The position numbers were made by a program, and so were the translations under genes. A DNA stretch of 64,000 nucleotides. Origin: Clostridia bacterium. Lineage in GTDB: Bacteria; Bacillota; Clostridia; Christensenellales; QALW01. This document shows positions 1 through 64,000 of the stretch, in pieces. Under the pieces are notes generated by a model, which was not told the DNA's origin, did not search any database, and was given only the letters and a program-made list of their open reading frames with translations. The stretch spans positions 605 to 64,604 of the forward strand of contig JAZRTX010000012.1 of assembly GCA_045652205.1 (NCBI GenBank), read 5' to 3'. Within the stretch, counting starts at the first letter, position 1, and each line of letters starts with the position of its first letter.

Positions 1-121
1 CATATACAAGCCATATCAGCGAAGTAACAATTTTATTATATCTGGGCTTGACGAAGAATATGGACATACCAACATGGGAAAGCACAGACAATATCAGTAA
101 AAGTAATGTAAGAGCGTCCAT
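1..121 (-). CDS. N-terminus of a membrane protein, probably the sensor histidine kinase partner of the LytTR regulator (runs off window)
   Basis: Manual translation MDALTLLLLILSVLSHVGMSIFFVKPRYNKIVTSLIWLVY; ATG 4 nt after the LytTR stop with GAGGTGA SD; hydrophobic. Confidence 0.6.
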   Translation of the reverse strand, partial: MDALTLLLLILSVLSHVGMSIFFVKPRYNKIVTSLIWLVY

Positions 122-125
122 TTCA

Positions 126-845
126 TCACCTCATTCCCAAATAGTCCATATAGGCGTTTTTAAGTGTCGGCATAATTCTTCTCGGTACGGCAAGGCATTT
201 GCCGGTTGTCATTTCCACCGTGTCGGAAAGCATTTTTTCAATCTGTTCCAAATTGATAATATAAGTCTTTCCGCAAAGGTAAAACTGCCCGAAGGGAGAT
301 AATTTCTCCCAAAGCTCTGCCTGGGAGATGCGCACCGACGCAGGCTCTCCCTCTGCAAAGCAGATTGTTTGGTTGTGGTTGGCAGACTCACAATAAATGA
401 TATTACCAACAGGGATATTATAATATCCGTTTGCCGTTTTCATCAGCACGGTTTTCGGCTTATCTTGCCCTATGCTGCGCATTGCCTTATCCATCGCAGT
501 AAAAAAATCATCCTTGGTGTAAGGCTTCAACAGATAATGCGTAGCACTCACTCCAAACGCTTCCACAGCGTGATCACGGGAGGAGGTCAGAAAGATTATG
601 GGACTTTCATCGTTTCTCTGTCGAAGCTCAGTCGCAACGCTCACACCCGTTACGCCAGGCATATAAACATCCAAGAGGTATATGTCGTAATGCTCGCCTT
701 TATCAAGCATATCTAAAAAATCAGAGGGATTCTCAAACTGCTCTGCCGAAAAGCGAACATTCCGCAAAGCGGCATATTCCGAGAGAAAAGCTACGGACAT
801 ATCCAAGTATTTTTTCTCGTCGTCGCATATTGCAATTTTAATCAC
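126..845 (-). CDS. LytTR-family response regulator
   Basis: Receiver motifs IAICDD, YLLDVYMP, FLTS, YLLKP; C-terminal LytTR-like IIYCES...YIINL; GTG start chosen by SD. Confidence 0.9.
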   Translation of the reverse strand: MIKIAICDDEKKYLDMSVAFLSEYAALRNVRFSAEQFENPSDFLDMLDKGEHYDIYLLDVYMPGVTGVSVATELRQRNDESPIIFLTSSRDHAVEAFGVSATHYLLKPYTKDDFFTAMDKAMRSIGQDKPKTVLMKTANGYYNIPVGNIIYCESANHNQTICFAEGEPASVRISQAELWEKLSPFGQFYLCGKTYIINLEQIEKMLSDTVEMTTGKCLAVPRRIMPTLKNAYMDYLGMR

Positions 846-1305
846 CTGACCACCTTCTTTCCAACCCATTTATGCGTGAGTATAATTTCGTAAATTACAT
901 TATATCATAAATTCTTTCAAATTTCTACGTGTTTTGATGATTTCACAAAACCACGCTCCGTAAATTCGATTTTATAAACACAAAGCCGGATGAACCTACA
1001 GCGCTCATCCGGCTTTATTTGTGACAGTTTGAATATTTAATTTTGGCTGCAACAGAGTATGTATTTCTGACGCATATCTAGAATGATATTCTGATCCTTT
1101 CTAAAACCGCCCCAAAACCCGTTTTTAACACCAATGCGTCGGGTGGGGCAAACCAGCGAAAACCCTAGTATTTATGCGGGTTTTAGGCGGTTTGCCCTAT
1201 TATAACGCATTCCTCTATACGTCGTACAATATTTCCTCCTTTACAGTCACAAGACAAAATGCTATAATATAGTCATAAAACATTACTAAAAACCGAGGCA
1301 AAAAA

Positions 1306-2025
1306 ATGTACGAAAACATAAAAGTTATCGCGATGGATCTTGATGGCACATTAACGCAACACAAAACTCCTTTAAGCGCAGAACACAGGCAGGCTTTAAC
1401 CGACCTTTCAAAAAAATATAAGCTTTTAATGGTTGGTGCAGGACAGGTAATGCGTATTTTCAATCAGTTAGAAGCGTTCCCTATTGATATTATCGGCAAT
1501 TACGGTATGCAGTACGGTGTTTATAACGAAAAAACCAAAAGCATTGATATTTTAAAGGATATTTCTGCACCTTGCAACAAGGAACAGGTAACTGAAAAAA
1601 TTAACCTTATGCGCAAAAAATACGGCTTTGAAAAATACAGTGGTGAAACCGTTGAGTTTCATCCATCAGGCTGCGTTACTTTTCCCATATTAGGCACAAA
1701 AGCCAAACAAGAAGACAAGTTAGCTTTTGATCCTGACAGAATAAAACGCAGAAAAATCTATAATGACGTTGTTGAAACTTTTTCCGATTATTGTGTTTTC
1801 GTTGGCGGTTCATCTTCCTTTGATATGGCGCCAAAGCCTTATAACAAATATTACGCCCTTGATTTATATTGCAAGGAAAACGGATTTAAACATAGTGAAA
1901 TTCTTTATATCGGTGATGATTACGGTTTAGGCGGAAACGATGAATCCGTTTATAAATCGGATTTTCCCTATTTGACTATTGATAATTACCTTGATTTCCC
2001 TGAAAAAGTTTCGGTATTAAAGTAA
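1306..2025 (+). CDS. HAD-IIB hydrolase, eukaryote-type phosphomannomutase-like
   Basis: DLDGTLT motif I; VGGSSSFD; YIGD...GGNDE motif. Confidence 0.8.
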   Translation: MYENIKVIAMDLDGTLTQHKTPLSAEHRQALTDLSKKYKLLMVGAGQVMRIFNQLEAFPIDIIGNYGMQYGVYNEKTKSIDILKDISAPCNKEQVTEKINLMRKKYGFEKYSGETVEFHPSGCVTFPILGTKAKQEDKLAFDPDRIKRRKIYNDVVETFSDYCVFVGGSSSFDMAPKPYNKYYALDLYCKENGFKHSEILYIGDDYGLGGNDESVYKSDFPYLTIDNYLDFPEKVSVLK

Positions 2026-2052
2026 AAAAGCGGAGTTTTTACTCCGCTTTTT
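2024..2052. terminator. Bidirectional intrinsic terminator
   Basis: AAAAAGCGGAGT-ttt-TACTCCGCTTTTT hairpin between convergent genes. Confidence 0.75.
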
Positions 2053-3400
2053 CTTTCATTATTTTCCCTTTGCTGAACACAAAAAACATTATGCATAAAA
2101 ACAGGTTGTGGGCTATCATACAGCCCCAGGCTGAAACAAGGCCAAGGCTTAAAAACTGTGTACAAATAAACGTTCCTAAAATACGGATGCCCCACATCCC
2201 CAGAACGTTATAGATAAAGGGTTCCATTGTTTTGCCCATACCTTGAAGAATACCTTCAATAATAATTGCAACGCCAAAGAAGGGTTCGCTTATGGCAACC
2301 ATTCTTAAAACCGTTACGCCTAAAAGTTTAACTGCTTCATCTTGCGTAAACAGGCTGACTATTGGTGGCGCACTTACAAATAGCAAACCACCTGAGATAA
2401 TCATTAAAATAATTTCAATAACCGTAAACTGTTTAGTAAGCTTTTGTAATTTTTCATAATTGCCTTCGCCAACGGCGTTACCTGAAAGGGTTGCCGCTGC
2501 CGCCTGCATACCGTAGCCGGGGATATAAAACAAGGATTCAACGGTGTTTGCAACTGTGTGAGCCGCGGTAGAAACTTCGCCTAAGGAATTTATCATTGAA
2601 GCAAATATAACGTAGCCAAAGGAAGTTGCAAATCTTTGCAGCATATTAGGCAGTGCCACCTTTAAGCAAGGCAGTAATATTTTTTTATCAGGCAAGATTG
2701 TTTCGTTTTTAGGTGAAATAACAGGGTGTTTATATAACGCAACCGTAGTTAACACACCACCGACTAAAAAGGCTATTGCGCTGGCTGACGCGGCGCCTTC
2801 AACGCCTAATCCCAAGCCTAAAATCTTAACAGAATTATTAAAGACAACTACGTTTCTTGTTGGATAAATGAAAATAAAATTAAGTATAACATTTATTAAG
2901 TTTACAAAGGCACCGATTTTCATCGGGGTTTTAGTATCCCCTGCCGCCCTTAAAACTGTTGAAAATATAGTAGTTGCGCACCTGAAAAGCATTGGTGTAT
3001 AAAGTATAAAAAAGTATCGTGAAGCAATACCCTGTATATCCTTTTCTACCTGCATCCAAAGGGGTACAAATTTACTTAATCCCAAGGTTAACGCGGTAAA
3101 TACAACACCTGCAACAAGTGTAATAAACACCGCCTGCGCGCTTGCTTTTTGCGCTCTTTTTATATCCTTTGCCCCAAGCGCCTTTGCAATATAGGATAAA
3201 AATCCTATGCTGATTGCTGAAACACAAGAAAACACAAGCCAGTTTACCGTAGTGGTTGCGCCTACCGCCGCAGTTGCCTGCGTTCCAAGTGCGCCAACCA
3301 TAATTATATCCACGTACTGAACGATGGTTTGCATTAACTGTTCAAGCATTGTAGGCCAGGCAAGTTTTAATATAGTTTTTGCCGTACTGTTTGTTTTCAT
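2039..3400 (-). CDS. MATE family efflux transporter
   Basis: 453 aa, many TM segments, LAWP, RAAGDTKTPM, LGVEGAA motifs. Confidence 0.93.
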   Translation of the reverse strand: MKTNSTAKTILKLAWPTMLEQLMQTIVQYVDIIMVGALGTQATAAVGATTTVNWLVFSCVSAISIGFLSYIAKALGAKDIKRAQKASAQAVFITLVAGVVFTALTLGLSKFVPLWMQVEKDIQGIASRYFFILYTPMLFRCATTIFSTVLRAAGDTKTPMKIGAFVNLINVILNFIFIYPTRNVVVFNNSVKILGLGLGVEGAASASAIAFLVGGVLTTVALYKHPVISPKNETILPDKKILLPCLKVALPNMLQRFATSFGYVIFASMINSLGEVSTAAHTVANTVESLFYIPGYGMQAAAATLSGNAVGEGNYEKLQKLTKQFTVIEIILMIISGGLLFVSAPPIVSLFTQDEAVKLLGVTVLRMVAISEPFFGVAIIIEGILQGMGKTMEPFIYNVLGMWGIRILGTFICTQFLSLGLVSAWGCMIAHNLFLCIMFFVFSKGKIMKEKAE

Positions 3401-3447
3401 TTATTTTCCTTAAAAATTACCCCAAAGAAGACCTTTGGGGTAAATTC

Positions 3448-5202
3448 TTATTTATTTGCTTTTTTCTTTTTAACAATAATTACTACTGCTGTGGTTGCAG
3501 CCGCTAAAACAACCGCACCGCCAATGATAAAGTACAAAGTGTAATTACCTTTAACTTCAACGTTTTGTGGATCGTCAACACCGCCAACTTGTGAAGTTGT
3601 TTCCGGTGCATCGGTAGCACTTACATTTGGTGTTGTTGCTTCGGTTGAAGTGGGCGTCTGCGTTGGTGCAGGTGTTGGTACAGGGGTTGGTGTTGCAATC
3701 CCTGCTTCTTCTAAGGAAGCGTATATTTTAGTAAGTTTAAACGCAACGCTGGGCAATTCGGTACTGCTACCTAAATTAGCAACGTATTGTAAATCGCCCT
3801 TGCCTTCGGGATAATCAACGAATGCCAATAATTCAAGGCCGTAACCAATTTCTTTTACGTTGCCTTTGGTTTTAATTAAAACTTCATTTTTACTGATAAT
3901 TTCTGCCTGGGTTGCTTTTTCGTTTAACCAGAATCCTGAAAGTGTTTTGTGCTGACCTATTACTTTAAGACCATCGCCAACGTTTTTGAATCTGATAACT
4001 ACGCCCTGGTCAGTTTTATATGCAAATTCAGGCATTGGTGAAGTTACGTAATTTTCATCTCCAATATTGTAAAGGCGTGCTAATGCAAGGTTTGCAAGGC
4101 GCTCGCCAACAGGTTTCTTATAGTTAGGATGTGCCCAATCGCTATCTTTTTTGCGATAGCCCTGATCCATTGAAACAACCATTCCTGAGTTTTTGATAAC
4201 CTTTAATCCATCAAACTGAACTGCACGTTGCTGACCTGTACCTTTCCAATCAGATACGGTATGTGAAGAAAGCTGAACGTAATAAAATGGGAAATCCTGA
4301 TCCATTTTATCTCTTATATCTTCAACGTAAACGTTAAGGTATTCATTATATTTTCCGTAATCAGTCAATGCAAGACCGTTTTCACTTTCGCCCTGATAAT
4401 ATATCATACCTTTAATTTTAGTATTGATAAACGGGGACATAAGCGCATTATAAATACCGGATGCAGGAATATCCTTACTGCCTTTAACGTAGCCTGACTT
4501 CTGACCGGCTTCCTTGCTCATAAGCTCGCTTACAGGTGAACCGCCACAGGAAACGTTGATTACACCAACAGGTACGCCTGTTTCCTTATTTATCTTATGT
4601 GCAAAGAAAAAGCCAAGGGCAGAAAACTTTTTAGCAACCTGATAAGTTTCCTTTTCCCACTTTTTGCCCGGTATAACGTCCTTTTGCGGTTCAGTCATGT
4701 ATTTGCCTGCTTCCGTCATTGCATCGGCTTTTGCCTGTTGGAAATAACGGATCTGACCGTTAGCCTCACTTACAATATCCTTGATTTCATTGATTTTGTA
4801 TGCGGCATCGCAATTGTTTAATAATTTTGCGGCGTTGGACTGACCGTTTAAAATATAAACGTCACCAACCAAAATGCCTGTACGGGTTTCGGTATAATCA
4901 CCCATTTTGACAGTAAGAGTGTTTTCGTTTTTATCTGCCGCCATTTTAGGTAATTTTACAAGCCAGTTTCCGTTATCATCAACCTTGCCCGTAACGGTGT
5001 TACCTTTAAAAGAAACGGTGATGGTTTCGCCTTTTTTATTGCTCCAACCCCAAATGTTAACTTCTGTATCCCTTTGAAGTACCATATCGTTACCGATAGC
5101 GCCTGATATAGTAAAGGGTGCCTGCGTTTGTGCAGAAACAAAAACAGCAGTTGAGCTAATCACCATTATTACAATAAGAACAACTGAAAAAATTTTTTGC
5201 AT
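3448..5202 (-). CDS. Surface-anchored sialate O-acetylesterase-like (SASA) carbohydrate esterase
   Basis: Signal peptide, DMVLQR, GQSN, YYQGES, HPNYKKPVGERLA; Pro/Thr linker, C-terminal TM and KKKK. Confidence 0.85.
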   Translation of the reverse strand: MQKIFSVVLIVIMVISSTAVFVSAQTQAPFTISGAIGNDMVLQRDTEVNIWGWSNKKGETITVSFKGNTVTGKVDDNGNWLVKLPKMAADKNENTLTVKMGDYTETRTGILVGDVYILNGQSNAAKLLNNCDAAYKINEIKDIVSEANGQIRYFQQAKADAMTEAGKYMTEPQKDVIPGKKWEKETYQVAKKFSALGFFFAHKINKETGVPVGVINVSCGGSPVSELMSKEAGQKSGYVKGSKDIPASGIYNALMSPFINTKIKGMIYYQGESENGLALTDYGKYNEYLNVYVEDIRDKMDQDFPFYYVQLSSHTVSDWKGTGQQRAVQFDGLKVIKNSGMVVSMDQGYRKKDSDWAHPNYKKPVGERLANLALARLYNIGDENYVTSPMPEFAYKTDQGVVIRFKNVGDGLKVIGQHKTLSGFWLNEKATQAEIISKNEVLIKTKGNVKEIGYGLELLAFVDYPEGKGDLQYVANLGSSTELPSVAFKLTKIYASLEEAGIATPTPVPTPAPTQTPTSTEATTPNVSATDAPETTSQVGGVDDPQNVEVKGNYTLYFIIGGAVVLAAATTAVVIIVKKKKANK

Positions 5203-5303
5203 TTTGCGTCTCCTTTAAATAAAATCTGCAAGAATTATACAATATAAAAGCAAGTAGTGTCAACCTTCTGCCATAAAAAAAGTAAAATTTACAAAAATAA
5301 TGT

Positions 5304-5385
5304 TTGCAATTTGTTTATATATATGGTATTATACTATTGTAATACTTCGTTGTAAGAGTGGGCGTGCATCCCACTCTTACTTTTT
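5304..5385 (+). promoter_or_regulatory. SigA promoter and leader attenuator hairpin of the rimP-nusA operon
   Basis: TTGCAA-17-TATTAT (5304-5332); stem GTAAGAGTGGG/CCCACTCTTAC plus T-run. Confidence 0.7.
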
Positions 5386-5400
5386 GAAAGCAGGTTTTTT

Positions 5401-5859
5401 ATGGCTGACGTTAGTTTAATTGCAGGCAATGCCGCAAAAGAAATTATTGAAAATTTAGGCTTTGAAATGGCGGACGTTGAGTACGTTCGGGAAGACGGGC
5501 AGATGTGCCTTAACTTTTATATCCGCAGTAAGCAGGGCGTAAATATTGACGACTGCGAAACTGTTTCCCGCGCTATTGACGAAGCAGTTGAAAACGCTAA
5601 CCCCACAGGCAACAAGCCTTACTGCCTTTGCGTAAGCACCTGGGGTGACCGCCCGTTAAAAAACGATGCTGATTTTGATTTCTTTTTAGACGTTTTAGTG
5701 GAAGTTAAAATCAAAAAAGCAATTTCGGGAAAAAAGAAAAAATTTGTTGGCTTATTAAAATCTTTTGATAACGAAACAGTTACCGTTTTAGTTGACGATG
5801 AACTCGTTTCATTTGAAAAAACAAACATTGATATTATTAGACCGTATATCGGTTTTTAA
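5401..5859 (+). CDS. rimP: Ribosome maturation factor RimP
   Basis: GVNIDDCETVSR, DRPL; first gene of the nusA operon. Confidence 0.92.
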   Translation: MADVSLIAGNAAKEIIENLGFEMADVEYVREDGQMCLNFYIRSKQGVNIDDCETVSRAIDEAVENANPTGNKPYCLCVSTWGDRPLKNDADFDFFLDVLVEVKIKKAISGKKKKFVGLLKSFDNETVTVLVDDELVSFEKTNIDIIRPYIGF

Positions 5860-5898
5860 AAACTAATATTGCCTAAAATTTGGCAGAATGGAGAAATT

Positions 5899-6981
5899 AT
5901 GAATCCGGAAATTATTAACGCAATCAGAATGCTTGAAGAGGAAAAAGGCATTGATGCCGAAATGCTGTTTGAATCCGTTGAACTTGCAATGGTTTCAGCA
6001 TACCGCAAGGTACGCGATTTCAGTGATGCCGCTACAATTATCGCCCGCATGAACAGGGAAACCGGCGAAGTTAAATGCTATATCGTTAAAACGGTTGTTG
6101 AAGACGTTTACGATAATCTTTTAGAAATTTCTTTGGAAGATGCAGTAAAAATCAACCCAGGCGTTCAGCTTGATGAAACTGTTGAAGTTGAAGACACACC
6201 TGAAAACTATGGTAAGATCGGCGCTTCAACTGCAAGGCAGGTTATTACACAGCGCTTACGTGAAGCCGAAAAGGGCAAAATGCTTTCTGAATATTCAGAT
6301 AAAACAGGCGAAATTATGACCGCCGTTGTTCAGAGGGTTGAAAACGACTACGTTTACGTTTCACTTGGTTCATTAGAAGGTGTTATTCCTCCAAAGGAAC
6401 AGATTCCTACTGAAAAATACGTTCCCGGTGCAAGAATTAAAGTTTACGTTTCACAGGTTAAAAAGGCACAACACGGTGCAACAGTTACAGTTTCACGTGC
6501 TGATTCAGGCCTTATTAAACGTTTATTTGAACTTGAAGTTCCTGAAATTGCAAACGGCACAGTTGTAATTAAATCAATTTCACGTGATGCAGGTTCAAGA
6601 ACAAAAATTGCAGTTTATTCAGAAGATCCAAGCGTTGATCCGTTAGGTGCTTGCGTTGGTCCCAAGGGCGTACGCGTTGCCAACATTGTAAACGAAATCA
6701 ACGGTGAAAAAATTGATATTATTAAGTGGAGCGAAGATCCCGTTACTTACCTTGCAAACGCATTAAGTCCTTCAAAGGTGCTTCTTGTTCGTATTGATTC
6801 ATTAGAACCCAAGAAAAAGGCTACTGCCGTTGTTCCTGACGATCAGCTTTCACTTGCTATCGGCAAGCGCGGTCAGAACGCTATGCTTTGCGCCCACTTG
6901 ACAGGTTGGAACATTGATATTAAATCCGAATCTCAGGCTGCTGAAATTTTAGATGGCGGAGATGAAGATATTGAAGACTAA
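5899..6981 (+). CDS. nusA: Transcription factor NusA
   Basis: LFELEVPEI, GACVGPKG, SLAIGKRGQN; ATG 5899 has SD. Confidence 0.97.
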   Translation: MNPEIINAIRMLEEEKGIDAEMLFESVELAMVSAYRKVRDFSDAATIIARMNRETGEVKCYIVKTVVEDVYDNLLEISLEDAVKINPGVQLDETVEVEDTPENYGKIGASTARQVITQRLREAEKGKMLSEYSDKTGEIMTAVVQRVENDYVYVSLGSLEGVIPPKEQIPTEKYVPGARIKVYVSQVKKAQHGATVTVSRADSGLIKRLFELEVPEIANGTVVIKSISRDAGSRTKIAVYSEDPSVDPLGACVGPKGVRVANIVNEINGEKIDIIKWSEDPVTYLANALSPSKVLLVRIDSLEPKKKATAVVPDDQLSLAIGKRGQNAMLCAHLTGWNIDIKSESQAAEILDGGDEDIED

Positions 6982-7234
6982 AAAAATACCTATGCGTATG
7001 TGTTCAGGTTGCCGCGAATCAAAGCCAAAAAGCGAACTTATACGCGTTGTAAGAACGCCTGAAGGTAACATTATCGTTGATAAAACGGGAAAAGTTTCCG
7101 GGCGCGGTGCATACCTTTGTAAAAATGAGGAATGCTTTAAAAAAAGCGTTAAATCAAAAGCTCTTTCCCGCGCATTAGAGGTTAATATTAACGACGACGT
7201 TTTTCAGGCGATCGCAAAGGAGATAAATGGTTAA
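6962..7234 (+). CDS. ylxR: YlxR family RNA-binding protein
   Basis: PMRMC, LIRVV, GRGAYLC; synteny. Confidence 0.92.
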   Translation: MKILKTKKIPMRMCSGCRESKPKSELIRVVRTPEGNIIVDKTGKVSGRGAYLCKNEECFKKSVKSKALSRALEVNINDDVFQAIAKEING

Positions 7235-7553
7235 GATTAACGAAAACCAGCGTATCCTTTCCTATTTAGGCTTTGCAAAAAAAGCAGGCAAGCTTGTTTC
7301 AGGGCAAGGCAACTGCGAAAATGCAATAAAAAGCAATAAGGCTCTGCTTATTTTATTAAGCGGTGACGTAAGCGAAAACACTAAAAAGCATTTTTCCGAT
7401 ATGGCGATATACAGAAACGTTCCCATATATATGTTTTCGCAAGATGGGCTTGGCGCTGCCATAGGCAAGGAAGAACACAAAACGGTAGTTATTACCGACA
7501 AAGGCTTTAGTGAAGCCATAATTAAAGAGATAAACCTGATAATTGGGGGTTAA
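7227..7553 (+). CDS. ylxQ: L7Ae/YlxQ family RNA-binding protein
   Basis: LGFAKKAGKLVSG, LGAAIGK; synteny. Confidence 0.9.
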   Translation: MVKINENQRILSYLGFAKKAGKLVSGQGNCENAIKSNKALLILLSGDVSENTKKHFSDMAIYRNVPIYMFSQDGLGAAIGKEEHKTVVITDKGFSEAIIKEINLIIGG

Positions 7554-7556
7554 AAT

Positions 7557-10055
7557 ATGTCTAAAGCATCAGATATTCACGCTTCAAGCATTGAATTGCT
7601 TGAAAAAATCAAAAACGCTAAGGAAATCCTTTCGGCACAGAAAAAAGCATTAGCCGATAAGGATGCACTTTTACGCAAAAAAGCTGAAGAAGAACGCCTT
7701 TTAAAAGAAAAGCAGGAACAGGAAGAAGCAAGGCGTGCTTACGAAGAACAACGCGCAAAAGAAGAAGCGGAAGAATTAAAGAAAGAACAGGAAGAAGCTG
7801 CCCGTATAAAAGCTGAAGAAGAAGCTAAAGCTAAAAAGGAAGCTGCTCCTAAAAAAGAAGAAAAACAGGAAGTTAAAAAATCCCCTGAAAACAAGGGCTT
7901 TAAAAAGCCTGATCAGCAGGGCTATCAGAATGCTCAGGCTGACAGACGTAATAAAGATCAAAGGGGCGATAAACCCTTTAACAAAAACAGGGATAACTTT
8001 AATAAAAACGACGATAAGGGCGAAAATCGTAATCAGGAAAGAAAGCCTCAGCAGAAACCGCGCATGGCACCTGCTCCTGTTTTGCCTACTGCTGAAAAGG
8101 AACGCGTAAGCAATTACGATCCTAACAAGAAAAGCTATCGTAAAAACCACGATAACGAACAACAGCCTAAGCAGAATAAAAAGGAAAATGCACGCCGTCA
8201 GCAGAACTTTAACGCTGATGATGAGGATTATTTCCGCGTACGCAAGCCTAAGAAAGAAAAGAAAGAAGCTAAGCGCGAAATTGCACCTATCGTTATTGAA
8301 AGTGCAGTTATGACAACGGAAAATATCGGCATTAAGGATCTTTCTGAAAAATTAGGCAAGCCTGCGGCTGATATCGTTAAAAAGTTATTTATGATGGGCA
8401 TTATGGCAACGGTAAACCAGGATATTGATTACGAAACTGCATTTATGGTTGCTTCCGAATACGGTATTGAGCTTGAACAAAAGCTTACAAAGACCTTTGA
8501 AGATACTCTTATTGACGTAACAGACGAAGGCGATAAAGACGGTGAAGGCTACGTTACACGTCCCCCTGTTGTTACCATTATGGGTCACGTTGACCACGGT
8601 AAAACGTCACTTCTTGACGCTATCCGCCACGCCAACGTTACCGCAGGCGAAGCAGGCGGTATTACACAGCACATCGGTGCTTATCAGGTTGAAGCAAACG
8701 GTAAAAAGATTACCTTTATTGACACCCCCGGTCACGAAGCATTTACTTCAATGCGTGCCCGCGGTGCACAGTCAACCGATATTGCAATCTTAGTTGTTGC
8801 CGCTGATGACGGCGTTATGCCCCAGACCATTGAATCCATCAGCCATGCTAAAGCGGCAGGCGTTCCTATGATTGTTGCTGTAAACAAAATGGATAAGCCC
8901 ACTGCTGACCCTGACAGAGTTAAAACCGAACTTACACAGCACGGTATCGTGCCTGAAGATTGGGGCGGAGATACTATTATAGTTCCTGTTTCCGCTTATA
9001 CAAAACAAGGTATTGACGACCTTTTAGAAAACATTCTTCTTGTTGCAGAAGTTGAAGATTACAAGGCTAATCCCGACCTTATGGCAAGGGGTATTATCAT
9101 TGAAGCCCGTCTTGATAAAGGTCGCGGACCTGTTGCTTCCGTTTTAGTTCAGAACGGTACTTTAAAGGTTGGCGATACCATCGTTGCAGGTACGGTGTTT
9201 GGCCGTGTTCGTGCTATGATGAACGATAAGGGTGAAAAATTAACCGTTGCACCGCCTTCAACACCTGTTGAAGTTTTAGGTTTAAACGAAGTTCCCGAAA
9301 CAGGCGATCAGCTTTATGCAACTGAAGACGACAGACTTTCACGTCAGGTTGCAGAAGAGCGCAGAGATAAAATTAAGATTCAGCAGGCTAAGGCAAAAGC
9401 CAAGGCTTCACTTGACGACCTTTTTGCACAGATTCAGGAAGGCGAATTAAAACAGCTTAACCTTATTATTAAGGCTGACGTTATGGGTTCAGTTGAAGCA
9501 GTTAAGCAGGCACTTGAAAAGTTATCTAACGAAGAAGTTAAAGTTACTGCTATCCACGGCGCAGTAGGTGCTATTACTTCAAGTGACGTTGCCTTAGCAC
9601 AGGCTTCAAACGCTATTATTATCGGCTTTAACGTTCGCCCTGATGCTACAGCAAGAACAATGGCTGAACAGGAAAAGGTTGACATTCGCTTATATCGTAT
9701 TATTTACGATGCTATTGAAGACGTTGAAAAGGCTATGAAAGGTATGCTTGCACCTGAATTCAAGGAAGTTATCCTTGGCCACGCAGAAGTTCGCCAGACC
9801 TTTAAGGTTCCCGGTCACGGCACAGTTGCAGGTTCATACGTTACTGACGGTAAGATTACCCGCCAGAGCAAGTTAAGGCTTTTAAGAGATAACATTGTTA
9901 TTCACGAAGGTGAAGTTGAATCCTTAAGAAGATTTAAAGATGACGTTAAGGAAGTTGCAACCGGTTACGAATGCGGTATTGGTATCGTAGGCTACAACGA
10001 CATTAAGGAAAAAGACGTTATTGAAGCTTTCATAATGGAAGAAATCGCAAGATAA
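7557..10055 (+). CDS. infB: Translation initiation factor IF-2
   Basis: [20 protein letters not shown]; charged N-terminus. Confidence 0.99.
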
Positions 10056-10065
10056 GGAGATTTTA

Positions 10066-10416
10066 ATGCAATATAAACGTTCTGACAGGCTTGGGCTTGA
10101 AATTCAGCGAGCCCTTGCCGATATTATTAGAAACGATCTTCACGACCAAAGGGTAAGCACCCTTGCAAGCATTGTTAAGGTTGAACTTTCAAACGATCTT
10201 TCCTATTGCAAGGTTTATATTACCGTTTACGGCACCGATGAAGAAAAAGAAAACACTTTTATCGGCTTAGAAAAGGCAAAAGGCTTTATTAAAAGACAGC
10301 TTTCAGGTATGGTAAAAATGAGAAAAATGCCTGAAATCACCTTTGTGCCTGATGATTCTATTGCTTACAGTATTCACATAAGTGAAATACTTAACAAAAT
10401 CAATGAGGAAAAATAA
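10066..10416 (+). CDS. rbfA: Ribosome-binding factor A
   Basis: DLSYCKVY, RKMPEITF-DDS; synteny. Confidence 0.95.
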   Translation: MQYKRSDRLGLEIQRALADIIRNDLHDQRVSTLASIVKVELSNDLSYCKVYITVYGTDEEKENTFIGLEKAKGFIKRQLSGMVKMRKMPEITFVPDDSIAYSIHISEILNKINEEK

Positions 10417-11357
10417 TGAAACAACTTGTTGAATTTATTAAAGACAACGATAATTTTGCAGTTATTTCACACGTTTCACCTGACGGCGACACTATGGGCA
10501 GTGCCGCCGCACTTCTTTACGCCCTTAAAAAGTTAAATAAAAAGGCATATTGGGTTTGCGAAGGTAAGATTCCTGCAGATTATATGAAAATTCCTGAAAT
10601 CGCAAGCCTTATAGAATACGAAAAGCCTAAAAAAACAGAATGCGCTATTGCGGTTGACGTTTCTTCACCCGACAGGCTTGGTAACTGTTTGGAGCTTTTT
10701 AATAATGCAAAGAAAACCGCGCAGATTGACCACCATATCACAAACACAAACTACGCTTTAGTAAACGTTGTAAAAGACAGAAACGCCTGTGCCTTTAACG
10801 TGATGGAGCTTATAAATGAATTAAATATTGAGCTTGATTATAATATTGCCCGCGCCCTTTTTGTTGGAATGATGACCGATACGGGAAGGCTTTCACACGC
10901 AGGCGTAACCTATAAGGACGTTGAAGACGTTAGCAAACTTTATAAGTTAAACATTGACCATAACAAGATAATTGCAACTATTTTTCAAACTACTACCTTA
11001 AAAAAGGTAAAGTTAAAGGGCAGAGCCTCACAGCATTTACAAATGGCATTTGATAATAAGGTTGCTTACACTTATCTTGATACCGCTGATTACCTTGAAT
11101 TTGATGCGGATAATTCAGATTCCGAAGGCGTTATTGAAATGACGCGAAGCATTGAAAACGTTTTAATCGCGTTTTTTATCCGCCAAGTGCCAAACGGCTA
11201 CAAGGTAAGTATGCGTTGTGCACCTGAATATGACGTTAGTTTAATCTGTTCTTCCTTTGGCGGTGGCGGACACAAATTAGCCGCAGGCTGTACCATAGAA
11301 GGCACAAAGGAACAAGTTATTTCTATTTTACTTGATAAGATTAAAGAGGTGCTTTAA
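10416..11357 (+). CDS. nrnA: DHH-family oligoribonuclease/pAp phosphatase NrnA
   Basis: HVSPDGD, IDHH, TDTG, GGGGHKLAAG. Confidence 0.9.
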   Translation: MKQLVEFIKDNDNFAVISHVSPDGDTMGSAAALLYALKKLNKKAYWVCEGKIPADYMKIPEIASLIEYEKPKKTECAIAVDVSSPDRLGNCLELFNNAKKTAQIDHHITNTNYALVNVVKDRNACAFNVMELINELNIELDYNIARALFVGMMTDTGRLSHAGVTYKDVEDVSKLYKLNIDHNKIIATIFQTTTLKKVKLKGRASQHLQMAFDNKVAYTYLDTADYLEFDADNSDSEGVIEMTRSIENVLIAFFIRQVPNGYKVSMRCAPEYDVSLICSSFGGGGHKLAAGCTIEGTKEQVISILLDKIKEVL

Positions 11358-12238
11358 TGGAAGGCGTTATTAACGTTTATAAAGAAGCAACCTGGACAAG
11401 CGGTGACGTAGTAAACAAGTTAAAAGGCGTGCTTCACCAAAGGCGCATCGGTCACGGCGGAACGTTAGACCCTGATGCAGAAGGCGTTTTGCCTGTTTTA
11501 ACAGGTAACGCTACACGTCTTTTTGACTATATGACCGCTTTTAAAAAAACCTACGTTGCCTGTGTTTATTTTGGAAAAACTACCGACACGCAAGATGCAA
11601 GCGGAAACGTTTTAGAAGAAAAGGACGTTAACTTTACAAACGATGATATTTTAAATGCTTTGCCCCAGTTTATCGGGGAAATTATGCAAATTCCGCCAAT
11701 GTATTCTGCCCTTCACGTTAACGGACAAAGGCTTTACGATTTAGCAAGAAAAGGCGAAACTGTTGAAATACAACCCCGCAAGGTTTTTGTTGAAAATATT
11801 GAGCTTGTTTCACCGTTAAAAGACAACAGATGCGTTTTAAGGATAACCTGTTCAAAAGGCACTTATATCCGCACAATCTGCCACGATTTAGGGCAAAAGT
11901 TAGGCACGGGCGCTTTTATGGAAACTCTTTTAAGGGAAGAATGCGCAGGGCTTAATATTAAAAACGCATACAAGATTTCAGAAATTGAAGAAATGGTAAA
12001 AAAAGACGATTTATCCTTTTTAATTCCCATTGAAGAAGCTATTTCTTTTATGCCAAGAGTTAATATTGAAGTAAGCCAATTAAAAAAACTTTTAAACGGC
12101 AACCCTGTAAAAACTGGGTTTGCAGATAAAATAGAAAAAGGAAACGTTGCTATTTACTGCGATAACAATTTCTTTGGTATAGGCGAGGAAAAAGACGGTT
12201 TTTACCGCTTTAAATGTATGCTTGGAGGCAACAAATGA
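11357..12238 (+). CDS. truB: tRNA pseudouridine(55) synthase
   Basis: GHGGTLDP, PPMYSA, CSKGTYIR. Confidence 0.97.
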   Translation: MEGVINVYKEATWTSGDVVNKLKGVLHQRRIGHGGTLDPDAEGVLPVLTGNATRLFDYMTAFKKTYVACVYFGKTTDTQDASGNVLEEKDVNFTNDDILNALPQFIGEIMQIPPMYSALHVNGQRLYDLARKGETVEIQPRKVFVENIELVSPLKDNRCVLRITCSKGTYIRTICHDLGQKLGTGAFMETLLREECAGLNIKNAYKISEIEEMVKKDDLSFLIPIEEAISFMPRVNIEVSQLKKLLNGNPVKTGFADKIEKGNVAIYCDNNFFGIGEEKDGFYRFKCMLGGNK

Positions 12239-13089
12239 GCGTTTTAGTGCTTGGAACTTTTGACGGTGTTCATATTGCCCACCGTCAGTTAATAAAAGAA
12301 GCAAAAAAAACAGGCAAAAAAGTTGTTGTCTGCGCATTTTCTACGCCTTTTTCACGTGCAAAAGTATTGACAGATGCCTGCGAAAAAGAAAAAATCTTAA
12401 AAGATCTTGGCGCTGACGAAGTTTTTATTCAAGAACCTGAAAACGTAAAAGAGCTTTCACCTGAAGAATACATAAAAATTTTAGTTAAAAAGTTTAATCC
12501 AAAGTTTGTTGTTGCAGGCTTTGACCATCGCTTTGGCAAAAATGCCCAAGGCAATCTTATGACCCTTAACTTTTTAGGCAAAAAGTACGGATTCACTTTA
12601 ATAACCGTTCCGCCTGTTAAGTATGATGGCGTTTTGGTTTCTTCAAGTAATATCCGTTTGCTTTTACTGCACGGTGAAATCCAAAAAGCAAACCTGCTTT
12701 TAGATAGATATTATTCTTTAAAAGGTATAGTTACAAAAGGCAAGCAAATAGGCACTAAAATCGGGTTTCCTACTGCAAACATTGAATGTTCAAGCGATAA
12801 ACTGATTCCCGCACCTGCCGTTTACGCCACTTTTGTAAAATTAAACAACAAACTTTATAAAGGTATGACCAATATCGGCTTTAACGAAACAGTTTCAGAA
12901 AATAACACTTTAACCGTTGAAACCCACATTTTAGGCTTTGACGGGGATATTTACGGTAAAAACATTGAAATTCTGTTTTTAAAAAAGGTGCGCGAAGATA
13001 AAAAGTTTGACAGTTTAGATGATTTAAAAAATCAGCTTTCAGATGATGCGCTTTTAATAAACGCTTATATTGATACTATAAAAAAATAA
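12235..13089 (+). CDS. ribF: Bifunctional riboflavin kinase/FAD synthetase
   Basis: GTFDGVHIAH, SSSNIR, GFPTAN, ETHI. Confidence 0.95.
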   Translation: MSVLVLGTFDGVHIAHRQLIKEAKKTGKKVVVCAFSTPFSRAKVLTDACEKEKILKDLGADEVFIQEPENVKELSPEEYIKILVKKFNPKFVVAGFDHRFGKNAQGNLMTLNFLGKKYGFTLITVPPVKYDGVLVSSSNIRLLLLHGEIQKANLLLDRYYSLKGIVTKGKQIGTKIGFPTANIECSSDKLIPAPAVYATFVKLNNKLYKGMTNIGFNETVSENNTLTVETHILGFDGDIYGKNIEILFLKKVREDKKFDSLDDLKNQLSDDALLINAYIDTIKK

Positions 13090-13113
13090 AACTCGCTTTT
13101 TAGCGAGTTTTTT
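13087..13113. terminator. Bidirectional intrinsic terminator
   Basis: AAAACTCGCT-ttt-AGCGAGTTTT-type hairpin between convergent genes. Confidence 0.75.
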
Positions 13114-13119
13114 ATTTTC

Positions 13120-13758
13120 TTAAATATGTTCTAAAATTTCCAATGGCGAATTCACAAAGATTTTTCCGCCTTTTTCTTTTAAGAATTCTTTGCTTCTAAA
13201 TCCCCATAAAACTGAAACGCATTTAATATTAGCGTTTTTGCTTGTTTCAATATCAGTATCTGCATCGCCTACAAAAACAACCTCATCATTTTTAACGTTT
13301 AATATTTCCATTACTTTTAAAACACTGTCGGGCGCAGGCTTTTTCTTAACAAGCGGGCTTTCGCCTACTGCAATGGTTATTAAGCCTTTAAAGTACTTTT
13401 CCTTTAATTCCTGTACTGCCCCATCAAACTTGTTTGAAACGATTGCACATTTAATGCCTTTTTCATTAAGGGCTTCCAATAATTCCACTATATCATCATA
13501 AGGTCTTGTGTTATCCTGACTATGAATTGAATAATGCTCTTTAAAAAACGCCAGAACTTCTTCAAAATCGTCAATTTCTTCGGGGCATGCCAACGTCATA
13601 AGCGCCCTGATTCCGTTACCGATAAAATTTTTAACCTCCTCTTTATCGCGAAGCGGATAATTAAAATGCTTTAACGCATGATTAACGCTTATATATAAAT
13701 CGTCTAAGGTATTTAATAAAGTTCCGTCCAAATCAAAAACAACTGCCTTTGTTGCCAT
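13120..13758 (-). CDS. HAD-IA phosphatase (phosphoglycolate phosphatase-like)
   Basis: FDLDGTL, VSNK, KKPAPD, FVGD. Confidence 0.88.
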   Translation of the reverse strand: MATKAVVFDLDGTLLNTLDDLYISVNHALKHFNYPLRDKEEVKNFIGNGIRALMTLACPEEIDDFEEVLAFFKEHYSIHSQDNTRPYDDIVELLEALNEKGIKCAIVSNKFDGAVQELKEKYFKGLITIAVGESPLVKKKPAPDSVLKVMEILNVKNDEVVFVGDADTDIETSKNANIKCVSVLWGFRSKEFLKEKGGKIFVNSPLEILEHI

Positions 13759-13876
13759 AAATATTTCTCTCCTTTGATATGGAAACATTATATCACACAA
13801 AACCCTTTTTTGCAAATTTTTTAAGTATTTTTTGTATATTTTTGATAATAATATATATAAATATAAATTTGGTATA

Positions 13877-13905
13877 TTGACTTTTGGTTTTTAATATGGT
13901 ACAAT
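13877..13905 (+). promoter_or_regulatory. SigA promoter of the riboswitch-ATPase transcript
   Basis: TTGACT-17-TACAAT with extended -10 TG. Confidence 0.7.
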
Positions 13906-13914
13906 TTACCACAC

Positions 13915-14056
13915 GTAAGGGAGTAATCGGCGCATTTTATGCGTAGAACCGGTCAACAACACTGCAGTATTTACTGCTGGCCTTTCTTAAACCAAATCAT
14001 TGTAGCTTGGTTAAACGATAAGACTTACCCGTAAAATAATACGGGTGGGTCTTTAA
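13915..14056 (+). ncRNA. yybP-ykoY (Mn2+-sensing) riboswitch with overlapping terminator
   Basis: GTAAG-GGAGTA ... GGTCAACA ... TGGCC ... AAGA-CTTAC architecture; 3' P1 strand overlaps terminator stem 14021-14052; upstream of a P-type ATPase. Confidence 0.85.
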
Positions 14057-14083
14057 TTATTCCCACCGATAAGGAGTGTAAGA

Positions 14084-16696
14084 ATGAAAGAGTATTTACT
14101 TTCAACCGAAGAAGTGTTAAAAAACACAAACAGCAATAAAGAAACAGGCTTAACAGAACAAAAAGCACAGGAATTATTGCAAAAGAACGGCCCTAACAAG
14201 CTTAAAGAACAAAAAAAGGATTCCTTAATTAAAAAGTTCTTTAAACAGCTTGCCGACCCTATGATAATAATTTTGCTTATCGCGGCAGCCGTTTCAGCTA
14301 TGACTGAAATTTTTGAAGGCAAATTTCCCACCGATGCAATTATTATTCTTGCAGTTGTTTTAATTAACACTGTTTTAGGTGTTTTTCAGGAATCAAAAGC
14401 CGAAAAAGCCATTGAAGCCCTGCAAGCTATGACTGCGGCACAAAGTAAAGTTATCCGTGATGGCAAGCTTTTGCACATAAAAAGTGAAGATCTTGTTGTT
14501 GGCGATATTATCGTGATTGAAGCAGGTGACGATATTCCTGCGGATGCACGTATTTTAGAAAGCGCTTCCTTAAAAGTTGAAGAAGCCGCTTTAACAGGCG
14601 AAAGTGTTCCTGTTGAAAAGCATAGTGACGCTTTAACAGGTGAAGTTTCATTAGGCGACCGAAAAAATATGGTTTATATGGGGTCAGCCTGTGTTTACGG
14701 CAGAGGCGTTTGCGTAGTTACCCAAACAGGAATGGATACCGAAATGGGTAAAATTGCTACCGCGCTTTCGCAGGCTGAAGACGGACAGACGCCCCTGCAG
14801 ATTAAACTTGCACAGTTATCTAAAATTTTAAGTTTTCTTGTTTTAGGTATTTGCGTTGTTGTTTTTGCCATCAATCTTTTAAGAATTGACTTTGGCTCCG
14901 GCGAAGTTTTAAAGGAAATTATTGAAACCTTTATGATTGCCGTTTCCTTGGCGGTTGCGGCTATTCCCGAAGGCTTGGCGGCAGTTGTTACAATCGTTTT
15001 ATCAATCGGTGTAACCAATATGTCCAAGCGCAGCGCAGTTATCCGCAAATTAACCGCAGTTGAAACCTTAGGTTGTGCGCAGGTTATCTGTTCAGATAAA
15101 ACAGGTACTCTTACACAAAACAAGATGACCGTTGTTAAAAGTTATACGTTGGCTGACGAAAACACACTTGCTACGTCCTTAATGATGTGCAACGATGCTA
15201 ATTTAGATGAAAACAACTTAGCTCAAGGTGAGCCTACCGAAGCGGCGTTAGTAAATTACGCTTATACGCTTGGTTTAGATAAACGAGTTTTAGACAGTAA
15301 TTATCCAAGAGTTTGCGAAGCGCCTTTTGATTCAATGCGTAAGATGATGAGCACCGTTCACAAAAGGGAAACGGATTTCATACAATACGTTAAAGGCGCC
15401 CCTGATGAACTTTTACAAAAGTGCAGTAAAATTCTTATAAATGGCGAAATTACCGCGCTTACAGATGAGCATCGCGCTGAAATTTTAAACAAGAACAAAG
15501 AGTTTGCTGATTCTGCATTACGCGTTTTAGCAGGCGCTATGAAAGAATACAACGAAAACCCTGATTCTTCTGACCCCAACGTGTTGGAACAGGATCTTAC
15601 CTTTATCGGACTTGTTGGTATGATTGACCCTGTTCGCCCTGAGGTTAAGCCCGCCATTGAGCTTTGTGAAAAAGCAGGCATCACCCCTGTAATGATTACA
15701 GGCGACCACAAGGATACCGCAGTTGCTATCGCAAAAGAACTTGGTATTATTAAAGATGCATCAGAAGCTTTAACAGGCAGAGAACTTGATAAAATTCCCG
15801 AAGACGAATTACTTGAAAACATCAACAAATATCATGTTTATGCCCGTGTTCAGCCTGAACACAAGGTTCGTATAGTTTCTGCCTGGAGAGAAAAAGGTAA
15901 CATTACCGCTATGACAGGTGACGGCGTTAACGATGCACCTTCAATTAAAAAGGCAGATATCGGCGTTGGTATGGGTATTACGGGAACAGACGTTACTAAA
16001 AACGTTGCTGATATGGTGCTTGCCGACGATAACTTTGCAACAATCGTTTCAGCCGTTGAAGAAGGCAGACGTATTTACGATAACATTCGTAAGGCAATGC
16101 AGTTCCTGCTTTCAGCAAACCTTGCAGAAGTTTTAACTATTTTTACTGCCACCTTAATCGGTTTTGAAGTGCTTGGCCCTGTTCATCTTTTATGGATTAA
16201 CCTTGTTACAGATACCTTCCCCGCAGTTGCATTAGGTATGGAACAAGCAGAACAAAACGTTATGAACCGCGCCCCCAGAAAAGCAAAGGAAGGCGTTTTT
16301 GCAGGCGGTCTTGGTTTTGATATTTTCTCTCAGGGCATTATAATTTCCGCTATTACTTTAATTGCTTACTTTGTAGGCTTAAAGATGGATGGCGCACAGC
16401 ACGGTATGACTATGGCTTTCGTTGCCCTTTCTATGACGGAAATTTTCCACGCGTTTAATATGCGCTCCCGTCGTGCTTCTGTGTTCAGCCTTAAAACACA
16501 CAATAAAACCTTATGGCTTTCAATGCTTTTTGCCTTAATTCTTACCGTAATCGTTTTATTTGTGCATCCCGTTGCAGCACTTTTTGGTTTTACCGAAATT
16601 ACTGTTACAGAATTTTTAATTGCTATGGCTATTGCTTTTAGCATTGTTCCGATTGTTGAAATTATTAAATTTATACAAAGAAAATTAAAAAGGTGA
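14084..16696 (+). CDS. P2-type cation-transporting ATPase (Ca2+/Mn2+)
   Basis: LTGES, IPEGL, DKTGTLT, MITGD, GDGVND. Confidence 0.96.
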   Translation: MKEYLLSTEEVLKNTNSNKETGLTEQKAQELLQKNGPNKLKEQKKDSLIKKFFKQLADPMIIILLIAAAVSAMTEIFEGKFPTDAIIILAVVLINTVLGVFQESKAEKAIEALQAMTAAQSKVIRDGKLLHIKSEDLVVGDIIVIEAGDDIPADARILESASLKVEEAALTGESVPVEKHSDALTGEVSLGDRKNMVYMGSACVYGRGVCVVTQTGMDTEMGKIATALSQAEDGQTPLQIKLAQLSKILSFLVLGICVVVFAINLLRIDFGSGEVLKEIIETFMIAVSLAVAAIPEGLAAVVTIVLSIGVTNMSKRSAVIRKLTAVETLGCAQVICSDKTGTLTQNKMTVVKSYTLADENTLATSLMMCNDANLDENNLAQGEPTEAALVNYAYTLGLDKRVLDSNYPRVCEAPFDSMRKMMSTVHKRETDFIQYVKGAPDELLQKCSKILINGEITALTDEHRAEILNKNKEFADSALRVLAGAMKEYNENPDSSDPNVLEQDLTFIGLVGMIDPVRPEVKPAIELCEKAGITPVMITGDHKDTAVAIAKELGIIKDASEALTGRELDKIPEDELLENINKYHVYARVQPEHKVRIVSAWREKGNITAMTGDGVNDAPSIKKADIGVGMGITGTDVTKNVADMVLADDNFATIVSAVEEGRRIYDNIRKAMQFLLSANLAEVLTIFTATLIGFEVLGPVHLLWINLVTDTFPAVALGMEQAEQNVMNRAPRKAKEGVFAGGLGFDIFSQGIIISAITLIAYFVGLKMDGAQHGMTMAFVALSMTEIFHAFNMRSRRASVFSLKTHNKTLWLSMLFALILTVIVLFVHPVAALFGFTEITVTEFLIAMAIAFSIVPIVEIIKFIQRKLKR

Positions 16697-16700
16697 TTAA

Positions 16701-17405
16701 ATGTTAGATTTAGATTTAAGTATATTTGGTAATATCAGTTGGTTTACACAGCTTAACTTTTGTTTAAGAATAGTTGCTGCCGCTATGTGCGGTTGCTTAA
16801 TTGGTTACGAACGTTCAAGGCGTTCAAAGGGCGCAGGCGTAAGAACACATATGATTATCGCCCTTTCATCTGCTTTAATGATGGTTGTTTCAAAATACGG
16901 CTTTGTTGATATGCTTAAACTTGGCTTTAACGCAGATGCTTCACGTATTGCCGCACAGATTGTTACAGGTATTCCCTTTTTAGGTGCAGGCGTTATTTAC
17001 GTTAGGCAGAATCAATCTTCCGTTCAGGGCTTAACCACCGCCGCAGGTATTTTAGCAACCTGCGGTATCGGTATGGCTTTCGGCGCAGGCTTATATTTAA
17101 TCGCATTGTTCGGCACCGCGCTGTTACTTGCATTACAGTTCTTACTGCATAGGGTTCTTACCGGCTACGATTCCTCTTTTGCAGGGGAAGCCATTTTAGT
17201 TGGTGAAGCTACATATGACGCAGCGCAAACGATCTGTTCAGTTTTTGAAGCTTATTCTGTTACCATTCAGAAATGCCGTCTTAAACGCCTTGAATCAGGG
17301 TTAATTGAATACCGTATTCACTTTAAGACCACCCACGATATTCCCCCACAGGTGCTTGCGCAAACGGTTGCTGATAACGAGCATTTTGTTACAATAGAAG
17401 TTTAA
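16701..17405 (+). CDS. MgtC/SapB family membrane protein
   Basis: GYER, AGVRTH, RIAAQIVTGI-FLGAG, GLTTAA. Confidence 0.92.
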   Translation: MLDLDLSIFGNISWFTQLNFCLRIVAAAMCGCLIGYERSRRSKGAGVRTHMIIALSSALMMVVSKYGFVDMLKLGFNADASRIAAQIVTGIPFLGAGVIYVRQNQSSVQGLTTAAGILATCGIGMAFGAGLYLIALFGTALLLALQFLLHRVLTGYDSSFAGEAILVGEATYDAAQTICSVFEAYSVTIQKCRLKRLESGLIEYRIHFKTTHDIPPQVLAQTVADNEHFVTIEV

Positions 17406-17410
17406 AGATT

Positions 17411-17440
17411 AAGAACTGCGTTTTATACGCAGTTCTTTTG
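17411..17440 (+). terminator. Intrinsic terminator
   Basis: AAGAACTGCGT/ACGCAGTTCTT plus T-run. Confidence 0.8.
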
Positions 17441-17515
17441 TTTTTGTGTTGTAAAATTCTTTTTATTATGCTATAATTATAATATATTACAAAATCTTAA
17501 TATTTGGAGGATTTT

Positions 17516-18196
17516 ATGGCTAAACGCGTTTTAATTGTTGATGACGAGCCATTGATTGTAAAGGGTCTTAAATTTAATCTTGAACAGGAAGGCTATGAAA
17601 CCGATTGTGCATATTCGGGTGAAGAAGCCTTAAATAAATACCGCGAAAATTCTTTTGATATTATTTTGCTTGACGTTATGCTTCCGGGAATTTCAGGCAC
17701 GGAAGTTTGCCACACAATTCGCGAAGAATCAATGATTCCTATTATTATGCTTACTGCAAAATCCGCAGACGAAGATAAGATAGAGGGTTTAACAGAAGGT
17801 GCTGACGATTATCTTACCAAGCCTTTTAACACCAATGAATTAAAGGCAAGAATGAAAAACCTTTTAAAGCGTAGCGAGGTTGCAAACAAGAATCCTATGG
17901 AAATTAAGGTTAAGGATCTTGTTATGGATAAAGATAAGCGTACCGTTACCATTAAAGGTAGCGAGATTGAGCTTACTGCAAAAGAATTTGATATTCTTTT
18001 ATTGCTTGTAACAAATCCCGGCAAAGTTTATCGCAGAGAAGATCTGCTTGAATATATATGGAAGGACTATTCAGGTGATATCCGCACCGTTGACGTGCAT
18101 ATCCGCCGTCTTCGCCAAAAGATTGAAGCGAACGAAAATGCGCCTGAATACGTTTACACTAAGTGGGGTGTAGGATACTATTTTGCGCAAAAGTAA
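17516..18196 (+). CDS. OmpR/WalR-family response regulator
   Basis: LIVDDE, LLDVMLP, MLTAK, GADDYLTKPF, RTVDVHIRRLR, TKWGVGY. Confidence 0.95.
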   Translation: MAKRVLIVDDEPLIVKGLKFNLEQEGYETDCAYSGEEALNKYRENSFDIILLDVMLPGISGTEVCHTIREESMIPIIMLTAKSADEDKIEGLTEGADDYLTKPFNTNELKARMKNLLKRSEVANKNPMEIKVKDLVMDKDKRTVTIKGSEIELTAKEFDILLLLVTNPGKVYRREDLLEYIWKDYSGDIRTVDVHIRRLRQKIEANENAPEYVYTKWGVGYYFAQK

Positions 18197-19643
18197 ACCT
18201 GGGCTTAATATACTGTTTGGCGTAACGTATATCGTAATCGTTGTTGCAGTTTTAGCCATCATTACTCTTTCTGTAACTACATATTTAGGAAAGTACTTTC
18301 TTAACATAAGGTATCAGGAGCAAACCGATACCTTAAAAAGCTGTGCTTCTTCCTTACTTCCCTATATGGAAGATATGGACCCCGATTTTGTTAACGGGGT
18401 TCTTTCTGACTACGCCCGAAAATCCAACGGGCGAATGCTTTTTATTGATCAATCAGGGTGCGTGCAGGCAGATAGTTTTTCTACTTTAAACGGTACAGTT
18501 CCATATTCAGAAGAAATTGAGGCGGTTTTAAAGGGCGAACAGGATACTATGGTTGGCTATCATAAGCAAGCCCTTTCACCTACCGCAATTACAAAGGATA
18601 ATGAATTTATAAATAAATCTCACGGCTCCGTTTGGGTTGGCTATTACACCCACGCGGTAATTTCCTCAGGGGAACAAAAGGGCGTGCTTGTGCTTTCTGC
18701 ACCTGTTCAGGATATTGTTGATAACGTTTCGGAAGTTACTTTGTGGCTTTCTGTTTTTAGTCTTGTGTTTACCTTAATCGTTTCTGCAATAACATTCTTT
18801 GTAAGCAACAACCTTACCCTTTCTATTCGTAAATTTAACCGCGCCATCGCAAAAATGAGTGGCGGTGATTTTTCTGTACGCGTTGACGAAAACGAAATCG
18901 CTGAATTCGGTGAGCTTGCAAAGGCGTTTAATATGATGAGCGAAAAGCTTGAAAATTTAGATGCTTCACGCAATCAGTTTGTTTCTGATGCTTCCCACGA
19001 ATTAAAAACACCCCTTGCTTCTATGAAGATTTTATCTGAATCTTTAATTGACCAGCCTGACGTACCCAAAGAGGTTTATCAGGAATTTATGGGCGATATA
19101 AACAGTGAGGTTGACAGGCTTTCGCTTGTAATCAATGACCTTTTAACTCTTGTTAAAACCGATAAAGGTGCTGACACCCTTTGCCTTAATTCAGTTGATT
19201 TAAGCAAGCTTATAAGAAAAATTACAGGAACTCTTGCACCTTTAGCCCGCAAAAAGCACATTACCGTTTCTTACGAATACGTTGATACGGTTTTATTGGG
19301 CGATGAATTAAGATTACAACAAGTTTTTACCAACCTTATTGATAACGCTATAAAATATTCCCCCGAAGATACTACGGTTTCCGTTTCACTTACCCAAAGC
19401 CTTACTAATGCTATTATCACCGTGCAGGATCAGGGTATCGGTATGAGCCCTGAGGATCTCAGCCGTATTTTTGAACGTTTTTACCGCGTTGATAAAGGCC
19501 GATCCCGTCAGGCAGGCGGAACAGGCTTAGGGCTTTCAATCGTTAAGCAGATTATTGAACAGCACGGTGGTAACATTGAAGTTAAAAGCGCATTAAACGA
19601 AGGCACTACCTTTACCGTTACCTTACCGCTTAATAATCAATAA
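18183..19643 (+). CDS. HAMP-domain sensor histidine kinase
   Basis: Two TM segments, HAMP, SHELKTPL, NLIDNAIKY, GGTGLGL. Confidence 0.95.
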   Translation: MRKSKPGLNILFGVTYIVIVVAVLAIITLSVTTYLGKYFLNIRYQEQTDTLKSCASSLLPYMEDMDPDFVNGVLSDYARKSNGRMLFIDQSGCVQADSFSTLNGTVPYSEEIEAVLKGEQDTMVGYHKQALSPTAITKDNEFINKSHGSVWVGYYTHAVISSGEQKGVLVLSAPVQDIVDNVSEVTLWLSVFSLVFTLIVSAITFFVSNNLTLSIRKFNRAIAKMSGGDFSVRVDENEIAEFGELAKAFNMMSEKLENLDASRNQFVSDASHELKTPLASMKILSESLIDQPDVPKEVYQEFMGDINSEVDRLSLVINDLLTLVKTDKGADTLCLNSVDLSKLIRKITGTLAPLARKKHITVSYEYVDTVLLGDELRLQQVFTNLIDNAIKYSPEDTTVSVSLTQSLTNAIITVQDQGIGMSPEDLSRIFERFYRVDKGRSRQAGGTGLGLSIVKQIIEQHGGNIEVKSALNEGTTFTVTLPLNNQ

Positions 19644-19655
19644 AAGGAGTATAGT

Positions 19656-20591
19656 ATGAAAAAATTATTATCAGCATTTTTAGTTTTAATAATTGTTTTT
19701 GCCTGTGGTTGTTCTTCAAGCTATATGGATAAAACTGACGGCGATATTATACCTCCTGTTCAGGATTCAACTGTTTCCACGTTTTCTGTGGTTGCACCCC
19801 TTTATTTCAGGTTTTACAACGAACCTATGCTTATCCGCTATGCTTTAAACGTTGAAACCACTACCCACGAACAGCCTGAATTTTACGCTTTAACTGCTCT
19901 TTTATCTAAACCCTTAGGTGAAAGAAGTGATATTACTTATCTTTTTAAAGGTAAAACAAAACTTGTTTCAGTTAAATCTGACGGCAATTATCTTTACGTT
20001 ACTTTAAGCCAGGATTTTTATGAAGATACCAAAGGCGCAAACGATGAAGAAACAAGGCTTAACCGCAAGCTTGCCATATATTCCATAGTAAACACAGTTT
20101 GTGAAATGGGTAACCATAATTACGTTCAGGTTTATATTGAGCAAAACGGCGCACAACTTCGCCCTGATTCATACACGGTTGGATTGCAAAAATCACAGGG
20201 TGATTCTACCCCACTTGGTCCGCTTTCAAGGGAAACAGCCCTTTTGCTTACACCATCTAACGTTACAAAAACCGCCTTAAACCATTATTCAAAAACTGAG
20301 TGGAGCAAACTTTATCTTTATTTAACAGAAGGCAGCACCAAGCTTCCCGTTTTAGAAGAAATGGCGCAGAATTTTAACTATCTTGACCTTAAAATGAGCG
20401 AGTTTACAGTTGAAGATAATTATACGGTTTCTGATGATGGCAAAACCGCCTACGTTCAGATTTCTTTTAAAATAAGAAGCCAGAATACAAGTTATGAAGT
20501 TTCTAACGTACCGCTTCAGCTTAATTTAAAAGGCAGGGCGTGGCTTATAAATTATGATAGTCTTTTAAAGCACTTGGGGGTACAAAAGTGA
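19656..20591 (+). CDS. GerMN-domain lipoprotein
   Basis: Lipobox ACGC; LYF...ALL...YVTLS...IYSIVNT...VQVYIE pattern. Confidence 0.72.
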   Translation: MKKLLSAFLVLIIVFACGCSSSYMDKTDGDIIPPVQDSTVSTFSVVAPLYFRFYNEPMLIRYALNVETTTHEQPEFYALTALLSKPLGERSDITYLFKGKTKLVSVKSDGNYLYVTLSQDFYEDTKGANDEETRLNRKLAIYSIVNTVCEMGNHNYVQVYIEQNGAQLRPDSYTVGLQKSQGDSTPLGPLSRETALLLTPSNVTKTALNHYSKTEWSKLYLYLTEGSTKLPVLEEMAQNFNYLDLKMSEFTVEDNYTVSDDGKTAYVQISFKIRSQNTSYEVSNVPLQLNLKGRAWLINYDSLLKHLGVQK

Positions 20592-21943
20592 AAAAGATTA
20601 TCGCCACTTGTTGTTTAATTTTAGTTTTGCTTTTTACCGCTTGCAGTGAAGAACCTTATATCAAAAGCAAAATTGCCATTACTCTTTCCCCCTACGAGAT
20701 GCCACAAGCCCAACCCCAATGGGTTACCCTTTATTATCCAAGCGATGATAATTTAAAACTTCTTGCCTTTTCACAGGCATTATCTTCCACAGGCTCTTTT
20801 TATGATTCAATTATGAATGCGTTGCTTTCCGGCACCGAAGAAGGCTACGTTTCGCCGTTCCCTAAGGGCGTTTCATTAAGAAGTACTATGTTAAGGGAAG
20901 ACGTTTTGTATATTGACCTTTCCTGGCAATTCAGCAAAGTAACCCATGAAAAGTTTTTTGCCTGTATTTCGGTACTTGCAAACACATTTTGCGCTTTAAA
21001 CGAAGTTTCTTTTATTAACGTTACCGTTGAAGGCGCTCAGCTTACCGCCCCAAATAATCCTGAACAACCTATAATGCTTCTTTCAAAGCACACAGGAAGC
21101 ATCAATCAGTTAACGCAGGATTATGGGTCTGTTTCTACACCGCCTACGTCTTTTTACGGTACGGTTTACGTTAATGACGTTACCAACCAGTTTCTTTTAC
21201 CACAGGTTGTTAGCATTAACTTAAAGGATTCAAACTATCCCCTTGCGCTTTTATCTTCCTTAATAACAAAAAGCCCCAACATCTTTCCCGATGGCTTTTT
21301 AGTTAAATCAGCACCTAAGTACACAAAAGGCACCCTTAGTATTGAACTTATCTGCCCTAATTCATGGGAGTATAAAGAAAACTGGCTTGGTAAAAACGCC
21401 ATTGTTTGCACCCTTAACACCCTTTATCCTGATTTAAAAAATATTCAGTTAACAATTAAGGATAGCCAGGATAATACCAAGGCTTTAATAAAAGAGCCTT
21501 GTGTTGACGCGTATAATTCTATCCGCAGCACTGCCCAAGTTATTACGCCTAAAAGCAACGGAACAGGACTTACACATACTGAAATGCTTGTTTCAAATAT
21601 GCCCACAAAAAGCAACATTGCAGAATTTTTAAACGAATATATTTTTAACGTTACACCCGAATTCAGAAGTGATGCAAAAATTATTAACAACGTAACGGTT
21701 TTTAATGATACTGTTATTATTGATTTAAGAGCGTCTTACTTTGATTATTTCTTCAAAAAGAATCTTACGCAAGAACAAGAATATACTATTATTTATTCAC
21801 TTATAACCACCGCTTGCACCTTTACAGGCGCAAAAAAGGCACAGATTTTACAAGATAGCCAGAAGCGTTCAACCCTTTGCGGACACATAAAGATTGATAA
21901 CCCATTACTTACGTTATCTTCTGATTTTCTTGAAACCATCTAA
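20588..21943 (+). CDS. Multi-GerMN-domain lipoprotein
   Basis: Lipobox FTAC; LYYP...ALLSG...PKGV...YIDLS...LANT...VNVTVEG-like pattern, repeated C-terminally (IIDL...IYSLITT). Confidence 0.7.
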   Translation: MKKIIATCCLILVLLFTACSEEPYIKSKIAITLSPYEMPQAQPQWVTLYYPSDDNLKLLAFSQALSSTGSFYDSIMNALLSGTEEGYVSPFPKGVSLRSTMLREDVLYIDLSWQFSKVTHEKFFACISVLANTFCALNEVSFINVTVEGAQLTAPNNPEQPIMLLSKHTGSINQLTQDYGSVSTPPTSFYGTVYVNDVTNQFLLPQVVSINLKDSNYPLALLSSLITKSPNIFPDGFLVKSAPKYTKGTLSIELICPNSWEYKENWLGKNAIVCTLNTLYPDLKNIQLTIKDSQDNTKALIKEPCVDAYNSIRSTAQVITPKSNGTGLTHTEMLVSNMPTKSNIAEFLNEYIFNVTPEFRSDAKIINNVTVFNDTVIIDLRASYFDYFFKKNLTQEQEYTIIYSLITTACTFTGAKKAQILQDSQKRSTLCGHIKIDNPLLTLSSDFLETI

Positions 21944-23965
21944 ATGAACAAAAGGTATCTCTTTTTTAGTTTTCTTGCTTTGGTTTTGGGAATACTTATT
22001 GCCGTAATATGTGATTTTAATATTTTATTTTCACTTTTTCCCTTTTTCAGCGGGTTAATTCTTGTTTTTATAAAAAAGTTGCGATTTATTGGTATTTTGG
22101 CTTTTATTTGCGCTATCGGTTTATTTTATTCGGGGTGTTTGTTCTTTGAACCTGAAAAATCCTTTTTAAACTCAACAGTAAAAGGTAAGGTTACGCTTAT
22201 TGAACAAACAGATTACGATTACCGTATTTTGCTCCAAGACTGTGAAGTTTCTTTAAAACAGAAGGAATCCGTTGAAAAAATATACGTTTACTGCGAATTT
22301 TTGCCCGAAAAGTTAAAGCAGGGCAATATTGTTGAATGTAACGGTGACGTTTTACCTATAAAAGAACCTAAACACGCTAATCCCGGTGGAATAAGTTCCC
22401 GCCTGACAAGTCAGATTGACGGTGTGTTTTATTATGCAAGAACTAAAAAGCTAACCGTTTTAGAAAGCACTGCGGATATCAATCATAAATTTACTCTTTT
22501 AAGAGATAAAATCAGGCAACATATTTATACCGCTGCATCATCAAGCGACAGTGCTTCAATACTTTACGCTATGATTTCTGCGGACAAGGAATTTATAACA
22601 GATGACACAACGTTTTTGTTTTCTGAAACAGGAACAAGCCATCTTTTAGCAGTTTCAGGGTTACATATAAATATACTGATTTCTTTTATTGCCTTTTTCT
22701 TGAAAAGGTTTAACGTAAAACAGGTTGTTTCGCTACTTATCTTAGGAACGTTTTTAGTGTTTTACGCCTGCTTTACAGGATTTTTGCCATCTGTATTGCG
22801 TGCCGGAATAATGGCGATGTTGTTTTCCTTTGCTTTAAATTTTGGTACAAGATATGATTCCGTTAATATTTTAAGTTTAGCAGGTATTTTGATTTTAGCT
22901 TGCAATCCCTTTATTTTGTTTGACGCATCTTTTCAGCTATCATTTTTAGCTTGCTTTGGAATTTTTGTATTTATAAAATACCAGATTAAAACAAAATATA
23001 AAATACTTAATTCTTTATTTAATCCTTGCCTTATAACCTTTGGGGCAACAGTTTTTACCCTGCCTTTACAAATTTATTATTTTGGAAGTCTACCGCTTTT
23101 TAGCATTTTTGCAAACTTAATCGTAGTACCTTTGGCTTCCTTTAGCTTAATGCTTGGATTTACGTTTTTATTGCTTTCCTTTTTATTTAACCCTATTGGA
23201 ATTTTAATAAAAATACCTTGCCTTTTACTTGACGTTGTACTTTTTTTATTAAAATATTTAAGCAAATTGCCTTCAATTACCTTTAAAACCTTTAACCTGA
23301 TTTTTGTTTTAATTGTTCTTTTTATTTTTATTCTTTTAACAAGGTTTTTCAGATTTAAAAAGCTAAAACTTATTGCCTTATTATTAATCCTTTGTTTGCT
23401 TTTTACTTGTTGTTATTCTACGTTTTCTTTAAACACTATAAAGCTTCACGTTCCTCAAACAGACGGTAACCTTTGCGCCCACATTGAAGGCAAAGGCATT
23501 TACGTTTTCGGGCTTTCGGGCATAGAAAGTCACTTAACAAGAAGCGCACCAAAAATTGATTGCTTATTTTTGCTTAATGAAAACGATATTAAGGCGTTAA
23601 ATAATCTTTCAAAAAGCGTAAAAATAAATAAAATTTATCTGCACCCTGACCTTAAACACACGTTAATTTCTATTAAACATAAAGCAACCCACTTAAACAG
23701 CGAAATACAGGTAAAGGACGGTTTAATTTATCCCTTTAATTCGGGCTTTGTATTTGAAAACGGTGAAAATTCCTTTTTTATCGGCAGTAAAAGTTACGGG
23801 CGCATTTATACAGTTGCCATTACTAACGATAATCTTGTTCGTGCTAAAACGGTTATTGCAAAGGGCGTTAAAAATAATAATTGCAAAAATTATTACGATA
23901 TAAAAACAAACGGATACACTTATTTAATTTTCAGGAGATATAATGAATCATACCGACTTTTTTAA
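21944..23965 (+). CDS. comEC: ComEC/Rec2 competence channel with degenerate C-terminal domain
   Basis: NPGG, HLLAVSGLH, SVLRA, SFQLSF; upstream of holA. Confidence 0.9.
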   Translation: MNKRYLFFSFLALVLGILIAVICDFNILFSLFPFFSGLILVFIKKLRFIGILAFICAIGLFYSGCLFFEPEKSFLNSTVKGKVTLIEQTDYDYRILLQDCEVSLKQKESVEKIYVYCEFLPEKLKQGNIVECNGDVLPIKEPKHANPGGISSRLTSQIDGVFYYARTKKLTVLESTADINHKFTLLRDKIRQHIYTAASSSDSASILYAMISADKEFITDDTTFLFSETGTSHLLAVSGLHINILISFIAFFLKRFNVKQVVSLLILGTFLVFYACFTGFLPSVLRAGIMAMLFSFALNFGTRYDSVNILSLAGILILACNPFILFDASFQLSFLACFGIFVFIKYQIKTKYKILNSLFNPCLITFGATVFTLPLQIYYFGSLPLFSIFANLIVVPLASFSLMLGFTFLLLSFLFNPIGILIKIPCLLLDVVLFLLKYLSKLPSITFKTFNLIFVLIVLFIFILLTRFFRFKKLKLIALLLILCLLFTCCYSTFSLNTIKLHVPQTDGNLCAHIEGKGIYVFGLSGIESHLTRSAPKIDCLFLLNENDIKALNNLSKSVKINKIYLHPDLKHTLISIKHKATHLNSEIQVKDGLIYPFNSGFVFENGENSFFIGSKSYGRIYTVAITNDNLVRAKTVIAKGVKNNNCKNYYDIKTNGYTYLIFRRYNESYRLF

Positions 23966-24941
23966 AACCTTAAAAACAGGCGAATTATCCCCGGTATATT
24001 TCTTTACGGGGGAAGAGAATTTTGTGCTTAAAAGCGCCTTAAAACGCTTAGAGGACGCGGTTGTAAGCGAAGATATGAAAGATGTAAACCTTACCGTTCT
24101 GCCAAGCGATGCTGATGGGCAAAAAATTTCTGAGGCTTGCGAAACGTTCCCTTTCTTTACAGAAAAAAGAATGGTTATTTTAGAAGAAAGCGGATTTGTT
24201 TCTTCTTCAGCAAAGCCCGACAAGGAAGACCGCTTTTTAGAATACTTAAAAGCACCTATGGAAAGCACGGTGTTAGTTGTTGTTTCTAAAAGTCCTGACA
24301 AAAGAAAAAAGTGCGTATCCGCTTTAATGAACCAGACTCACGTTGAATTTAATGCGCTTTCTGATTCTGAACTTATGGCGTGGATTGAAAAAACCTTGCG
24401 CGGCTTTAATTTAACCATTGAAAAAAGTGCTTTGTTATTTTTAATTGAGTATGCAGAAGCTTCGCCCCAAAGCCTTATTTGTGAGCTTGAAAAGTTAGCT
24501 TCCTACAAAAAAGAAGGCGTTATAAATAAAGAAGATATATTAAGCATAATTACCCCTTCAACTGATTATAACGTGTTCAATATGACCGATGCTCTTTTAA
24601 GAAAAGACGTTAAAAGCGCCCTTGCTCTTTTAAGTTATATGCTTTCACAAAAAGAAGAGCCTATTTTGATTTTAGGCGCAATTTCAAAGCAGTACCGTCA
24701 GATTTTAATGATAAAAAGTATGCTTGAAGAAAAGAAAAGCAAGCAGGAAATACTTGCGACCCTTAAATTAAGAGATTTTATTTATAAAAAATATGAAAGC
24801 GTTTGCCAGAAGCGTTCAATTAACGCATTAAACAAGGCAGTTGACCTTTGCTATAAAACTGACGAAGGCTTAAAAACAGGCAAGCAGTTTAATGAATCTG
24901 CCCTTCATTCACTTATTTTACAGCTTGCAACCATAGATTAA
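23943..24941 (+). CDS. holA: DNA polymerase III delta subunit
   Basis: VYFFTGEE, PFFTEKR, DKRKK, ELEKL; comEC-holA synteny. Confidence 0.92.
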   Translation: MNHTDFFKTLKTGELSPVYFFTGEENFVLKSALKRLEDAVVSEDMKDVNLTVLPSDADGQKISEACETFPFFTEKRMVILEESGFVSSSAKPDKEDRFLEYLKAPMESTVLVVVSKSPDKRKKCVSALMNQTHVEFNALSDSELMAWIEKTLRGFNLTIEKSALLFLIEYAEASPQSLICELEKLASYKKEGVINKEDILSIITPSTDYNVFNMTDALLRKDVKSALALLSYMLSQKEEPILILGAISKQYRQILMIKSMLEEKKSKQEILATLKLRDFIYKKYESVCQKRSINALNKAVDLCYKTDEGLKTGKQFNESALHSLILQLATID

Positions 24942-24950
24942 GGAGAAATT

Positions 24951-25754
24951 ATGGATTTATCACGCCCTTGGCTTGATTATATGGAGCCTTTTAAAATTGC
25001 AGATAACCTTTATTTTGTAGGAACAATAGGTGGATCTTCCCACGTTATTGATACAGGCGAAGGCTTAATTATGCTTGATTCAGGATATCCCGAAACGTTA
25101 TATCAGGTGCTTTTTAATATGCAAAAAATGGGTTTAAACCCAATGGATATAAAATATATTATTCATTCCCATGGTCATTACGACCATCTTGGCGCAACAA
25201 AAGCGTTAAAGGAATTAACAAATGCTAAAACCTTTATTGCAAAGGAAGACGAGCTTTTAGCCAACGGCACTTTAAATTTAACCTGGGCAAACGAACTGGG
25301 CGTTGAATATACCCAAGGGTTTCAGCCTGACGTTTTATTAAATGATGGAGATATTATTAAATTAGGCAACACAGAAATTGAATGTGTTTTAACCCCCGGC
25401 CACACAAACGGCACAATGAGCTTCTTTTTTAACGTTTTTTACAAAAACAAAACCTACCTTGCAGGTATGCACGGGGGCGTAGGCTCAAACACAATGAAAA
25501 AGGAGTTTTTGGAAAAATATAATCTTCCCACTTCTTGCAGAACTGATTTTTTAGAAGGCTTAGAAAAGGTAAAAAACAAGCCTGTTGAAATCTTTTTAGG
25601 CAACCACACCTGGAACAATAAAACACAAGAAAAATTAAAAACCCTTTCCCCCGATTTTAACCCGTTTATAAACAAAAACGAGTGGAAAGAGTTTATAACA
25701 GAATGTAAAAACAAAGTGCTTAACTTAATTGAAAGCGAAAAGCCAACGGAATAG
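24951..25754 (+). CDS. MBL-fold hydrolase resembling subclass B3 metallo-beta-lactamases
   Basis: PFKIADNLYFVG, HGHYDH, TPGHT, GNH. Confidence 0.8.
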   Translation: MDLSRPWLDYMEPFKIADNLYFVGTIGGSSHVIDTGEGLIMLDSGYPETLYQVLFNMQKMGLNPMDIKYIIHSHGHYDHLGATKALKELTNAKTFIAKEDELLANGTLNLTWANELGVEYTQGFQPDVLLNDGDIIKLGNTEIECVLTPGHTNGTMSFFFNVFYKNKTYLAGMHGGVGSNTMKKEFLEKYNLPTSCRTDFLEGLEKVKNKPVEIFLGNHTWNNKTQEKLKTLSPDFNPFINKNEWKEFITECKNKVLNLIESEKPTE

Positions 25755-25777
25755 TACGACTTCTCATAAAAACGTTT

Positions 25778-25816
25778 AAAGCCGATAGATTCAAAAAACG
25801 AATCTATCGGCTTTTA
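25778..25816 (+). terminator. Intrinsic terminator
   Basis: AAAGCCGATAGATTC/GAATCTATCGGCTTT perfect stem. Confidence 0.8.
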
Positions 25817-25843
25817 TTATACGTAAAAATCCTAGTTCTTTCA

Positions 25844-26046
25844 AGTTATATTCCGACTTTGTCGGAGTGATATTATTGCCTTAAGGCAATAGTTTTATTG
25901 AAACCTTGCGGTTTCAGTGGTATTTTATTCGCCCATAAACTGCCGAAGGCAATACCACTTGGACAAGGTCCAAATACAACTACGAAGTAATACAACTCGC
26001 CGTAAGGCGAATAAAACTGGCGTTGTATCCTTACGGGTACAACGCC
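25844..26046. repeat. Symmetric array of 9-nt linkers and short hairpins (REP/MITE-like or structured RNA)
   Basis: 4x AGTnnTATT then 4x AATAnnACT, separated by perfect mini-hairpins. Confidence 0.85.
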
Positions 26047-26064
26047 TAACCGTTGGCTTTTTTA

Positions 26065-27453
26065 TTATTTAAAGAATTCACCCATTGCTAAATAGGTCAT
26101 ATACACATCTAATTTTGAAACAGTTTCATAGGGCGCGTGCATTGAAAGAACAGGTACGCCTAAATCAACTGTATCAATATCCATTGATGCAACGTACTGG
26201 GCAACTGTTCCGCCGCCGCCAATATCAACCTTGCCAAGCTCACCTGTTTGCCAAACGATATTTGCTGAATCAAGCATCTGCCTAATTTCAGCCATATATT
26301 CTGCAGAAGCATCATTTGAACCGCTTTTACCACGTGCGCCTGTATATTTTGTAATAACTACACCGTTATTTACAAAAGATGCATTTCTCTTTTCAAAAAC
26401 GTCCTGGAAGGTGGGGTCAACTGCCGCGTTAACGTCAGCAGAAAGGCACTGTGATTTTCTTAAAGCGTCCTGTGGCTCAACCCCTTGCATTCTTGCAATA
26501 TCACTGATAACGTGCAAAAGGAAATGTGAGTTAAGACCTGTGTTACCAACAGAGCCGATTTCTTCCTTATCCGCTAAAACGCAGATAGCAGTCCTTTTAG
26601 GAACTTTAATATCCATTAACGCCATTAAGGAAGGATATGCGCAAACCCTGTCATCGTGGCCGTAAGATCCGATTAACGCCCTATCAAAGCCAACGTCCTG
26701 TGCTTTAAAACTTGGAACGATTTCAAGTTCTGCAGAAAGGAAATCGCTTTCGGTAACACCGTATTTTTCATAAAGAATATTTAAAATATTTAATTTAACA
26801 AGTTCACTGCCTTCATCTGATTTAAAGGGGAAACTGCCAACTAAAACGTTTAATTCTTCACCTTTAATACCTTCGTTTAAGGTGCGCTTGTTTTGTTCGC
26901 TTGCTAAATGGGGTAAAAGGTCGTTAATTACAAAAACGGGATCAGATGCATCTTCACCGATTTTCACGTTTACTGTTTCACCGTTCTTTTTAACAAAAAC
27001 ACCGTGAAGCGCCAAAGGAATTGTTGCCCACTGATATTTTCTTACACCGCCATAATAATGGGTTTTAAAAAGCGCAAGGTCAATTTCTTCATAAAGGGGA
27101 TTTGGTTTAAGGTCAAGCCTTGGTGAATCAATATGTGCCGCGCCGATTCGTACACCGTTTTCTACGCTTTCTTCACCAACAACAACGAAAACTGCGCTCT
27201 TTTTGCGGTTATTGATATAGTATCTATCACCTTTAGCGTACTTTTTGCCCTTTTCGTACTGAGTAAAGCCGTTTTCTTCTGCAATCTTAATTGCTTCTGT
27301 TACTGCTTCCCTTTCGGTTTTTGCATTATCAAGAAACTTCTTATAATCTTCGCAAAAAGCATAGGCTTCTTTTATCTGTTCTTCCGTTGCCTTTTTTAAG
27401 CCGTTTCTTGTATCAGAAAAAAGTTTTTCTTTTAATTCTTTTACGTCTGCCAT
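26065..27453 (-). CDS. M18 family aminopeptidase
   Basis: AHIDSPRL, GHDDR, KEEIGS, LSMHAP. Confidence 0.95.
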   Translation of the reverse strand: MADVKELKEKLFSDTRNGLKKATEEQIKEAYAFCEDYKKFLDNAKTEREAVTEAIKIAEENGFTQYEKGKKYAKGDRYYINNRKKSAVFVVVGEESVENGVRIGAAHIDSPRLDLKPNPLYEEIDLALFKTHYYGGVRKYQWATIPLALHGVFVKKNGETVNVKIGEDASDPVFVINDLLPHLASEQNKRTLNEGIKGEELNVLVGSFPFKSDEGSELVKLNILNILYEKYGVTESDFLSAELEIVPSFKAQDVGFDRALIGSYGHDDRVCAYPSLMALMDIKVPKRTAICVLADKEEIGSVGNTGLNSHFLLHVISDIARMQGVEPQDALRKSQCLSADVNAAVDPTFQDVFEKRNASFVNNGVVITKYTGARGKSGSNDASAEYMAEIRQMLDSANIVWQTGELGKVDIGGGGTVAQYVASMDIDTVDLGVPVLSMHAPYETVSKLDVYMTYLAMGEFFK

Positions 27454-27465
27454 AATTTAACCCTC

Positions 27466-28329
27466 CTAATTATTAAGTATATTATATAATTTATCTGATA
27501 TAATTGCAAGATTTTTAATTGAAAGCGCTTCACCGCGAATTGTTTTAGAAAACCCACATTCTTCTATTATATTTTCCGCAGTTTCTCTCGGAATATTAAA
27601 TGATGCAATTAAGTTATTTGCCAAGGTTTTTCTGCGCATTGAAAACGCTGATTTAACTGTTTTAAAAAACATTTCTTCATCTTTAACTTCAACAAGTGGT
27701 TTTTCTAACCTTTCAAGGCGGATTACCTGTGAATCAACCTTTGGCGCAGGATAAAAACAGCTTGCAGGAATTTTTGAGCAAAGGCTTGCTTTTGTATAAA
27801 ACTGTACCGCGCAGGTTAATGCACCGAATTCCTTGGTGTTTTCCTTTGCCGCCATTCTTTGTGCAACTTCCTTTTGCACTAAAACGGTGATGGTTTTAAA
27901 CTTTACACCGCTTTCTAAAAGGGACATTATAATGGGCGTTGTGATGTAATAAGGCAGGTTTGCGCAAACAACAAAATCTTCTTCTAACTCTTCTTCATAG
28001 AACTTTTTAATATCAAGCGCCAAGAAATCCGCATTTATTACTTTAACGTTATCAAAACCATCTAACGTCTGCTTATGAACAGGCAAAAGAGATTTATCTA
28101 CTTCAACTGAAACAACTCTTTTTCCCTTTTGGGCAAGAACACGTGTTAACGTGCCTGCGCCTGTGCCGATTTCAAGCACGGTGTTTTCTTTTGTAACTAA
28201 GGCATCATCGCAAATCATATTAAGGATACGCTCATCCCATAAAAAGTTCTGCCCTAAGGATTTAGAAAACCCAAAGCCTGTTTCATTAAAAATACGTTTT
28301 AATTCATTACCTGTAAGCTTTTGTATCAT
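27466..28329 (-). CDS. rsmA: 16S rRNA dimethyladenosine transferase
   Basis: LGQNFL, EIGTGAG, ANLPYYIT, PAPKVDS. Confidence 0.97.
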   Translation of the reverse strand: MIQKLTGNELKRIFNETGFGFSKSLGQNFLWDERILNMICDDALVTKENTVLEIGTGAGTLTRVLAQKGKRVVSVEVDKSLLPVHKQTLDGFDNVKVINADFLALDIKKFYEEELEEDFVVCANLPYYITTPIIMSLLESGVKFKTITVLVQKEVAQRMAAKENTKEFGALTCAVQFYTKASLCSKIPASCFYPAPKVDSQVIRLERLEKPLVEVKDEEMFFKTVKSAFSMRRKTLANNLIASFNIPRETAENIIEECGFSKTIRGEALSIKNLAIISDKLYNILNN

Positions 28330-30212
28330 TCACTTAATTCCATCCATTCTTCCATTAACTTATCAAGCTTTTCTTTTAATAAATTATACTGTTCCTGTGT
28401 TTGCAATAATTTTTGCTGATCCTGATAAATTTCGCCTTTGGCAAAAATTTCTTCAAGCTCCTGAATACTTGTTTCAGTTTCCTGAATTTCCTTTTCAAGA
28501 TTGCGAACGCGGGCTCGTTTTTGTTTTTCCTGCTCCTTGTTCTGCTTTTCCTTTTGCCTTTCCTTGTTGGCTTGGGTTTTATTGATTTCCTGTTTAATTA
28601 CAGGCGCATTTTCTTCTTTAATTGATTGAAGATAATCATCGTAATTACCTTTAAAAACGCGGATTTTTCCGTTTTCAACAATCCAAAGAGTTTGCGCAAT
28701 ACGGTTAATAAAATATCTATCGTGGGAAACGGCAATTAAAGTGCCTTCGTATCTTTCCAAAGCATCTTCCAACACTTCGCGGGAATCCATATCCAAGTGG
28801 TTGGTAGGCTCGTCTAATATCAACGTGTTTGCACCCATCAAAGAAAGCTGTGCTAATGCAACTCTTGCTCTTTCACCGCCTGAAAGCACACTGCCTTGTT
28901 TAAAGACGTCTTCACCAAAGAAAAGCATCGCGGCGCACCTTGTGCGAACCTGAGTCTGCGATAAATCGCGGTTGCCCCACCACACCATATCCATAATGGT
29001 ATCAGCGCCCATAAAGGCTTTGTGGCCCTGTTCGTAATAGCCAACGTCAACGTTTACGCCTTTAACTATATCGCCCTTTTTTGCTTGCTTTTTGTTTAAT
29101 AAAAGCTCCATTAAGGTGGTTTTACCTGCACCGTTGGCGCCAATAATTATAATCTTTTCCCCTTGCTTTATTTCATAGGAAAAATCTTCAAAAAGGGTTT
29201 TGTTTTCAAAACCCATTGAAATATTGCGGATTTTAAAAACGTCGCCCCCTGAAATTCTGTTCATATTGAAATTCAGGCGCATATCGTTATGGCTTTGGGG
29301 CGCATCAACAAGCTCCATTCTACTTAACACCTTTTCTCTGCTTTCGGCGGCACGAATAGATTTTTCCCTATTAAACTGCCTGAACCGCGCAATAATTGCA
29401 CGTTGGCGTTTAATCTCGTCCTGTTGCTTTTCATAAAGGCGTTGATTTGCCTTTAATTCTTCTTCCCATTTAATAGTATACTCTGTATAATTGCCCTTAA
29501 AATAACGAAGCTTGCCGTTTTCAATCTGGGCAACACCTGAACAGAGTTTATCCATCATATAGCGATCGTGGGAAATAAGTAAAACTGTGCCATTAAACCT
29601 TAAAAGGTAATCAGTAAGCCACTGTGCCGCCTGAATGTCAAGATGGTTTGTAGGTTCGTCTAACAAAAGCACGTCATTATTTTCTAAAAGCATTTTTGCT
29701 AACGCTAAGCGTGTTTTTTCACCGCCTGAAAGAGTGCAGACAGGCTTATCCCAAAAATCTTCGGTTAAGCCTAAACCCTTTAAAACACCTGTAAGGCGGC
29801 TTTTCCAACCGTAACCCCCAAGGTTCTCAAAATCCTGCTGGGCAATAGTATATTTTTCACCTAATAAATCTATATCCGCATCAGGCTTTGCCATATCTTC
29901 TTCAATTTTGTGTAAGCGTTCTTCCGCTAAAAATAAAGGTTCAAAGGTCTTTGTGGCTTCTTCTAAAACAGAATGAGTACCGTTTGCGGTATGTTGCTGT
30001 TCTAAGTAACCGATTTTTAATCCCTTTTGAACAGAGATACTGCCCTCATAGTCAACCAAGCCCATCAGCGCTTTAAATAATGTAGTTTTTCCTGCGCCGT
30101 TAAGCCCTGTTAAGCCAACGCATTGACCTTTTTGAATCTGTAAGGTAATATCAGAAAATATCTGTTTACCATCAAAACTAACGGAAAGATTATTTATATC
30201 AATAAGAATCAT
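28326..30212 (-). CDS. ABC-F family ATPase with C-terminal coiled coil
   Basis: Two GxNGAGKT / LSGGE / DEPTNHLD cassettes, no TM. Confidence 0.95.
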   Translation of the reverse strand: MILIDINNLSVSFDGKQIFSDITLQIQKGQCVGLTGLNGAGKTTLFKALMGLVDYEGSISVQKGLKIGYLEQQHTANGTHSVLEEATKTFEPLFLAEERLHKIEEDMAKPDADIDLLGEKYTIAQQDFENLGGYGWKSRLTGVLKGLGLTEDFWDKPVCTLSGGEKTRLALAKMLLENNDVLLLDEPTNHLDIQAAQWLTDYLLRFNGTVLLISHDRYMMDKLCSGVAQIENGKLRYFKGNYTEYTIKWEEELKANQRLYEKQQDEIKRQRAIIARFRQFNREKSIRAAESREKVLSRMELVDAPQSHNDMRLNFNMNRISGGDVFKIRNISMGFENKTLFEDFSYEIKQGEKIIIIGANGAGKTTLMELLLNKKQAKKGDIVKGVNVDVGYYEQGHKAFMGADTIMDMVWWGNRDLSQTQVRTRCAAMLFFGEDVFKQGSVLSGGERARVALAQLSLMGANTLILDEPTNHLDMDSREVLEDALERYEGTLIAVSHDRYFINRIAQTLWIVENGKIRVFKGNYDDYLQSIKEENAPVIKQEINKTQANKERQKEKQNKEQEKQKRARVRNLEKEIQETETSIQELEEIFAKGEIYQDQQKLLQTQEQYNLLKEKLDKLMEEWMELSE

Positions 30213-30262
30213 TTTTAAAAAATAAGGGGCTTAAATTAAAGCCCCTAAAAAGTCAAATTATT

Positions 30263-31807
30263 TTATTTTGCATATTCAACCATTCTGGTTTCGCGCACAA
30301 CGTTTACCTTGATCTGACCGGGGTAAACCATATCGGTTTCTATGCGCTTTGCAATATCCTTTGCCATAAATACGGTTGCTTCTTCGGAAACAACTTCGGG
30401 CTTAACGATAATGCGGATTTCCCTACCTGCCTGAACTGCAAATGAACGTTCAACACCGTTAAAGGAGTTTGCAATTTCTTCAAGCTGTTCAAGACGCTTA
30501 ATGTAAGCTTCAAGCGTTTCTCTTCTTGCGCCGGGGCGTGCACCTGAAATAGCGTCAGCCGCCTGAACAAGAACTGCTTCAACAGTCTGAGGTTCAACGT
30601 CATTATGGTGGGCGGCGATACAATGAATAACCTCATTATTTTCACGGTATTTCTTTGCTAAATCAACACCGATCTGAATGTGAGTGCCTTCAATTTCGTG
30701 GTCAACCGCTTTACCAATATCGTGCAACAAGCCTGCGCGCTTTGCCAAAGTAACGTCAGCACCGATTTCGCTTGCCAAAAGACCTGCGATATAGGAAACT
30801 TCCAATGAATGCTTTAACACGTTCTGACCGTAGCTTGTACGGTATTTAAGCCTACCTAAAATCTTAACAAGTTCAGGGTGAATGTTGTGAATGCCTGCAT
30901 CAAATACTGTGGCTTCACCGGCTTCTTTAATCTGCTGTTCAACCTCTTTACGAGCTTTTTCAACCATATCTTCAATACGGGTGGGATGGATTCTTCCATC
31001 AACGATAAGCCTTTCAAGAGCAATTCGGGCAATATCCCTTCTAACAGGATCAAAAGATGAAAGGATAACTGCTTCGGGAGTATCGTCAATAATAAGTTCA
31101 ACACCCGTTGCGGTTTCAATAGCCTTAATGTTTCTACCTTCCCTACCGATGATACGGCCTTTCATTTCATCGTTTGGAAGAGCTACAACTGAAACTGTTG
31201 TTTCGGCAACGTGGTCAGCGGCGCAACGCTGAATTGCCATTGTAATAATGTTTCTTGCAATTTTTTCGCCATCGTTTTTAGCCTGTGTTTCAATTTCCTT
31301 TACCTTTAAAGCGGCATCGTGGCGTGCTTCGTTTTCTACTGTTTCAATTAAGGATTGCTTTGCTTCTTCAGCAGAAAGCCCTGCAACCTTTTCTAATTCC
31401 TTAACCCTGCGCTTGTTTAATTCTTCAGCGGCGGCAAGGTCTTCTTCAAGTTCCTTTTCTTTAACAGAAATTCTTTCTTCTTTTGCTTCAATAGATGCAA
31501 GCTTGCGATCCATTTGTTCTTCTCTTTGGATAACGCGCTTTTCTAACTTTGAAACTTCGTTTCTACGTTCTTTACATTCTGCATCACAATCGCTACGTAA
31601 GCGGTGAACTTCTTCTTTTGCTTCGGAAATTCTTTCTTTTGAAAGGAATTCCGCTCTGCTTTTTGCGTCTTCAAGAATGCGGTTAGCAGCTTCTTCAGCC
31701 CTGCCCATTCTTGCTTCAATTGTCCGTTTTTGTATTAAACTGCCAATAACAAGCCCGATAACAAGGGTTGCAACGGCAATAACTATACCTAACCATAATT
31801 GTATCAT
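30263..31807 (-). CDS. rny: Ribonuclease Y
   Basis: N-terminal TM, coiled coil, KH ([10 protein letters not shown]), HD (LLHDIGK). Confidence 0.98.
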
Positions 31808-31955
31808 CTTTAAACACCTCCTGTTTTAATTTTTTAGATTATACGAAATTTATTTTAAACAAACAAAAATTGAAAATATTTCCGCTGATATCATTATACA
31901 GTATAAACCTGCGAATGTCAACAATATATGTAGGGATATTCATACGAAAAACAAC

Positions 31956-31987
31956 AAAAAGAACCCGACAAAAATCGGGTTCAGTTT
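31956..31987 (-). repeat. 32-bp direct repeat, copy 1 (terminator)
   Basis: AAAAAGAACCCGACAAAAATCGGGTTCAGTTT identical to 35015-35046. Confidence 0.9.
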
Positions 31988-31999
31988 GTTTAATTTTAT

Positions 32000-32854
32000 T
32001 TATTCAACAGGTATAACCATTTCAAGCAATTCACCCATATGCCCTTCGTATTCACCTACAACGTTAACCGCCGTAACTGACATTTGGCATATTATAGCGC
32101 GCTTGCCGTCTTTTAATATTGTTAAAGTATATTCAGGCTCACCATAATCAAGTCGGTCATAATTATCTTTTTTATCACTATAAATAGAATCTACCTTCGT
32201 TATTACTGCCTGTTTAATTTGTTCAAAATCAATATCATCTGTTTTTGTGTTAACGGGCACCCTATCCAGCATAAATGCCGAATACGAATATATGCTTCCA
32301 TCATAATTAACGCTTACCCTTATCTGATCTGTTGTTTTGATTCCATTTATATATTTTATAAAAGTTACTTTATAACAATCATTTTTAGTTTCATCAACAA
32401 CTTCAACAGTATATGGCGTTATATCAACTATATCTTTTAAAAATTCCTTTGCCTTTTGCATACATTCTTCTTGCGAAAGAACGTTTTGCGTTACCTTTGT
32501 ATCCGAATTAAAATAAAAAACCGGTTTTCCATTTTCATCAACGCTGAACTCAGCACCGTTGCTGGTTCTATATTCAAACTCAGGATAATAATTATATGCT
32601 TTAAATCTTGTTTCCCTATAGTTACCGATAAATTCTTTGTCTTGTACCTTTACGTTTTTTTGTTCCTGAATTTTTATATTTTTATATTTTTCAGTATCCG
32701 CAAAATCATATTCCTTTTGCTTTTTGCCCGAACCGATTGAATCTGAGAAGTCATACAATAACGCAACGTAAGAATTTTCATCCGTTTGTAGATTACACCC
32801 TACAAAGCAAAAAAACAAAACAATCAGCATTATACAGCAATATATTTTTTTCAT
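32000..32854 (-). CDS. Lipoprotein with PepSY/YcdB-like region
   Basis: Lipobox FVGC; LSQEECMQKAKEFL...YKVTF...INGI...VSVN-DGSIYSY. Confidence 0.6.
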   Translation of the reverse strand: MKKIYCCIMLIVLFFCFVGCNLQTDENSYVALLYDFSDSIGSGKKQKEYDFADTEKYKNIKIQEQKNVKVQDKEFIGNYRETRFKAYNYYPEFEYRTSNGAEFSVDENGKPVFYFNSDTKVTQNVLSQEECMQKAKEFLKDIVDITPYTVEVVDETKNDCYKVTFIKYINGIKTTDQIRVSVNYDGSIYSYSAFMLDRVPVNTKTDDIDFEQIKQAVITKVDSIYSDKKDNYDRLDYGEPEYTLTILKDGKRAIICQMSVTAVNVVGEYEGHMGELLEMVIPVE

Positions 32855-32872
32855 AAAAACTCCTCCCCCTTT

Positions 32873-34756
32873 TTAATACAATGTAATGTTTTCATCACCG
32901 CATATAACCACGCTTTGAATATTGCTTTCTTTAGAAAATCTATCACACGCGGTTTCGACAGCATCTTTTAACGTTTCTCCTAAAATCAATTGTTTGTACA
33001 CAAGTTTTGTCCATTCATTAGCTTCACTACAAAGAATTTCTTCTTCAAATCCAATTGCCGCCGTAGCTCCTTGCTCAACCACTCGTGTTGGAAGGTTATT
33101 TGCTCCTGCGCCACCTTTCGCTGTGTGGCATGCAATAAACATTGCAATGCGTACTTCTGAAAAATTATCTTGTACAGATATATTTTCAAATGTTGACTCA
33201 TCAAAGCAATAATGACTAAATAAAATTGATTTATCTTCAAACTCTTCTTCATCATTCAAAACTATTCCTGTCGCCACTACAATAGATGAATCGCTACCAC
33301 TAACAACAAGCTGGCCATGACTGCGACTTGTAAAAACATCATATTTAAGTAAATCTTCTTTACAATCTAATGCCGCAAAATTACCTTCTTTAAAAGCAAC
33401 AGCATCAATGCCCACATCTGCTAATTGTCCTTTAACATTATTTAGGGCAGAAGAGTGATCATGTCCAAAGTTGCTTATACCGTAAAAAACAACACTATAA
33501 GTTTCTAATTCCCACTGCCCTTTTTCTTGATTATTAAGGTTGCTATAATTTCTATATTCTATATTTCTTCCATCAGCTCCTATGCCTTCGCCAACAGCCA
33601 TACTCCAATCTATATTTGCATCTATTGCAACTTTAGGCATTATTTTAAAATTGCCGTTATCAAGTTGTTCAATTCTCCATTTTTGTGTGTTTGTACCTAT
33701 ATATTCTGATACTTCTAACGCTACATTTGCATGTTCGGTATCAACAACAGTAATAGCCTTGCCTCCTGATACGCAAGTTATTTTGTAATAGCCCTCGCCA
33801 ACATACGTAATATCCCATCGTTGCTCATCATTTCCATCAAACCCCCAAGCTTCAACTATTACACCTCCATCATCATCAAGTTGCGTATAGTTATCAAGTC
33901 GCACGTTCTTTATAAAATATTGCCCATCTTCAATGCTCTTTACATCAATATCGCAAAATTCAACTTCAGTATTATTATAAATAATAGTTATAGTTGTTTT
34001 CCCTGGCGAAATAGCACGTACAATTCCATTTCCGTCAACGGTAGCAACATTCGGTCTAGACGATTCAAATACTAAATTATTATATCTATTCAAATCTAAA
34101 ATAAGTCTATCACCCACAAACAATGTTGCTTCAGTTGGTATTACTGTCAACGGATCGACTTTCTCTATTCTTACATTATCAATATAAATATTTTGATTTG
34201 CAGTTGGTGTGATAAAATCAAAGCAAAGGTTAAACAAGTCGCTTTCATCGCTTATGTCAACACTATCTACTACAAACGAACCCGTAAAATAATGCCACTG
34301 ATTTTCAACGAACTTTACTGTTGAAGTTAACTTGCAATAATAGTTTCCATTACTCCTAGGCAATATAAAGGTATTTGGTTGATTTCCTCTAATTAACAAA
34401 TGACCGTATTCGCCGCCATCTACTAATTTATCAACAAGTACCGCCATATTGACCATGTAAACACCAGGTCCACCCTGCTTTATAATATTATATATATTTA
34501 TCGCAGGTGAATCCCAGCTGTGTGTTCTTCCTGATATTTTTAAAGATTTGTTTCCTGTATATGCCTGTTCATTTGTTACGGAAAGCTGTCCGCTCCAAGG
34601 GGAATACCAGCCTGTACGCGTACCATCTTCAAAGCCGTAAAACCGGTTTTCAAAATCAACTGCTTGTACTGCAATATTTTGTAATAACGGCATTACAAGG
34701 CAAGCAATAAGCAATAATACAACTATTTTAAATGATAATGTTTTAGTTCTTTGCAT
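32873..34756 (-). CDS. Secreted CBM4/9-Ig-like-ricin-B protein with putative His/Cys peptidase domain
   Basis: Signal peptide; GFEDG...AYTGNKSLK...YIDNV; SSRPNVATVD; QRW/QKW/GQW repeats; SRSHG and FIAC. Confidence 0.7.
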   Translation of the reverse strand: MQRTKTLSFKIVVLLLIACLVMPLLQNIAVQAVDFENRFYGFEDGTRTGWYSPWSGQLSVTNEQAYTGNKSLKISGRTHSWDSPAINIYNIIKQGGPGVYMVNMAVLVDKLVDGGEYGHLLIRGNQPNTFILPRSNGNYYCKLTSTVKFVENQWHYFTGSFVVDSVDISDESDLFNLCFDFITPTANQNIYIDNVRIEKVDPLTVIPTEATLFVGDRLILDLNRYNNLVFESSRPNVATVDGNGIVRAISPGKTTITIIYNNTEVEFCDIDVKSIEDGQYFIKNVRLDNYTQLDDDGGVIVEAWGFDGNDEQRWDITYVGEGYYKITCVSGGKAITVVDTEHANVALEVSEYIGTNTQKWRIEQLDNGNFKIMPKVAIDANIDWSMAVGEGIGADGRNIEYRNYSNLNNQEKGQWELETYSVVFYGISNFGHDHSSALNNVKGQLADVGIDAVAFKEGNFAALDCKEDLLKYDVFTSRSHGQLVVSGSDSSIVVATGIVLNDEEEFEDKSILFSHYCFDESTFENISVQDNFSEVRIAMFIACHTAKGGAGANNLPTRVVEQGATAAIGFEEEILCSEANEWTKLVYKQLILGETLKDAVETACDRFSKESNIQSVVICGDENITLY

Positions 34757-34857
34757 AATATATGTTCCTTTCGTTTTTTGATTGTTTTATTAGCATAAAG
34801 GTACATTGTGCATTGGACTCACCCCCTTTTTTGATGCACCTTTGCTTGTTTTACCAT

Positions 34858-34887
34858 ATTTTACCATATATTACCATTTTTTGTCAA
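34858..34887 (-). promoter_or_regulatory. SigA promoter overlapped by three 10-bp TTACCAT repeats
   Basis: TTGACA-18-TAAAAT; repeats begin at 34851, 34861, 34871. Confidence 0.6.
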
Positions 34888-35014
34888 TAGTAAAAAAGTA
34901 AAAATTTAACAGTTAGCAAAGAACAATCGGCGATGATTCCTTATGTGAACTAAAACATATTTGCTCTCTTTATTTTAATTTTACCACTTTGATTATCTGT
35001 TTGTCAATACACGA

Positions 35015-35046
35015 AAAAAGAACCCGACAAAAATCGGGTTCAGTTT
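35015..35046 (-). repeat. 32-bp direct repeat, copy 2 (terminator of the GH2 operon)
   Basis: Identical to 31956-31987. Confidence 0.9.
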
Positions 35047-35052
35047 TTATTT

Positions 35053-37389
35053 TTAAAATCCTTCTAAATCTTTATAAAAATCGGCTTTTTTCATAAATGC
35101 GATATAATCGTTTAATTTTATTTTATCGCCTATTGCACCTGTAAAGTGGTTAATGCCTGTTTGTTCGCCATTCCACTTAATAATATAGTATTCACCATTT
35201 TGTTCCTTGAACGCGCCTATTTCTATCTTTTCATCGGGGTTAACTGAAACGGTGCCTTTAAGCATTGTTTTATTTGTTTTTGCTTCGGTAACAACGTAAT
35301 TAACGGTTGCGGGATTTCTTGTGTCGTTTATGGCACAAAGGGTGATTTCACCGTTTTTATCAGGCTCATCACACATTAAGGCAAATGGCTGTTGGCTACG
35401 CTTTATGTAGCTATACGCAAGCTTTTTAGTGCCGTACCAATCAACTATTGCATCGGAAATCTGCGGCCAGCCGTCAATGATATTCCACCACAAAATGCCC
35501 CAACGGTAATTTTTTTGGATGCGGAAATGTTCAATAAAGAATTTAACTGCTTCCCCTTGGGAAATCTGGCTTTTAAGGGCATATTCAGAAATATCACCTA
35601 TTTCACCGTCAAAAAGACGTTCAATCTGCGCCGTCATTAACGGAATACGGTAAGCGTAAATTCCGTTAACATCAGTATTCATTCCTGAAGCGTGCACAAG
35701 CCATTGGGGGTCAGTGCAAATTTTACTATCTCCTACGTTTTTAAGGTTTTCTTCATTCATAAACTTACGTAAGCTTTGGGGGCTTGGGCAACCGTGATAG
35801 CCTGTTTCAGATGCAAAATGGCATTTTGAATCTAAATTATAATAATCGCCCTTAAAGTAATCCCTTGGGCCCCAAAGGTGATCTTCACTGGGATTACCGT
35901 TAATAAAAGCAATTTCATCTAAATAAGGTGAAGACGGCAAGAATGAGTGAACGTTATCAAGGCGGGAAATAACAGAAGGTAAAACTTCCCTTGTTATTTT
36001 ATTGTTGTTGGGGTTAGATTGATGGAAATTATCTTCCTTAAAGCTGATTCTATCCCAAACGTACATACCATCGCATTCATTATCACCTGACCAAAGGGCA
36101 AGGCAGGTGCGGTTGCGAAGGCGTTTTACAATATATTCGGCTTCTTCTTTGATTAAAGATAAAAATCTTTCGTCATTTGGATAGATGGCGCAAGCCATTG
36201 AAAAATCCTGCCAAACCAAAATGCCGTTTTTATCGCAGAAATCATAAAATGCTTCTTCGGGGTAAACGTTACCGCCCCAACAACGAATCATATTGCAGTT
36301 AAGATCGTTTACCATTTCTAATCCGCGCATCGTGTATTCCTTATGGCGCGATGGGAAAGCATCAGTTGGCACCCAGTTTGTGCCAAGGCACATAATTGGC
36401 TTGCCGTTTACTATAAAACGGAACGTTCCGTTTTCCCCTGCTTGAGAAGTACGTTCCAACAAAACTGTGCGAATACCTAATTTCAAATTAACGCTATCAC
36501 AAGTTTCACCCTTATATAAAAGTGAAATGGTAACGTCGTAAAGTTCAGGCTCGCCATAGTTTTTGGGCCACCATAATTTTGGGTTTGCAATATTTATGTG
36601 AAGCTTTTTATTTACGCCAAAGGCTTGTTCGCAACTTGTAAAGGTGCTATCTTTGCACTTGCCTTCAACTAAAATTGCAAAATCCCTTAAATCGTCTTCC
36701 TGGGTGGTAAAGGAAATATCCAAAGTGATTTCGGCTTCGTTTTCAAAAATCTTGGTGGTGCTTAAACGGTAATCCTTAATCCTACTTTTATTCTTGTAAA
36801 CGACGCTTACAGGCTTCCAAAGTCCCCCTGAAACAATACGGGGCATTATATCCCAACCATACATATACGGCGCTTTACGGATTAAAAGGGAATCAAGGTT
36901 ATATTTTAAGCCTCTGCATTTAGGGTCTAATGGAATATCGCGGGTATAAACGCTTGCAGGAATAATATGTACCATAACTTCGTGCTTGCCTATATCAAAC
37001 CCATCAAGAGAGTATTCGTAAGGTATAAGCATATTTTCTGAAAAAGCAAAAAATTCCCCGTCAATAAAAATCTCTGCGGCGGTATCAATGCCTTCAAACA
37101 GAATAAACGCATCTTTATCCGTTTCTTTGATTTCAAAATCCGCAAAATACCATAAATGCGTGCTTTCGTACTTTTGTGTTTCTAAAACGTTTACGCCAAA
37201 ATAAAGATTTTCAGGCAATAATCCTGCCTTAATGAAATCTATTTCAAAATTCCCGGGAACTGTTGCATTTAATACGGGAACGCGGGAATCTTCAATATCC
37301 CTTTTTGTTACAGGATAAAAATCACTTTTTGCATATTCACTATGGTTCATATAGGCTAAACGCCAGTTTGTAATGTTTACTTTTTCCAT
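35053..37389 (-). CDS. GH2 beta-mannosidase-like glycoside hydrolase
   Basis: FEGIDT, RKAPYMYGWD, LWWP, NMIRCWGG, WSGDNE, SETG. Confidence 0.9.
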   Translation of the reverse strand: MEKVNITNWRLAYMNHSEYAKSDFYPVTKRDIEDSRVPVLNATVPGNFEIDFIKAGLLPENLYFGVNVLETQKYESTHLWYFADFEIKETDKDAFILFEGIDTAAEIFIDGEFFAFSENMLIPYEYSLDGFDIGKHEVMVHIIPASVYTRDIPLDPKCRGLKYNLDSLLIRKAPYMYGWDIMPRIVSGGLWKPVSVVYKNKSRIKDYRLSTTKIFENEAEITLDISFTTQEDDLRDFAILVEGKCKDSTFTSCEQAFGVNKKLHINIANPKLWWPKNYGEPELYDVTISLLYKGETCDSVNLKLGIRTVLLERTSQAGENGTFRFIVNGKPIMCLGTNWVPTDAFPSRHKEYTMRGLEMVNDLNCNMIRCWGGNVYPEEAFYDFCDKNGILVWQDFSMACAIYPNDERFLSLIKEEAEYIVKRLRNRTCLALWSGDNECDGMYVWDRISFKEDNFHQSNPNNNKITREVLPSVISRLDNVHSFLPSSPYLDEIAFINGNPSEDHLWGPRDYFKGDYYNLDSKCHFASETGYHGCPSPQSLRKFMNEENLKNVGDSKICTDPQWLVHASGMNTDVNGIYAYRIPLMTAQIERLFDGEIGDISEYALKSQISQGEAVKFFIEHFRIQKNYRWGILWWNIIDGWPQISDAIVDWYGTKKLAYSYIKRSQQPFALMCDEPDKNGEITLCAINDTRNPATVNYVVTEAKTNKTMLKGTVSVNPDEKIEIGAFKEQNGEYYIIKWNGEQTGINHFTGAIGDKIKLNDYIAFMKKADFYKDLEGF

Positions 37390-37398
37390 TATTTTTCC

Positions 37399-38007
37399 TT
37401 ATTTATCAAAAAAGTTTTCTTCTACCTGCGCGCAGATAGCGTGGTAAACGGGAAGATGTAATTCCTGAATTTTAAAGGTTTCGTTTTCAGGAACAACGAT
37501 TGTAATATCACATAATTCCTTTAATAAACCGCCCGTTTTGCCCGTTAAGCCAATGGTGGTAATACCAAGAGCTTTTGCGCATTTAACTGCAAAAGAAACG
37601 TTTTTAGCGTTACCTGAGGTGGAAATACCCATTAAAACGTCGCCTTTTTTACCAAGTGCATTTACAAGCTGAGCATAGGTTAAATCGGGGTCAACATCAT
37701 TACAAAAAGCAGAACCTAATGCAGTTAAGCTTGCTAAGGGAATAGCGGGAATACCCTTTTGTAACTTTGATAAAATGCCTTCTTCAAGGTCAAGTTCGCC
37801 TTTTTCGTAGGGGCGCAATTTTAAAAAGCCTTTTAAAAATTCACCTGAAATATGCTCGCAATCGGAACAGCTTCCGCCGTTACCGCACAAAAGCAATTTT
37901 TTATCGTTTTTATGCATATCGCAAATAACGTTTATAGCGTCAATTATATCCTGCTTGTTTGTTTCAAGCACAGGGTATCTTTCAATAAGTTCGTTAACGT
38001 ATTTCAT
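37399..38007 (-). CDS. SIS-domain sugar-phosphate isomerase (GmhA-like)
   Basis: CGNGGS, ISTSGN, IQELH. Confidence 0.88.
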   Translation of the reverse strand: MKYVNELIERYPVLETNKQDIIDAINVICDMHKNDKKLLLCGNGGSCSDCEHISGEFLKGFLKLRPYEKGELDLEEGILSKLQKGIPAIPLASLTALGSAFCNDVDPDLTYAQLVNALGKKGDVLMGISTSGNAKNVSFAVKCAKALGITTIGLTGKTGGLLKELCDITIVVPENETFKIQELHLPVYHAICAQVEENFFDK

Positions 38008-38938
38008 CATAAACCTCCATCGCAACGGCTAATGCCGCTTTATCTCCAATTTCTTCCTGTAAAAGTGGCGGAACAACCTTGCACACTTTTCTTGATTGTG
38101 TAAGGGCTTCTTCATTAAGAACTTTGTTCATATAAGGTGCTAAAAGGTCTTCGCACCTTGCATAAACGCTACCTATAATAATTTTTTCGGGGTTTAATAA
38201 ATCTATCACTATTGAAAGACCAACGCCTAGCTTTCTGCCGCAAAGTTCAAAGGCTTTTAAAGCCGTTTTATCGCCTTTGCGCGCCCATTCAGCCATATCC
38301 TTAACTTCAAAATCGTCAATGTTATTATCCTTTATAAAAGGAACTTTTTCGCCCCTTTGAAGCGCTTCACGGGCAAAAGCTCTGCCAAGTTCTTTTAATC
38401 CACTGCCTGAACAAAAGCCTTCAAAGCTACCGCATTTGCCATATCCCGCAGGACCAAACTCACCTAAACGGATATGCCCAAGCTCCCCTGCGTTACCGTT
38501 GGTGCCTGAATAAAGTTTGCCGTTTAAAATTAAGCCTGCACCAAGCCCTGTGCCAAAAGTCATAAACACCATATTTTTAGTGCCCTTACCTGCGCCAAAG
38601 TACCATTCAGCCATAGCACAGGCGTTGGCATCATTCCTTACACCGCAAGGAACGTTTAACGCTTTTTCAAGCATTTCTTTTATTTTTATATTATCCCACC
38701 CAGGTAAATTAGGGGGTGAAAGTATAATACCCTGTTCTTCATCTAACGGACCGCCGCAGCTTACGCCACAGGCAAAAACTTTATTATCGCCTTTTATTTT
38801 TACAGCGGTTTCAATTATGTTTTTAACGGTTTCGTTTACTGTTGTAGTTAAAAACCGTTCCTTTTTTATAATATTACCCTGTTCATCGCCTAAGGTAATA
38901 GCACATTTTGTTCCGCCGATATCAACGCCTATAAACAT
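37994..38938 (-). CDS. ROK family sugar kinase
   Basis: GVDIGGTK, NDANA, GTGLGAG, GELGH. Confidence 0.92.
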   Translation of the reverse strand: MFIGVDIGGTKCAITLGDEQGNIIKKERFLTTTVNETVKNIIETAVKIKGDNKVFACGVSCGGPLDEEQGIILSPPNLPGWDNIKIKEMLEKALNVPCGVRNDANACAMAEWYFGAGKGTKNMVFMTFGTGLGAGLILNGKLYSGTNGNAGELGHIRLGEFGPAGYGKCGSFEGFCSGSGLKELGRAFAREALQRGEKVPFIKDNNIDDFEVKDMAEWARKGDKTALKAFELCGRKLGVGLSIVIDLLNPEKIIIGSVYARCEDLLAPYMNKVLNEEALTQSRKVCKVVPPLLQEEIGDKAALAVAMEVYDEIR

Positions 38939-39074
38939 TTAATTCACCTCGTATTTATTTTACACTTTAAAAAGCAATATTTCAATCTAAATTTTTAGAA
39001 TAATTCGCAATTTTTCAAGATTTTTATTGATTAAATTTATTTTTTGTTGTAAAATACTTTTGGTGAGTAATTTT

Positions 39075-39869
39075 ATGAAGAAAAAAGAGCCAAGATTAGA
39101 CAAAAACACCCATATCGGCAAAGACAAGCATCTTTCGGTAAAACGACGCTATTCACAGACCTTTCCTTTGCACGCCCACGATTATTTTGAGGTTGAAATT
39201 ATTTTAAGCGGCAAGGGTATTCAGTACATTAACGGCAAGAAGCAGGAATTAAAAAGAGGTAGCATTTCAATTTTAAGCCCTTCTGACTTTCACGAGGTTG
39301 TTGCCGAATCAGATAAATCCTTAATGGCGTGGAATATTTCTTTTGATGAAACCGTGCTTTCACAAGGTAGGCTTGAAGCCATCTTTTTAAAGGGATCAGG
39401 CTACACACGCGATTTAGATGAAGCCACCTTAAAAAAGATTGATACCGCCGCTGACCTTTTAATGAAAGAATCCAAGTGCGATGGTTGTATCCGCCCGTTA
39501 ACCGAATATCTTTTAACGCTTTTAATGGATAAAGAAGAAGTTTCTGATAATCTTGCACCTATGCGCAAGGCGATTTTGTATATTGAAACGCATTTCAGGG
39601 AAAATCCATCCTTAGCAGATGCGGCAAAGCAAGCCTGCCTTTCACCTGTTTACTTTGGCAATCTTTTTAAGCAGATTACAGGTAAAACTTATTTAGATTA
39701 TCTTAATTCCCGTAAAATCAACTGCGCGGCGATGCTTTTAGAAAGCGGTTTTTCCGTTGCAGAAGCCTGTTTTTCATCGGGATTCGGCTCACTTTCAGGC
39801 TTTTTACACACCTTTAAGCAAAAAATGGGAATGTCCCCTGAAAGTTATAAACAAGCACATAAAAAATAA
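39075..39869 (+). CDS. AraC family transcriptional regulator
   Basis: Cupin LHAHDYFE; C-terminal HTH SGFGS...FKQKMGMSP; divergent from the sugar operon. Confidence 0.92.
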   Translation: MKKKEPRLDKNTHIGKDKHLSVKRRYSQTFPLHAHDYFEVEIILSGKGIQYINGKKQELKRGSISILSPSDFHEVVAESDKSLMAWNISFDETVLSQGRLEAIFLKGSGYTRDLDEATLKKIDTAADLLMKESKCDGCIRPLTEYLLTLLMDKEEVSDNLAPMRKAILYIETHFRENPSLADAAKQACLSPVYFGNLFKQITGKTYLDYLNSRKINCAAMLLESGFSVAEACFSSGFGSLSGFLHTFKQKMGMSPESYKQAHKK

Positions 39870-40024
39870 AAAAAGATTTTTTATACAGCACAAAAGATTA
39901 ACTAAAGTTAGTTAGTCTTTTATTTTTTAATCTGTAACGGTTGATTTTTTTATTTACGTATGATATAATTAAACAAAATTTGCGGCGTGCTGCAAATTTA
40001 ATATTGAAACGGAGTTTTAATGAA

Positions 40025-40984
40025 ATGAACTTAAAATGTGCTTCCTTTTTTGCAGGCGTCGGCGGAATAGACAAAGGATTTGAATTAGCCGGATTTGAAA
40101 CGATTTTTGCCAATGAATTTGATCTAAACGCTTCCATTACATATAAAGCAAATTTCCCAAATGTTGAATTTGCTTTGAGCGATATCCGCAATTTAGATGA
40201 AAAAAAAGATATTCCTGATTTTGACATTATGCTTGCAGGTTTTCCTTGTCAAGCATTCTCCGTTGCGGGATATAGGCAAGGCTTTAATGACGAAAAAGGA
40301 CGAGGTAATTTGTTTTTTGAGCTTGCGCGTATTATTGAAGCAAAAAAACCTAAAGTGGTTTTTCTTGAAAATGTTAAAAACCTTGTTTCACACGACAACG
40401 GAAATACTTTTACTGTTATTAGTGAAACATTGGAAAAATTAGGATATTATATAAAACCGTTTGTACTGAACGCTTGTAATTATGGTAATATACCGCAAAC
40501 ACGGGAAAGGATTTATATTGTTTGTTTCAGGAACAAAGAGCATTATAGAAATTTCGAACACCTAAAACCTATAAAACTAGAAAAGACTCTCGCTGACTTA
40601 ATTGATTTTGAAAACAGACAAGATGACAAATATTATTATACAGAAAAATGTAATTTTTACGATAAGCTCGTTGAAGGTATTACAAAATCTGATACATGCT
40701 ATCAATGGCGCAGAGTTTACGTTAGAGAAAACAAAAGTAAAATGTGCCCAACACTCACAGCAAATATGGGAACAGGCGGGCACAATGTTCCTTTGATTAA
40801 AATGTACAATGGGGATATTAGAAAGCTAACGCCGAGAGAATGTTTTAACTTGCAAGGGTTTCCATGTGATTTTATTTTACCTGATAGTCTTTGTAATGGC
40901 GCATTATACAAACAGGCAGGTAATTCAGTAGTTGTAAGCGTAATACACAGAATTGCCGAAGAAATAAAAAATGCAATAAAATAA
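40025..40984 (+). CDS. DNA cytosine-C5 methyltransferase
   Basis: FAGVGG, GFPCQ, ENVKNL, QTRERIY, PTLTA, YKQAGNSV. Confidence 0.96.
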   Translation: MNLKCASFFAGVGGIDKGFELAGFETIFANEFDLNASITYKANFPNVEFALSDIRNLDEKKDIPDFDIMLAGFPCQAFSVAGYRQGFNDEKGRGNLFFELARIIEAKKPKVVFLENVKNLVSHDNGNTFTVISETLEKLGYYIKPFVLNACNYGNIPQTRERIYIVCFRNKEHYRNFEHLKPIKLEKTLADLIDFENRQDDKYYYTEKCNFYDKLVEGITKSDTCYQWRRVYVRENKSKMCPTLTANMGTGGHNVPLIKMYNGDIRKLTPRECFNLQGFPCDFILPDSLCNGALYKQAGNSVVVSVIHRIAEEIKNAIK

Positions 40985-41013
40985 AAAGGTGCATCTAATA
41001 GATGCGCCTTTTT
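40984..41013. terminator. Bidirectional terminator between M and R genes
   Basis: AAAAGGTGCATCTA/TAGATGCGCCTTTT. Confidence 0.75.
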
Positions 41014-42162
41014 CTATTCTTCATCCAAAACTTCTTTTCTGGCAAATTTCTCATAGGTTCCCACTTCGGCAAAATCAACCGAATATCTTGATTCTCCAAG
41101 TTTTGTAAAAACAACACAATCAATGCCAAAGATTTTAAGCATTTCATATGTTAAAAGCGTTTTTTCTGGCAATTCAAACACTTTTCGCAATAACCACTCA
41201 CCCAAAACTTTATTGGGATTGCTCATTATTGCCTTGTTGTCTTGTTGACACACCTTTGCCGAAATTATAGTTCCATCTGGTAGCAACAACTCAAAATTTT
41301 GGTCACGATTCGGAAAAAATCCTGCATATCTTTCTCTATCTTCGGCCGGAAATGGAATGTAGATTTCGTTTGCATTCCTTTTTCTGCCACTTGCATTCCA
41401 TTGATTTAAGCCACTTTTGGGTGCAACAAATTTTGTGCCGTTGGGTTTTGTAGAATACAAACGCAAACAAGCCTTATTTGTTGTATCAAAACTACCTTCT
41501 TGATTTGTAACGCTTTGAGTAATATTTTCCGCTAAACCCATCAAATAAATGTAGGGGTCATCAAGTATATCTACTGTAAACGAATCTAAAAGCTCCATAT
41601 CATCAAAAATCATATAGAGAGTATTTTTTGACATGCTAAAATGATAAACGTGTTTCCCATCGGTAAAATACGTGTTATTTATATTGCCACGTTCGGGTAA
41701 TAAAGTTATGTTTTCAATATCTATAGGCTCAAAAACATGTTCAAATATTTGCATCGTATTAGGAATACGTTTAACTATATGATAAATAAGATTATCTATG
41801 CCGTGTAAATTCTTTGTTATGCGAATACGTTCATTTCTAAATTCCGAAACTTTTTTTGCCAAATCTAGACCTGTTAATAGGCTTAACTTTTCTCTCAAAC
41901 TGTCAAACTCTGCAACCTTTTGATCATTATTTCCCATCCAAGTTTTTAAACCTACGCCTATTTTACCTTTTTTAGCATCGGCAGAACAATCGCTACGAGA
42001 TAAATTTTCGGCATCAAAGTATTTACAAAAAACATTTTCTTGAACTCTATATGGTAAGTAAGGACAAGCATTATCTGAAAATAAGCGTGTTAATTTACCA
42101 ATTATACCAAGCATTTGTTTATACTGTTGTTTTTGTTCTTCAGATTGCAAATCGTAAAACAT
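41014..42162 (-). CDS. Putative restriction endonuclease, NgoFVII-like C-terminal DNA-binding domain
   Basis: Adjacent to MTase; N-terminal EN...D...GLKT nuclease-like motif; KSGLNQWN...GRKR..EIYIP. Confidence 0.72.
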   Translation of the reverse strand: MFYDLQSEEQKQQYKQMLGIIGKLTRLFSDNACPYLPYRVQENVFCKYFDAENLSRSDCSADAKKGKIGVGLKTWMGNNDQKVAEFDSLREKLSLLTGLDLAKKVSEFRNERIRITKNLHGIDNLIYHIVKRIPNTMQIFEHVFEPIDIENITLLPERGNINNTYFTDGKHVYHFSMSKNTLYMIFDDMELLDSFTVDILDDPYIYLMGLAENITQSVTNQEGSFDTTNKACLRLYSTKPNGTKFVAPKSGLNQWNASGRKRNANEIYIPFPAEDRERYAGFFPNRDQNFELLLPDGTIISAKVCQQDNKAIMSNPNKVLGEWLLRKVFELPEKTLLTYEMLKIFGIDCVVFTKLGESRYSVDFAEVGTYEKFARKEVLDEE

Positions 42163-42325
42163 AATAACTCCTAAAATAAAGTTTTACTATATTATAGCAT
42201 TATCTTTTTGTTTTTTCAATCAGTTTTACGTAAACAAAAAGGTCGGTTCTTTAAAGCCGAGCTTTAAAGTTATGCAAATCAGTTTCATATAAAAAAAGGA
42301 AGATTTTTAATCTTCCTTTTATTTT

Positions 42326-42457
42326 TTAATTTCCGCCTAAATGTGAAAAGGTAAGCCAGCAAACGAAAAATCCAATAAGAAAGCCGACAATAACCATTAC
42401 AGGTATCCATTTTGTAATATCTATGGGCTTTTTTGTTTTTTCCTTTTTCTTTGCCAC
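42326..42457 (-). CDS. 43-aa single-pass membrane protein
   Basis: GAGGTG SD overlapping the hom stop, GTG start, MAKKKEKTKKPIDITKWIPVMVIVGFLIGFFVCWLTFSHLGGN, terminator 42291-42321. Confidence 0.7.
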   Translation of the reverse strand: MAKKKEKTKKPIDITKWIPVMVIVGFLIGFFVCWLTFSHLGGN

Positions 42458-42465
42458 GTTACACC

Positions 42466-43668
42466 TCAAAGTTCTATTATGCGGATGCTTGAAAGCAGAT
42501 TAAGCTTTTCAAACTTTGCAAAATGATTTTTGTTTATATCTTTTTCTAATATTGCGCCGATAATGCCGTTTTCGTTATAAACGATATCTGCATCGGGATA
42601 AAGGTTTAAAACATCTTCCTTAGAACTATCTGTTCTGATATACCAGGGTGAATAAAGTTCTTCCTGCTTTAAAACACTGCCCGGAATTTCATCCTGCCAG
42701 CCCCAGCCTTTAAGGAATTCAAAATGCTTGGCGGCATCTAAAATATCTGCAACAACTGCGCTTGCGGTGGGCAGTTTACCTGCGCCGCGGCCCGAAAGAA
42801 ATACGTCGCCTACTGCGTTACCCTGTAAAAGCACGCTGTTAAAAACGTCCTTTACCCCTGAAAGCAAGCTATCGTGGGGAACAAGTGCAGGTGCAACCAT
42901 TACTTTTTTGTTTTTGCCGTAATTTTCGCCCTGACCGATTAACTTAATTGAAAATCCGCATTCATCTGCAATAGCAACGTCTTCTAAAGAAATCTTTGTA
43001 ATGCCTTCTGCGTAAACATCCTTTGGATAAACGTGATTGCCAAAGGCAAGAGATGCTAAAATGCACATTTTTCTACAAGCGTCAATACCTTCAACGTCAG
43101 CAGTAGGGTCGGCTTCAGCATAGCCTAATTCTTGGGCGTTTTTTAAAGCATCAGAAAACGCAACGTTTTCTTCAATCATCTTTGTTAAAATATAGTTTGT
43201 TGTGCCGTTTAATATGCCAAAAAACTTTGTAATTTCGTTTGCAGCCATACAACGATGCATTGGGCGGATTAACGGAATACCACCGCCAACGCTCGCTTCA
43301 AAGAAATAGTTTACGTTGTTCGCTTTTGCTAATTCTAAAAGTTCATAACCCTTTTGGGCAACAAGCTCTTTATTGCTTGTTACAACGCTTTTACCTGCTT
43401 TTAAAGCGCGAACGGTGTAATCATAGGCAAAGGTTGCGCCACCGATAACTTCTGCAACCACTTTAATATCAGGGTCGTTTTCAATGATAGAAAAATCCTT
43501 TACAAACTTATCCTTATAAGGACTGTTCGGAAAATCCCTAATATCAAGAATATATTTAACGTTAAGTTGGTTTTCAAGCTTTGATGCGATATGTTCTTTA
43601 TTCATATCAATAAGTTCAACAACGCCTGAACCCACTGTACCGAATCCTAAAACTGCAACGTTTATCAT
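42466..43668 (-). CDS. hom: Homoserine dehydrogenase
   Basis: GFGTVGSG, VVTSNK, EASVGGGIP, NGTTNYIL, GAGKLPTASA. Confidence 0.96.
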   Translation of the reverse strand: MINVAVLGFGTVGSGVVELIDMNKEHIASKLENQLNVKYILDIRDFPNSPYKDKFVKDFSIIENDPDIKVVAEVIGGATFAYDYTVRALKAGKSVVTSNKELVAQKGYELLELAKANNVNYFFEASVGGGIPLIRPMHRCMAANEITKFFGILNGTTNYILTKMIEENVAFSDALKNAQELGYAEADPTADVEGIDACRKMCILASLAFGNHVYPKDVYAEGITKISLEDVAIADECGFSIKLIGQGENYGKNKKVMVAPALVPHDSLLSGVKDVFNSVLLQGNAVGDVFLSGRGAGKLPTASAVVADILDAAKHFEFLKGWGWQDEIPGSVLKQEELYSPWYIRTDSSKEDVLNLYPDADIVYNENGIIGAILEKDINKNHFAKFEKLNLLSSIRIIEL

Positions 43669-43819
43669 TTAAAAAATCCTTTCAAACTTTGTATATTTAT
43701 ATTTTATGATATATTTTAATTTATGGCAAGTGTTTTAAATGATATTTAGGTTAAAAAAACAAAATATAACAAAAACAGGCGCATAAATAAGCTACACCTG
43801 TTTTTTATTAAATAGCGAT

Positions 43820-43995
43820 CTACCACTCAAGCCATTCCATATCTGATTCCACTTCCCAAAAAAATGGATTTCAAAAGAATATATTTGGTCATTAGTGTTA
43901 TATATCAAACCCTAAAAAATATTTTGTTCCGTTATACATAATAGTTTCCTATTAAAAAGTTATTATATCAATAAATCCTGATCTCCATTTATCAT
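43820..43995 (-). pseudogene. Decayed homolog of the adjacent immunity-like gene
   Basis: MINGD, frameshift, FIDIITF**ETIMYNGTKYFLG ... FWEVESDMEWLEW*, echoing both ends of 44013-44330. Confidence 0.55.
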
Positions 43996-44012
43996 TTTAT
44001 AATCGCCACCGA

Positions 44013-44330
44013 TTAGGAATATTCTATTACAATTTCATTTTCAATATCATAAAAAGATTTATTATCAAAAATTAGGGCTTTGAGAAAAGATTCAATGCTT
44101 TCATTTCCATCTTCCATTCTTTTTGAATAAACCTCTTCCCAAGTTTTTGGTTCGGCTTTTTGTTCATAAAATGGTTGGTCAGATTTAATTACTTCAATAA
44201 TGTGATATTTAGGTGTAGAATTTATTTCCCAACCACAATTTATCATATAATACCAATTATTAAAATGCAATTCTATATCAGCACCGTAATACAACTTGTC
44301 GTACAACTCATTAAATGTTAATCCTTTCAC
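44013..44330 (-). CDS. Small acidic/aromatic protein, putative immunity protein
   Basis: GTG 2 nt after the toxin-like gene stop; 105 aa, rich in E/Y/F/W. Confidence 0.6.
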   Translation of the reverse strand: MKGLTFNELYDKLYYGADIELHFNNWYYMINCGWEINSTPKYHIIEVIKSDQPFYEQKAEPKTWEEVYSKRMEDGNESIESFLKALIFDNKSFYDIENEIVIEYS

Positions 44331-44332
44331 AA

Positions 44333-44698
44333 TTAGCGCCCCCTAAAAAATTTCTTGTATTTTTTATATTCATCATCGGTTAGTGTTCGCCCAAGAGGGT
44401 CACGTATTCCATTATTATATTCGTGAATATGAAAAATGGGATTATAATGACCAGATATTTTTCTTTCCGGGTGATAATCAATGTCAAATTTAGAAGTATG
44501 ATTAGAGTTAAATTCACGGAATCTCACAAAATTTCCTGCACTGTCTGTTAAGATATAGGCATTACTACTGTGTGATTCTTCCGGTAAATTATGCTTACCA
44601 CCTAATCCTTGAAGGACCTTTACGCCATCAATTTTTTCCACGGTTTCATAACTATATGGAACAGAATTACCGCTTGCAAATGTTCCTCTGCCACCCAT
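44333..44698 (-). CDS. MGGRG-headed protein with putative Ntox24-like nuclease domain
   Basis: SD AAAGGTGG; ATG 1 nt after the DUF4417 stop; RxF...DIDY-H...H...HIHEY...R..LT motif. Confidence 0.6.
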   Translation of the reverse strand: MGGRGTFASGNSVPYSYETVEKIDGVKVLQGLGGKHNLPEESHSSNAYILTDSAGNFVRFREFNSNHTSKFDIDYHPERKISGHYNPIFHIHEYNNGIRDPLGRTLTDDEYKKYKKFFRGR

Positions 44699-44699
44699 A

Positions 44700-45323
44700 T
44701 TAGCGCACCACCTTTCGTGATGCCATATAATCAACGGCGATTATATTTCCTTGCATTTCGGGAAATGGCGAACCAAAACATATTATTTTTGAAGGCTGGA
44801 TTCTTTTTAGCATTTCGTTATAGCCACGCATAAAATGGAGTTTTGATTGTTTGCACCCAATCATACCTACCGCTACAATACTGCCTTGCTCAATGCCGTC
44901 AAAGCAAAATTCAAAACTGCGAGCATCGCTCCAACTGACTGTTGGGATTACAGTTTTTCCTTTGCTTTGCCAATAAGCACCTACCCAACGATTTTTTGCA
45001 ACACTTTCAAGCTGACGCCAAAAATCCATATCTGCATAGGTGGAGAAGTCAGGTGAAAGTAAGAATGCATACTGTGAATATCTTTCTAAGGTTCTTTCAG
45101 GATTATCATAAATCCCATTGAAACGATAATCATCAACAAAAAAGTGAACGCCTTTTTTCTTATTTTCTTCATTATCGTTTGCTCTTGTGTCAGAGCACGC
45201 CACCAACATAATATCATTGGTGGAAAGCTCTTGCTTTTTGATAAGAGGGATGCCCCACTTACCGACTGAATCAAAATTGTTACGCATAAATAGAGGGTTA
45301 TCCCTCATTGATTTACTGGTCAT
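44700..45323 (-). CDS. DUF4417-like protein
   Basis: VHFFVDDYRF, SPDFSTYAD, NRWVGAYWQ, VIPTVSW, FCFDGI. Confidence 0.85.
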   Translation of the reverse strand: MTSKSMRDNPLFMRNNFDSVGKWGIPLIKKQELSTNDIMLVACSDTRANDNEENKKKGVHFFVDDYRFNGIYDNPERTLERYSQYAFLLSPDFSTYADMDFWRQLESVAKNRWVGAYWQSKGKTVIPTVSWSDARSFEFCFDGIEQGSIVAVGMIGCKQSKLHFMRGYNEMLKRIQPSKIICFGSPFPEMQGNIIAVDYMASRKVVR

Positions 45324-45343
45324 ATTATTACACCTCCGAAAAA

Positions 45344-45532
45344 TTATTTGTTTTTTTGCATAACATTTTTGCAGCAGAAAGTTCTACATTTTGTGCGATT
45401 TCTGTTGCATTTTTCTCCGGAATGTGCTAATATGTACTTACCAAGGTACGAATGGCAACATTCGGAGAGAAGCACTGTATTGATTGCGGGAACAATCTTT
45501 ACGGTGTTTTCTTTTTGTCTTGTAACAAGCAA
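45344..45532 (-). CDS. Possible 62-aa leader ORF spanning the structured leader
   Basis: AAGGCGGTGA SD-like sequence before TTG; could be a by-product of the RNA structure. Confidence 0.3.
   Translation of the reverse strand: MLVTRQKENTVKIVPAINTVLLSECCHSYLGKYILAHSGEKCNRNRTKCRTFCCKNVMQKNK
45440..45516 (+). ncRNA. Predicted antisense RNA
   Basis: TTGCAT-17-TAATAT promoter (45405-45433); GCAA-tetraloop hairpin; long terminator hairpin plus T-run. Confidence 0.55.
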
Positions 45533-45558
45533 ATTATATCACCGCCTTTTCTTTAATA

Positions 45559-46083
45559 TTAATATTTTAAGCGTTTATCGGCCGCAGCTTTTGAAACACC
45601 AAAACTATTCATAAGTTCTTTTGCTGACATTCCGACAGTTACATCATAAGGCATCATAACCTCTCCAGCAAGAGCCATTACGACCCATTCAAGTCTTCTG
45701 TATGGGGGAACATCCTTTGTTAAACGCCTTGAAAAAATAGGTTTAAATCCGAGTTTATCAGCAAATACGTGCATAATTTCATGCATTATGTGCATACGGT
45801 GACCACCCGTGCCTTTTTCATAGGCTCCACTATATACAGAGTCTTTTATTTGAATCAAATATCCATCTGCGTTTATTTCACATTGCGCAGGTACATTACC
45901 GGGAAGCTTATCGTTATATACTATTTCATATCTTACATCTTCAAAGCCATCAAGGTCAGGCAATTTATCAAGAAGTACGATAGGGTCAATAGGCTCGTCA
46001 ACAGAAAGACCACAAATCGCCCTAAAAAACTTTGCGCAATGACGCAATTCGTTTCTGCTTGTGGGTCTAATCTCGTAATCCAT
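45559..46083 (-). CDS. ImmA/IrrE family zinc metallopeptidase
   Basis: RMHIMHEIMH (HExxH), LEW...LAGEVMMP, FGVSKAAA; TGATG overlap with the HTH gene. Confidence 0.85.
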   Translation of the reverse strand: MDYEIRPTSRNELRHCAKFFRAICGLSVDEPIDPIVLLDKLPDLDGFEDVRYEIVYNDKLPGNVPAQCEINADGYLIQIKDSVYSGAYEKGTGGHRMHIMHEIMHVFADKLGFKPIFSRRLTKDVPPYRRLEWVVMALAGEVMMPYDVTVGMSAKELMNSFGVSKAAADKRLKY

Positions 46084-46445
46084 CAATCGTCCTCCTTGTT
46101 AAGAAGTTTCATAATGGCGGTCGCTGTATCATCGTCAAGTTTTTCAAACGAACGTTGAAACTGTACTGCCAATCTACGTTGAGTATTGTTAGTAGATACC
46201 AGGTTGATTTTTACCTGAGTTTTTGACTGTTCAACAGCTTCGTATAAATCCGCTTCTTCTTCTGCGTTTAAATTGTAATGTTCAATAAGAATGGGAATCC
46301 ATTCATCTGGAACATTCCTTTTTCCTCTTTCAACTGTGGATACAAAAGGAATTTTTACATCAAATAATTTTGCTGTATCACCCATAACCTCGTGATTTTT
46401 TACTCTCTGTATTCTCATAAATTCTCCAAACTTCGTATAACTCAC
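46083..46445 (-). CDS. XRE-family HTH regulator
   Basis: TKFGEFMRIQR...TAKLFDV...FVSTVERGKRNVP; GTG start with SD. Confidence 0.85.
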   Translation of the reverse strand: MSYTKFGEFMRIQRVKNHEVMGDTAKLFDVKIPFVSTVERGKRNVPDEWIPILIEHYNLNAEEEADLYEAVEQSKTQVKINLVSTNNTQRRLAVQFQRSFEKLDDDTATAIMKLLNKEDD

Positions 46446-46470
46446 ATTCTTCACCCTTTCTTTCCAATTA

Positions 46471-46526
46471 ATTATATCACCATTTAAACCAAAAGTCAAT
46501 AATTAATTTAATCATTTTTTGATTAA
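46471..46526 (-). promoter_or_regulatory. SigA promoter with adjacent palindromic candidate operator
   Basis: TTGACT-17-TATAAT (46499-46471); TTAATCA-N5-TGATTAA at 46508-46526. Confidence 0.65.
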
Positions 46527-46539
46527 CTTAATACATAAC

Positions 46540-46571
46540 AAAACACCGCAAGAATTTTCTTGCGGTGTTTA
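46540..46571 (-). terminator. rpoC terminator
   Basis: AAAACACCGCAAGAA/TTCTTGCGGTGTTTT. Confidence 0.85.
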
Positions 46572-46577
46572 TTTTTA

Positions 46578-49500
46578 TTATGCGTTTACTGCTTCAGCTT
46601 CAACAGTTTCTTCTGAAAGTGCTTCAACTTCTGCTTCTGCATTTTTGCGGATAACGTTAATATCAATATCCTTATATCTCTTTACGCCTGTACCTGCAGG
46701 GATAAGCTTACCGATACATACGCATTCTTTAAGACCAAGAAGCGGGTCAATCTTGCCCTTAATAGCGGCATCTGTAAGAACCCTTGTGGTTTCCTGGAAG
46801 GATGCGGCTGAAAGGAATGATTCAGTTGCAAGGGCAGCCTTTGTAATACCAAGAAGGATTCTACGGCTTGTAGCAGGAATACCGCCTGCAAGACGGGTTT
46901 CCTCGTTAACCTTTTCAACCTTAAAGATATCAACAACGTCGCCGGGAAGAAGATCAGTATCGCCCGCATCTTCAATACGAACTTTACGAAGCATCTGGCG
47001 AACAATTAACTCAATATGCTTATCAGCAATATCAACGCCCTGTACCTTATAAACAGTCTGAACCTCTTTGAGCATATAATCCTGAAGTGGAACTACACCC
47101 TTAATTTTAAGTAAATCGTGGGGGTTTACTGAACCCTTTGTAAGCTCCTGACCAACTTCAACCTGCTGACCTTCTTCAACAGCAAGGTGAGCATTGTAAG
47201 GAAGGGGATAGTTCTTTTCTTCGCCATCAGAGGTAACGATGCTTACGCTACCCTTACCGCGAATATTGTTAACTTCAACCTTACCTGAAACGTCAGAAAG
47301 AATTGCAAGTCCTTTTGGCTTACGTGCTTCAAAGATTTCTTCAACACGGGGAAGACCCTGTGTAATATCTGTACCTGCAACACCACCGGTGTGGAAGGTT
47401 CTCATTGTAAGCTGAGTACCGGGTTCACCGATTGACTGTGCTGCGATAATACCAACAGCTTCACCGATAGCAACGGGCTTATTGTTTGAAAGGTCAGCAC
47501 CGTAGCACTTAGCGCAAACACCGTGTTCGCAACGACAGGTGAAGATTGAACGGATCATAACCTTTGTTCTGCCTAAGCCACCCTTTTCTTTGGGAAGGGT
47601 AATCTTATCAGCAATTTCATCGGTTACTAATGTACCGTCAGTAAACACAACGTTGCCGTTTTCGTCTACAATATCTTCAGCAAGTGTTCTGTTCTTGATA
47701 CGTTCTGCAACGGTTTCAATAACTGAACCATCGTGAATAATATCTTCAACGTAAACACCGTTAGGTGTGTTGATTGATGAATGATTCTGATGGCAATCTT
47801 CTTCACGAACGATAACGTCCTGACAAACGTCAACAAGACGTCTTGTAAGGTAACCGGAGTCAGCTGTACGGAGAGCCGTATCAGCAAGACCTTTACGTGT
47901 TCCGTGTGAAGACATGAAGAAGTCAATAATTGTAAGACCTTCACGGAAGTTTGCCTTAACGGGAATTTCAATAGTTCTACCTGATGGGTCAGCCATCAAG
48001 CCACGCATACCTGCAAGCTGTGTAATCTGTGATTTGTTACCACGAGCACCGGATACAGCCATCATGTTGATGGGGTTGAACTTATCAAGACCGTTCATAA
48101 GCTGAACTGTAACGTCGTCCTTGGCGATACGCCAGGTATCAATAACTGCACGGTATCTTTCTTCTTCGGAATAGAATCCGCGTTTTGCCAAATCGTTGAT
48201 TTTTGCAACGTGCGCATCTGCTTTTTCAAGGATTTCCTTTTTAGCCTTAGGAATAACAGCATCCTTAACACCAACGGTAATTGCACCGCGGGTTGCATAC
48301 TGGAAGCCCTGTGCCTTAATAGCGTCAAGCATCTGTGCAGTAATTGCTTCACCGTGAACGGTGTAGCACTTATAAACAACCTTGTTAAGTGATTTCTTAT
48401 CAATTAAGAAGCCGATTTCAAGGTCAAATTCGTGTTCGGGATCGTTTCTGTCAACAAAGCCGATATCCTGTGGAACTGCGCGGTTAAAGATAATCTTACC
48501 AACGGTTGTCTGAATAATCTTTGAACGTGTTACACCGTTTTCGTCAGTCTTTGACATACGAACGTTTGTCATTGACTGTAAGCCAAGATTGCCCATTTCG
48601 TAAGCAAGAACTGCTTCTTCAGGTGAAGAGAAAGTTCTGTCTAACGCAGGCTTATCATCGCGAACGATAGTAAGATAGTATGAACCGATAATCATATCCT
48701 GTGTGGGTACAACTACGGGTCTGCCGTCAGCAGGTTTAAGAATATTGTTTTCAGCAAGCATTAAGAAACGTGCTTCAGCCTGTGCTTCTACTGAAAGTGG
48801 AACGTGGCAGGGCATCTGGTCGCCGTCAAAGTCAGCGTTAAATGCGGTACAAACCAATGGGTGTAATTTAATTGCACGGCCATCAACAAGTACAGGTTCA
48901 AATGCCTGGATACCAAGGCGGTGAAGTGTAGGAGCACGGTTTAAAAGAACGGGATGACCCTGAATAACTTCTTCTAAAACGTCCCAAACCTCAGCAGTAC
49001 CTCTTTCAATAAGACGCTTTGCGCCACGGATATTCTGTGCAAGGTTTAATTCAACAAGGCGCTTCATAACGAAGGGCTTGAAAAGTTCAATAGCCATTTC
49101 CTTAGGAAGACCGCACTGATGCATTTTAAGTTCAGGACCAACAACGATAACTGAACGGCCTGAATAGTCAACACGCTTACCTAAAAGGTTCTGACGGAAA
49201 CGACCCTGCTTACCGCGAAGCATATCTGAAAGTGATTTTAACGGACGGTTGCCGGGGCCTGTAACAGGGCGACCGCGGCGGCCGTTATCAATTAAAGCGT
49301 CAACAGCTTCCTGAAGCATACGCTTTTCGTTTCTGATAATAATATCAGGTGCGCTTAATTCAAGAAGGCGTTTAAGACGGTTGTTACGGTTAATTACACG
49401 GCGATAAAGATCGTTAAGATCACTTGAAGCAAATCTGCCGCCATCAAGCTGTACCATGGGGCGAATTTCCGGTGGGATAACAGGAACAACGTCCATAATC

Positions 49501-50198
49501 ATCCATTCAGGCTTGTTGCCTGATTTACGGAAGGATTCTACAACTTCAAGGCGCTTAATTACCTTAGCTTTCTTTTGTGTAGATTTAGTTTCCTTTAAGC
49601 TTTCAAGTTCGCTTCTTAAATTAGCAGCAACTTCGTCAAGATCAATTGCACGAAGAAGTTCACGAACTGCTTCTGCACCCATACCTGCACGGAATGAGCC
49701 GATATTGATTTCACTATCCATTACCTCACGGTAATCGGCATCGGAAATAACATCCTGAACTTTATATGCTGTTGCGCCTGCATCAAGAACGATAAAGGCT
49801 GCAAAATACAGTACTTTTTCAAGTTCCTTAGGAGAAACGTCAAGCAAAATGCTCATTCTTGAAGGAATACCCTTAAAGTACCAGATATGTGAAACAGGAG
49901 CAGCAAGTGCAATATGGCCCATTCTTTCACGGCGAACTTTTGCGCGGGTTACTTCAACACCGCAACGTTCGCAGACAAGTCCCTTATATCTTGCGCCCTT
50001 TTTGTACTTACCGCAAGAACATTCCCAGTCTTTTGTGGGTCCAAAGATCTTTTCGCAGAAAAGACCTTCGCGTTCAGGCTTTAAAGTACGGTAATTTATA
50101 GTTTCAGGCTTGGTAACCTCGCCGTAAGACCATTCAAGGATCTTCTCGGCGGGGGCAAGACCTATTTGTATTGAATCAAAATTATTAAGTTCAAACAA
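46578..50198 (-). CDS. rpoC: RNA polymerase beta-prime subunit
   Basis: [18 protein letters not shown], Zn-finger Cys, [13 protein letters not shown]. Confidence 0.99.
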
Positions 50199-50245
50199 GG
50201 CTTCATCTTCCTCTCTTCAATTTGTCATTAGGTGCGGATTGAATA

Positions 50246-53200
50246 TTATTCAACCTCATCCTCGTCGTCATCAGCAAACTCGTCTTCTTCATCAAAAAGG
50301 TCAAGCTCGCTTTCAAGAGTCAGTTCATCATCGTTAAACATATCCTCTTCGTCCTCTTCAACGCCATCAAGAATGTTAACTTCGTCTTCATCATCAAGAT
50401 CGCCAAGATCAAAGTCATCATCAAGATCGCCAAGTTCTTCGTCTTCTTCATCATCGTCATAGCCGAGCATTGAAAGAAGATCGCCAACGGGAGCATTCTT
50501 TTCTTTTTCTTCAACGTATTCAACAACGTCTCTGTCATCGTCAAGAAGCTCACGCATCTCAACTTCCTTATGTTCTTCCGTTAAGATCTTAACGTCAAGA
50601 GCAAGTGAACGGAGTTCTTCTAAAAGAACCTTAAAGGATTCAGGGATACCGGGTTCAGGAACGTTTTGTCCCTTAACGATGGCCTCGTAAGCCTTAACTC
50701 TGCCTACAACGTCATCGGACTTAATTGTAAGGATTTCCTGAAGGGTGTGGGCTGCACCGTAAGCTTCAAGTGCCCAAACTTCCATTTCACCGAAACGCTG
50801 TCCACCGAACTGGGCTTTACCGCCAAGGGGTTGCTGTGTAACAAGTGAGTAAGGACCTGTTGAACGGGCGTGAATCTTATCGTCAACCATGTGGATAAGT
50901 TTAATCATATACATGCAGCCAACGGTTACTGGGTTATCAAAGGGCTGTCCTGTACGTCCATCGTAAAGGATAGTCTTACCTGTAAACACGTTCTGTGCAT
51001 ATTCTGAAAGTTCAGCCTGTGCCTGTTCTTCCTTCTTGTTCTTGTTTTCAATCTTTTCAAGACCAAAGAGAGGAGCCATATCGCCTAAAATCTTTGCAGT
51101 TGCTACAAAATACTTATCGGCAAGGGCAATTACCTGATCGGCAAGGGCAAACTTATCTTCTACAGTGTTATCATAAGCAAGATCCTTGATTAAAAGGAAT
51201 TCCTTATCATAACTTTCAATATCAATCTTACCGCCATCATAATCAGGCTGATCCTTACCGCGAAGGATTTTGCCCATTTCTAAGAGCTGACCTGCGGTAT
51301 GACCTAATGCGCCGTCAACAACAGGAATTTCTTCTGTTGAACGAAGGCGTGTTGCAAAGGTAAGAAGTGTATCAATTTTTTCTAAGAGCTTTGAAGCAAG
51401 TGAAAGTTTTTCAATATCCGCTTCGTGTGCGCCGTCAAAAACAGGTGTGGCAATTTTAATGCCAAGCTTTTTAGCGGCAATACCAAGGTGAACTTCAAGA
51501 ACCTGACCAACGTTCATACGTGAAGGAACGCCCAAGGGGTTAAGGCAGATCTGAACAGGAGTTCCATCGGGCATAAAGGGCATATCTTCTTCAGGAAGAA
51601 CGCGGGAAATAACACCCTTGTTACCGTGACGGCCTGCCATTTTATCACCGGCGTGAATCTTACGCTTCTGTGCAAGATATACACGAACCATCTTGTTTAC
51701 GCCAGGTGAAAGTTCATCTTTATTTTCGCGGGTGAAGATCTTAATATCAACAACTACGCCGCCTTCACCATGAGGTGCGCGAAGTGATGTATCACGAACT
51801 TCTTTTGCATCGTTTGAGAAGATTGCGTGAAGAAGTCTTTCTTCTGCGGTAACGTCAGTTTCACCCTTAGGTGTAACCTTACCAACAAGAATATCGCCTG
51901 AGTGAACCTCAGCACCGATACGGATAATACCTTCTTCATCAAGGTTGCGAAGCATATCATCGCCAACGTTAGGAATATCGGGTGTGATTTCTTCAGGACC
52001 AAGTTTGGTATCCCTTGCTTCGCACTCGTATTCTTCAATGTGAATAGTTGTGAAGATATCGTCGCGGGCAAGACGCTCAGAAATAAGCATAGCGTCTTCG
52101 TAGTTATAACCGTTCCAGGGCATAAATGCGATAACGATATTTCTACCTAAGGAAAGTTCGCCCTGTGAGGTGGAAGGACCGTCAGCAAGAGTGGTTTTAT
52201 ATTCAACCCTCTGACCCTTTTTAACGATGGGAACCTGATTGATGCAAGTACCCTGGTTTGAACGGCGGTATTTTAATAATTCATAAGTTTCGGTTTCACC
52301 GTCATCGTGCTTAACGATAACCTTATCAGCGTCAACGTATTCAACAACACCGGGTCCCTTTGAAAGTACGGAAACACCGCTGTCACGAGCTGCCTTATAT
52401 TCAATACCTGTACCAACGATAGGAGCTTCGGTTCTTAAAAGCGGAACTGCCTGACGCTGCATGTTTGCACCCATGAGAGCACGGGAAGCGTCGTCGTTTT
52501 CAAGGAAAGGTATCATAGCGGTAGCAACTGATACTACCTGCTTAGGTGAAACGTCAATATAGTCAACGTCATAAATTGAAACACGGATAAATTCATCTTT
52601 ATTACGTGCAGAAACAACGTCGTTTACAAAATGTCCGTCTGCATCAACAGGTTCGTTAGCCTGTGCGATGATATAACGGTCTTCATCGTCAGCAGCAAGG
52701 TAAACAACCTCATTTGTAACAACGCCCTTTTCCTTATCAACCTTACGGTAAGGTGCTTCCATAAAGCCGTATTCGTTAATACGCGCATAGGTTGCAAGTG
52801 AACCGATAAGACCGATGTTCTTACCTTCGGGTGTTTCAATGGGACACATTCTGCCGTAGTGTGAATGGTGAACGTCACGAACCTCAAATGAGGGACGATC
52901 ACGGTTAAGACCGCCGGGACCTAACGCTGAAAGACGGCGTTTATGGGTAAGCTCAGCAAGGGGGTTATTCTGGTCCATAAACTGTGAAAGCTGTGATGAA
53001 CCGAAGAATTCCCTGATAACTGCACTTACAGGGCGGATATTTATGAGTGATGCGGGAGAAACGCTGTCAAGACTCTGGCTTGTCATTCTCTCGCGGATAA
53101 CACGTTCCATTCTTGAAAGACCAACGCGAAGCTGATTCTGTAAAAGTTCACCAACGCAACGAACACGACGGTTACCAAGGTGGTCAATATCGTCAAGTTC

Positions 53201-54499
53201 GCCATGGCCTTCAAAAAGTGTAAGCATATAGTTAATGCTTGCAACGATATCTGACATATAAAGATGCTCAGGGGAAAGCTCTTCCATATCAGCAACAAGG
53301 CGTGCTTTAATCTGCTCGTCAGTTGAACATTCTGAAAGAATCTTCATTAAAGAATCATAATGAACATATTCTTTAATGCCAACTTCTTTGGGATCAAAGT
53401 TAAGATATGCCTTGGGGTCAACAAATCCGTTGGACATAACGCGAACAGTTTTAACTGTTTCTTCACCTGCTTCGTTCTTTAAAACGATGTTAAGGTTTAC
53501 AAGCATTACGCCTGCGTTCTGGATTTCAAAAGCCTTTTCAGAAGTAATTACGTTGCCTTTTTCAAGCAATACTTCGCCATCAGGTGAAATAATATCTTCT
53601 GCAGCAACCTTTCCTTCAATTCTTGAAGCAAGTGCAAGCTTTTTGTTGAACTTATAACGACCAACGCGTGCAAGGTCATAATGACGGCTTTCAAAGAAGC
53701 TTGAAGTAAGCCTGTCACGCATAATCTTTTCTTCAGCGTTTTCACCTGGGCGGATACGCTTGTACATTTCGGTAAGACCGTCAAGCTCGTTGAAGATATT
53801 GTTCTGATGATCGTGTTCAATAGTTCTCTTTAAAACATCGCTTTCGCCTAAAAGCTCAATAATCTGCTCATCCGTGCCAAATCCAAGGCCACGAAGAAGG
53901 GCAGTAATAGAAACCTTACGGCTTCTGTCAACCTTAACGGTGAAAACGTCAGAGTTATCAATTTCAAATTCCATCCAGGCACCCCTGTTAGGAATAAGGG
54001 TTGCTGAATATTGGAACTTACCTGCCTGCTTATCATCTGCATAATAGCAACCGGGTGAACGAACAAGCTGTGAAGCAACAACACGTTCAGCACCGTTTAT
54101 AATAAACGTGCCGGTAGGCGTCATAAGCGGGAATTCACCCATGAAAACGTCCTGTTCTAAAATTTCACGAACAGTACCGTCCTCGTTTTTAATTGTAAGA
54201 CGAACCTTTACGCGCATAGGTGCGGCGTAAGTTACGTCACGGTCCTTGCACTCCTCAATGGAATACTTGGGTGTATTCTCTATGTAGCAGTCAAGAAACT
54301 CTAAACTCATTGCACCTGAGAAATCGTCAATTGGTGAAAAATCCCTTACGATAGGACCAAGTTCTTCCTTAACAAACTTGTTGTAGGAATTCTTCTGGAT
54401 CTCAATCAGGTCGGGCATTTCCAATGCGGCATCAATCTGTGCAAAAGATAATCTGTCTTCCTTTGCGGTTTCTGCTACGTTTAATACCTTATGAAGCAT
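50246..54499 (-). CDS. rpoB: RNA polymerase beta subunit with large insertion and acidic tail
   Basis: [30 protein letters not shown]. Confidence 0.99.
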
Positions 54500-54813
54500 A
54501 CTTTCACTCTCCTAATCTTGATAGTTGTAGGATAAACCAAAACGCTTAAAAACCCCTTATTTTCAGGCGTTTAGGGGACAAAATGCCCTTACCCACAAAA
54601 TTTGTGCGCAATTTACCCCATAATACAGTTTTATACAATTGTCAAGTTTAACAGAAAAGTCAATACTTGTCAAGGATTTTTTGGGTATTTTTTTATCGTT
54701 TTTAATAGAATTTTTGGGGCTATCTATATGTAGTATGGGCAGAATATTAAAACACACAAATCGCCAAAAATAAAAAAGCGGAAAACTAATTTTCCGCTTT
54801 ATTTTTATAATCA

Positions 54814-55986
54814 TTATATCCATTTTTTCCTGTTTGGATCAAGCACGATATTGGTTTTACCGTAAAGTGCATTCTGAAGTTTTTGTGCCGCAAGGGGATA
54901 ATCCACCTTCCAGTACCAAGCACCATCATCAGAATTGGTAAAGCCTGTGGCACAACCATTATCAGGCAACGTTATCTGCTTGATATCATATTTAAGCCAA
55001 CCTTCTGTAACCGCAGTTACTGCATAGGCTAAAATATTTTCAGCCGTAAGACCTGTACGAACGTAAGGAATAACCGCCTGCGCCAAAGGAACTATCTGAC
55101 TTGCTGAACTGTTTTTAATATTGTTCATAAGGGTCATAATAACCTGTTGTTGCCTGCCAACACGGGCAGTATCACCGCCTGCGGTACCTTTACGGATACG
55201 CATATAGGTTAATGCGTGGTAGCCATCAACTTTCAACTTGCCACCGCTTGCAGGAATCTTCCAGCCAATTGAACGAAGATACGTTGCTTCATCCTTGGTT
55301 ACGTTGATTTCAACGCCACCCATAGCGTTTATTGCTTTAGGAAGTGATGCAAAGTTCAAAATAACGTAGTTATCAATAACTACCTTATAATAGCGTTCAA
55401 TCATTTCAACCTGTTTGGCAGGGCCTGAATAACTTAAAGCGTGATGGAATTTTGTGTATCTTCCTTTGTTGCCTGTTATAATGTAGCTGTACTGATCGCG
55501 CATTAAAGATGCAAGGGTAATTGTTTTTGTACGTTTATTGATTGAAACGATCATCATAGCATCGGCACGACCATTTACGGAAAGATCCTGCGGATTACCG
55601 TATGCATCATTATTTTCCATACCTATTAAAAGAATATTTATAACCTCACTATCCCTTACGGGCGTTCCGTTATTTATCCAGTTTTTAATATTGCTTTGAA
55701 GGTTAGAAAGACTTGATGGCCTTATGGTAGGTGCGTTACTTGAATCAGGGTCGCTTGTTGGGTCAGGTTCGTGAGTTTCGTCAGGAGCCATAGTCTGAAC
55801 AACAATGTTATCAGCATTATTGATATCCTGTCCTTGTGAAGCCTGATAGCCATCGCCATCGGTCATTGAACCGAACACTGCGTTCCAGCCTATCATTAAA
55901 CCGCCTGTAATAACTATCGCAATAGAAAGGGCAACTGCTATTATACGCAGCCACAAGCTTACATTATCACGGGTATCAAAAATCAT
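54814..55986 (-). CDS. LCP (LytR-CpsA-Psr) family phosphotransferase
   Basis: N-terminal TM, NILLIG, GRADAMMI, SLMRD, YMRIR, DTARVGRQQ. Confidence 0.92.
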   Translation of the reverse strand: MIFDTRDNVSLWLRIIAVALSIAIVITGGLMIGWNAVFGSMTDGDGYQASQGQDINNADNIVVQTMAPDETHEPDPTSDPDSSNAPTIRPSSLSNLQSNIKNWINNGTPVRDSEVINILLIGMENNDAYGNPQDLSVNGRADAMMIVSINKRTKTITLASLMRDQYSYIITGNKGRYTKFHHALSYSGPAKQVEMIERYYKVVIDNYVILNFASLPKAINAMGGVEINVTKDEATYLRSIGWKIPASGGKLKVDGYHALTYMRIRKGTAGGDTARVGRQQQVIMTLMNNIKNSSASQIVPLAQAVIPYVRTGLTAENILAYAVTAVTEGWLKYDIKQITLPDNGCATGFTNSDDGAWYWKVDYPLAAQKLQNALYGKTNIVLDPNRKKWI

Positions 55987-56140
55987 AAGCTATACCTTCC
56001 TTTCAGTTTAAATTTATTACATTATACACCATTTTTTTATACTTGTATACTCTTTTTATTAAAAAAGTATTACGTTATCCGTTTTTTTACTTATTGACTA
56101 TTCCTTAGCTTTGTGATAATATCAGTTTGTGAGGTATATT

Positions 56141-57064
56141 ATGGATAGAAAAATTACTGTTCTTGTGGCAACACACAATAGTGAAAAGTACATACGCGCT
56201 CAGCTTGACAGCCTTATAAATCAAACGTTTAAGGATAGTATGTCCATTTTAATTTCTGATGATGCGTCAAGGGATTCAACTGTAAATATTGTTGGCGAAT
56301 ACATAAAAAAATACCCGTTTATTTCGTTAATAAAAAGCGAAGCGCCCTTAAAAAGTCCGCAGGCTAATTTTTGGTTTTTATTAAAAAACGCACCAAAGGC
56401 AGAATATTATATGTTCTGCGACCATGATGACGTCTGGTTAAAAGACAAAATCGCAAAAACCTTTTTGAAAATGCAGGAAGTTGAAAACGGAAAGCCTGCC
56501 CTTGTTCACAGCGATTTGTTTGTTGTTGACAGTAATCTTAATACCATTTCAGATTCAATGTTTTTATCCCAAGGTCTTAATAAAAATCCCGATTTAAGAA
56601 ATGCTCTTGTTCAAAGCAGTGTTACAGGCTGCACAATGATGATAAATAACGCTTTAAGGGAAATTGCAATTAAGAAAACAAACACCGAAAATATGATAAT
56701 GCACGATTGGTATTTAACTATTCTTGCTTTAATCTTTGGCAACGTTGGTTTTGTAGATGAGCCTTTAATATTATACCGTCAGCACGGAAATAATGAGGTT
56801 GGCGCAAAAAACACAAAGAGTTTAGGTTACATTTTTAATAAAGCGTTACAGTTAAAAAAGAACAAGGAAAGCATCAAAAACACCTATTTACAGGCAAAGG
56901 ATATTTTTGATAATTTCAACGATAATACCGAAAAATTTAATTTGGTAAAAGCCTATGCCGATAATCTTAACAAAAACAAAATTAAAAGAATTTTTTCTGC
57001 CTTTAAATTTGGCTTTTGGAAAAACACTTTTTTAAGAAAGCTTGGGCAAATAATTTTTATGTAA
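56141..57064 (+). CDS. GT2 glycosyltransferase (rhamnosyltransferase-like)
   Basis: ATHNSEKYI, ISDDAS, FCDHDDVW, VTGCT, MHDW, YRQH. Confidence 0.9.
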   Translation: MDRKITVLVATHNSEKYIRAQLDSLINQTFKDSMSILISDDASRDSTVNIVGEYIKKYPFISLIKSEAPLKSPQANFWFLLKNAPKAEYYMFCDHDDVWLKDKIAKTFLKMQEVENGKPALVHSDLFVVDSNLNTISDSMFLSQGLNKNPDLRNALVQSSVTGCTMMINNALREIAIKKTNTENMIMHDWYLTILALIFGNVGFVDEPLILYRQHGNNEVGAKNTKSLGYIFNKALQLKKNKESIKNTYLQAKDIFDNFNDNTEKFNLVKAYADNLNKNKIKRIFSAFKFGFWKNTFLRKLGQIIFM

Positions 57065-57100
57065 AAAACGAGATGAATATTCATCTCGCTTTTAATATTT

Positions 57101-58147
57101 TTATTCTTCAAAAGTAAAACTTTCCCAAGGAATATTTACTTCTTTTTTATCTGCTATAATTTCATTTATATGCATAAGCAACGGAAACTCACTAAGATTA
57201 ACAATGCCTTTTTGAGCTTTCACTTTAAGTGCCTTTGCAACACGCTGAGCAACAACAAGGGATTCAAGGGTAACGCCGTTAAGTTCCGCCTTGGCTTCAT
57301 CAATATTTTTTCCGCGGCCAAGAAGAATACCTACAAGGCGTGTTCTTCCGCCATACACCGTTACGTACAGATCACCTGCACCTAAAACAAGATTGTTAAA
57401 ATCCTTTGCACCCTGCATCTGCAACAGTTTATTCATTTCCCTTACCGATTGCCCAAAAACTGCCGCCTGTGAATTAAAATGAAGTTCGCTATCAAGCCCG
57501 AATTCCTTTTGATTTATTCCTATGGTAAGTGCAATACCTAAGGCAAAACCGTTTTTTAATGCTACTGCACTTTCTACGCCAACGATATCTGTAGATAAGC
57601 TGATATGATAATAGCTTGTTGCCATAGCACTTTTAATCATTTTAAGCACTTCTTTATCTTTGCCGCAGAACGTAACTTCCGTTTGGTCGTGGGCAACAAG
57701 TTCATAACTTGTGCAAGGTCCACCAATAGCATTAAGGGGTATTTTTTTGCCTAACTGATCTAATTTTCCCTGCCAGATATCAAGATACGTAATAAGATCG
57801 CCTTCGCTTGTATCCATAAGGCCTTTTGTTACAGATATAACGGGAACATTTTCATGTAAAACAGGTAAAATTTCATCCCTGAACCAATCCACGCCAAAAC
57901 TACTTACACCGCAGATAATAAAATCGGCTTCCTTAATGGCTTCAGTTACTTCCTCTATCTGATAATATGATATACCTTGGGGAAAATCCTTTTCAAACTT
58001 AGGATGGCGATTTGTTTTTTTGCAACAATCAATAATCTCCCTATCAAGATGTGTACCAACAATATGCACGTCGTTACCGTTTTCCCTTGCAGGAAACGCC
58101 AACGCTGAACCCATCATTCCGGCACCAATAATGACAATTTTTTTCAT
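57101..58147 (-). CDS. gpsA: NAD(P)H-dependent glycerol-3-phosphate dehydrogenase family protein
   Basis: IGAGMMGSA, VTKGL, GVESAVALKN, GDLYVT. Confidence 0.75.
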   Translation of the reverse strand: MKKIVIIGAGMMGSALAFPARENGNDVHIVGTHLDREIIDCCKKTNRHPKFEKDFPQGISYYQIEEVTEAIKEADFIICGVSSFGVDWFRDEILPVLHENVPVISVTKGLMDTSEGDLITYLDIWQGKLDQLGKKIPLNAIGGPCTSYELVAHDQTEVTFCGKDKEVLKMIKSAMATSYYHISLSTDIVGVESAVALKNGFALGIALTIGINQKEFGLDSELHFNSQAAVFGQSVREMNKLLQMQGAKDFNNLVLGAGDLYVTVYGGRTRLVGILLGRGKNIDEAKAELNGVTLESLVVAQRVAKALKVKAQKGIVNLSEFPLLMHINEIIADKKEVNIPWESFTFEE

Positions 58148-58232
58148 TTTGACAGACCTCTTTTTATGTGATATATTATAAATTATATTGTTTTTTTATT
58201 CGCTTGTCAACACAAATAGAAGGAGCTTTTTT

Positions 58233-59390
58233 ATGGCAAAACATCAACAAGTTTTTGAAATTATAGATTCCCTTACCCCCGAATTTATTAAGTTCTGGGA
58301 AGACGTAGGTAACCTTGAAAGCCCTACCAATTATAAGGAAGGCGTTGACAAGGTTGGCAATTATTTTTTAGCTTACGCTGAAAAAGAAGGTTGGGAAACC
58401 GAAGTTTTTAAGCACGATATTGTAGGCAACGTTGTTTGTATTACAATGAACGCTTCTGTTAATGCTCAGCCCATCACTCTTTCAGGACACATGGATACGG
58501 CACACAAAGTAGGCTCATTTGGCAACCCTGCGGTTAAAATTGACGAAAACAATATTTACGGTCCAGGTGTTATGGATTGTAAAGGCGGTTTGGTTGCGGC
58601 GGTTTTGGCTATGAAAGCTTTAAAAGAGAACGGTTTTACTGCCCGCCCTGTTCGTTTACTCTTACAAAGTGATGAAGAAAACGTAAGTGCTTACTCTAAC
58701 AAAGCAACCATAAATTACATTTGTAATAAAGCTTCTGATTCTATTGCATTTTTAAACTGCGAAAGCACAAGAAAAAATTCTGCGGTTTTATGGCGCAAAG
58801 GTTGTTTAAGATATAAGGTAACGGTTACAGGTAAATCCATTCACGGCTCACGCTGTGCAGAAGGTGGCGTAAGCGCCGTTCAGGAAGCCTGTTATAAAAT
58901 TATTAAGCTTGAAGAATATCCTAAAGCGGTTGACGGTCTTTCTTTTAACTGCGGTATTATTAACGGCGGTGTTTTAGCAAACACAGTTCCTGATTTATGC
59001 GTGTTTAATGCAGAAATCCGTTTTTCTTCGCAAAAGCAATTAGAAGAAGGTCAAAAGATTTTAGATGATATTTTAGGCACAACCCATTTACAAGGCACAA
59101 CAACCGCTTGGGAGGTTGAATCCTACTGTCCCAGTATGGAAAAATCACAAAAGAATTTTGATTTGCTTGATAAAATCAACGAAATTTACGCTAAATGCCA
59201 TATGCCCCAATTAAAAGCAAGGCAAAGCTTAGGCGGTTCTGATGCGGCAGCAGTTACCGTTGCAGGAATTCCTTGTGTAGATGCTATCGGTGTTGCAGGT
59301 GACTTTATTCACACACCTAACGAATACGCTACTCTTTCTTCCCTGCCTGAAGCGGCAAAGCGTGTTGCGGCGGTTTGCATTTATATTTAA
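58233..59390 (+). CDS. M20 family metallopeptidase (glutamate carboxypeptidase-like)
   Basis: GHMDT, GPGVMDCKGG, DEE, GGSD, HTPNE. Confidence 0.9.
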   Translation: MAKHQQVFEIIDSLTPEFIKFWEDVGNLESPTNYKEGVDKVGNYFLAYAEKEGWETEVFKHDIVGNVVCITMNASVNAQPITLSGHMDTAHKVGSFGNPAVKIDENNIYGPGVMDCKGGLVAAVLAMKALKENGFTARPVRLLLQSDEENVSAYSNKATINYICNKASDSIAFLNCESTRKNSAVLWRKGCLRYKVTVTGKSIHGSRCAEGGVSAVQEACYKIIKLEEYPKAVDGLSFNCGIINGGVLANTVPDLCVFNAEIRFSSQKQLEEGQKILDDILGTTHLQGTTTAWEVESYCPSMEKSQKNFDLLDKINEIYAKCHMPQLKARQSLGGSDAAAVTVAGIPCVDAIGVAGDFIHTPNEYATLSSLPEAAKRVAAVCIYI

Positions 59391-59421
59391 AAAAAGAAAA
59401 ACGGAAAGTTTAACTTTCCGT

Positions 59422-60291
59422 TTATTTTTTTACTGTAATTATTACTATACTGGCGCCGATTACAAGGATTGACCCGATTATTACGGGAATACTCATAGGT
59501 TCTAAGAACACTATTGCGCCAACGATGACGCTTGTTGCAGGTTCAACAGAACTTAAAATACTTGCCTTTTCCCCACCGATAATAAACGCGCCTTGCTGAA
59601 ATAAAACCACTGCCCCTGTTGTAACAAGGTTAGCAAACAATAAGCACAACAGCCAGCCGTTCAACGTTGAAGGCAACATAATGGTGTTAGTACAAATACC
59701 GATTGCAAAGGTAAAAATACTGCTTGCCAAGGCAATATAAAAACTGAACAAAAAGCCTGTACCCATTTTTTCTTTAAAAAAGGAAAGGGATAAAACGTAA
59801 GATGCAAAAAGCACCCCTGAGCCTAATGCCAGAATACTTCCTAAAAGATCGGGAATCTGACCTGGGGTATAAAAACAACTTATACCTGTAATACACAAAA
59901 TTACGCCTAAGATATTGCCTAATTTTGCTTTTTTTCTAAAAATTAAAAGTTCGCAAACCACAACCACCGCAGGATAGATAAAGTGAAAAACCGTGGCAGT
60001 GCCGGACGCCAGATACTGATATGAACTGAACAGTAAAATGGGCGTTATGGTGCAACCAAGAAATGAGACAAGGCTTATTGGCGGAAACACTTTAAGTGGT
60101 ACTTTTAATGTTTTATCGTTAATTAAAGCAAGAACCGCAAGCGACGGCAAAGCCAAAAAGTTACGTAAAAAAACAAGCGTTAAGGGATTAACGCCGTCAG
60201 CATAAATATACTTTGCCATTAAGGGCATACAGCCATAAATAACTGCGCTGATAAGCACAAATATATATCCTTTTGCCTGTTGTTTGTTCAT
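59422..60291 (-). CDS. DMT/EamA family transporter
   Basis: About 10 TM segments, FLRN, FIYP, SSVEP. Confidence 0.9.
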   Translation of the reverse strand: MNKQQAKGYIFVLISAVIYGCMPLMAKYIYADGVNPLTLVFLRNFLALPSLAVLALINDKTLKVPLKVFPPISLVSFLGCTITPILLFSSYQYLASGTATVFHFIYPAVVVVCELLIFRKKAKLGNILGVILCITGISCFYTPGQIPDLLGSILALGSGVLFASYVLSLSFFKEKMGTGFLFSFYIALASSIFTFAIGICTNTIMLPSTLNGWLLCLLFANLVTTGAVVLFQQGAFIIGGEKASILSSVEPATSVIVGAIVFLEPMSIPVIIGSILVIGASIVIITVKK

Positions 60292-60383
60292 AGCTTTTCA
60301 CCTTTTTTCAAAGTATCATAATTATAGCACAATTTAAAAAAAGCGCAACAAAAATGCCCAACTATTTCTGTTGGGCAATTTTT

Positions 60384-61814
60384 TTATTGTTTTTTCTTTT
60401 TAATGATAACTGTAGTTGCCGTTGTTGCCGCAATTAAAACTGCCGCGCCCATTGGAACAAAATATCCCCAATGCATTTTATTTTCTTCCTGTTTTGCTTC
60501 TTGTGTTGGCAAAGGAGTATTTGTTAAGTTTTCCCCGGGATTACTTGTTGCAGTATTTATTACGGGTGTATCAGGCGATTCAGTGTTTTGCGGTTCACCC
60601 GTTGCCGTTGCACCTGCGGTTGCGGTTGTGTTTTCTGTTGTGCCGTTTGTTGCCTTTGGTGTTGCACTTGGTTTAGTTGTAGGCTTATTGGTTGGTGCAT
60701 TCGTTTGCGGTACAGTGCCGTTTTTTAAATAATTATCAAGCACCTGATAAAGTTTTTCCGATGCAGTATCGTGGGCTGATGGTGCAGGATGTAAATCATC
60801 ACTGCCTGCGGGAATTTTCCAAAGAGAAGAATCAATTAAAATAACTTTACTGTTATTTATCATTGAAACAACCTGCCTTATCTCGTTTGCCTTCGTTGTA
60901 TTAAACGGGGTCATAACAAAAATTGTTACCCCTGAATACGTATTACGTAGTTTATTGATAAAATTAACGTATGCAGTTTTAAAGGTTGTATCATCTGTTC
61001 TTGAATCGTTTGTACCTAAATTTATTACAATATAATCGGGCTTATATTTAGTGGTATCCCAGTTTTTTATACTTAAGCTTATTGCCTTGCTTGTATCGGT
61101 TGCCTTGATATGTTCGCGTTCTTTAAAATATCTTTCGGGCATTGAAAGCCAGTCGTTATTTGCACTTGTACTTCCCTTACCTACTGCAATACCGCCAAAA
61201 GCAACGATATTAAAGCCAAAGTTATAGTTTTTATTAAGCTTTTGTCCTGTTTTATATGCAAAGGAATGTAAAACCGAGTTATTGTTTGCAATACCCGTAT
61301 CTGCGTTATCTGCGCTGGTGCAGTAGCCTTCTGTTATAGAATCGCCTATAAATTCAATATTTTTTACGTTACCAACAGGCAACGTTTTTGCACCTTTATC
61401 AATTTTAAAGCCTTTAATGATTGGGCGGTGTTCCTGGGCAATAGCAAAAATCTTTACACTGTGTTCCCCATTTGAAAGATTTTTTACAACGTATGAAAGT
61501 GTGTTTTTTGTAAAGCTTTTGCTGATTACGTTTCCGCCATCAACCTGAACGTAGGTCCAAGATTTATCAATATTTACCTGCAAGAAAGTGCCTGTAAACT
61601 TAATTTCAACGTAGCTTTCAAAGGAAGCCTGCTTGCTACCGTCATCTAAATCAACCCATCTGCCTGACCAATTGATATTTTTATCTGTTAAAGGAACAAT
61701 GCCATCAAAATAGGTGTTGCCTTGAGCCATAACCGTATCTCCTTTAATATTCATAACGCTTAATGCGGATATCGTTAATACTGCCACAACAAAAAACCAG
61801 AATATCTTTTTCAC
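60384..61814 (-). CDS. Surface-anchored SGNH esterase (CE2-like)
   Basis: WSGRW, FIGDSITEG, NLGTND, DLHP; Thr/Pro linker, C-terminal TM and KKKK. Confidence 0.85.
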   Translation of the reverse strand: MKKIFWFFVVAVLTISALSVMNIKGDTVMAQGNTYFDGIVPLTDKNINWSGRWVDLDDGSKQASFESYVEIKFTGTFLQVNIDKSWTYVQVDGGNVISKSFTKNTLSYVVKNLSNGEHSVKIFAIAQEHRPIIKGFKIDKGAKTLPVGNVKNIEFIGDSITEGYCTSADNADTGIANNNSVLHSFAYKTGQKLNKNYNFGFNIVAFGGIAVGKGSTSANNDWLSMPERYFKEREHIKATDTSKAISLSIKNWDTTKYKPDYIVINLGTNDSRTDDTTFKTAYVNFINKLRNTYSGVTIFVMTPFNTTKANEIRQVVSMINNSKVILIDSSLWKIPAGSDDLHPAPSAHDTASEKLYQVLDNYLKNGTVPQTNAPTNKPTTKPSATPKATNGTTENTTATAGATATGEPQNTESPDTPVINTATSNPGENLTNTPLPTQEAKQEENKMHWGYFVPMGAAVLIAATTATTVIIKKKKQ

Positions 61815-61932
61815 TTTTTTACCTTCTTTTAATTAAAACACTATCAAATATTATACTTATTGACCATTTCAAAGTCAATACCAAAAAAACAAAAAAAGAA
61901 GATGCTTTTTTGCATCTTCTTTAATAATTAAA

Positions 61933-62448
61933 TTAGTCAACAAGCTCTAAGATAACCTTTTCTGCTGCGTCACCGCGGCGGGGGCCCATCTTAATGATTC
62001 TTGTGTAGCCGCCACCCTGACCTTTTTCTTCAGCGCGCTTTGCATACTTAGGAGCAAGCTCCTCAAAAATCTTTGTAATAACGGGATGTTTGTTACCTTC
62101 AACGCGAACCTTGTAAACTGCCTTCTTTTCGCCTGCTTCGCGAGCGATTTCTCTTTCATAGAGATATGCCATCATCTTGCGACGAGCATTAAGACGGTCA
62201 GGACCATCGTTCTTAACTTCGGTATCAACCTTCTGTCCCTTATCGTTAAGCTTTGACTTTGTAACTGTGATAACATCTTCATAGGTTTTGATGCCCATGG
62301 TGATGATCTTTTCAGCCTGTTTACGAACTTCCTTAGCGCGAGCTTCGGTTGTTTCAATACGGCCATACCATAAGAGATCGGTAGTAAGACCGCGAACAAC
62401 AGCAACACGCTGATCGGTAGGTCTGTTAAGCTTTCTGTTACCGGCCAT
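61933..62448 (-). CDS. rplQ: 50S ribosomal protein L17 (extended)
   Basis: [27 protein letters not shown]. Confidence 0.96.
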
Positions 62449-62464
62449 TTTATTATCCTCCTAA

Positions 62465-63415
62465 TTAATCTTCGTTGTTCTTGAGTTTAAGTCCAAGACC
62501 GGCAAGCTTAGCGCGAACCTCGTCCATTGACTTTTTACCAAGATTACGAACTCGCATCAAATCAGCTTCATCAAGCTGTGCAAGCTCCTGAACGGAGTTG
62601 ATGCCTGCACGCTTTAAGCAGTTATATGAACGTACTGAAAGATCAAGCTCGTCAATAGTCATATCAAGCGCTTTTGCCTGTGGTGCTGTACCTTCCTTGT
62701 CTTCTGCAAGCTGAATACCGCCTACGTTATCTGCAAGGTCAACAAAAAGTGCAAGATAATCATTCATAACTTTTGCGGCTATTGAAATAGCCTCGTCAGG
62801 TCTGATAGAACCGTCTGTCCACACGTCAAGGATAAGCTTATCAAAGTTATCATCTCTGCCAACGCGGGCATTCTGAACAAGATAGCTTGCCTTTAAAATA
62901 GGTGTGTAGATAGAATCAACAGCGATAACGTCAATAGGCATATCGTCTGATTTGTTCTTATCAGCGGGAACGTATCCCATACCCTTATCAATAACGATTT
63001 CCATATTAAGTACGCCACCTTCATCAATGGTAGCAATATGAAGATCTTTGTTGATTATTTCAAGTGTGCTGTCACCTTTGATATCGCCTGCCGTAACTTC
63101 GCAGGGGCCTACTGCATTGATTGTAGCAGTAATAGGTGTATCACTGTTAAGCTTCATAGCAATGTTCTTGATGTTAAGAATGATGTTTGTTACATCTTCA
63201 GTAACACCGGGAACAGTTGTGAACTCATGTAACACGCCTTCAACACGAATCTGTGTTGCAGCTGCGCCTGGCAGGGAGGATAACAAAATTCTACGGAGAG
63301 AATTGCCCAAGGTATCGCCAAAGCCACGACGAAGGGGTTCTACAACAAACTGTGCATACTTTCCATCTTCGCTAACTTGCTTACACTCTATAACTGGCTT
63401 TATAATTTCTATCAT
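62465..63415 (-). CDS. rpoA: RNA polymerase alpha subunit
   Basis: EPLRRGFG-TLGNSLRR, LSVRSYNCLKR. Confidence 0.99.
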   Translation of the reverse strand: MIEIIKPVIECKQVSEDGKYAQFVVEPLRRGFGDTLGNSLRRILLSSLPGAAATQIRVEGVLHEFTTVPGVTEDVTNIILNIKNIAMKLNSDTPITATINAVGPCEVTAGDIKGDSTLEIINKDLHIATIDEGGVLNMEIVIDKGMGYVPADKNKSDDMPIDVIAVDSIYTPILKASYLVQNARVGRDDNFDKLILDVWTDGSIRPDEAISIAAKVMNDYLALFVDLADNVGGIQLAEDKEGTAPQAKALDMTIDELDLSVRSYNCLKRAGINSVQELAQLDEADLMRVRNLGKKSMDEVRAKLAGLGLKLKNNED

Positions 63416-63445
63416 AATATTTAACCCTCCTACTAAATTGCGATA

Positions 63446-64000
63446 TTACCTGGAGTACAACTCAACGATAAGGTGTTCTTCAATGCTAAGATCAAGATCT
63501 TCTCTCTTAGGAAGTTCAACAACCTTACCTGAAAGTTCCTGGCTGTTAAGCTCAAGCCAAGCAGGAATGGTCTTGCTTGTGCCTTCACGCATAGCCTTGA
63601 ACTTTTCAATGCTTGTTGAGGATTCGCTAATAGCGATAACATCGCCTGCCTTTACGATAAAGGAAGGAATGTTAACCTTTTTGCCGTTAACTGTAATATG
63701 ACCGTGGTTAACGATCTGTCTTGCCTGTGCACGTGAATCACCGAAACCAAGACGGTAAACCACGTTATCAAGACGGCGCTCAAGTAATTGAAGCATGTTT
63801 TCACCTGCTGCGCCCTTCATATTTGTAGCCTTTGTGAAATAGCTGTGGAACTGCTTTTCAAGTAAGCCATAAGTTCTTCTTGCCTTCTGTTTTTCACGAA
63901 GCTGAAGACCATATTCGCTGGTCTTTCTGCGGCTTTTTGCGTGCTGACCGGGTGCTGTTCCTCTTTTAACTACAGGACACTTTGCACTATAGCAACGGTC
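63446..64000 (-). CDS. rpsD: 30S ribosomal protein S4 (start outside window)
   Basis: Frame open to the window edge: DRCYSAKC...PGQH...[11 protein letters not shown]...LERRLDN...IVELYSR. Confidence 0.98.

Follow-up and report, generated by a model that had tools for sequence, protein, structure and literature searches.

A gene-less, diverged Gut-1 hairpin comb in a terminator loop of an uncultured gut Clostridia genome, probably a copy of a mobile cassette

REP/BIME elements with RAYT are intergenic multi-copy palindromes, found in direct and inverted order near gene ends, and they are thought to act as single-stranded hairpins; their hairpins share one sequence. Bacterial MITEs such as Correia elements are small, gene-less, modular intergenic repeats. 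The BOX elements of Streptococcus pneumoniae (PMC3049150) are likewise small gene-less modular repeats of intergenic regions, with variable internal units, and can bring promoters or terminators. In Coxiella burnetii, an intervening sequence (IVS) with an S23p ORF is a selfish element in helix 45 of 23S rRNA and is excised by RNase III (PMC4990558). The PF05635 proteins, the family of the S23p ORF, are described as uncharacterized, are in some cases encoded in 23S rRNA intervening sequences, and resemble Avd (PMC10053308).

The closest described relative of the comb reported here is Gut-1 (Rfam RF01706), which has short hairpins between conserved GUGAAAU/GUGAUAU-type linkers, the first hairpin lying on CAGUUAUAUUCGCC. 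It was rated as certainly RNA ('Y' in the table) and as occurring in the human gut only (Weinberg et al., 2010, PMC2864571). The main-text passages of that paper that bear on the motif, together with the seed alignment, contain nothing on its function, host, mobility or linked genes. Within the literature searched, Gut-1 appeared in its original description and in one benchmark of 2026 but nowhere else, and no later functional work was found; nor was any link to mobility or to PF05635 found in that literature.

A diverged Gut-1 comb between two convergent genes

In the window (the whole 64-kb stretch of DNA that was analyzed), 8 of the 18 matches to the linker AGTNNTATT were packed within 175 bp, four of them on the plus strand (25844, 25866, 25891, 25916) and four on the minus strand (25951, 25973, 25989, 26010). 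The shuffle mean was 14.53 matches per window, from which 0.04 would be expected in 175 bp (Poisson, P = 1.5e-16). Seven short perfect hairpins and a closing hairpin were found within 25844-26046, the seven being CCGAC-TTT-GTCGG, ATTGCC-TTAA-GGCAAT, GAAACC-TTGC-GGTTTC, TGCC-GAA-GGCA, TGGAC-AAG-GTCCA, AC-GAA-GT and CGCC-GTAA-GGCG. All eight linkers, seven hairpins and the closing stem described in the original prediction were thereby located, and its view that the array is not CRISPR was supported. Folding was much better than that of shuffled sequences on both strands (z = -8.5 and -8.1), and 0 of 200 shuffles folded as well.

Coordinates are collected in Table 1. Read on the minus strand, the cassette runs P0, X, array 1, core hairpin, X', array 2, promoter-like site and terminator hairpin, the hairpins of array 1 being separated by GTNNTAT-type linkers and array 2 carrying the same linkers inverted. 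For X two pairings are possible, one local (5' arm of the first hairpin) and one long-range with X'. The 16-pair hairpin (25814-25778) comes directly after the promoter-like site; on the plus strand its 3' arm runs into TTTTATTAT, and on the minus strand it is followed by AAACGTTTTT. A strong hairpin was present at the P0 position in every related copy.

Table 1. Features of the comb locus, with the empty orthologous sites of the three other subtype-B copies of the genome.
Feature	Position	Strand	Basis or remark
Left flanking gene, metallo-beta-lactamase-fold hydrolase	24951..25754	+	ORF list; Pfam PF00753, E 8.7e-19
Right flanking gene, M18 aminopeptidase, convergent with the hydrolase	26065..27453	-	ORF list; Pfam PF02127, E 8.6e-88
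Split host bidirectional terminator, 5' arm AAAAGCCAACGG	25738..25749		12-nt inverted match to 26050-26061
Split host bidirectional terminator, 3' arm CCGTTGGCTTTT	26050..26061		inverted match to 25738-25749
Inserted element, ~293-296 bp	25751..26046		missing at the orthologous site in G006 and in two metagenome contigs
Insert-borne terminator-like hairpin, 16 pairs	25778..25814		minus strand by terminator scan, plus strand from sequence
Promoter-like site TTGAAA-17 nt-TATAAT, 11/12, pointing out of the comb	25816..25844	-	promoter scan
Array 2, four AGTNNTATT linkers (sense on plus), hairpins 25853-25865, 25875-25890 and 25900-25915	25844..25924	+
X' in the core, GGCGAATAAAA on minus, partner of X	25923..25933	-	helix columns 4-14 with 94-104
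Core hairpin TGCC-GAA-GGCA	25941..25951		both-side changes in 3/4 pairs among 22 relatives
Array 1, four linkers (sense on minus), hairpins 25959-25973, 25981-25989 and 25997-26010	25951..26018	-
X, TTTTATTCGCC on minus	26006..26016	-
Terminal hairpin P0, GGCGTTGTA...TACAACGCC	26019..26046		sequence; followed by AGTTTTATT on minus
Empty orthologous site, C1 copy			G006
Empty orthologous sites, C38 copy			G011 and G006
Empty orthologous site, C18 copy			G011

Array 1 is the half that matches the Rfam Gut-1 model (25947-26019, minus strand; 31.1 bits, E 0.0013), which is covered in full (1-77) with its hairpins in register, and a second match lies at 25843-25908 on the plus strand (18.4 bits). 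Both scores are below the Gut-1 gathering cut-off of 50 bits, and the search of the whole genome returned 25 matches, none of which is the window copy. The window copy aligned along its whole length with 21 elements, some of them at 57-60 bits, and was 77-84% DNA-identical to copies in G006, G008, G011, G016, G018 and on contig C18 of its own genome (G000). The original prediction could not name the family; from the sub-threshold matches and the homology to members, the window copy is here classed by its sequence as a gene-less, diverged member of the known Gut-1 motif. A match to a described family was thus found, by which the prediction's own measure removes that part of the novelty.

Like Gut-1, the window copy has three hairpins separated by a 7-nt linker, and Gut-1 too was reported from gut metagenomes. 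The two differ in that the linkers of the window copy are variable (GTTGTAT, GTGGTAT, GTTTTAT), with a score below the cut-off, and in that the Rfam model covers one half of a facing pair, without the X:X' helix. The same is apparent across the genome (draft assembly, 1.68 Mb, 41 contigs, completeness 89.8%), in which 16 of the 25 Gut-1 matches exceed the cut-off and ten facing pairs, ~20 bp apart, account for 20 of the 25. The Rfam model therefore represents one half of a symmetric element of ~180-200 bp. Two subtypes were distinguished, A with GTGAAAT linkers and B with GTGATAT-type linkers. Subtype B has four copies in the genome (the window copy, C1:31986, C38:18125 and C18:117613), and the Gut-1 seed alignment includes rows of this subtype, with GUGAUAU linkers and CAGUUAUAUUCGCC as the 5' word.

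Among 40 related genomes, Gut-1 matches were present in 16/24 of the same family vs. 0/16 of other families in the order, and copy number ranged from 0 to 30 matches per genome inside one genus, in which G008, G002 and G024 are examples of comb-rich genomes and G010, G017 and G020 of genomes with no comb. A pattern scan with one genome per species gave at least 122 loci; among the matches listed, 33/122 were double arrays by a crude test, and the hosts were mostly gut MAGs labeled Clostridia, Eubacteriales, Oscillospiraceae, Acutalibacteraceae or Ruminococcus. On viral contigs the crude test flagged 6/118 pattern loci as double arrays, of which L264 is a real Gut-1-type comb and the others include tandem repeats. 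A conserved module of ~90 nt beside copies in other species had no Rfam match at E 0.01, and a 13-nt word from it gave only noise in the window's genome.

Filled and empty sites in terminator loops

The element (25751-26046) sits in the apical loop of the terminator that is common to the convergent hydrolase and aminopeptidase genes. In the sister species G006 the same convergent pair is present (aminopeptidase 94% identical), with only AAAAACCAGCGG-ATTAA-CCGCTGGCTTTTTT between the genes, which by its sequence is read as a plain bidirectional terminator. The BLAST pieces adjoin in G006, and window positions 25754-26046 are absent between them. A metagenome contig of run X1 joins 25750 to 26047, with 296 bases skipped and one T between (left side 148/148 identical), and a contig of run X7 that starts at 26047 has GAAAAGCCAACGGAT before it, which is the same empty junction. 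Both of these empty alleles carry the window's own arm sequence, so that the uninterrupted terminator is kept in strains very near to that of the window as well as in the sister species. The last codon and stop of the hydrolase read GAA TAG at the insert junction vs. GAT TAA in the empty alleles; as judged from these junctions, the insertion altered the end of the gene from GAT TAA to GAA TAG. None of the public runs was near-identical to the window stretch (best word share 0.32).

The same arrangement was observed at every subtype-B locus of the genome. All 4/4 copies are flanked by inverted arms of 8-12 nt, whose sequences are unrelated between loci, and insert lengths range from 293 to 356 bp. 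At the orthologous sites of the three other copies, intact hairpins with 4-8-nt loops were found, so that G006 and G011 provide five empty sites for four loci, in addition to the two metagenome alleles. Whole-length homologues (69-80% identity) occupy other loci in relatives. The suggestion of a non-autonomous multi-copy element was in this way borne out, by multiple copies and by empty sites in relatives. A target duplication common to the copies was not seen, the junctions showing differences of 1-4 A/T-rich bases and one copy none. Terminal inverted repeats were not seen, the ends being the P0 hairpin and, in 1/4 copies, a similar second hairpin.

The window element, settled in a terminator loop, is therefore likely to be one diverged copy, without genes, of a mobile hairpin-comb cassette that uncultured gut Clostridia carry in multiple copies and of which Gut-1 would be one half. 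Against mobility, any of the empty sites might in principle have arisen by an exact deletion, and neither a transposase (PF01797 and PF07282 searched) nor terminal inverted repeats nor a consistent target duplication turned up. The mobilizing gene may be unassembled, because the genome is a draft. New here are the insertion in a terminator loop, the filled and empty alleles, the covarying X:X' helix and the strand signal.

The cassette resembles MITEs in having many copies and a filled/empty site polymorphism, but has no terminal inverted repeats or fixed-length target-site duplication. Internal units numbered 0-10 per copy, in line with the modular build of BOX and Correia elements; in contrast to these, the combs have neither terminal inverted repeats nor a target duplication, and they are targeted to a hairpin loop or to the 3' end of a tRNA. 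As with REP/BIME, the copies are intergenic, palindromic and often inverted, whereas their linkers are constant and their hairpins variable, which is the reverse of REP, and no Y1 transposase was found. The element thus lacks the ends and the duplication of a classical MITE and the Y1 transposase of a REP/RAYT system. It shares its placement with the S23p-type IVS, the insert lying near the apex of a host hairpin whose arms are preserved in 4/4 subtype-B copies. Related comb copies carry a PF05635/TIGR02436 gene, the same family as the S23p ORF of the Coxiella IVS (PMC4990558). The differences from that IVS are that the host site is a terminator between protein genes, with related copies behind tRNA genes, that the window copy has no ORF, and that its arms are combs of side hairpins, not one long stem.

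The original prediction had also named an HUH transposase as an example of an ORF to look for in the core of copies. An origin as a REP/BIME-like element, or as a PATE-like derivative of IS200/IS605, with a Y1 HUH transposase that recognizes the hairpins and moves the element as single-stranded DNA, would suit the hairpins at both ends of some copies (the C1 copy), the lack of a clear target duplication, the intergenic, multi-copy and often inverted occurrence, and loops of a kind known to be stable in DNA. Such an origin is very improbable. PF01797 had 0 matches in the window's genome and in three other Gut-1-rich genomes (G002, G008 and G024; 21-30 Gut-1 matches each in the four), was found in G010, which has no Gut-1 match, and showed no correlation with copy number; TnpB (PF07282) was found in 0/25 genomes of the family; and constant linkers with variable hairpins are, as above, the wrong way round. 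With PF01797 and PF07282 as the search, no autonomous transposase-bearing relative was found. ORFs in or beside copies encode a four-helix-bundle protein, a DUF4304 protein and one protein without a family. The ORF between two inverted copies at G016:C37 was considered as a transposase and proved to be the DUF4304 ORF.

Signals for termination are dense at the locus. Six terminator-like sites were called in 500 bp vs. 0.5 in shuffles, and the calls include three comb hairpins on the plus strand and one on the minus strand; P0 was not called because its loop exceeds 8 bases. The 16-pair hairpin with TTTTATTAT would now terminate the hydrolase gene, and P0 with AGTTTTATT is the likely replacement terminator of the aminopeptidase gene. 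If both terminate, the insert replaces the function that it disrupted. A hairpin and T-run on each side, standing in for the split terminator, could be why the insert is tolerated, and its compact fold may keep the two old terminator arms together on both strands.

These signals would also suit a two-way transcription insulator kept by the host, in which a hairpin plus a U-rich linker makes a weak terminator and the facing arrays stop read-through. Besides the number and strands of the terminator-like sites, such a role would agree with arrays that face incoming transcription in the linker-sense direction and with copies that sit between a terminator and the next promoter. However, GTGAAAT, the linker met more often, is not rich in U, one plain terminator serves sister strains well where the combs sit in this genome, and the mirrored GNA/GNRA loops (below) and the spread of copies are left unexplained, so that host-kept insulation is an unlikely account of the element. 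It is compatible with the mobile cassette, as a reason why copies are tolerated.

Outward promoters follow the matching end of related copies. A strict outward-promoter scan past array 2 was positive in 8/39 elements vs. 1/39 on the inward strand and 1.33 in shuffles; since the -35 rule was too stringent for TTGCNC boxes, this result is no more than suggestive.

Covariation and strand signal of the comb

Structure was analyzed by aligning 22 elements of subtype B, which come from 11 named MAGs and from at least 8 genomes of the family. The seven local hairpins were 89-97% paired. Changes on both sides were found in 31-33 pairs, a number reached by 0/500 shuffles, and slid controls gave 8-16. 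The X:X' long-range helix was paired in 97% of cells; its variable position was AU in 12, UA in 8 and CG in 1 element, and none was unpaired. Subtype A copies show the X:X' relation too, with quite different words. This covariation agrees with the earlier proposal that linkers are constant while hairpins vary and that structure is under selection.

The fold that had been proposed is not conserved. A rod formed by linker-to-linker pairing had been suggested from the innermost linkers (25916 and 25951), which are indeed exact complements in the window. As a conserved fold, the rod was rejected: its outer two helices were just 79-81% paired in the 22 elements, pairs 5/198 and 29/173 were unpaired in 17/22 and 16/22, the innermost pair 69/107 was AU in 12, GU in 4, GC in 2 and other in 3, and exact complementarity of the innermost linkers was present in only 2/22. 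In a cruder parse of 46 double arrays, by which the window's innermost pair was mis-parsed, 0/55 deviant linkers were mirrored by the partner.

A duplex iteron array for a regulator, partition or nucleoid protein, with incidental hairpins, would explain a conserved 7-9-nt word in direct and inverted order beside a promoter. It is extremely unlikely here: linker spacing runs from 16 to 25 bp and is therefore not in helical phase, the spacers stay perfect palindromes by compensatory changes that duplex binding does not need, and the loops are strand-biased.

Stems and loops were then tallied by strand. The 1006 stem pairs of 193 hairpins comprised 966 Watson-Crick, 21 G:T, 15 A:C and 4 other pairs. 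Four-base loops (164 hairpins) were GNRA in 0/65 on the linker-sense strand vs. 29/65 on the other strand, and the loop purine fraction of the linker-sense strand, the orientation of the Rfam model, was 0.257. The commonest three-base loops of the opposite strand were GAA, AAA, GCA and GTA. Loops of GNA/GNRA type occur only opposite the linker sense and are mirrored in the two halves; the opposed loops noticed in the window thus generalize to 164 hairpins of the Gut-1 family. GNA three-base loops closed by C-G are unusually stable in DNA. From the mirrored bias it follows that the stable loops of each strand lie in its 3' half. Together with the lack of a G:U excess, this favors folded DNA, or the use of both strands. 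We infer from the G:U counts, the loops and the mobility that the comb fold acts as single-stranded DNA or on both strands, and not as one-strand RNA; against DNA, RNAs too typically have GNRA loops and long-range helices that covary.

These two traits are part of the case for Gut-1 proper as a structured non-coding RNA gene, read from one strand, acting in trans and merely sitting on or moving with mobile DNA, for instance as a sponge that offers repeated single-stranded linkers to an RNA-binding protein. Gut-1 is curated as an sRNA in Rfam and was rated certainly RNA by its discoverers (PMC2864571), covariation is strong in the hairpins and in one long-range helix, and the 29/65 GNRA loops are all on one strand. 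Such a gene is nonetheless improbable. A one-strand RNA should tolerate only G:U, whereas G:T (21) and A:C (15) are equally rare in the 1006 pairs; the halves are mirror images, which puts the favored loops on opposite strands; the sole minus-strand promoter-like site of the window copy points out of the comb; and the copies are strain-specific insertions. The lack of a G:U excess would likewise count against the protein-scaffolding RNA suggested in the original prediction, if read from one strand. The only RNA run with related sequence, X17, contributed 15 contigs with one 111-nt piece on a related copy, at an element depth of 0-4.8.

tRNA neighbors and four-helix-bundle genes

Subtype A copies lie directly 3' of tRNA genes, six after a tRNA called by ARAGORN and two after a displaced copy of a tRNA 3' end. 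The six share a fixed junction, CCA-G-A(5-6)-hairpin-T(5-6)-CAAC, and element-free tRNA genes have other spacings. An outward promoter of TGnTATAAT type is found past array 2 of tRNA-linked copies. G008 has the copy at tRNA-Pro, and G006 and G011 lack it at that tRNA. For two tRNA-linked copies, the flanks of the orthologous sites have undergone rearrangement in G006/G011, and no clean empty sites were obtained.

PF05635 genes (TIGR02436, four helix bundle protein, 100 bits) number two in the window's genome, and both start 69-73 nt beyond Gut-1 elements, at tRNA-Pro and tRNA-Ala (chance ~1.6e-4); a four-helix-bundle protein is encoded at C18:48003-48350. Family-wide, 13/45 PF05635 genes have a Gut-1 match no more than 600 nt away. 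Both the motif and PF05635 were present in 15 genomes, the motif only in 2, the gene only in 3 and neither in 5 (Fisher, P = 0.017, with genomes made non-independent by kinship). Against a tight link, G008 has 30 Gut-1 matches and one four-helix-bundle gene, and G022 has 9 matches and none.

Twelve further four-helix-bundle loci were read, most of them without a Gut-1 match next to the gene, and 10/12 follow tRNA genes. The order tRNA, hairpin, double comb, promoter and gene was found at 8/12, with the linker words GTGATGC, ACATCRTT, TATGTAAT and AATGATG; a long imperfect inverted repeat takes the place of the comb at 2/12, and the gene lies between inverted heptad arrays at 1/12. At the remaining locus (L377, same genus, behind rplL) the gene stands between a subtype-B array 1 and array 2, in keeping with the guess that the core of some copies encloses a four-helix-bundle gene.

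No remnant of a PF05635 ORF was detected by tblastn or blastn in the window copy and its three sister copies. The end of the window copy, promoter then terminator, is the place where a four-helix-bundle gene would be. Its link to the four-helix-bundle family would run through common architecture and related copies only. PF05635 resembles Avd (PMC10053308), and the linked gene is therefore a candidate nucleic-acid-binding partner. It differs from Avd of diversity-generating retroelements in that no reverse transcriptase or template/variable repeats are found beside the PF05635 genes here.

By analogy with rRNA intervening sequences, the cassettes appear to settle in or beside stable hairpins. 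A speculative extension, with the odds against it, is that a single class of hairpin-homing cassettes, with the Avd-like protein as the trans-acting factor, takes in Gut-1-type combs, the brackets of heptad repeats around four-helix-bundle genes and those IVS of 23S rRNA that bear an ORF. Targets of such a class would be terminator loops, tRNA trailers and rRNA helices; the four-helix-bundle protein would bind the repeated linkers of a folded single strand and might direct copy-and-paste insertion without a classical transposase. If so, the window copy would be a satellite that depends on the two four-helix-bundle genes of its genome.

Gut-1 has been in Rfam as an RNA since 2010. The alleles of the window would make the motif one half of a mobile cassette with hairpin loops as its landing sites, and the locus ties it, through related copies, to a large family of four-helix-bundle proteins. 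A caution for the annotation of such motifs is that covariation in a mobile palindromic element can pass for an RNA gene. With these alleles, the nature of Gut-1 and the role of rRNA intervening-sequence proteins become testable at the bench.

Flanking genes of the insertion and the module adjoining subtype-B copies

Relative to the empty alleles, insertion of the comb in the window turned the C-terminal Asp of the flanking hydrolase into Glu and the TAA stop codon of its gene into TAG. Separately, a fragment of a four-helix-bundle gene was found in the related genome G009, at the contig end, some 800 nt downstream of the aminopeptidase orthologue. Subtype-B copies of four other species were adjoined by a roughly 90-nt conserved module, in the order ...GTCTTATACCGTAACAAGCAGGGAA, a variable hairpin and ...TTAGGAGAACCTAA, with its own terminator included. 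The module had no match to Rfam at E 0.01, and a search of the genome containing the window (G000) did not find it.

Features and their coordinates (G, genome; C, contig; L, locus read; G000 contains the window and G006 is its sister species)
Feature	Contig	Positions	Locus
Changed hydrolase 3' end	window	25749-25754	
Four-helix-bundle gene fragment	G009:C80	72926-73048	L023
~90-nt module	G008:C12		L052
~90-nt module	G006:C2		L054
~90-nt module	G006:C78		L058
~90-nt module	G012:C57		L061
~90-nt module	G016:C37		L057
Inverted subtype-B pair	G016:C37	65795-68212	L057
tRNA-Ala to second terminal hairpin and array 1	G000:C18	47669-48980	L010, L369
tRNA 3'-end copy/module site	G000:C13	about 41740-42058	L096:1133-1459
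tRNA 3'-end copy/module site	G000:C41	about 14710-15016	
tRNA 3'-end copy/module site	G000:C30	76637-76960	
One-directional array	G008:C2	about 92839-93000	L025
Comb-like stretch with tRNA-Trp	G000:C32	26295-26400	
Subtype-A double comb	IMG/VR contig	about 290-500 of locus	L264

Composite-like layouts and tRNA 3' ends

At L057, the module and an ORF of 181 aa (DUF4304, a weak match of 23.3 bits) lay between two subtype-B copies in inverted order, a layout that resembles a composite element. On C18 of G000, tRNA-Ala was followed by a comb, a promoter, a four-helix-bundle gene, a 151-aa ORF with no NCBIfam match whatever, and a second terminal hairpin with array 1, which was a truncated copy of the first; this direct repeat looks as if a circle had integrated via recombination inside array 1.

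Elsewhere in G000, the 3' ends of tRNA-Leu(tag) and tRNA-Glu(ctc) were each found again as a copy of 17-18 nt. The copy lay some 190-230 nt downstream from the true gene and directly preceded a Gut-1 terminal hairpin; the interval contained a terminator as well as a conserved module in which T-arm-like words occurred. A comparable module followed tRNA-Pro(cgg). These copies and modules look like the result of small integration events at tRNA 3' ends.

Comb variants

A complete G+C-rich double comb of subtype A, followed by two simple tandem repeats, was carried by a 21 kb IMG/VR contig classed as viral. Behind tRNA-Trp and a terminator in G000, a shorter stretch that resembles a comb and has other words (...GAACTAAGTGTGC ... 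GCACACTTAACTTCAC...) may represent a further subtype. Near the aminopeptidase gene of the related genome G008, roughly 10 units, each a hairpin plus AGTGATATT, all ran in one direction, so a comb can grow in unit number.

Follow-up and report, generated by a model that had tools for sequence, protein, structure and literature searches.

In the window, by which we mean the whole 64,000-nucleotide stretch of clostridial DNA analysed here, a gene of the DUF4417 family is immediately followed by a gene whose product begins MGGRG, and this pairing is confirmed well beyond the window. A preliminary description had held that DUF4417 genes are often followed by MGGRG proteins with unrelated C-termini; indeed, a start of the form MGG[RK]G lies on the same strand within -200 to +100 nt of the DUF4417 stop codon in 96 of 107 loci, far above chance, and the sequences beyond residue 35 of these 96 tagged proteins fall into 12 unlinked clusters. 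Literature text searches returned no publication on the pairing, which, as far as could be found, is apparently undescribed in print. We regard DUF4417, with roughly even confidence, as a dedicated partner of proteins that expose a free GGRG N-terminus, most likely as an enzyme and at the least as a specific receptor. Adjacency of genes is by itself no proof that DUF4417 and the tagged protein make contact, and the evidence is set out below for the tag, the DUF4417 protein, its partners and the mobile unit that carries them (Table 1).

On the minus strand, the DUF4417 stop codon TAA (44702-44700) and the ATG of the tagged gene at 44698 are separated by a single base. The sequence AAAGGTGGTG occupies positions -17 to -8 of this ATG, within the final codons of DUF4417, while the alternative start, TTG 44734, has nothing but AAGGA about 15 nt away. 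ATG 44698 is taken as the true start because the relatives of the tagged protein also begin MGG[RK]G (116 of the 120 homologues listed, from 371 found). Both the choice of this start, with its Shine-Dalgarno sequence inside the upstream gene, and the want of a comparable one at 44734 are thus as first proposed. The genes for DUF4417, the tagged protein and the small immunity-like protein behind it are translationally coupled.

Table 1. Features of the inserted cassette (positions in the window).
Feature	Coordinates	Strand	Description	Basis
Whole inserted cassette	43748..46530	minus	about 2.78 kb	same-genus empty sites; homology limits of related cassettes
XRE-type HTH regulator	46083..46499	minus	cluster HTHb	Pfam HTH_31, 15.5 bits (below cut-off)
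ImmA/IrrE-type zinc peptidase	45559..46086	minus	HEIMH motif	Peptidase_M78, 24.7 bits (cut-off 22)
Leader before DUF4417	45324..45558	minus	about 200 nt conserved	promoter scan; 13-sequence alignment
DUF4417 gene	44700-45323	minus	207 aa	Pfam match; alignment; AlphaFold model; fold searches
Tagged-protein gene	44333..44698	minus	121 aa, start MGGRG	homologues; model
Immunity-like protein	44013..44330	minus	105 aa, start 2 nt past tagged-gene stop	cluster 1

The 107 loci are those in which a DUF4417 relative is present and at least 15 nt follow its stop codon. Adjacency was found in 15 of 20 viral loci, 3 of 3 phage records, 2 of 6 relatives and 76 of 78 genome loci, the 80 genome loci being close relatives of the cassette and mutually non-independent; the modal spacing is one base past the stop codon (62 loci). 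Across all six frames of 109 loci (679 kb) there are 105 matches to MGG[RK]G, of which 96 are adjacent, eight are on the same strand at a greater distance downstream, one lies upstream and none is on the opposite strand. The bacterium's own genome (1,680,969 bases, 46,474 ATG codons, 89.8% complete) holds the motif once in six frames, at the tagged gene itself, and a profile search found one copy of DUF4417 there. A second viral sample, which overlaps the first, shows the strict ATG-MGG[RK]G form in 56 of 79 loci, and DUF4417 occurs in no fewer than 493 sequenced phage records, the laboratory phages L5 and A25 among them. The strict tag is absent from 11 of the 107 loci; a few loci lack any tag-like start (L001, for example, and L147 and L207 of the second set), and some ParB-DUF4417 genes are not followed by a simple tag. 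The Gly codons of the tag are spread over GGC, GGT and GGA and the Arg codons over AGA, CGC and CGT, and this synonymous variation means that the tag is conserved at the protein level; the peptide is common to GC-rich mycobacteriophages and AT-rich clostridial DNA.

A Met1 that stands before Gly2 is taken off by methionine aminopeptidase, and in the window, where a cleavable leader is absent, this step would suffice to free the GGRG end. In five phage loci, GGRG is instead placed immediately behind (N/D)(L/I)Q(F/L)F, as in NLQFF followed by GGRG, which is a cleavable leader of the L27/Prp type; leader-borne GGRG is new here. According to the available text of a study of this protease, Prp cuts the L27 leader after its last F and treats the capsid and scaffold proteins of phage 80alpha likewise (PMC9405229). 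The leader motif is common to these substrates and the five phage loci, but the known substrates have Ala or Ser after the cut, where the GGRG proteins would have Gly. Because the five loci place GGRG behind a cleavable leader, the free N-terminus itself seems, from these sequences, to be the required feature. GGRG was also found behind a 72-aa domain, and start variants in the wider family (n = 150) include MSSRG (11), MGSRG (7) and MASRG (3), in which the second residue stays small. Adjacency, co-transfer as one cassette and the disorder of residues 1-13 of the tagged protein strongly support GGRG as a tag tied to DUF4417. This tie, to which the leader-bearing loci also speak, is the part of the original recognition-tag proposal that stands; DUF4417 may further modify the tag.

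Pfam assigns the DUF4417 protein to that family alone (PF14386; E 1.9e-53; 181.1 bits, cut-off 28.9), with residues 18-199 covering profile positions 2-182 of 183. The enzyme-like D/H motifs noticed earlier (HFFVDDYRF and SPDFS) are real and conserved, in that H60, D65, D92, S94, C140 and D142 do not vary among 34 DUF4417 sequences that range from 34 to 92% identity; phage versions do not retain D198. The AlphaFold model (pLDDT 90.1, pTM 0.87) is a reduced TIM-type barrel, and in it the invariant residues directly follow strands 58-60 and 87-89 or occupy the loop leading into strand 149-153. The fold searches proposed earlier for DUF4417 alone point to a transglycosylase-like barrel: the best four of 48,161 chains are all of the TGT type, namely ArcTGT (1iq8; Z 10.6, rmsd 3.1, 169 residues aligned), QTRT2 (6fv5; Z 10.3), DpdA (7ui4; Z 10.0) and TGT (3unt; Z 8.9), the top three aligning 160-169 residues at rmsd 3.1-3.5. 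The margin over other barrels is small, since a designed TIM barrel comes next at Z 8.7 and generic and further designed TIM barrels follow closely. Foldseek gave the model no match at E <= 0.001, with TGT rows at E about 0.016-0.04 (TMq 0.37-0.50).

A sequence-level link between DUF4417 and TGTs (PF01702) was not found by Pfam, by hhalign or by hmmsearch of the PDB. Aligned by hhalign with 19 TGTs from the bacterium's own genome and its order (24 loci taken, five of them removed by a length limit of 340-470 aa), the DUF4417 alignment reached a probability of 0.2% over 15 columns, and hmmsearch of the same alignment against all PDB sequences gave 0 matches at E <= 10. TGT structures carry a C-terminal zinc-binding subdomain, for which the DUF4417 protein is too short to leave room: its model ends at residue 207, aligns only up to about residues 253-283 of the TGT chains, and the sequence has no Cys cluster past the barrel. 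TGT-type catalysis employs an Asp nucleophile and Asp/Ser residues that read the base, roles given for Cap10 and QTRT1 in the accessible part of one report (10.1101/2025.04.06.647259); the fold comparison yields residue ranges rather than residue pairs, and leaves D65, D92, S94 and D142 unpaired with these catalytic residues. The invariant His, Asp and Ser residues after beta-strands and the transglycosylase-like barrel make an enzyme plausible. Fusions of ParB_N to DUF4417 occur in three loci, and ParB-DUF4417 fusions are described as phage-enriched in the available text of another study (10.1101/2025.10.10.680097). DUF4417 is the only cassette protein matched in PHROGs (phrog_940, labelled "nuclease", and phrog_8680), and the "nuclease" label probably derives from the ParB fusions.

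The window's tagged protein is modelled at pLDDT 83.8, with residues 1-13 disordered (pLDDT < 50) and the first strand starting at residue 17. Its body is beta-rich and conserves H43, S45, R61, Y75, H76, E78, H90, H92, Y94 and R104. Fold searches with the body gave nothing usable (best VIA Z 4.8, to OspB/OspA fragments; best Foldseek E 0.2), and Pfam and the fold searches together revealed no recognisable toxin fold or family. Ntox24, an Atlas lead from a neighbouring cluster (22% of members, score 0.90), was dropped because Pfam scans of 39 A2 members at E <= 1 found neither it nor any consistent family. Remote homology to the gp23 type of phage A25 was detected by hhalign (probability 95.6%) against a family alignment of six correct rows and one wrong 11-residue piece. 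Elsewhere, the tagged-protein clusters include a glutamine deamidase toxin, a PBECR3 RNase and zincin-like proteins, and Pfam places known toxin domains above cut-off in 3 of 13 tagged proteins scanned: Gln_amidase (PF15644) in two, at 47.1 and 45.3 bits, and PBECR3 (PF18812) in the third, at 36.3 bits. Since its body shows no recognisable toxin fold or family, and an immunity-like gene is missing behind phage relatives such as A25 gp23, the window's tagged protein may be no toxin.

These genes belong to a mobile unit of 2.8 kb and are inherited together, as is shown by the recurrence, in other loci with unrelated flanks, of a regulator pair followed by DUF4417, the tagged gene and the immunity-like gene, and by an empty site in two genomes of the same genus, where the flanks are 90-93% identical and their ends lie about 15 bp apart or overlap. 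In the window, the cassette sits between the end of rpoC and a homoserine dehydrogenase gene, holds no recombinase gene and runs XRE-ImmA, leader, DUF4417, tagged protein, immunity-like gene; nucleotide homology with related cassettes ends at 46524-46534. A search for terminal repeats at the insertion showed only A-rich similarity near both junctions. A restriction-modification pair lies nearby in the window. The regulators have the ImmR/ImmA-type arrangement, in which an HTH gene of the XRE type precedes, here with a 4-nt overlap, one for an M78 (HExxH) peptidase, and the HTH cluster recurs upstream of ImmA in 21 loci. Because a strong promoter-like site (TTGACT-17-TATAAT, 46499-46471) overlaps the first HTH codons, the true HTH start probably lies later than the listed TTG. 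Sister cassettes carry an alternative pair (M78, 59 bits; HTH_3, 45.8 bits). A second promoter-like site (45562-45533) heads the DUF4417 leader, whose nucleotide homology persists as far as 45515-45566 even where a cassette has the alternative regulators. The leader's consensus fold, from 13 sequences, comprises predicted hairpins with 30 pairs, 6 of them with changes on both sides, and one stretch is predicted to be able to pair with the ribosome-binding site; Rfam gave no match at E <= 1 over 43600-46700. Among the sequencing runs, one DNA run contains 0.69 of the sampled words and may be the source, the share of every other run being small. One RNA library has contigs, 80-96% alike, that cover the regulator genes, the leader and DUF4417; as these derive from relatives and DNA may be present in the library, they are not counted as expression, and no conclusion is drawn from uncovered parts.

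The last gene of the cassette has no match in Pfam, PHROG, PADLOC or NCBIfam, and the Atlas holds no name for it; PADLOC and NCBIfam match none of the five cassette proteins. Its cluster numbers 92 members in 72 loci, always behind a tagged gene and in one to three copies, and tandem arrays of tagged and immunity-like genes occur in three loci. Median identity to the window's copies, over 69 loci, falls from 75% for DUF4417 and 71% for the tag region to 43% for the body of the tagged protein and 27% for the downstream gene. This gradient and the tandem arrays suggest that the downstream gene may provide immunity to the tagged protein, which would then be toxic. A different role for the cassette, which we consider unlikely but deserving of weight, is that of a stand-alone defence or addiction module of toxin, antidote and activating or licensing enzyme, which XRE/ImmA would switch on when a phage infects or DNA is damaged, as opposed to a delivery device. 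The presence of two different HTH and M78 peptidase pairs ahead of the module, the rapid divergence of the downstream gene, the chromosomal location with an empty site in relatives and the neighbouring restriction-modification pair are all in keeping with such a role; the failure of PADLOC models to match any of the five proteins speaks against it, as does the phage pair, which lies among late or DNA-packaging genes (beside terminase and portal) and comes without regulators or immunity-like gene.

In the reading that we prefer, DUF4417 acts as partner to the freed GGRG end. Once methionine aminopeptidase has stripped Met1, the flexible tail of 13-16 residues would enter the DUF4417 barrel at its catalytic face, and DUF4417 might then couple the alpha-amine to a nucleobase or nucleic-acid sugar by transglycosylase-like chemistry, on the analogy of Cap10/CdnD and DpdA. 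Such coupling would load or arm the tagged protein, which in the window may be an effector that shares its remote family with A25 gp23, neutralised in the producer by the downstream gene if the divergence gradient and tandem arrays are rightly read. The phage module serves many effector domains, probably for co-delivery with DNA. By analogy with Cap10/CdnD, and in view of the ParB fusions, DUF4417 may thus modify the tag or attach the protein to DNA. A more specific version, which we put forward tentatively and would not expect to hold in full, makes DUF4417 a cut-down transglycosylase that swaps a DNA or RNA base for the GGRG alpha-amine, directly or through a nucleobase adaptor, such that effectors are covalently tethered, packaged and injected; the window's cassette would be a free-living form that arms a single effector, controlled by XRE/ImmA and the leader RNA.

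Rather unlikely, in our estimate, is a non-catalytic role for DUF4417 as adaptor or chaperone, in which it would only bind the GGRG tail and pass the protein to another machine, such as a phage head or portal or a secretion route. The score of QTRT2, a TGT paralogue without catalysis, matches those of the catalytic ones, the accessible account of the Cap10-CdnD structure reports tail binding and no transfer (10.1101/2025.04.06.647259), and the packaging genes beside the phage module would suit a hand-over. However, His, Asp and Ser residues held invariant at the catalytic face over such a range of identities suggest chemistry or very specific ligand binding, and the chromosomal cassette, in a genome with one DUF4417 and one tag, has no phage structural genes. 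Still more doubtful is a base-exchange or glycosylase-type enzyme that acts on DNA or RNA and ignores the tagged protein, the tag being read by something else, such as capsid proteins, an N-end rule factor or a protease of the host, and the adjacency reflecting only a shared operon. The place of DpdA among the best fold matches, the likeness of the ParB_N fusions to those of DNA methyltransferases in the available text of the fusion study (10.1101/2025.10.10.680097) and the ParB-DUF4417 genes without a simple tag would fit this proposal; it sits badly with the one-base modal spacing and the high frequency of adjacency, with a tag found essentially nowhere else in the loci or the genome, and with the joint movement of the pair in a cassette that holds no other candidate reader. 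That the conserved start is a nucleic-acid feature (a translational coupling or recombination site) is highly improbable, for although it is G-rich, lies 1 nt past the upstream stop and is shortly followed by a break in cassette nucleotide homology, the codons vary synonymously, the peptide persists in genomes of opposite base composition, and GGRG also occurs behind a leader or a whole domain.

If the favoured partnership is right and DUF4417 acts on a four-residue N-terminal tag, phages and mobile cassettes would have a new way to mark, load or deliver many unrelated effectors, and the action of transglycosylase folds on protein N-termini would reach beyond one defence system. The pairing offers testable functions for a Pfam family of unknown function and for several misannotated phage genes, and so short a tag, portable and recognised by a single small enzyme, could serve as a tool.

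Among known systems, type IV CBASS, with Cap9 (QueC-like), Cap10 and CdnD, likewise encodes a TGT-type barrel beside a partner with a flexible Gly-Gly tail. In the accessible part of its description, Cap10, which has the TGT fold, holds the N-terminal tail of CdnD, beginning GGSGG after Met removal, and engages this tail rather than the body; Gly2 of CdnD carries 7-deazaguanine in the complex (10.1101/2025.04.06.647259). The window's tagged protein would similarly present a disordered tail that begins Gly-Gly. In contrast, Pfam, PADLOC and NCBIfam find neither a CD-NTase nor a QueC-like Cap9 among the five cassette proteins, and a full QueC was not found in the 89.8% complete genome, where PP-loop matches cover positions 2-64 and 1-51 of 210 and sit inside longer proteins; deazaguanylation of the Cap9 type is accordingly without a visible enzyme. 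Cap10, at 37.4 kDa, is also twice the size of DUF4417, which has no sequence link to TGTs, and is described there with one partner, whereas DUF4417 has many unrelated ones.

Structurally closest to the DUF4417 model are the TGTs and DpdA (PDB 7UI4), which inserts preQ0 into DNA in the Dpd system, and the link of DpdA to DNA is matched by the ParB fusions of DUF4417. They differ from it in that DUF4417 is without detectable sequence homology, zinc subdomain or matched catalytic residues, and the DpdB-type ATPase and deazaguanine synthesis genes of the Dpd system are not seen near DUF4417. Finally, polymorphic toxins (PMC3482391) and phage polyvalent or MuF effectors (PMC5512222), as portrayed in the available portions of those accounts, likewise set a constant N-terminal element before unrelated effector domains, and DUF4417 modules share with polymorphic toxins the small, fast-evolving downstream genes and tandem spare cassettes. 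Instead of a MuF, LXG or PAAR trafficking domain, or a secretion or head-protein domain fused to the effector, the constant element here is four or five residues together with a separate enzyme gene.

The genes considered here all lie on the minus strand and head the table in transcription order. The stop codon of DUF4417 (TAA) is separated by a single base from ATG 44698, with AAAGGTGGTG read from the sequence at -17 to -8 relative to that ATG; the 105-aa ORF likewise starts 2 nt past the stop of the 121-aa ORF and is preceded in the sequence by AGGGGG. The preliminary description had taken ATG 44698 as the start of the 121-aa protein, and this choice is borne out by its relatives, as MGG[RK]G, hereafter the tag, opens 116 of the 120 homologues listed (371 found). 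In the genome from which the window comes (1,680,969 bases, with 46,474 ATG codons over all six frames), this gene is the only site of MGG[RK]G.

Coordinates of the features discussed (window positions unless a phage or locus is named)
Feature	Position	Strand	Remark
XRE-type HTH gene	46083-46499	-	first in transcription order
ImmA/IrrE-type peptidase gene	45559-46086	-	Peptidase_M78, 24.7 bits, cut-off 22
Gap	between ImmA/IrrE-type gene and DUF4417	-	235 nt
DUF4417	44700-45323	-	PF14386, E 1.9e-53
121-aa tagged ORF	from ATG 44698	-	directly after DUF4417
105-aa ORF	44013-44330	-	after 121-aa ORF
Promoter-like site	45562-45533		
Leader	45324-45545	-	about 200 nt
Insertion	43748-46530		2.78 kb
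Terminator-like stem	46541-46570		
Likely restriction-modification pair	39941-42162		
C-5 cytosine DNA methyltransferase	39941-40984	+	E 9.1e-91
Protein with NgoFVII-type C-terminal DNA-binding domain	41014-42162	-	beside methyltransferase gene
GGRG protein, locus L002	3597-4370		~72-residue domain, GGRG and Gly-rich linker, JAMM-like motif
GGRG protein, locus L003	3563-4324		same arrangement
GGRG protein, locus L013	2304-3104		same arrangement
MGGRG frame, phage L5 (NC_001335.1)	1081-1419		112 codons
gp23 from upstream ATG, phage A25 (NC_028697.1)	3986-4396		annotated start 4013

That the tag habitually follows DUF4417 had been proposed in the preliminary description, and the loci with DUF4417 relatives (20 viral contigs, 80 species-representative genomes, three phage records and relatives of the window's own genome) uphold it. 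Among the 107 loci having at least 15 nt past the DUF4417 stop, the tag starts on the same strand within -200 to +100 nt in 96, and in 62 of these it starts one base after the stop codon. Six-frame matches to MGG[RK]G in the 679 kb of loci number 105, comprising the 96 adjacent ones, 8 that belong to tandem arrays and lie farther downstream in the same orientation, and 1 upstream, with none on the opposite strand; codons 2-5 of the tag vary synonymously among loci. With 64-92% identity in DUF4417, the 80 loci from genomes are closely related to the window's cassette and are counted as a single lineage. At 33-44% identity, the viral loci form the more independent sample, with the tag adjacent in 15 of 20, and a second viral sample, profile-drawn and partly overlapping the first, has the strict form in 56 of 79.

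Behind the tag, when compared from beyond residue 35, the 96 tagged proteins separate into 12 clusters with no links among them, as expected from the unrelated C-termini mentioned in the preliminary description. Among cluster representatives, those of L008 and L015 match Gln_amidase (a papain-fold glutamine deamidase toxin) and that of L014 matches PBECR3; others carry HExxH motifs with only weak peptidase matches. One study proposed that PBECR domains are packaged by phages and injected, and noted solo versions (PMC5512222). The window's 121-aa protein belongs to the largest cluster (75/96), and its profile matches that of the Streptococcus phage A25 gp23 family over 106 columns, tag included (95.6% probability, E 1.3e-8). 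It matches no Pfam family; in its model (pLDDT 83.8), residues 1-13 form a disordered tail ahead of a beta-rich body, for which structure searches returned no convincing fold match. Residues H43, S45, R61, Y75, H76, E78, H90, H92, Y94 and R104 are conserved. P0156, a 223-aa protein from the representative search, holds tagged and immunity-like proteins in one frame, as a fusion or read-through call.

The loci that depart from the strict tag are informative exceptions. Some have near-variant starts (MGRGS, MGSRG, MGGRD, MGTGY, MAKG...), others a GTG start ahead of GGRG, and one broken copy has MGGRA; a few, e.g., L001, L147, L207 and L157, have no tag-like start. The 121-aa protein has a wider family of 421 representatives at E <= 0.001, and the 150 best of these begin with MGGRG (65), MSSRG (11), MGSRG (7), MGGNG (5) or MASRG (3), the remainder being largely fragments or miscalled starts. 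Five phage loci (L167, L212, L216, L198, L155) have GGRG immediately after a short leader with (N/D)(L/I)Q(F/L)F at its end. In Firmicutes, ribosomal protein L27 bears this leader as an N-terminal extension, which the protease Prp cleaves after the last Phe; Prp also cleaves capsid and scaffold proteins of phage 80alpha (PMC9405229). Predicted Prp cleavage of the five phage leaders would expose exactly GGRG as the new N-terminus. In three ParB-DUF4417 phages (L002, L003, L013), a 254-267-aa protein carries GGRG behind a domain of ~72 residues and ahead of what we take to be a JAMM (HxHx7Sx2D) metalloprotease signature, and might expose GGRG by processing itself; these proteins match no Pfam family at E <= 0.01, save a weak HicA_toxin match in L013 (E 0.0048, 17.4 bits, under the cut-off of 27). 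Each route yields a small residue, mostly that of GGRG, as the free N-terminus. This convergence gives the strongest new reason to think that it is the N-terminus itself that is put to use.

Two phage annotations are touched by the tag. Gene 1 of Mycobacterium phage L5 is a DUF4417 gene annotated "nuclease", and an MGGRG frame overlaps its end, in a different frame from annotated gene 2 (1305-2084). At this position, contigs of related phages (L010, L012) encode a single MGGRG protein of 292 aa, so L5 gene 2 is probably misannotated or frameshifted within the Gly-rich stretch. In A25 the DUF4417 gene is gp22, whose end is overlapped by an in-frame ATG that lies 27 nt upstream of the annotated gp23 start and yields MGGRGASSG; the conserved tag suggests that this ATG is the true start.

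The cassette is an insertion, as judged from the empty site in two same-genus genomes (G011, G006), where flanks are 90-93% identical and the rpoC end and homoserine dehydrogenase gene lie ~15 bp apart or overlap. DUF4417 is present in 5 of 41 genomes searched (own included) and in 2 of 20 other same-genus genomes; no recombinase gene lies within the insertion. A perfect 13-bp stem flanked on each side by a T run, a bidirectional terminator-like site between the rpoC end and the cassette, marks the insertion boundary and is also found at the empty site of relatives. One housekeeping gene away lies a likely type II restriction-modification pair. The 80 related loci keep the order of regulator pair, DUF4417, tagged gene and small downstream gene (the last in one to three copies) amid unrelated flanks, the pair being HTHb with ImmA or HTHa with another M78 peptidase; a Fic/DOC-family gene replaces the HTH/ImmA pair in L031 (81.6 bits), L039, L049, L067, L075, L088 and L099. 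Nucleotide homology to the window stops at 46524-46534 upstream and within codons 28-49 of the tagged gene downstream. Median protein identity (69 loci) falls from 75% for DUF4417 through 71% for tag residues 1-35 and 43% for the remainder to 27% for the downstream protein, and the closest locus has 92%, 77%, 43% and 24%. Tagged-gene/small-gene pairs are repeated three times in L046 and twice in L031, L061 has two consecutive DUF4417-tagged-gene-small-gene units, and an A25-type protein with a different small gene occupies the place in L082, L094 and L098. This gradient, together with the tandem arrays, is the pattern of polymorphic toxin-immunity loci, with the toxin and immunity roles putative.

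Between the promoter-like site and DUF4417 runs a leader that is kept across cassettes, including those with a different regulator pair. Its predicted fold has two hairpins, in which 5 of the 18 pairs have changed in both partners, and pairing over a longer distance that covers the ribosome-binding site. No Rfam family matches the leader, which may be an operator or a cis-regulatory RNA that has yet to be named.

DUF4417 itself is modeled as a seven-strand alpha/beta barrel (pLDDT 90.1, pTM 0.87). Residues H60, D65, F68, P75, P91, D92, S94, G115, G122, V125, P127, W131, F139, C140, F141, D142, G143, V150, G167 and P177 show no variation among 34 sequences, the most distant at 34% identity, and the polar ones are positioned just past strands, the catalytic face in TIM barrels. 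An all-against-all structural search placed archaeosine TGT (Z 10.6), QTRT2 (10.3), DpdA (10.0) and bacterial TGT (8.9) at the top, with designed TIM barrels (8.7) close behind. Because Foldseek returned TGT and DpdA at E of about 0.016-0.04 only, profile comparison and profile search gave no sequence link to TGT, and the TGT zinc subdomain is absent, the transglycosylase class is a reasoned lead rather than membership. Fusions of ParB_N to DUF4417 (L014, L018, L019), enriched in phages according to a survey of the ParB-CTPase fold that names PF14386 (10.1101/2025.10.10.680097), tie the domain to DNA. The passages on DUF4417 in that survey and in a table of A25 genes assign it no function; it is also named in a termite phage genome paper. 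In openly available main texts, no relevant paper on MGGRG was found by title or abstract opening, and on TGT-like conjugation to N-termini in phages the papers found were those on CBASS and Dpd only.

Among described systems, type IV CBASS comes closest. There, once the CD-NTase CdnD has lost its Met, QueC-like Cap9 attaches 7-amido-7-deazaguanine to Gly2 of CdnD, and the active site of TGT-fold Cap10 holds the modified Gly-rich CdnD tail, poised for transfer to an as yet unidentified target (10.1101/2025.04.06.647259). The two systems share the barrel type and a Gly-Gly tail, but the DUF4417 module is without a counterpart of Cap9, and the window's own genome (89.8% complete) contains a normal TGT and no full QueC. 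We therefore favor a reading in which DUF4417 itself would engage the free alpha-amine and join it to nucleic acid through a nucleobase or a sugar. Such a linkage could tether effectors to DNA under packaging in phages. Attack of an N-terminal amine on C1' of DNA is known for Fpg/Nei and T4 endonuclease V, and in HMCES/YedK it is an N-terminal Cys that attacks C1'.
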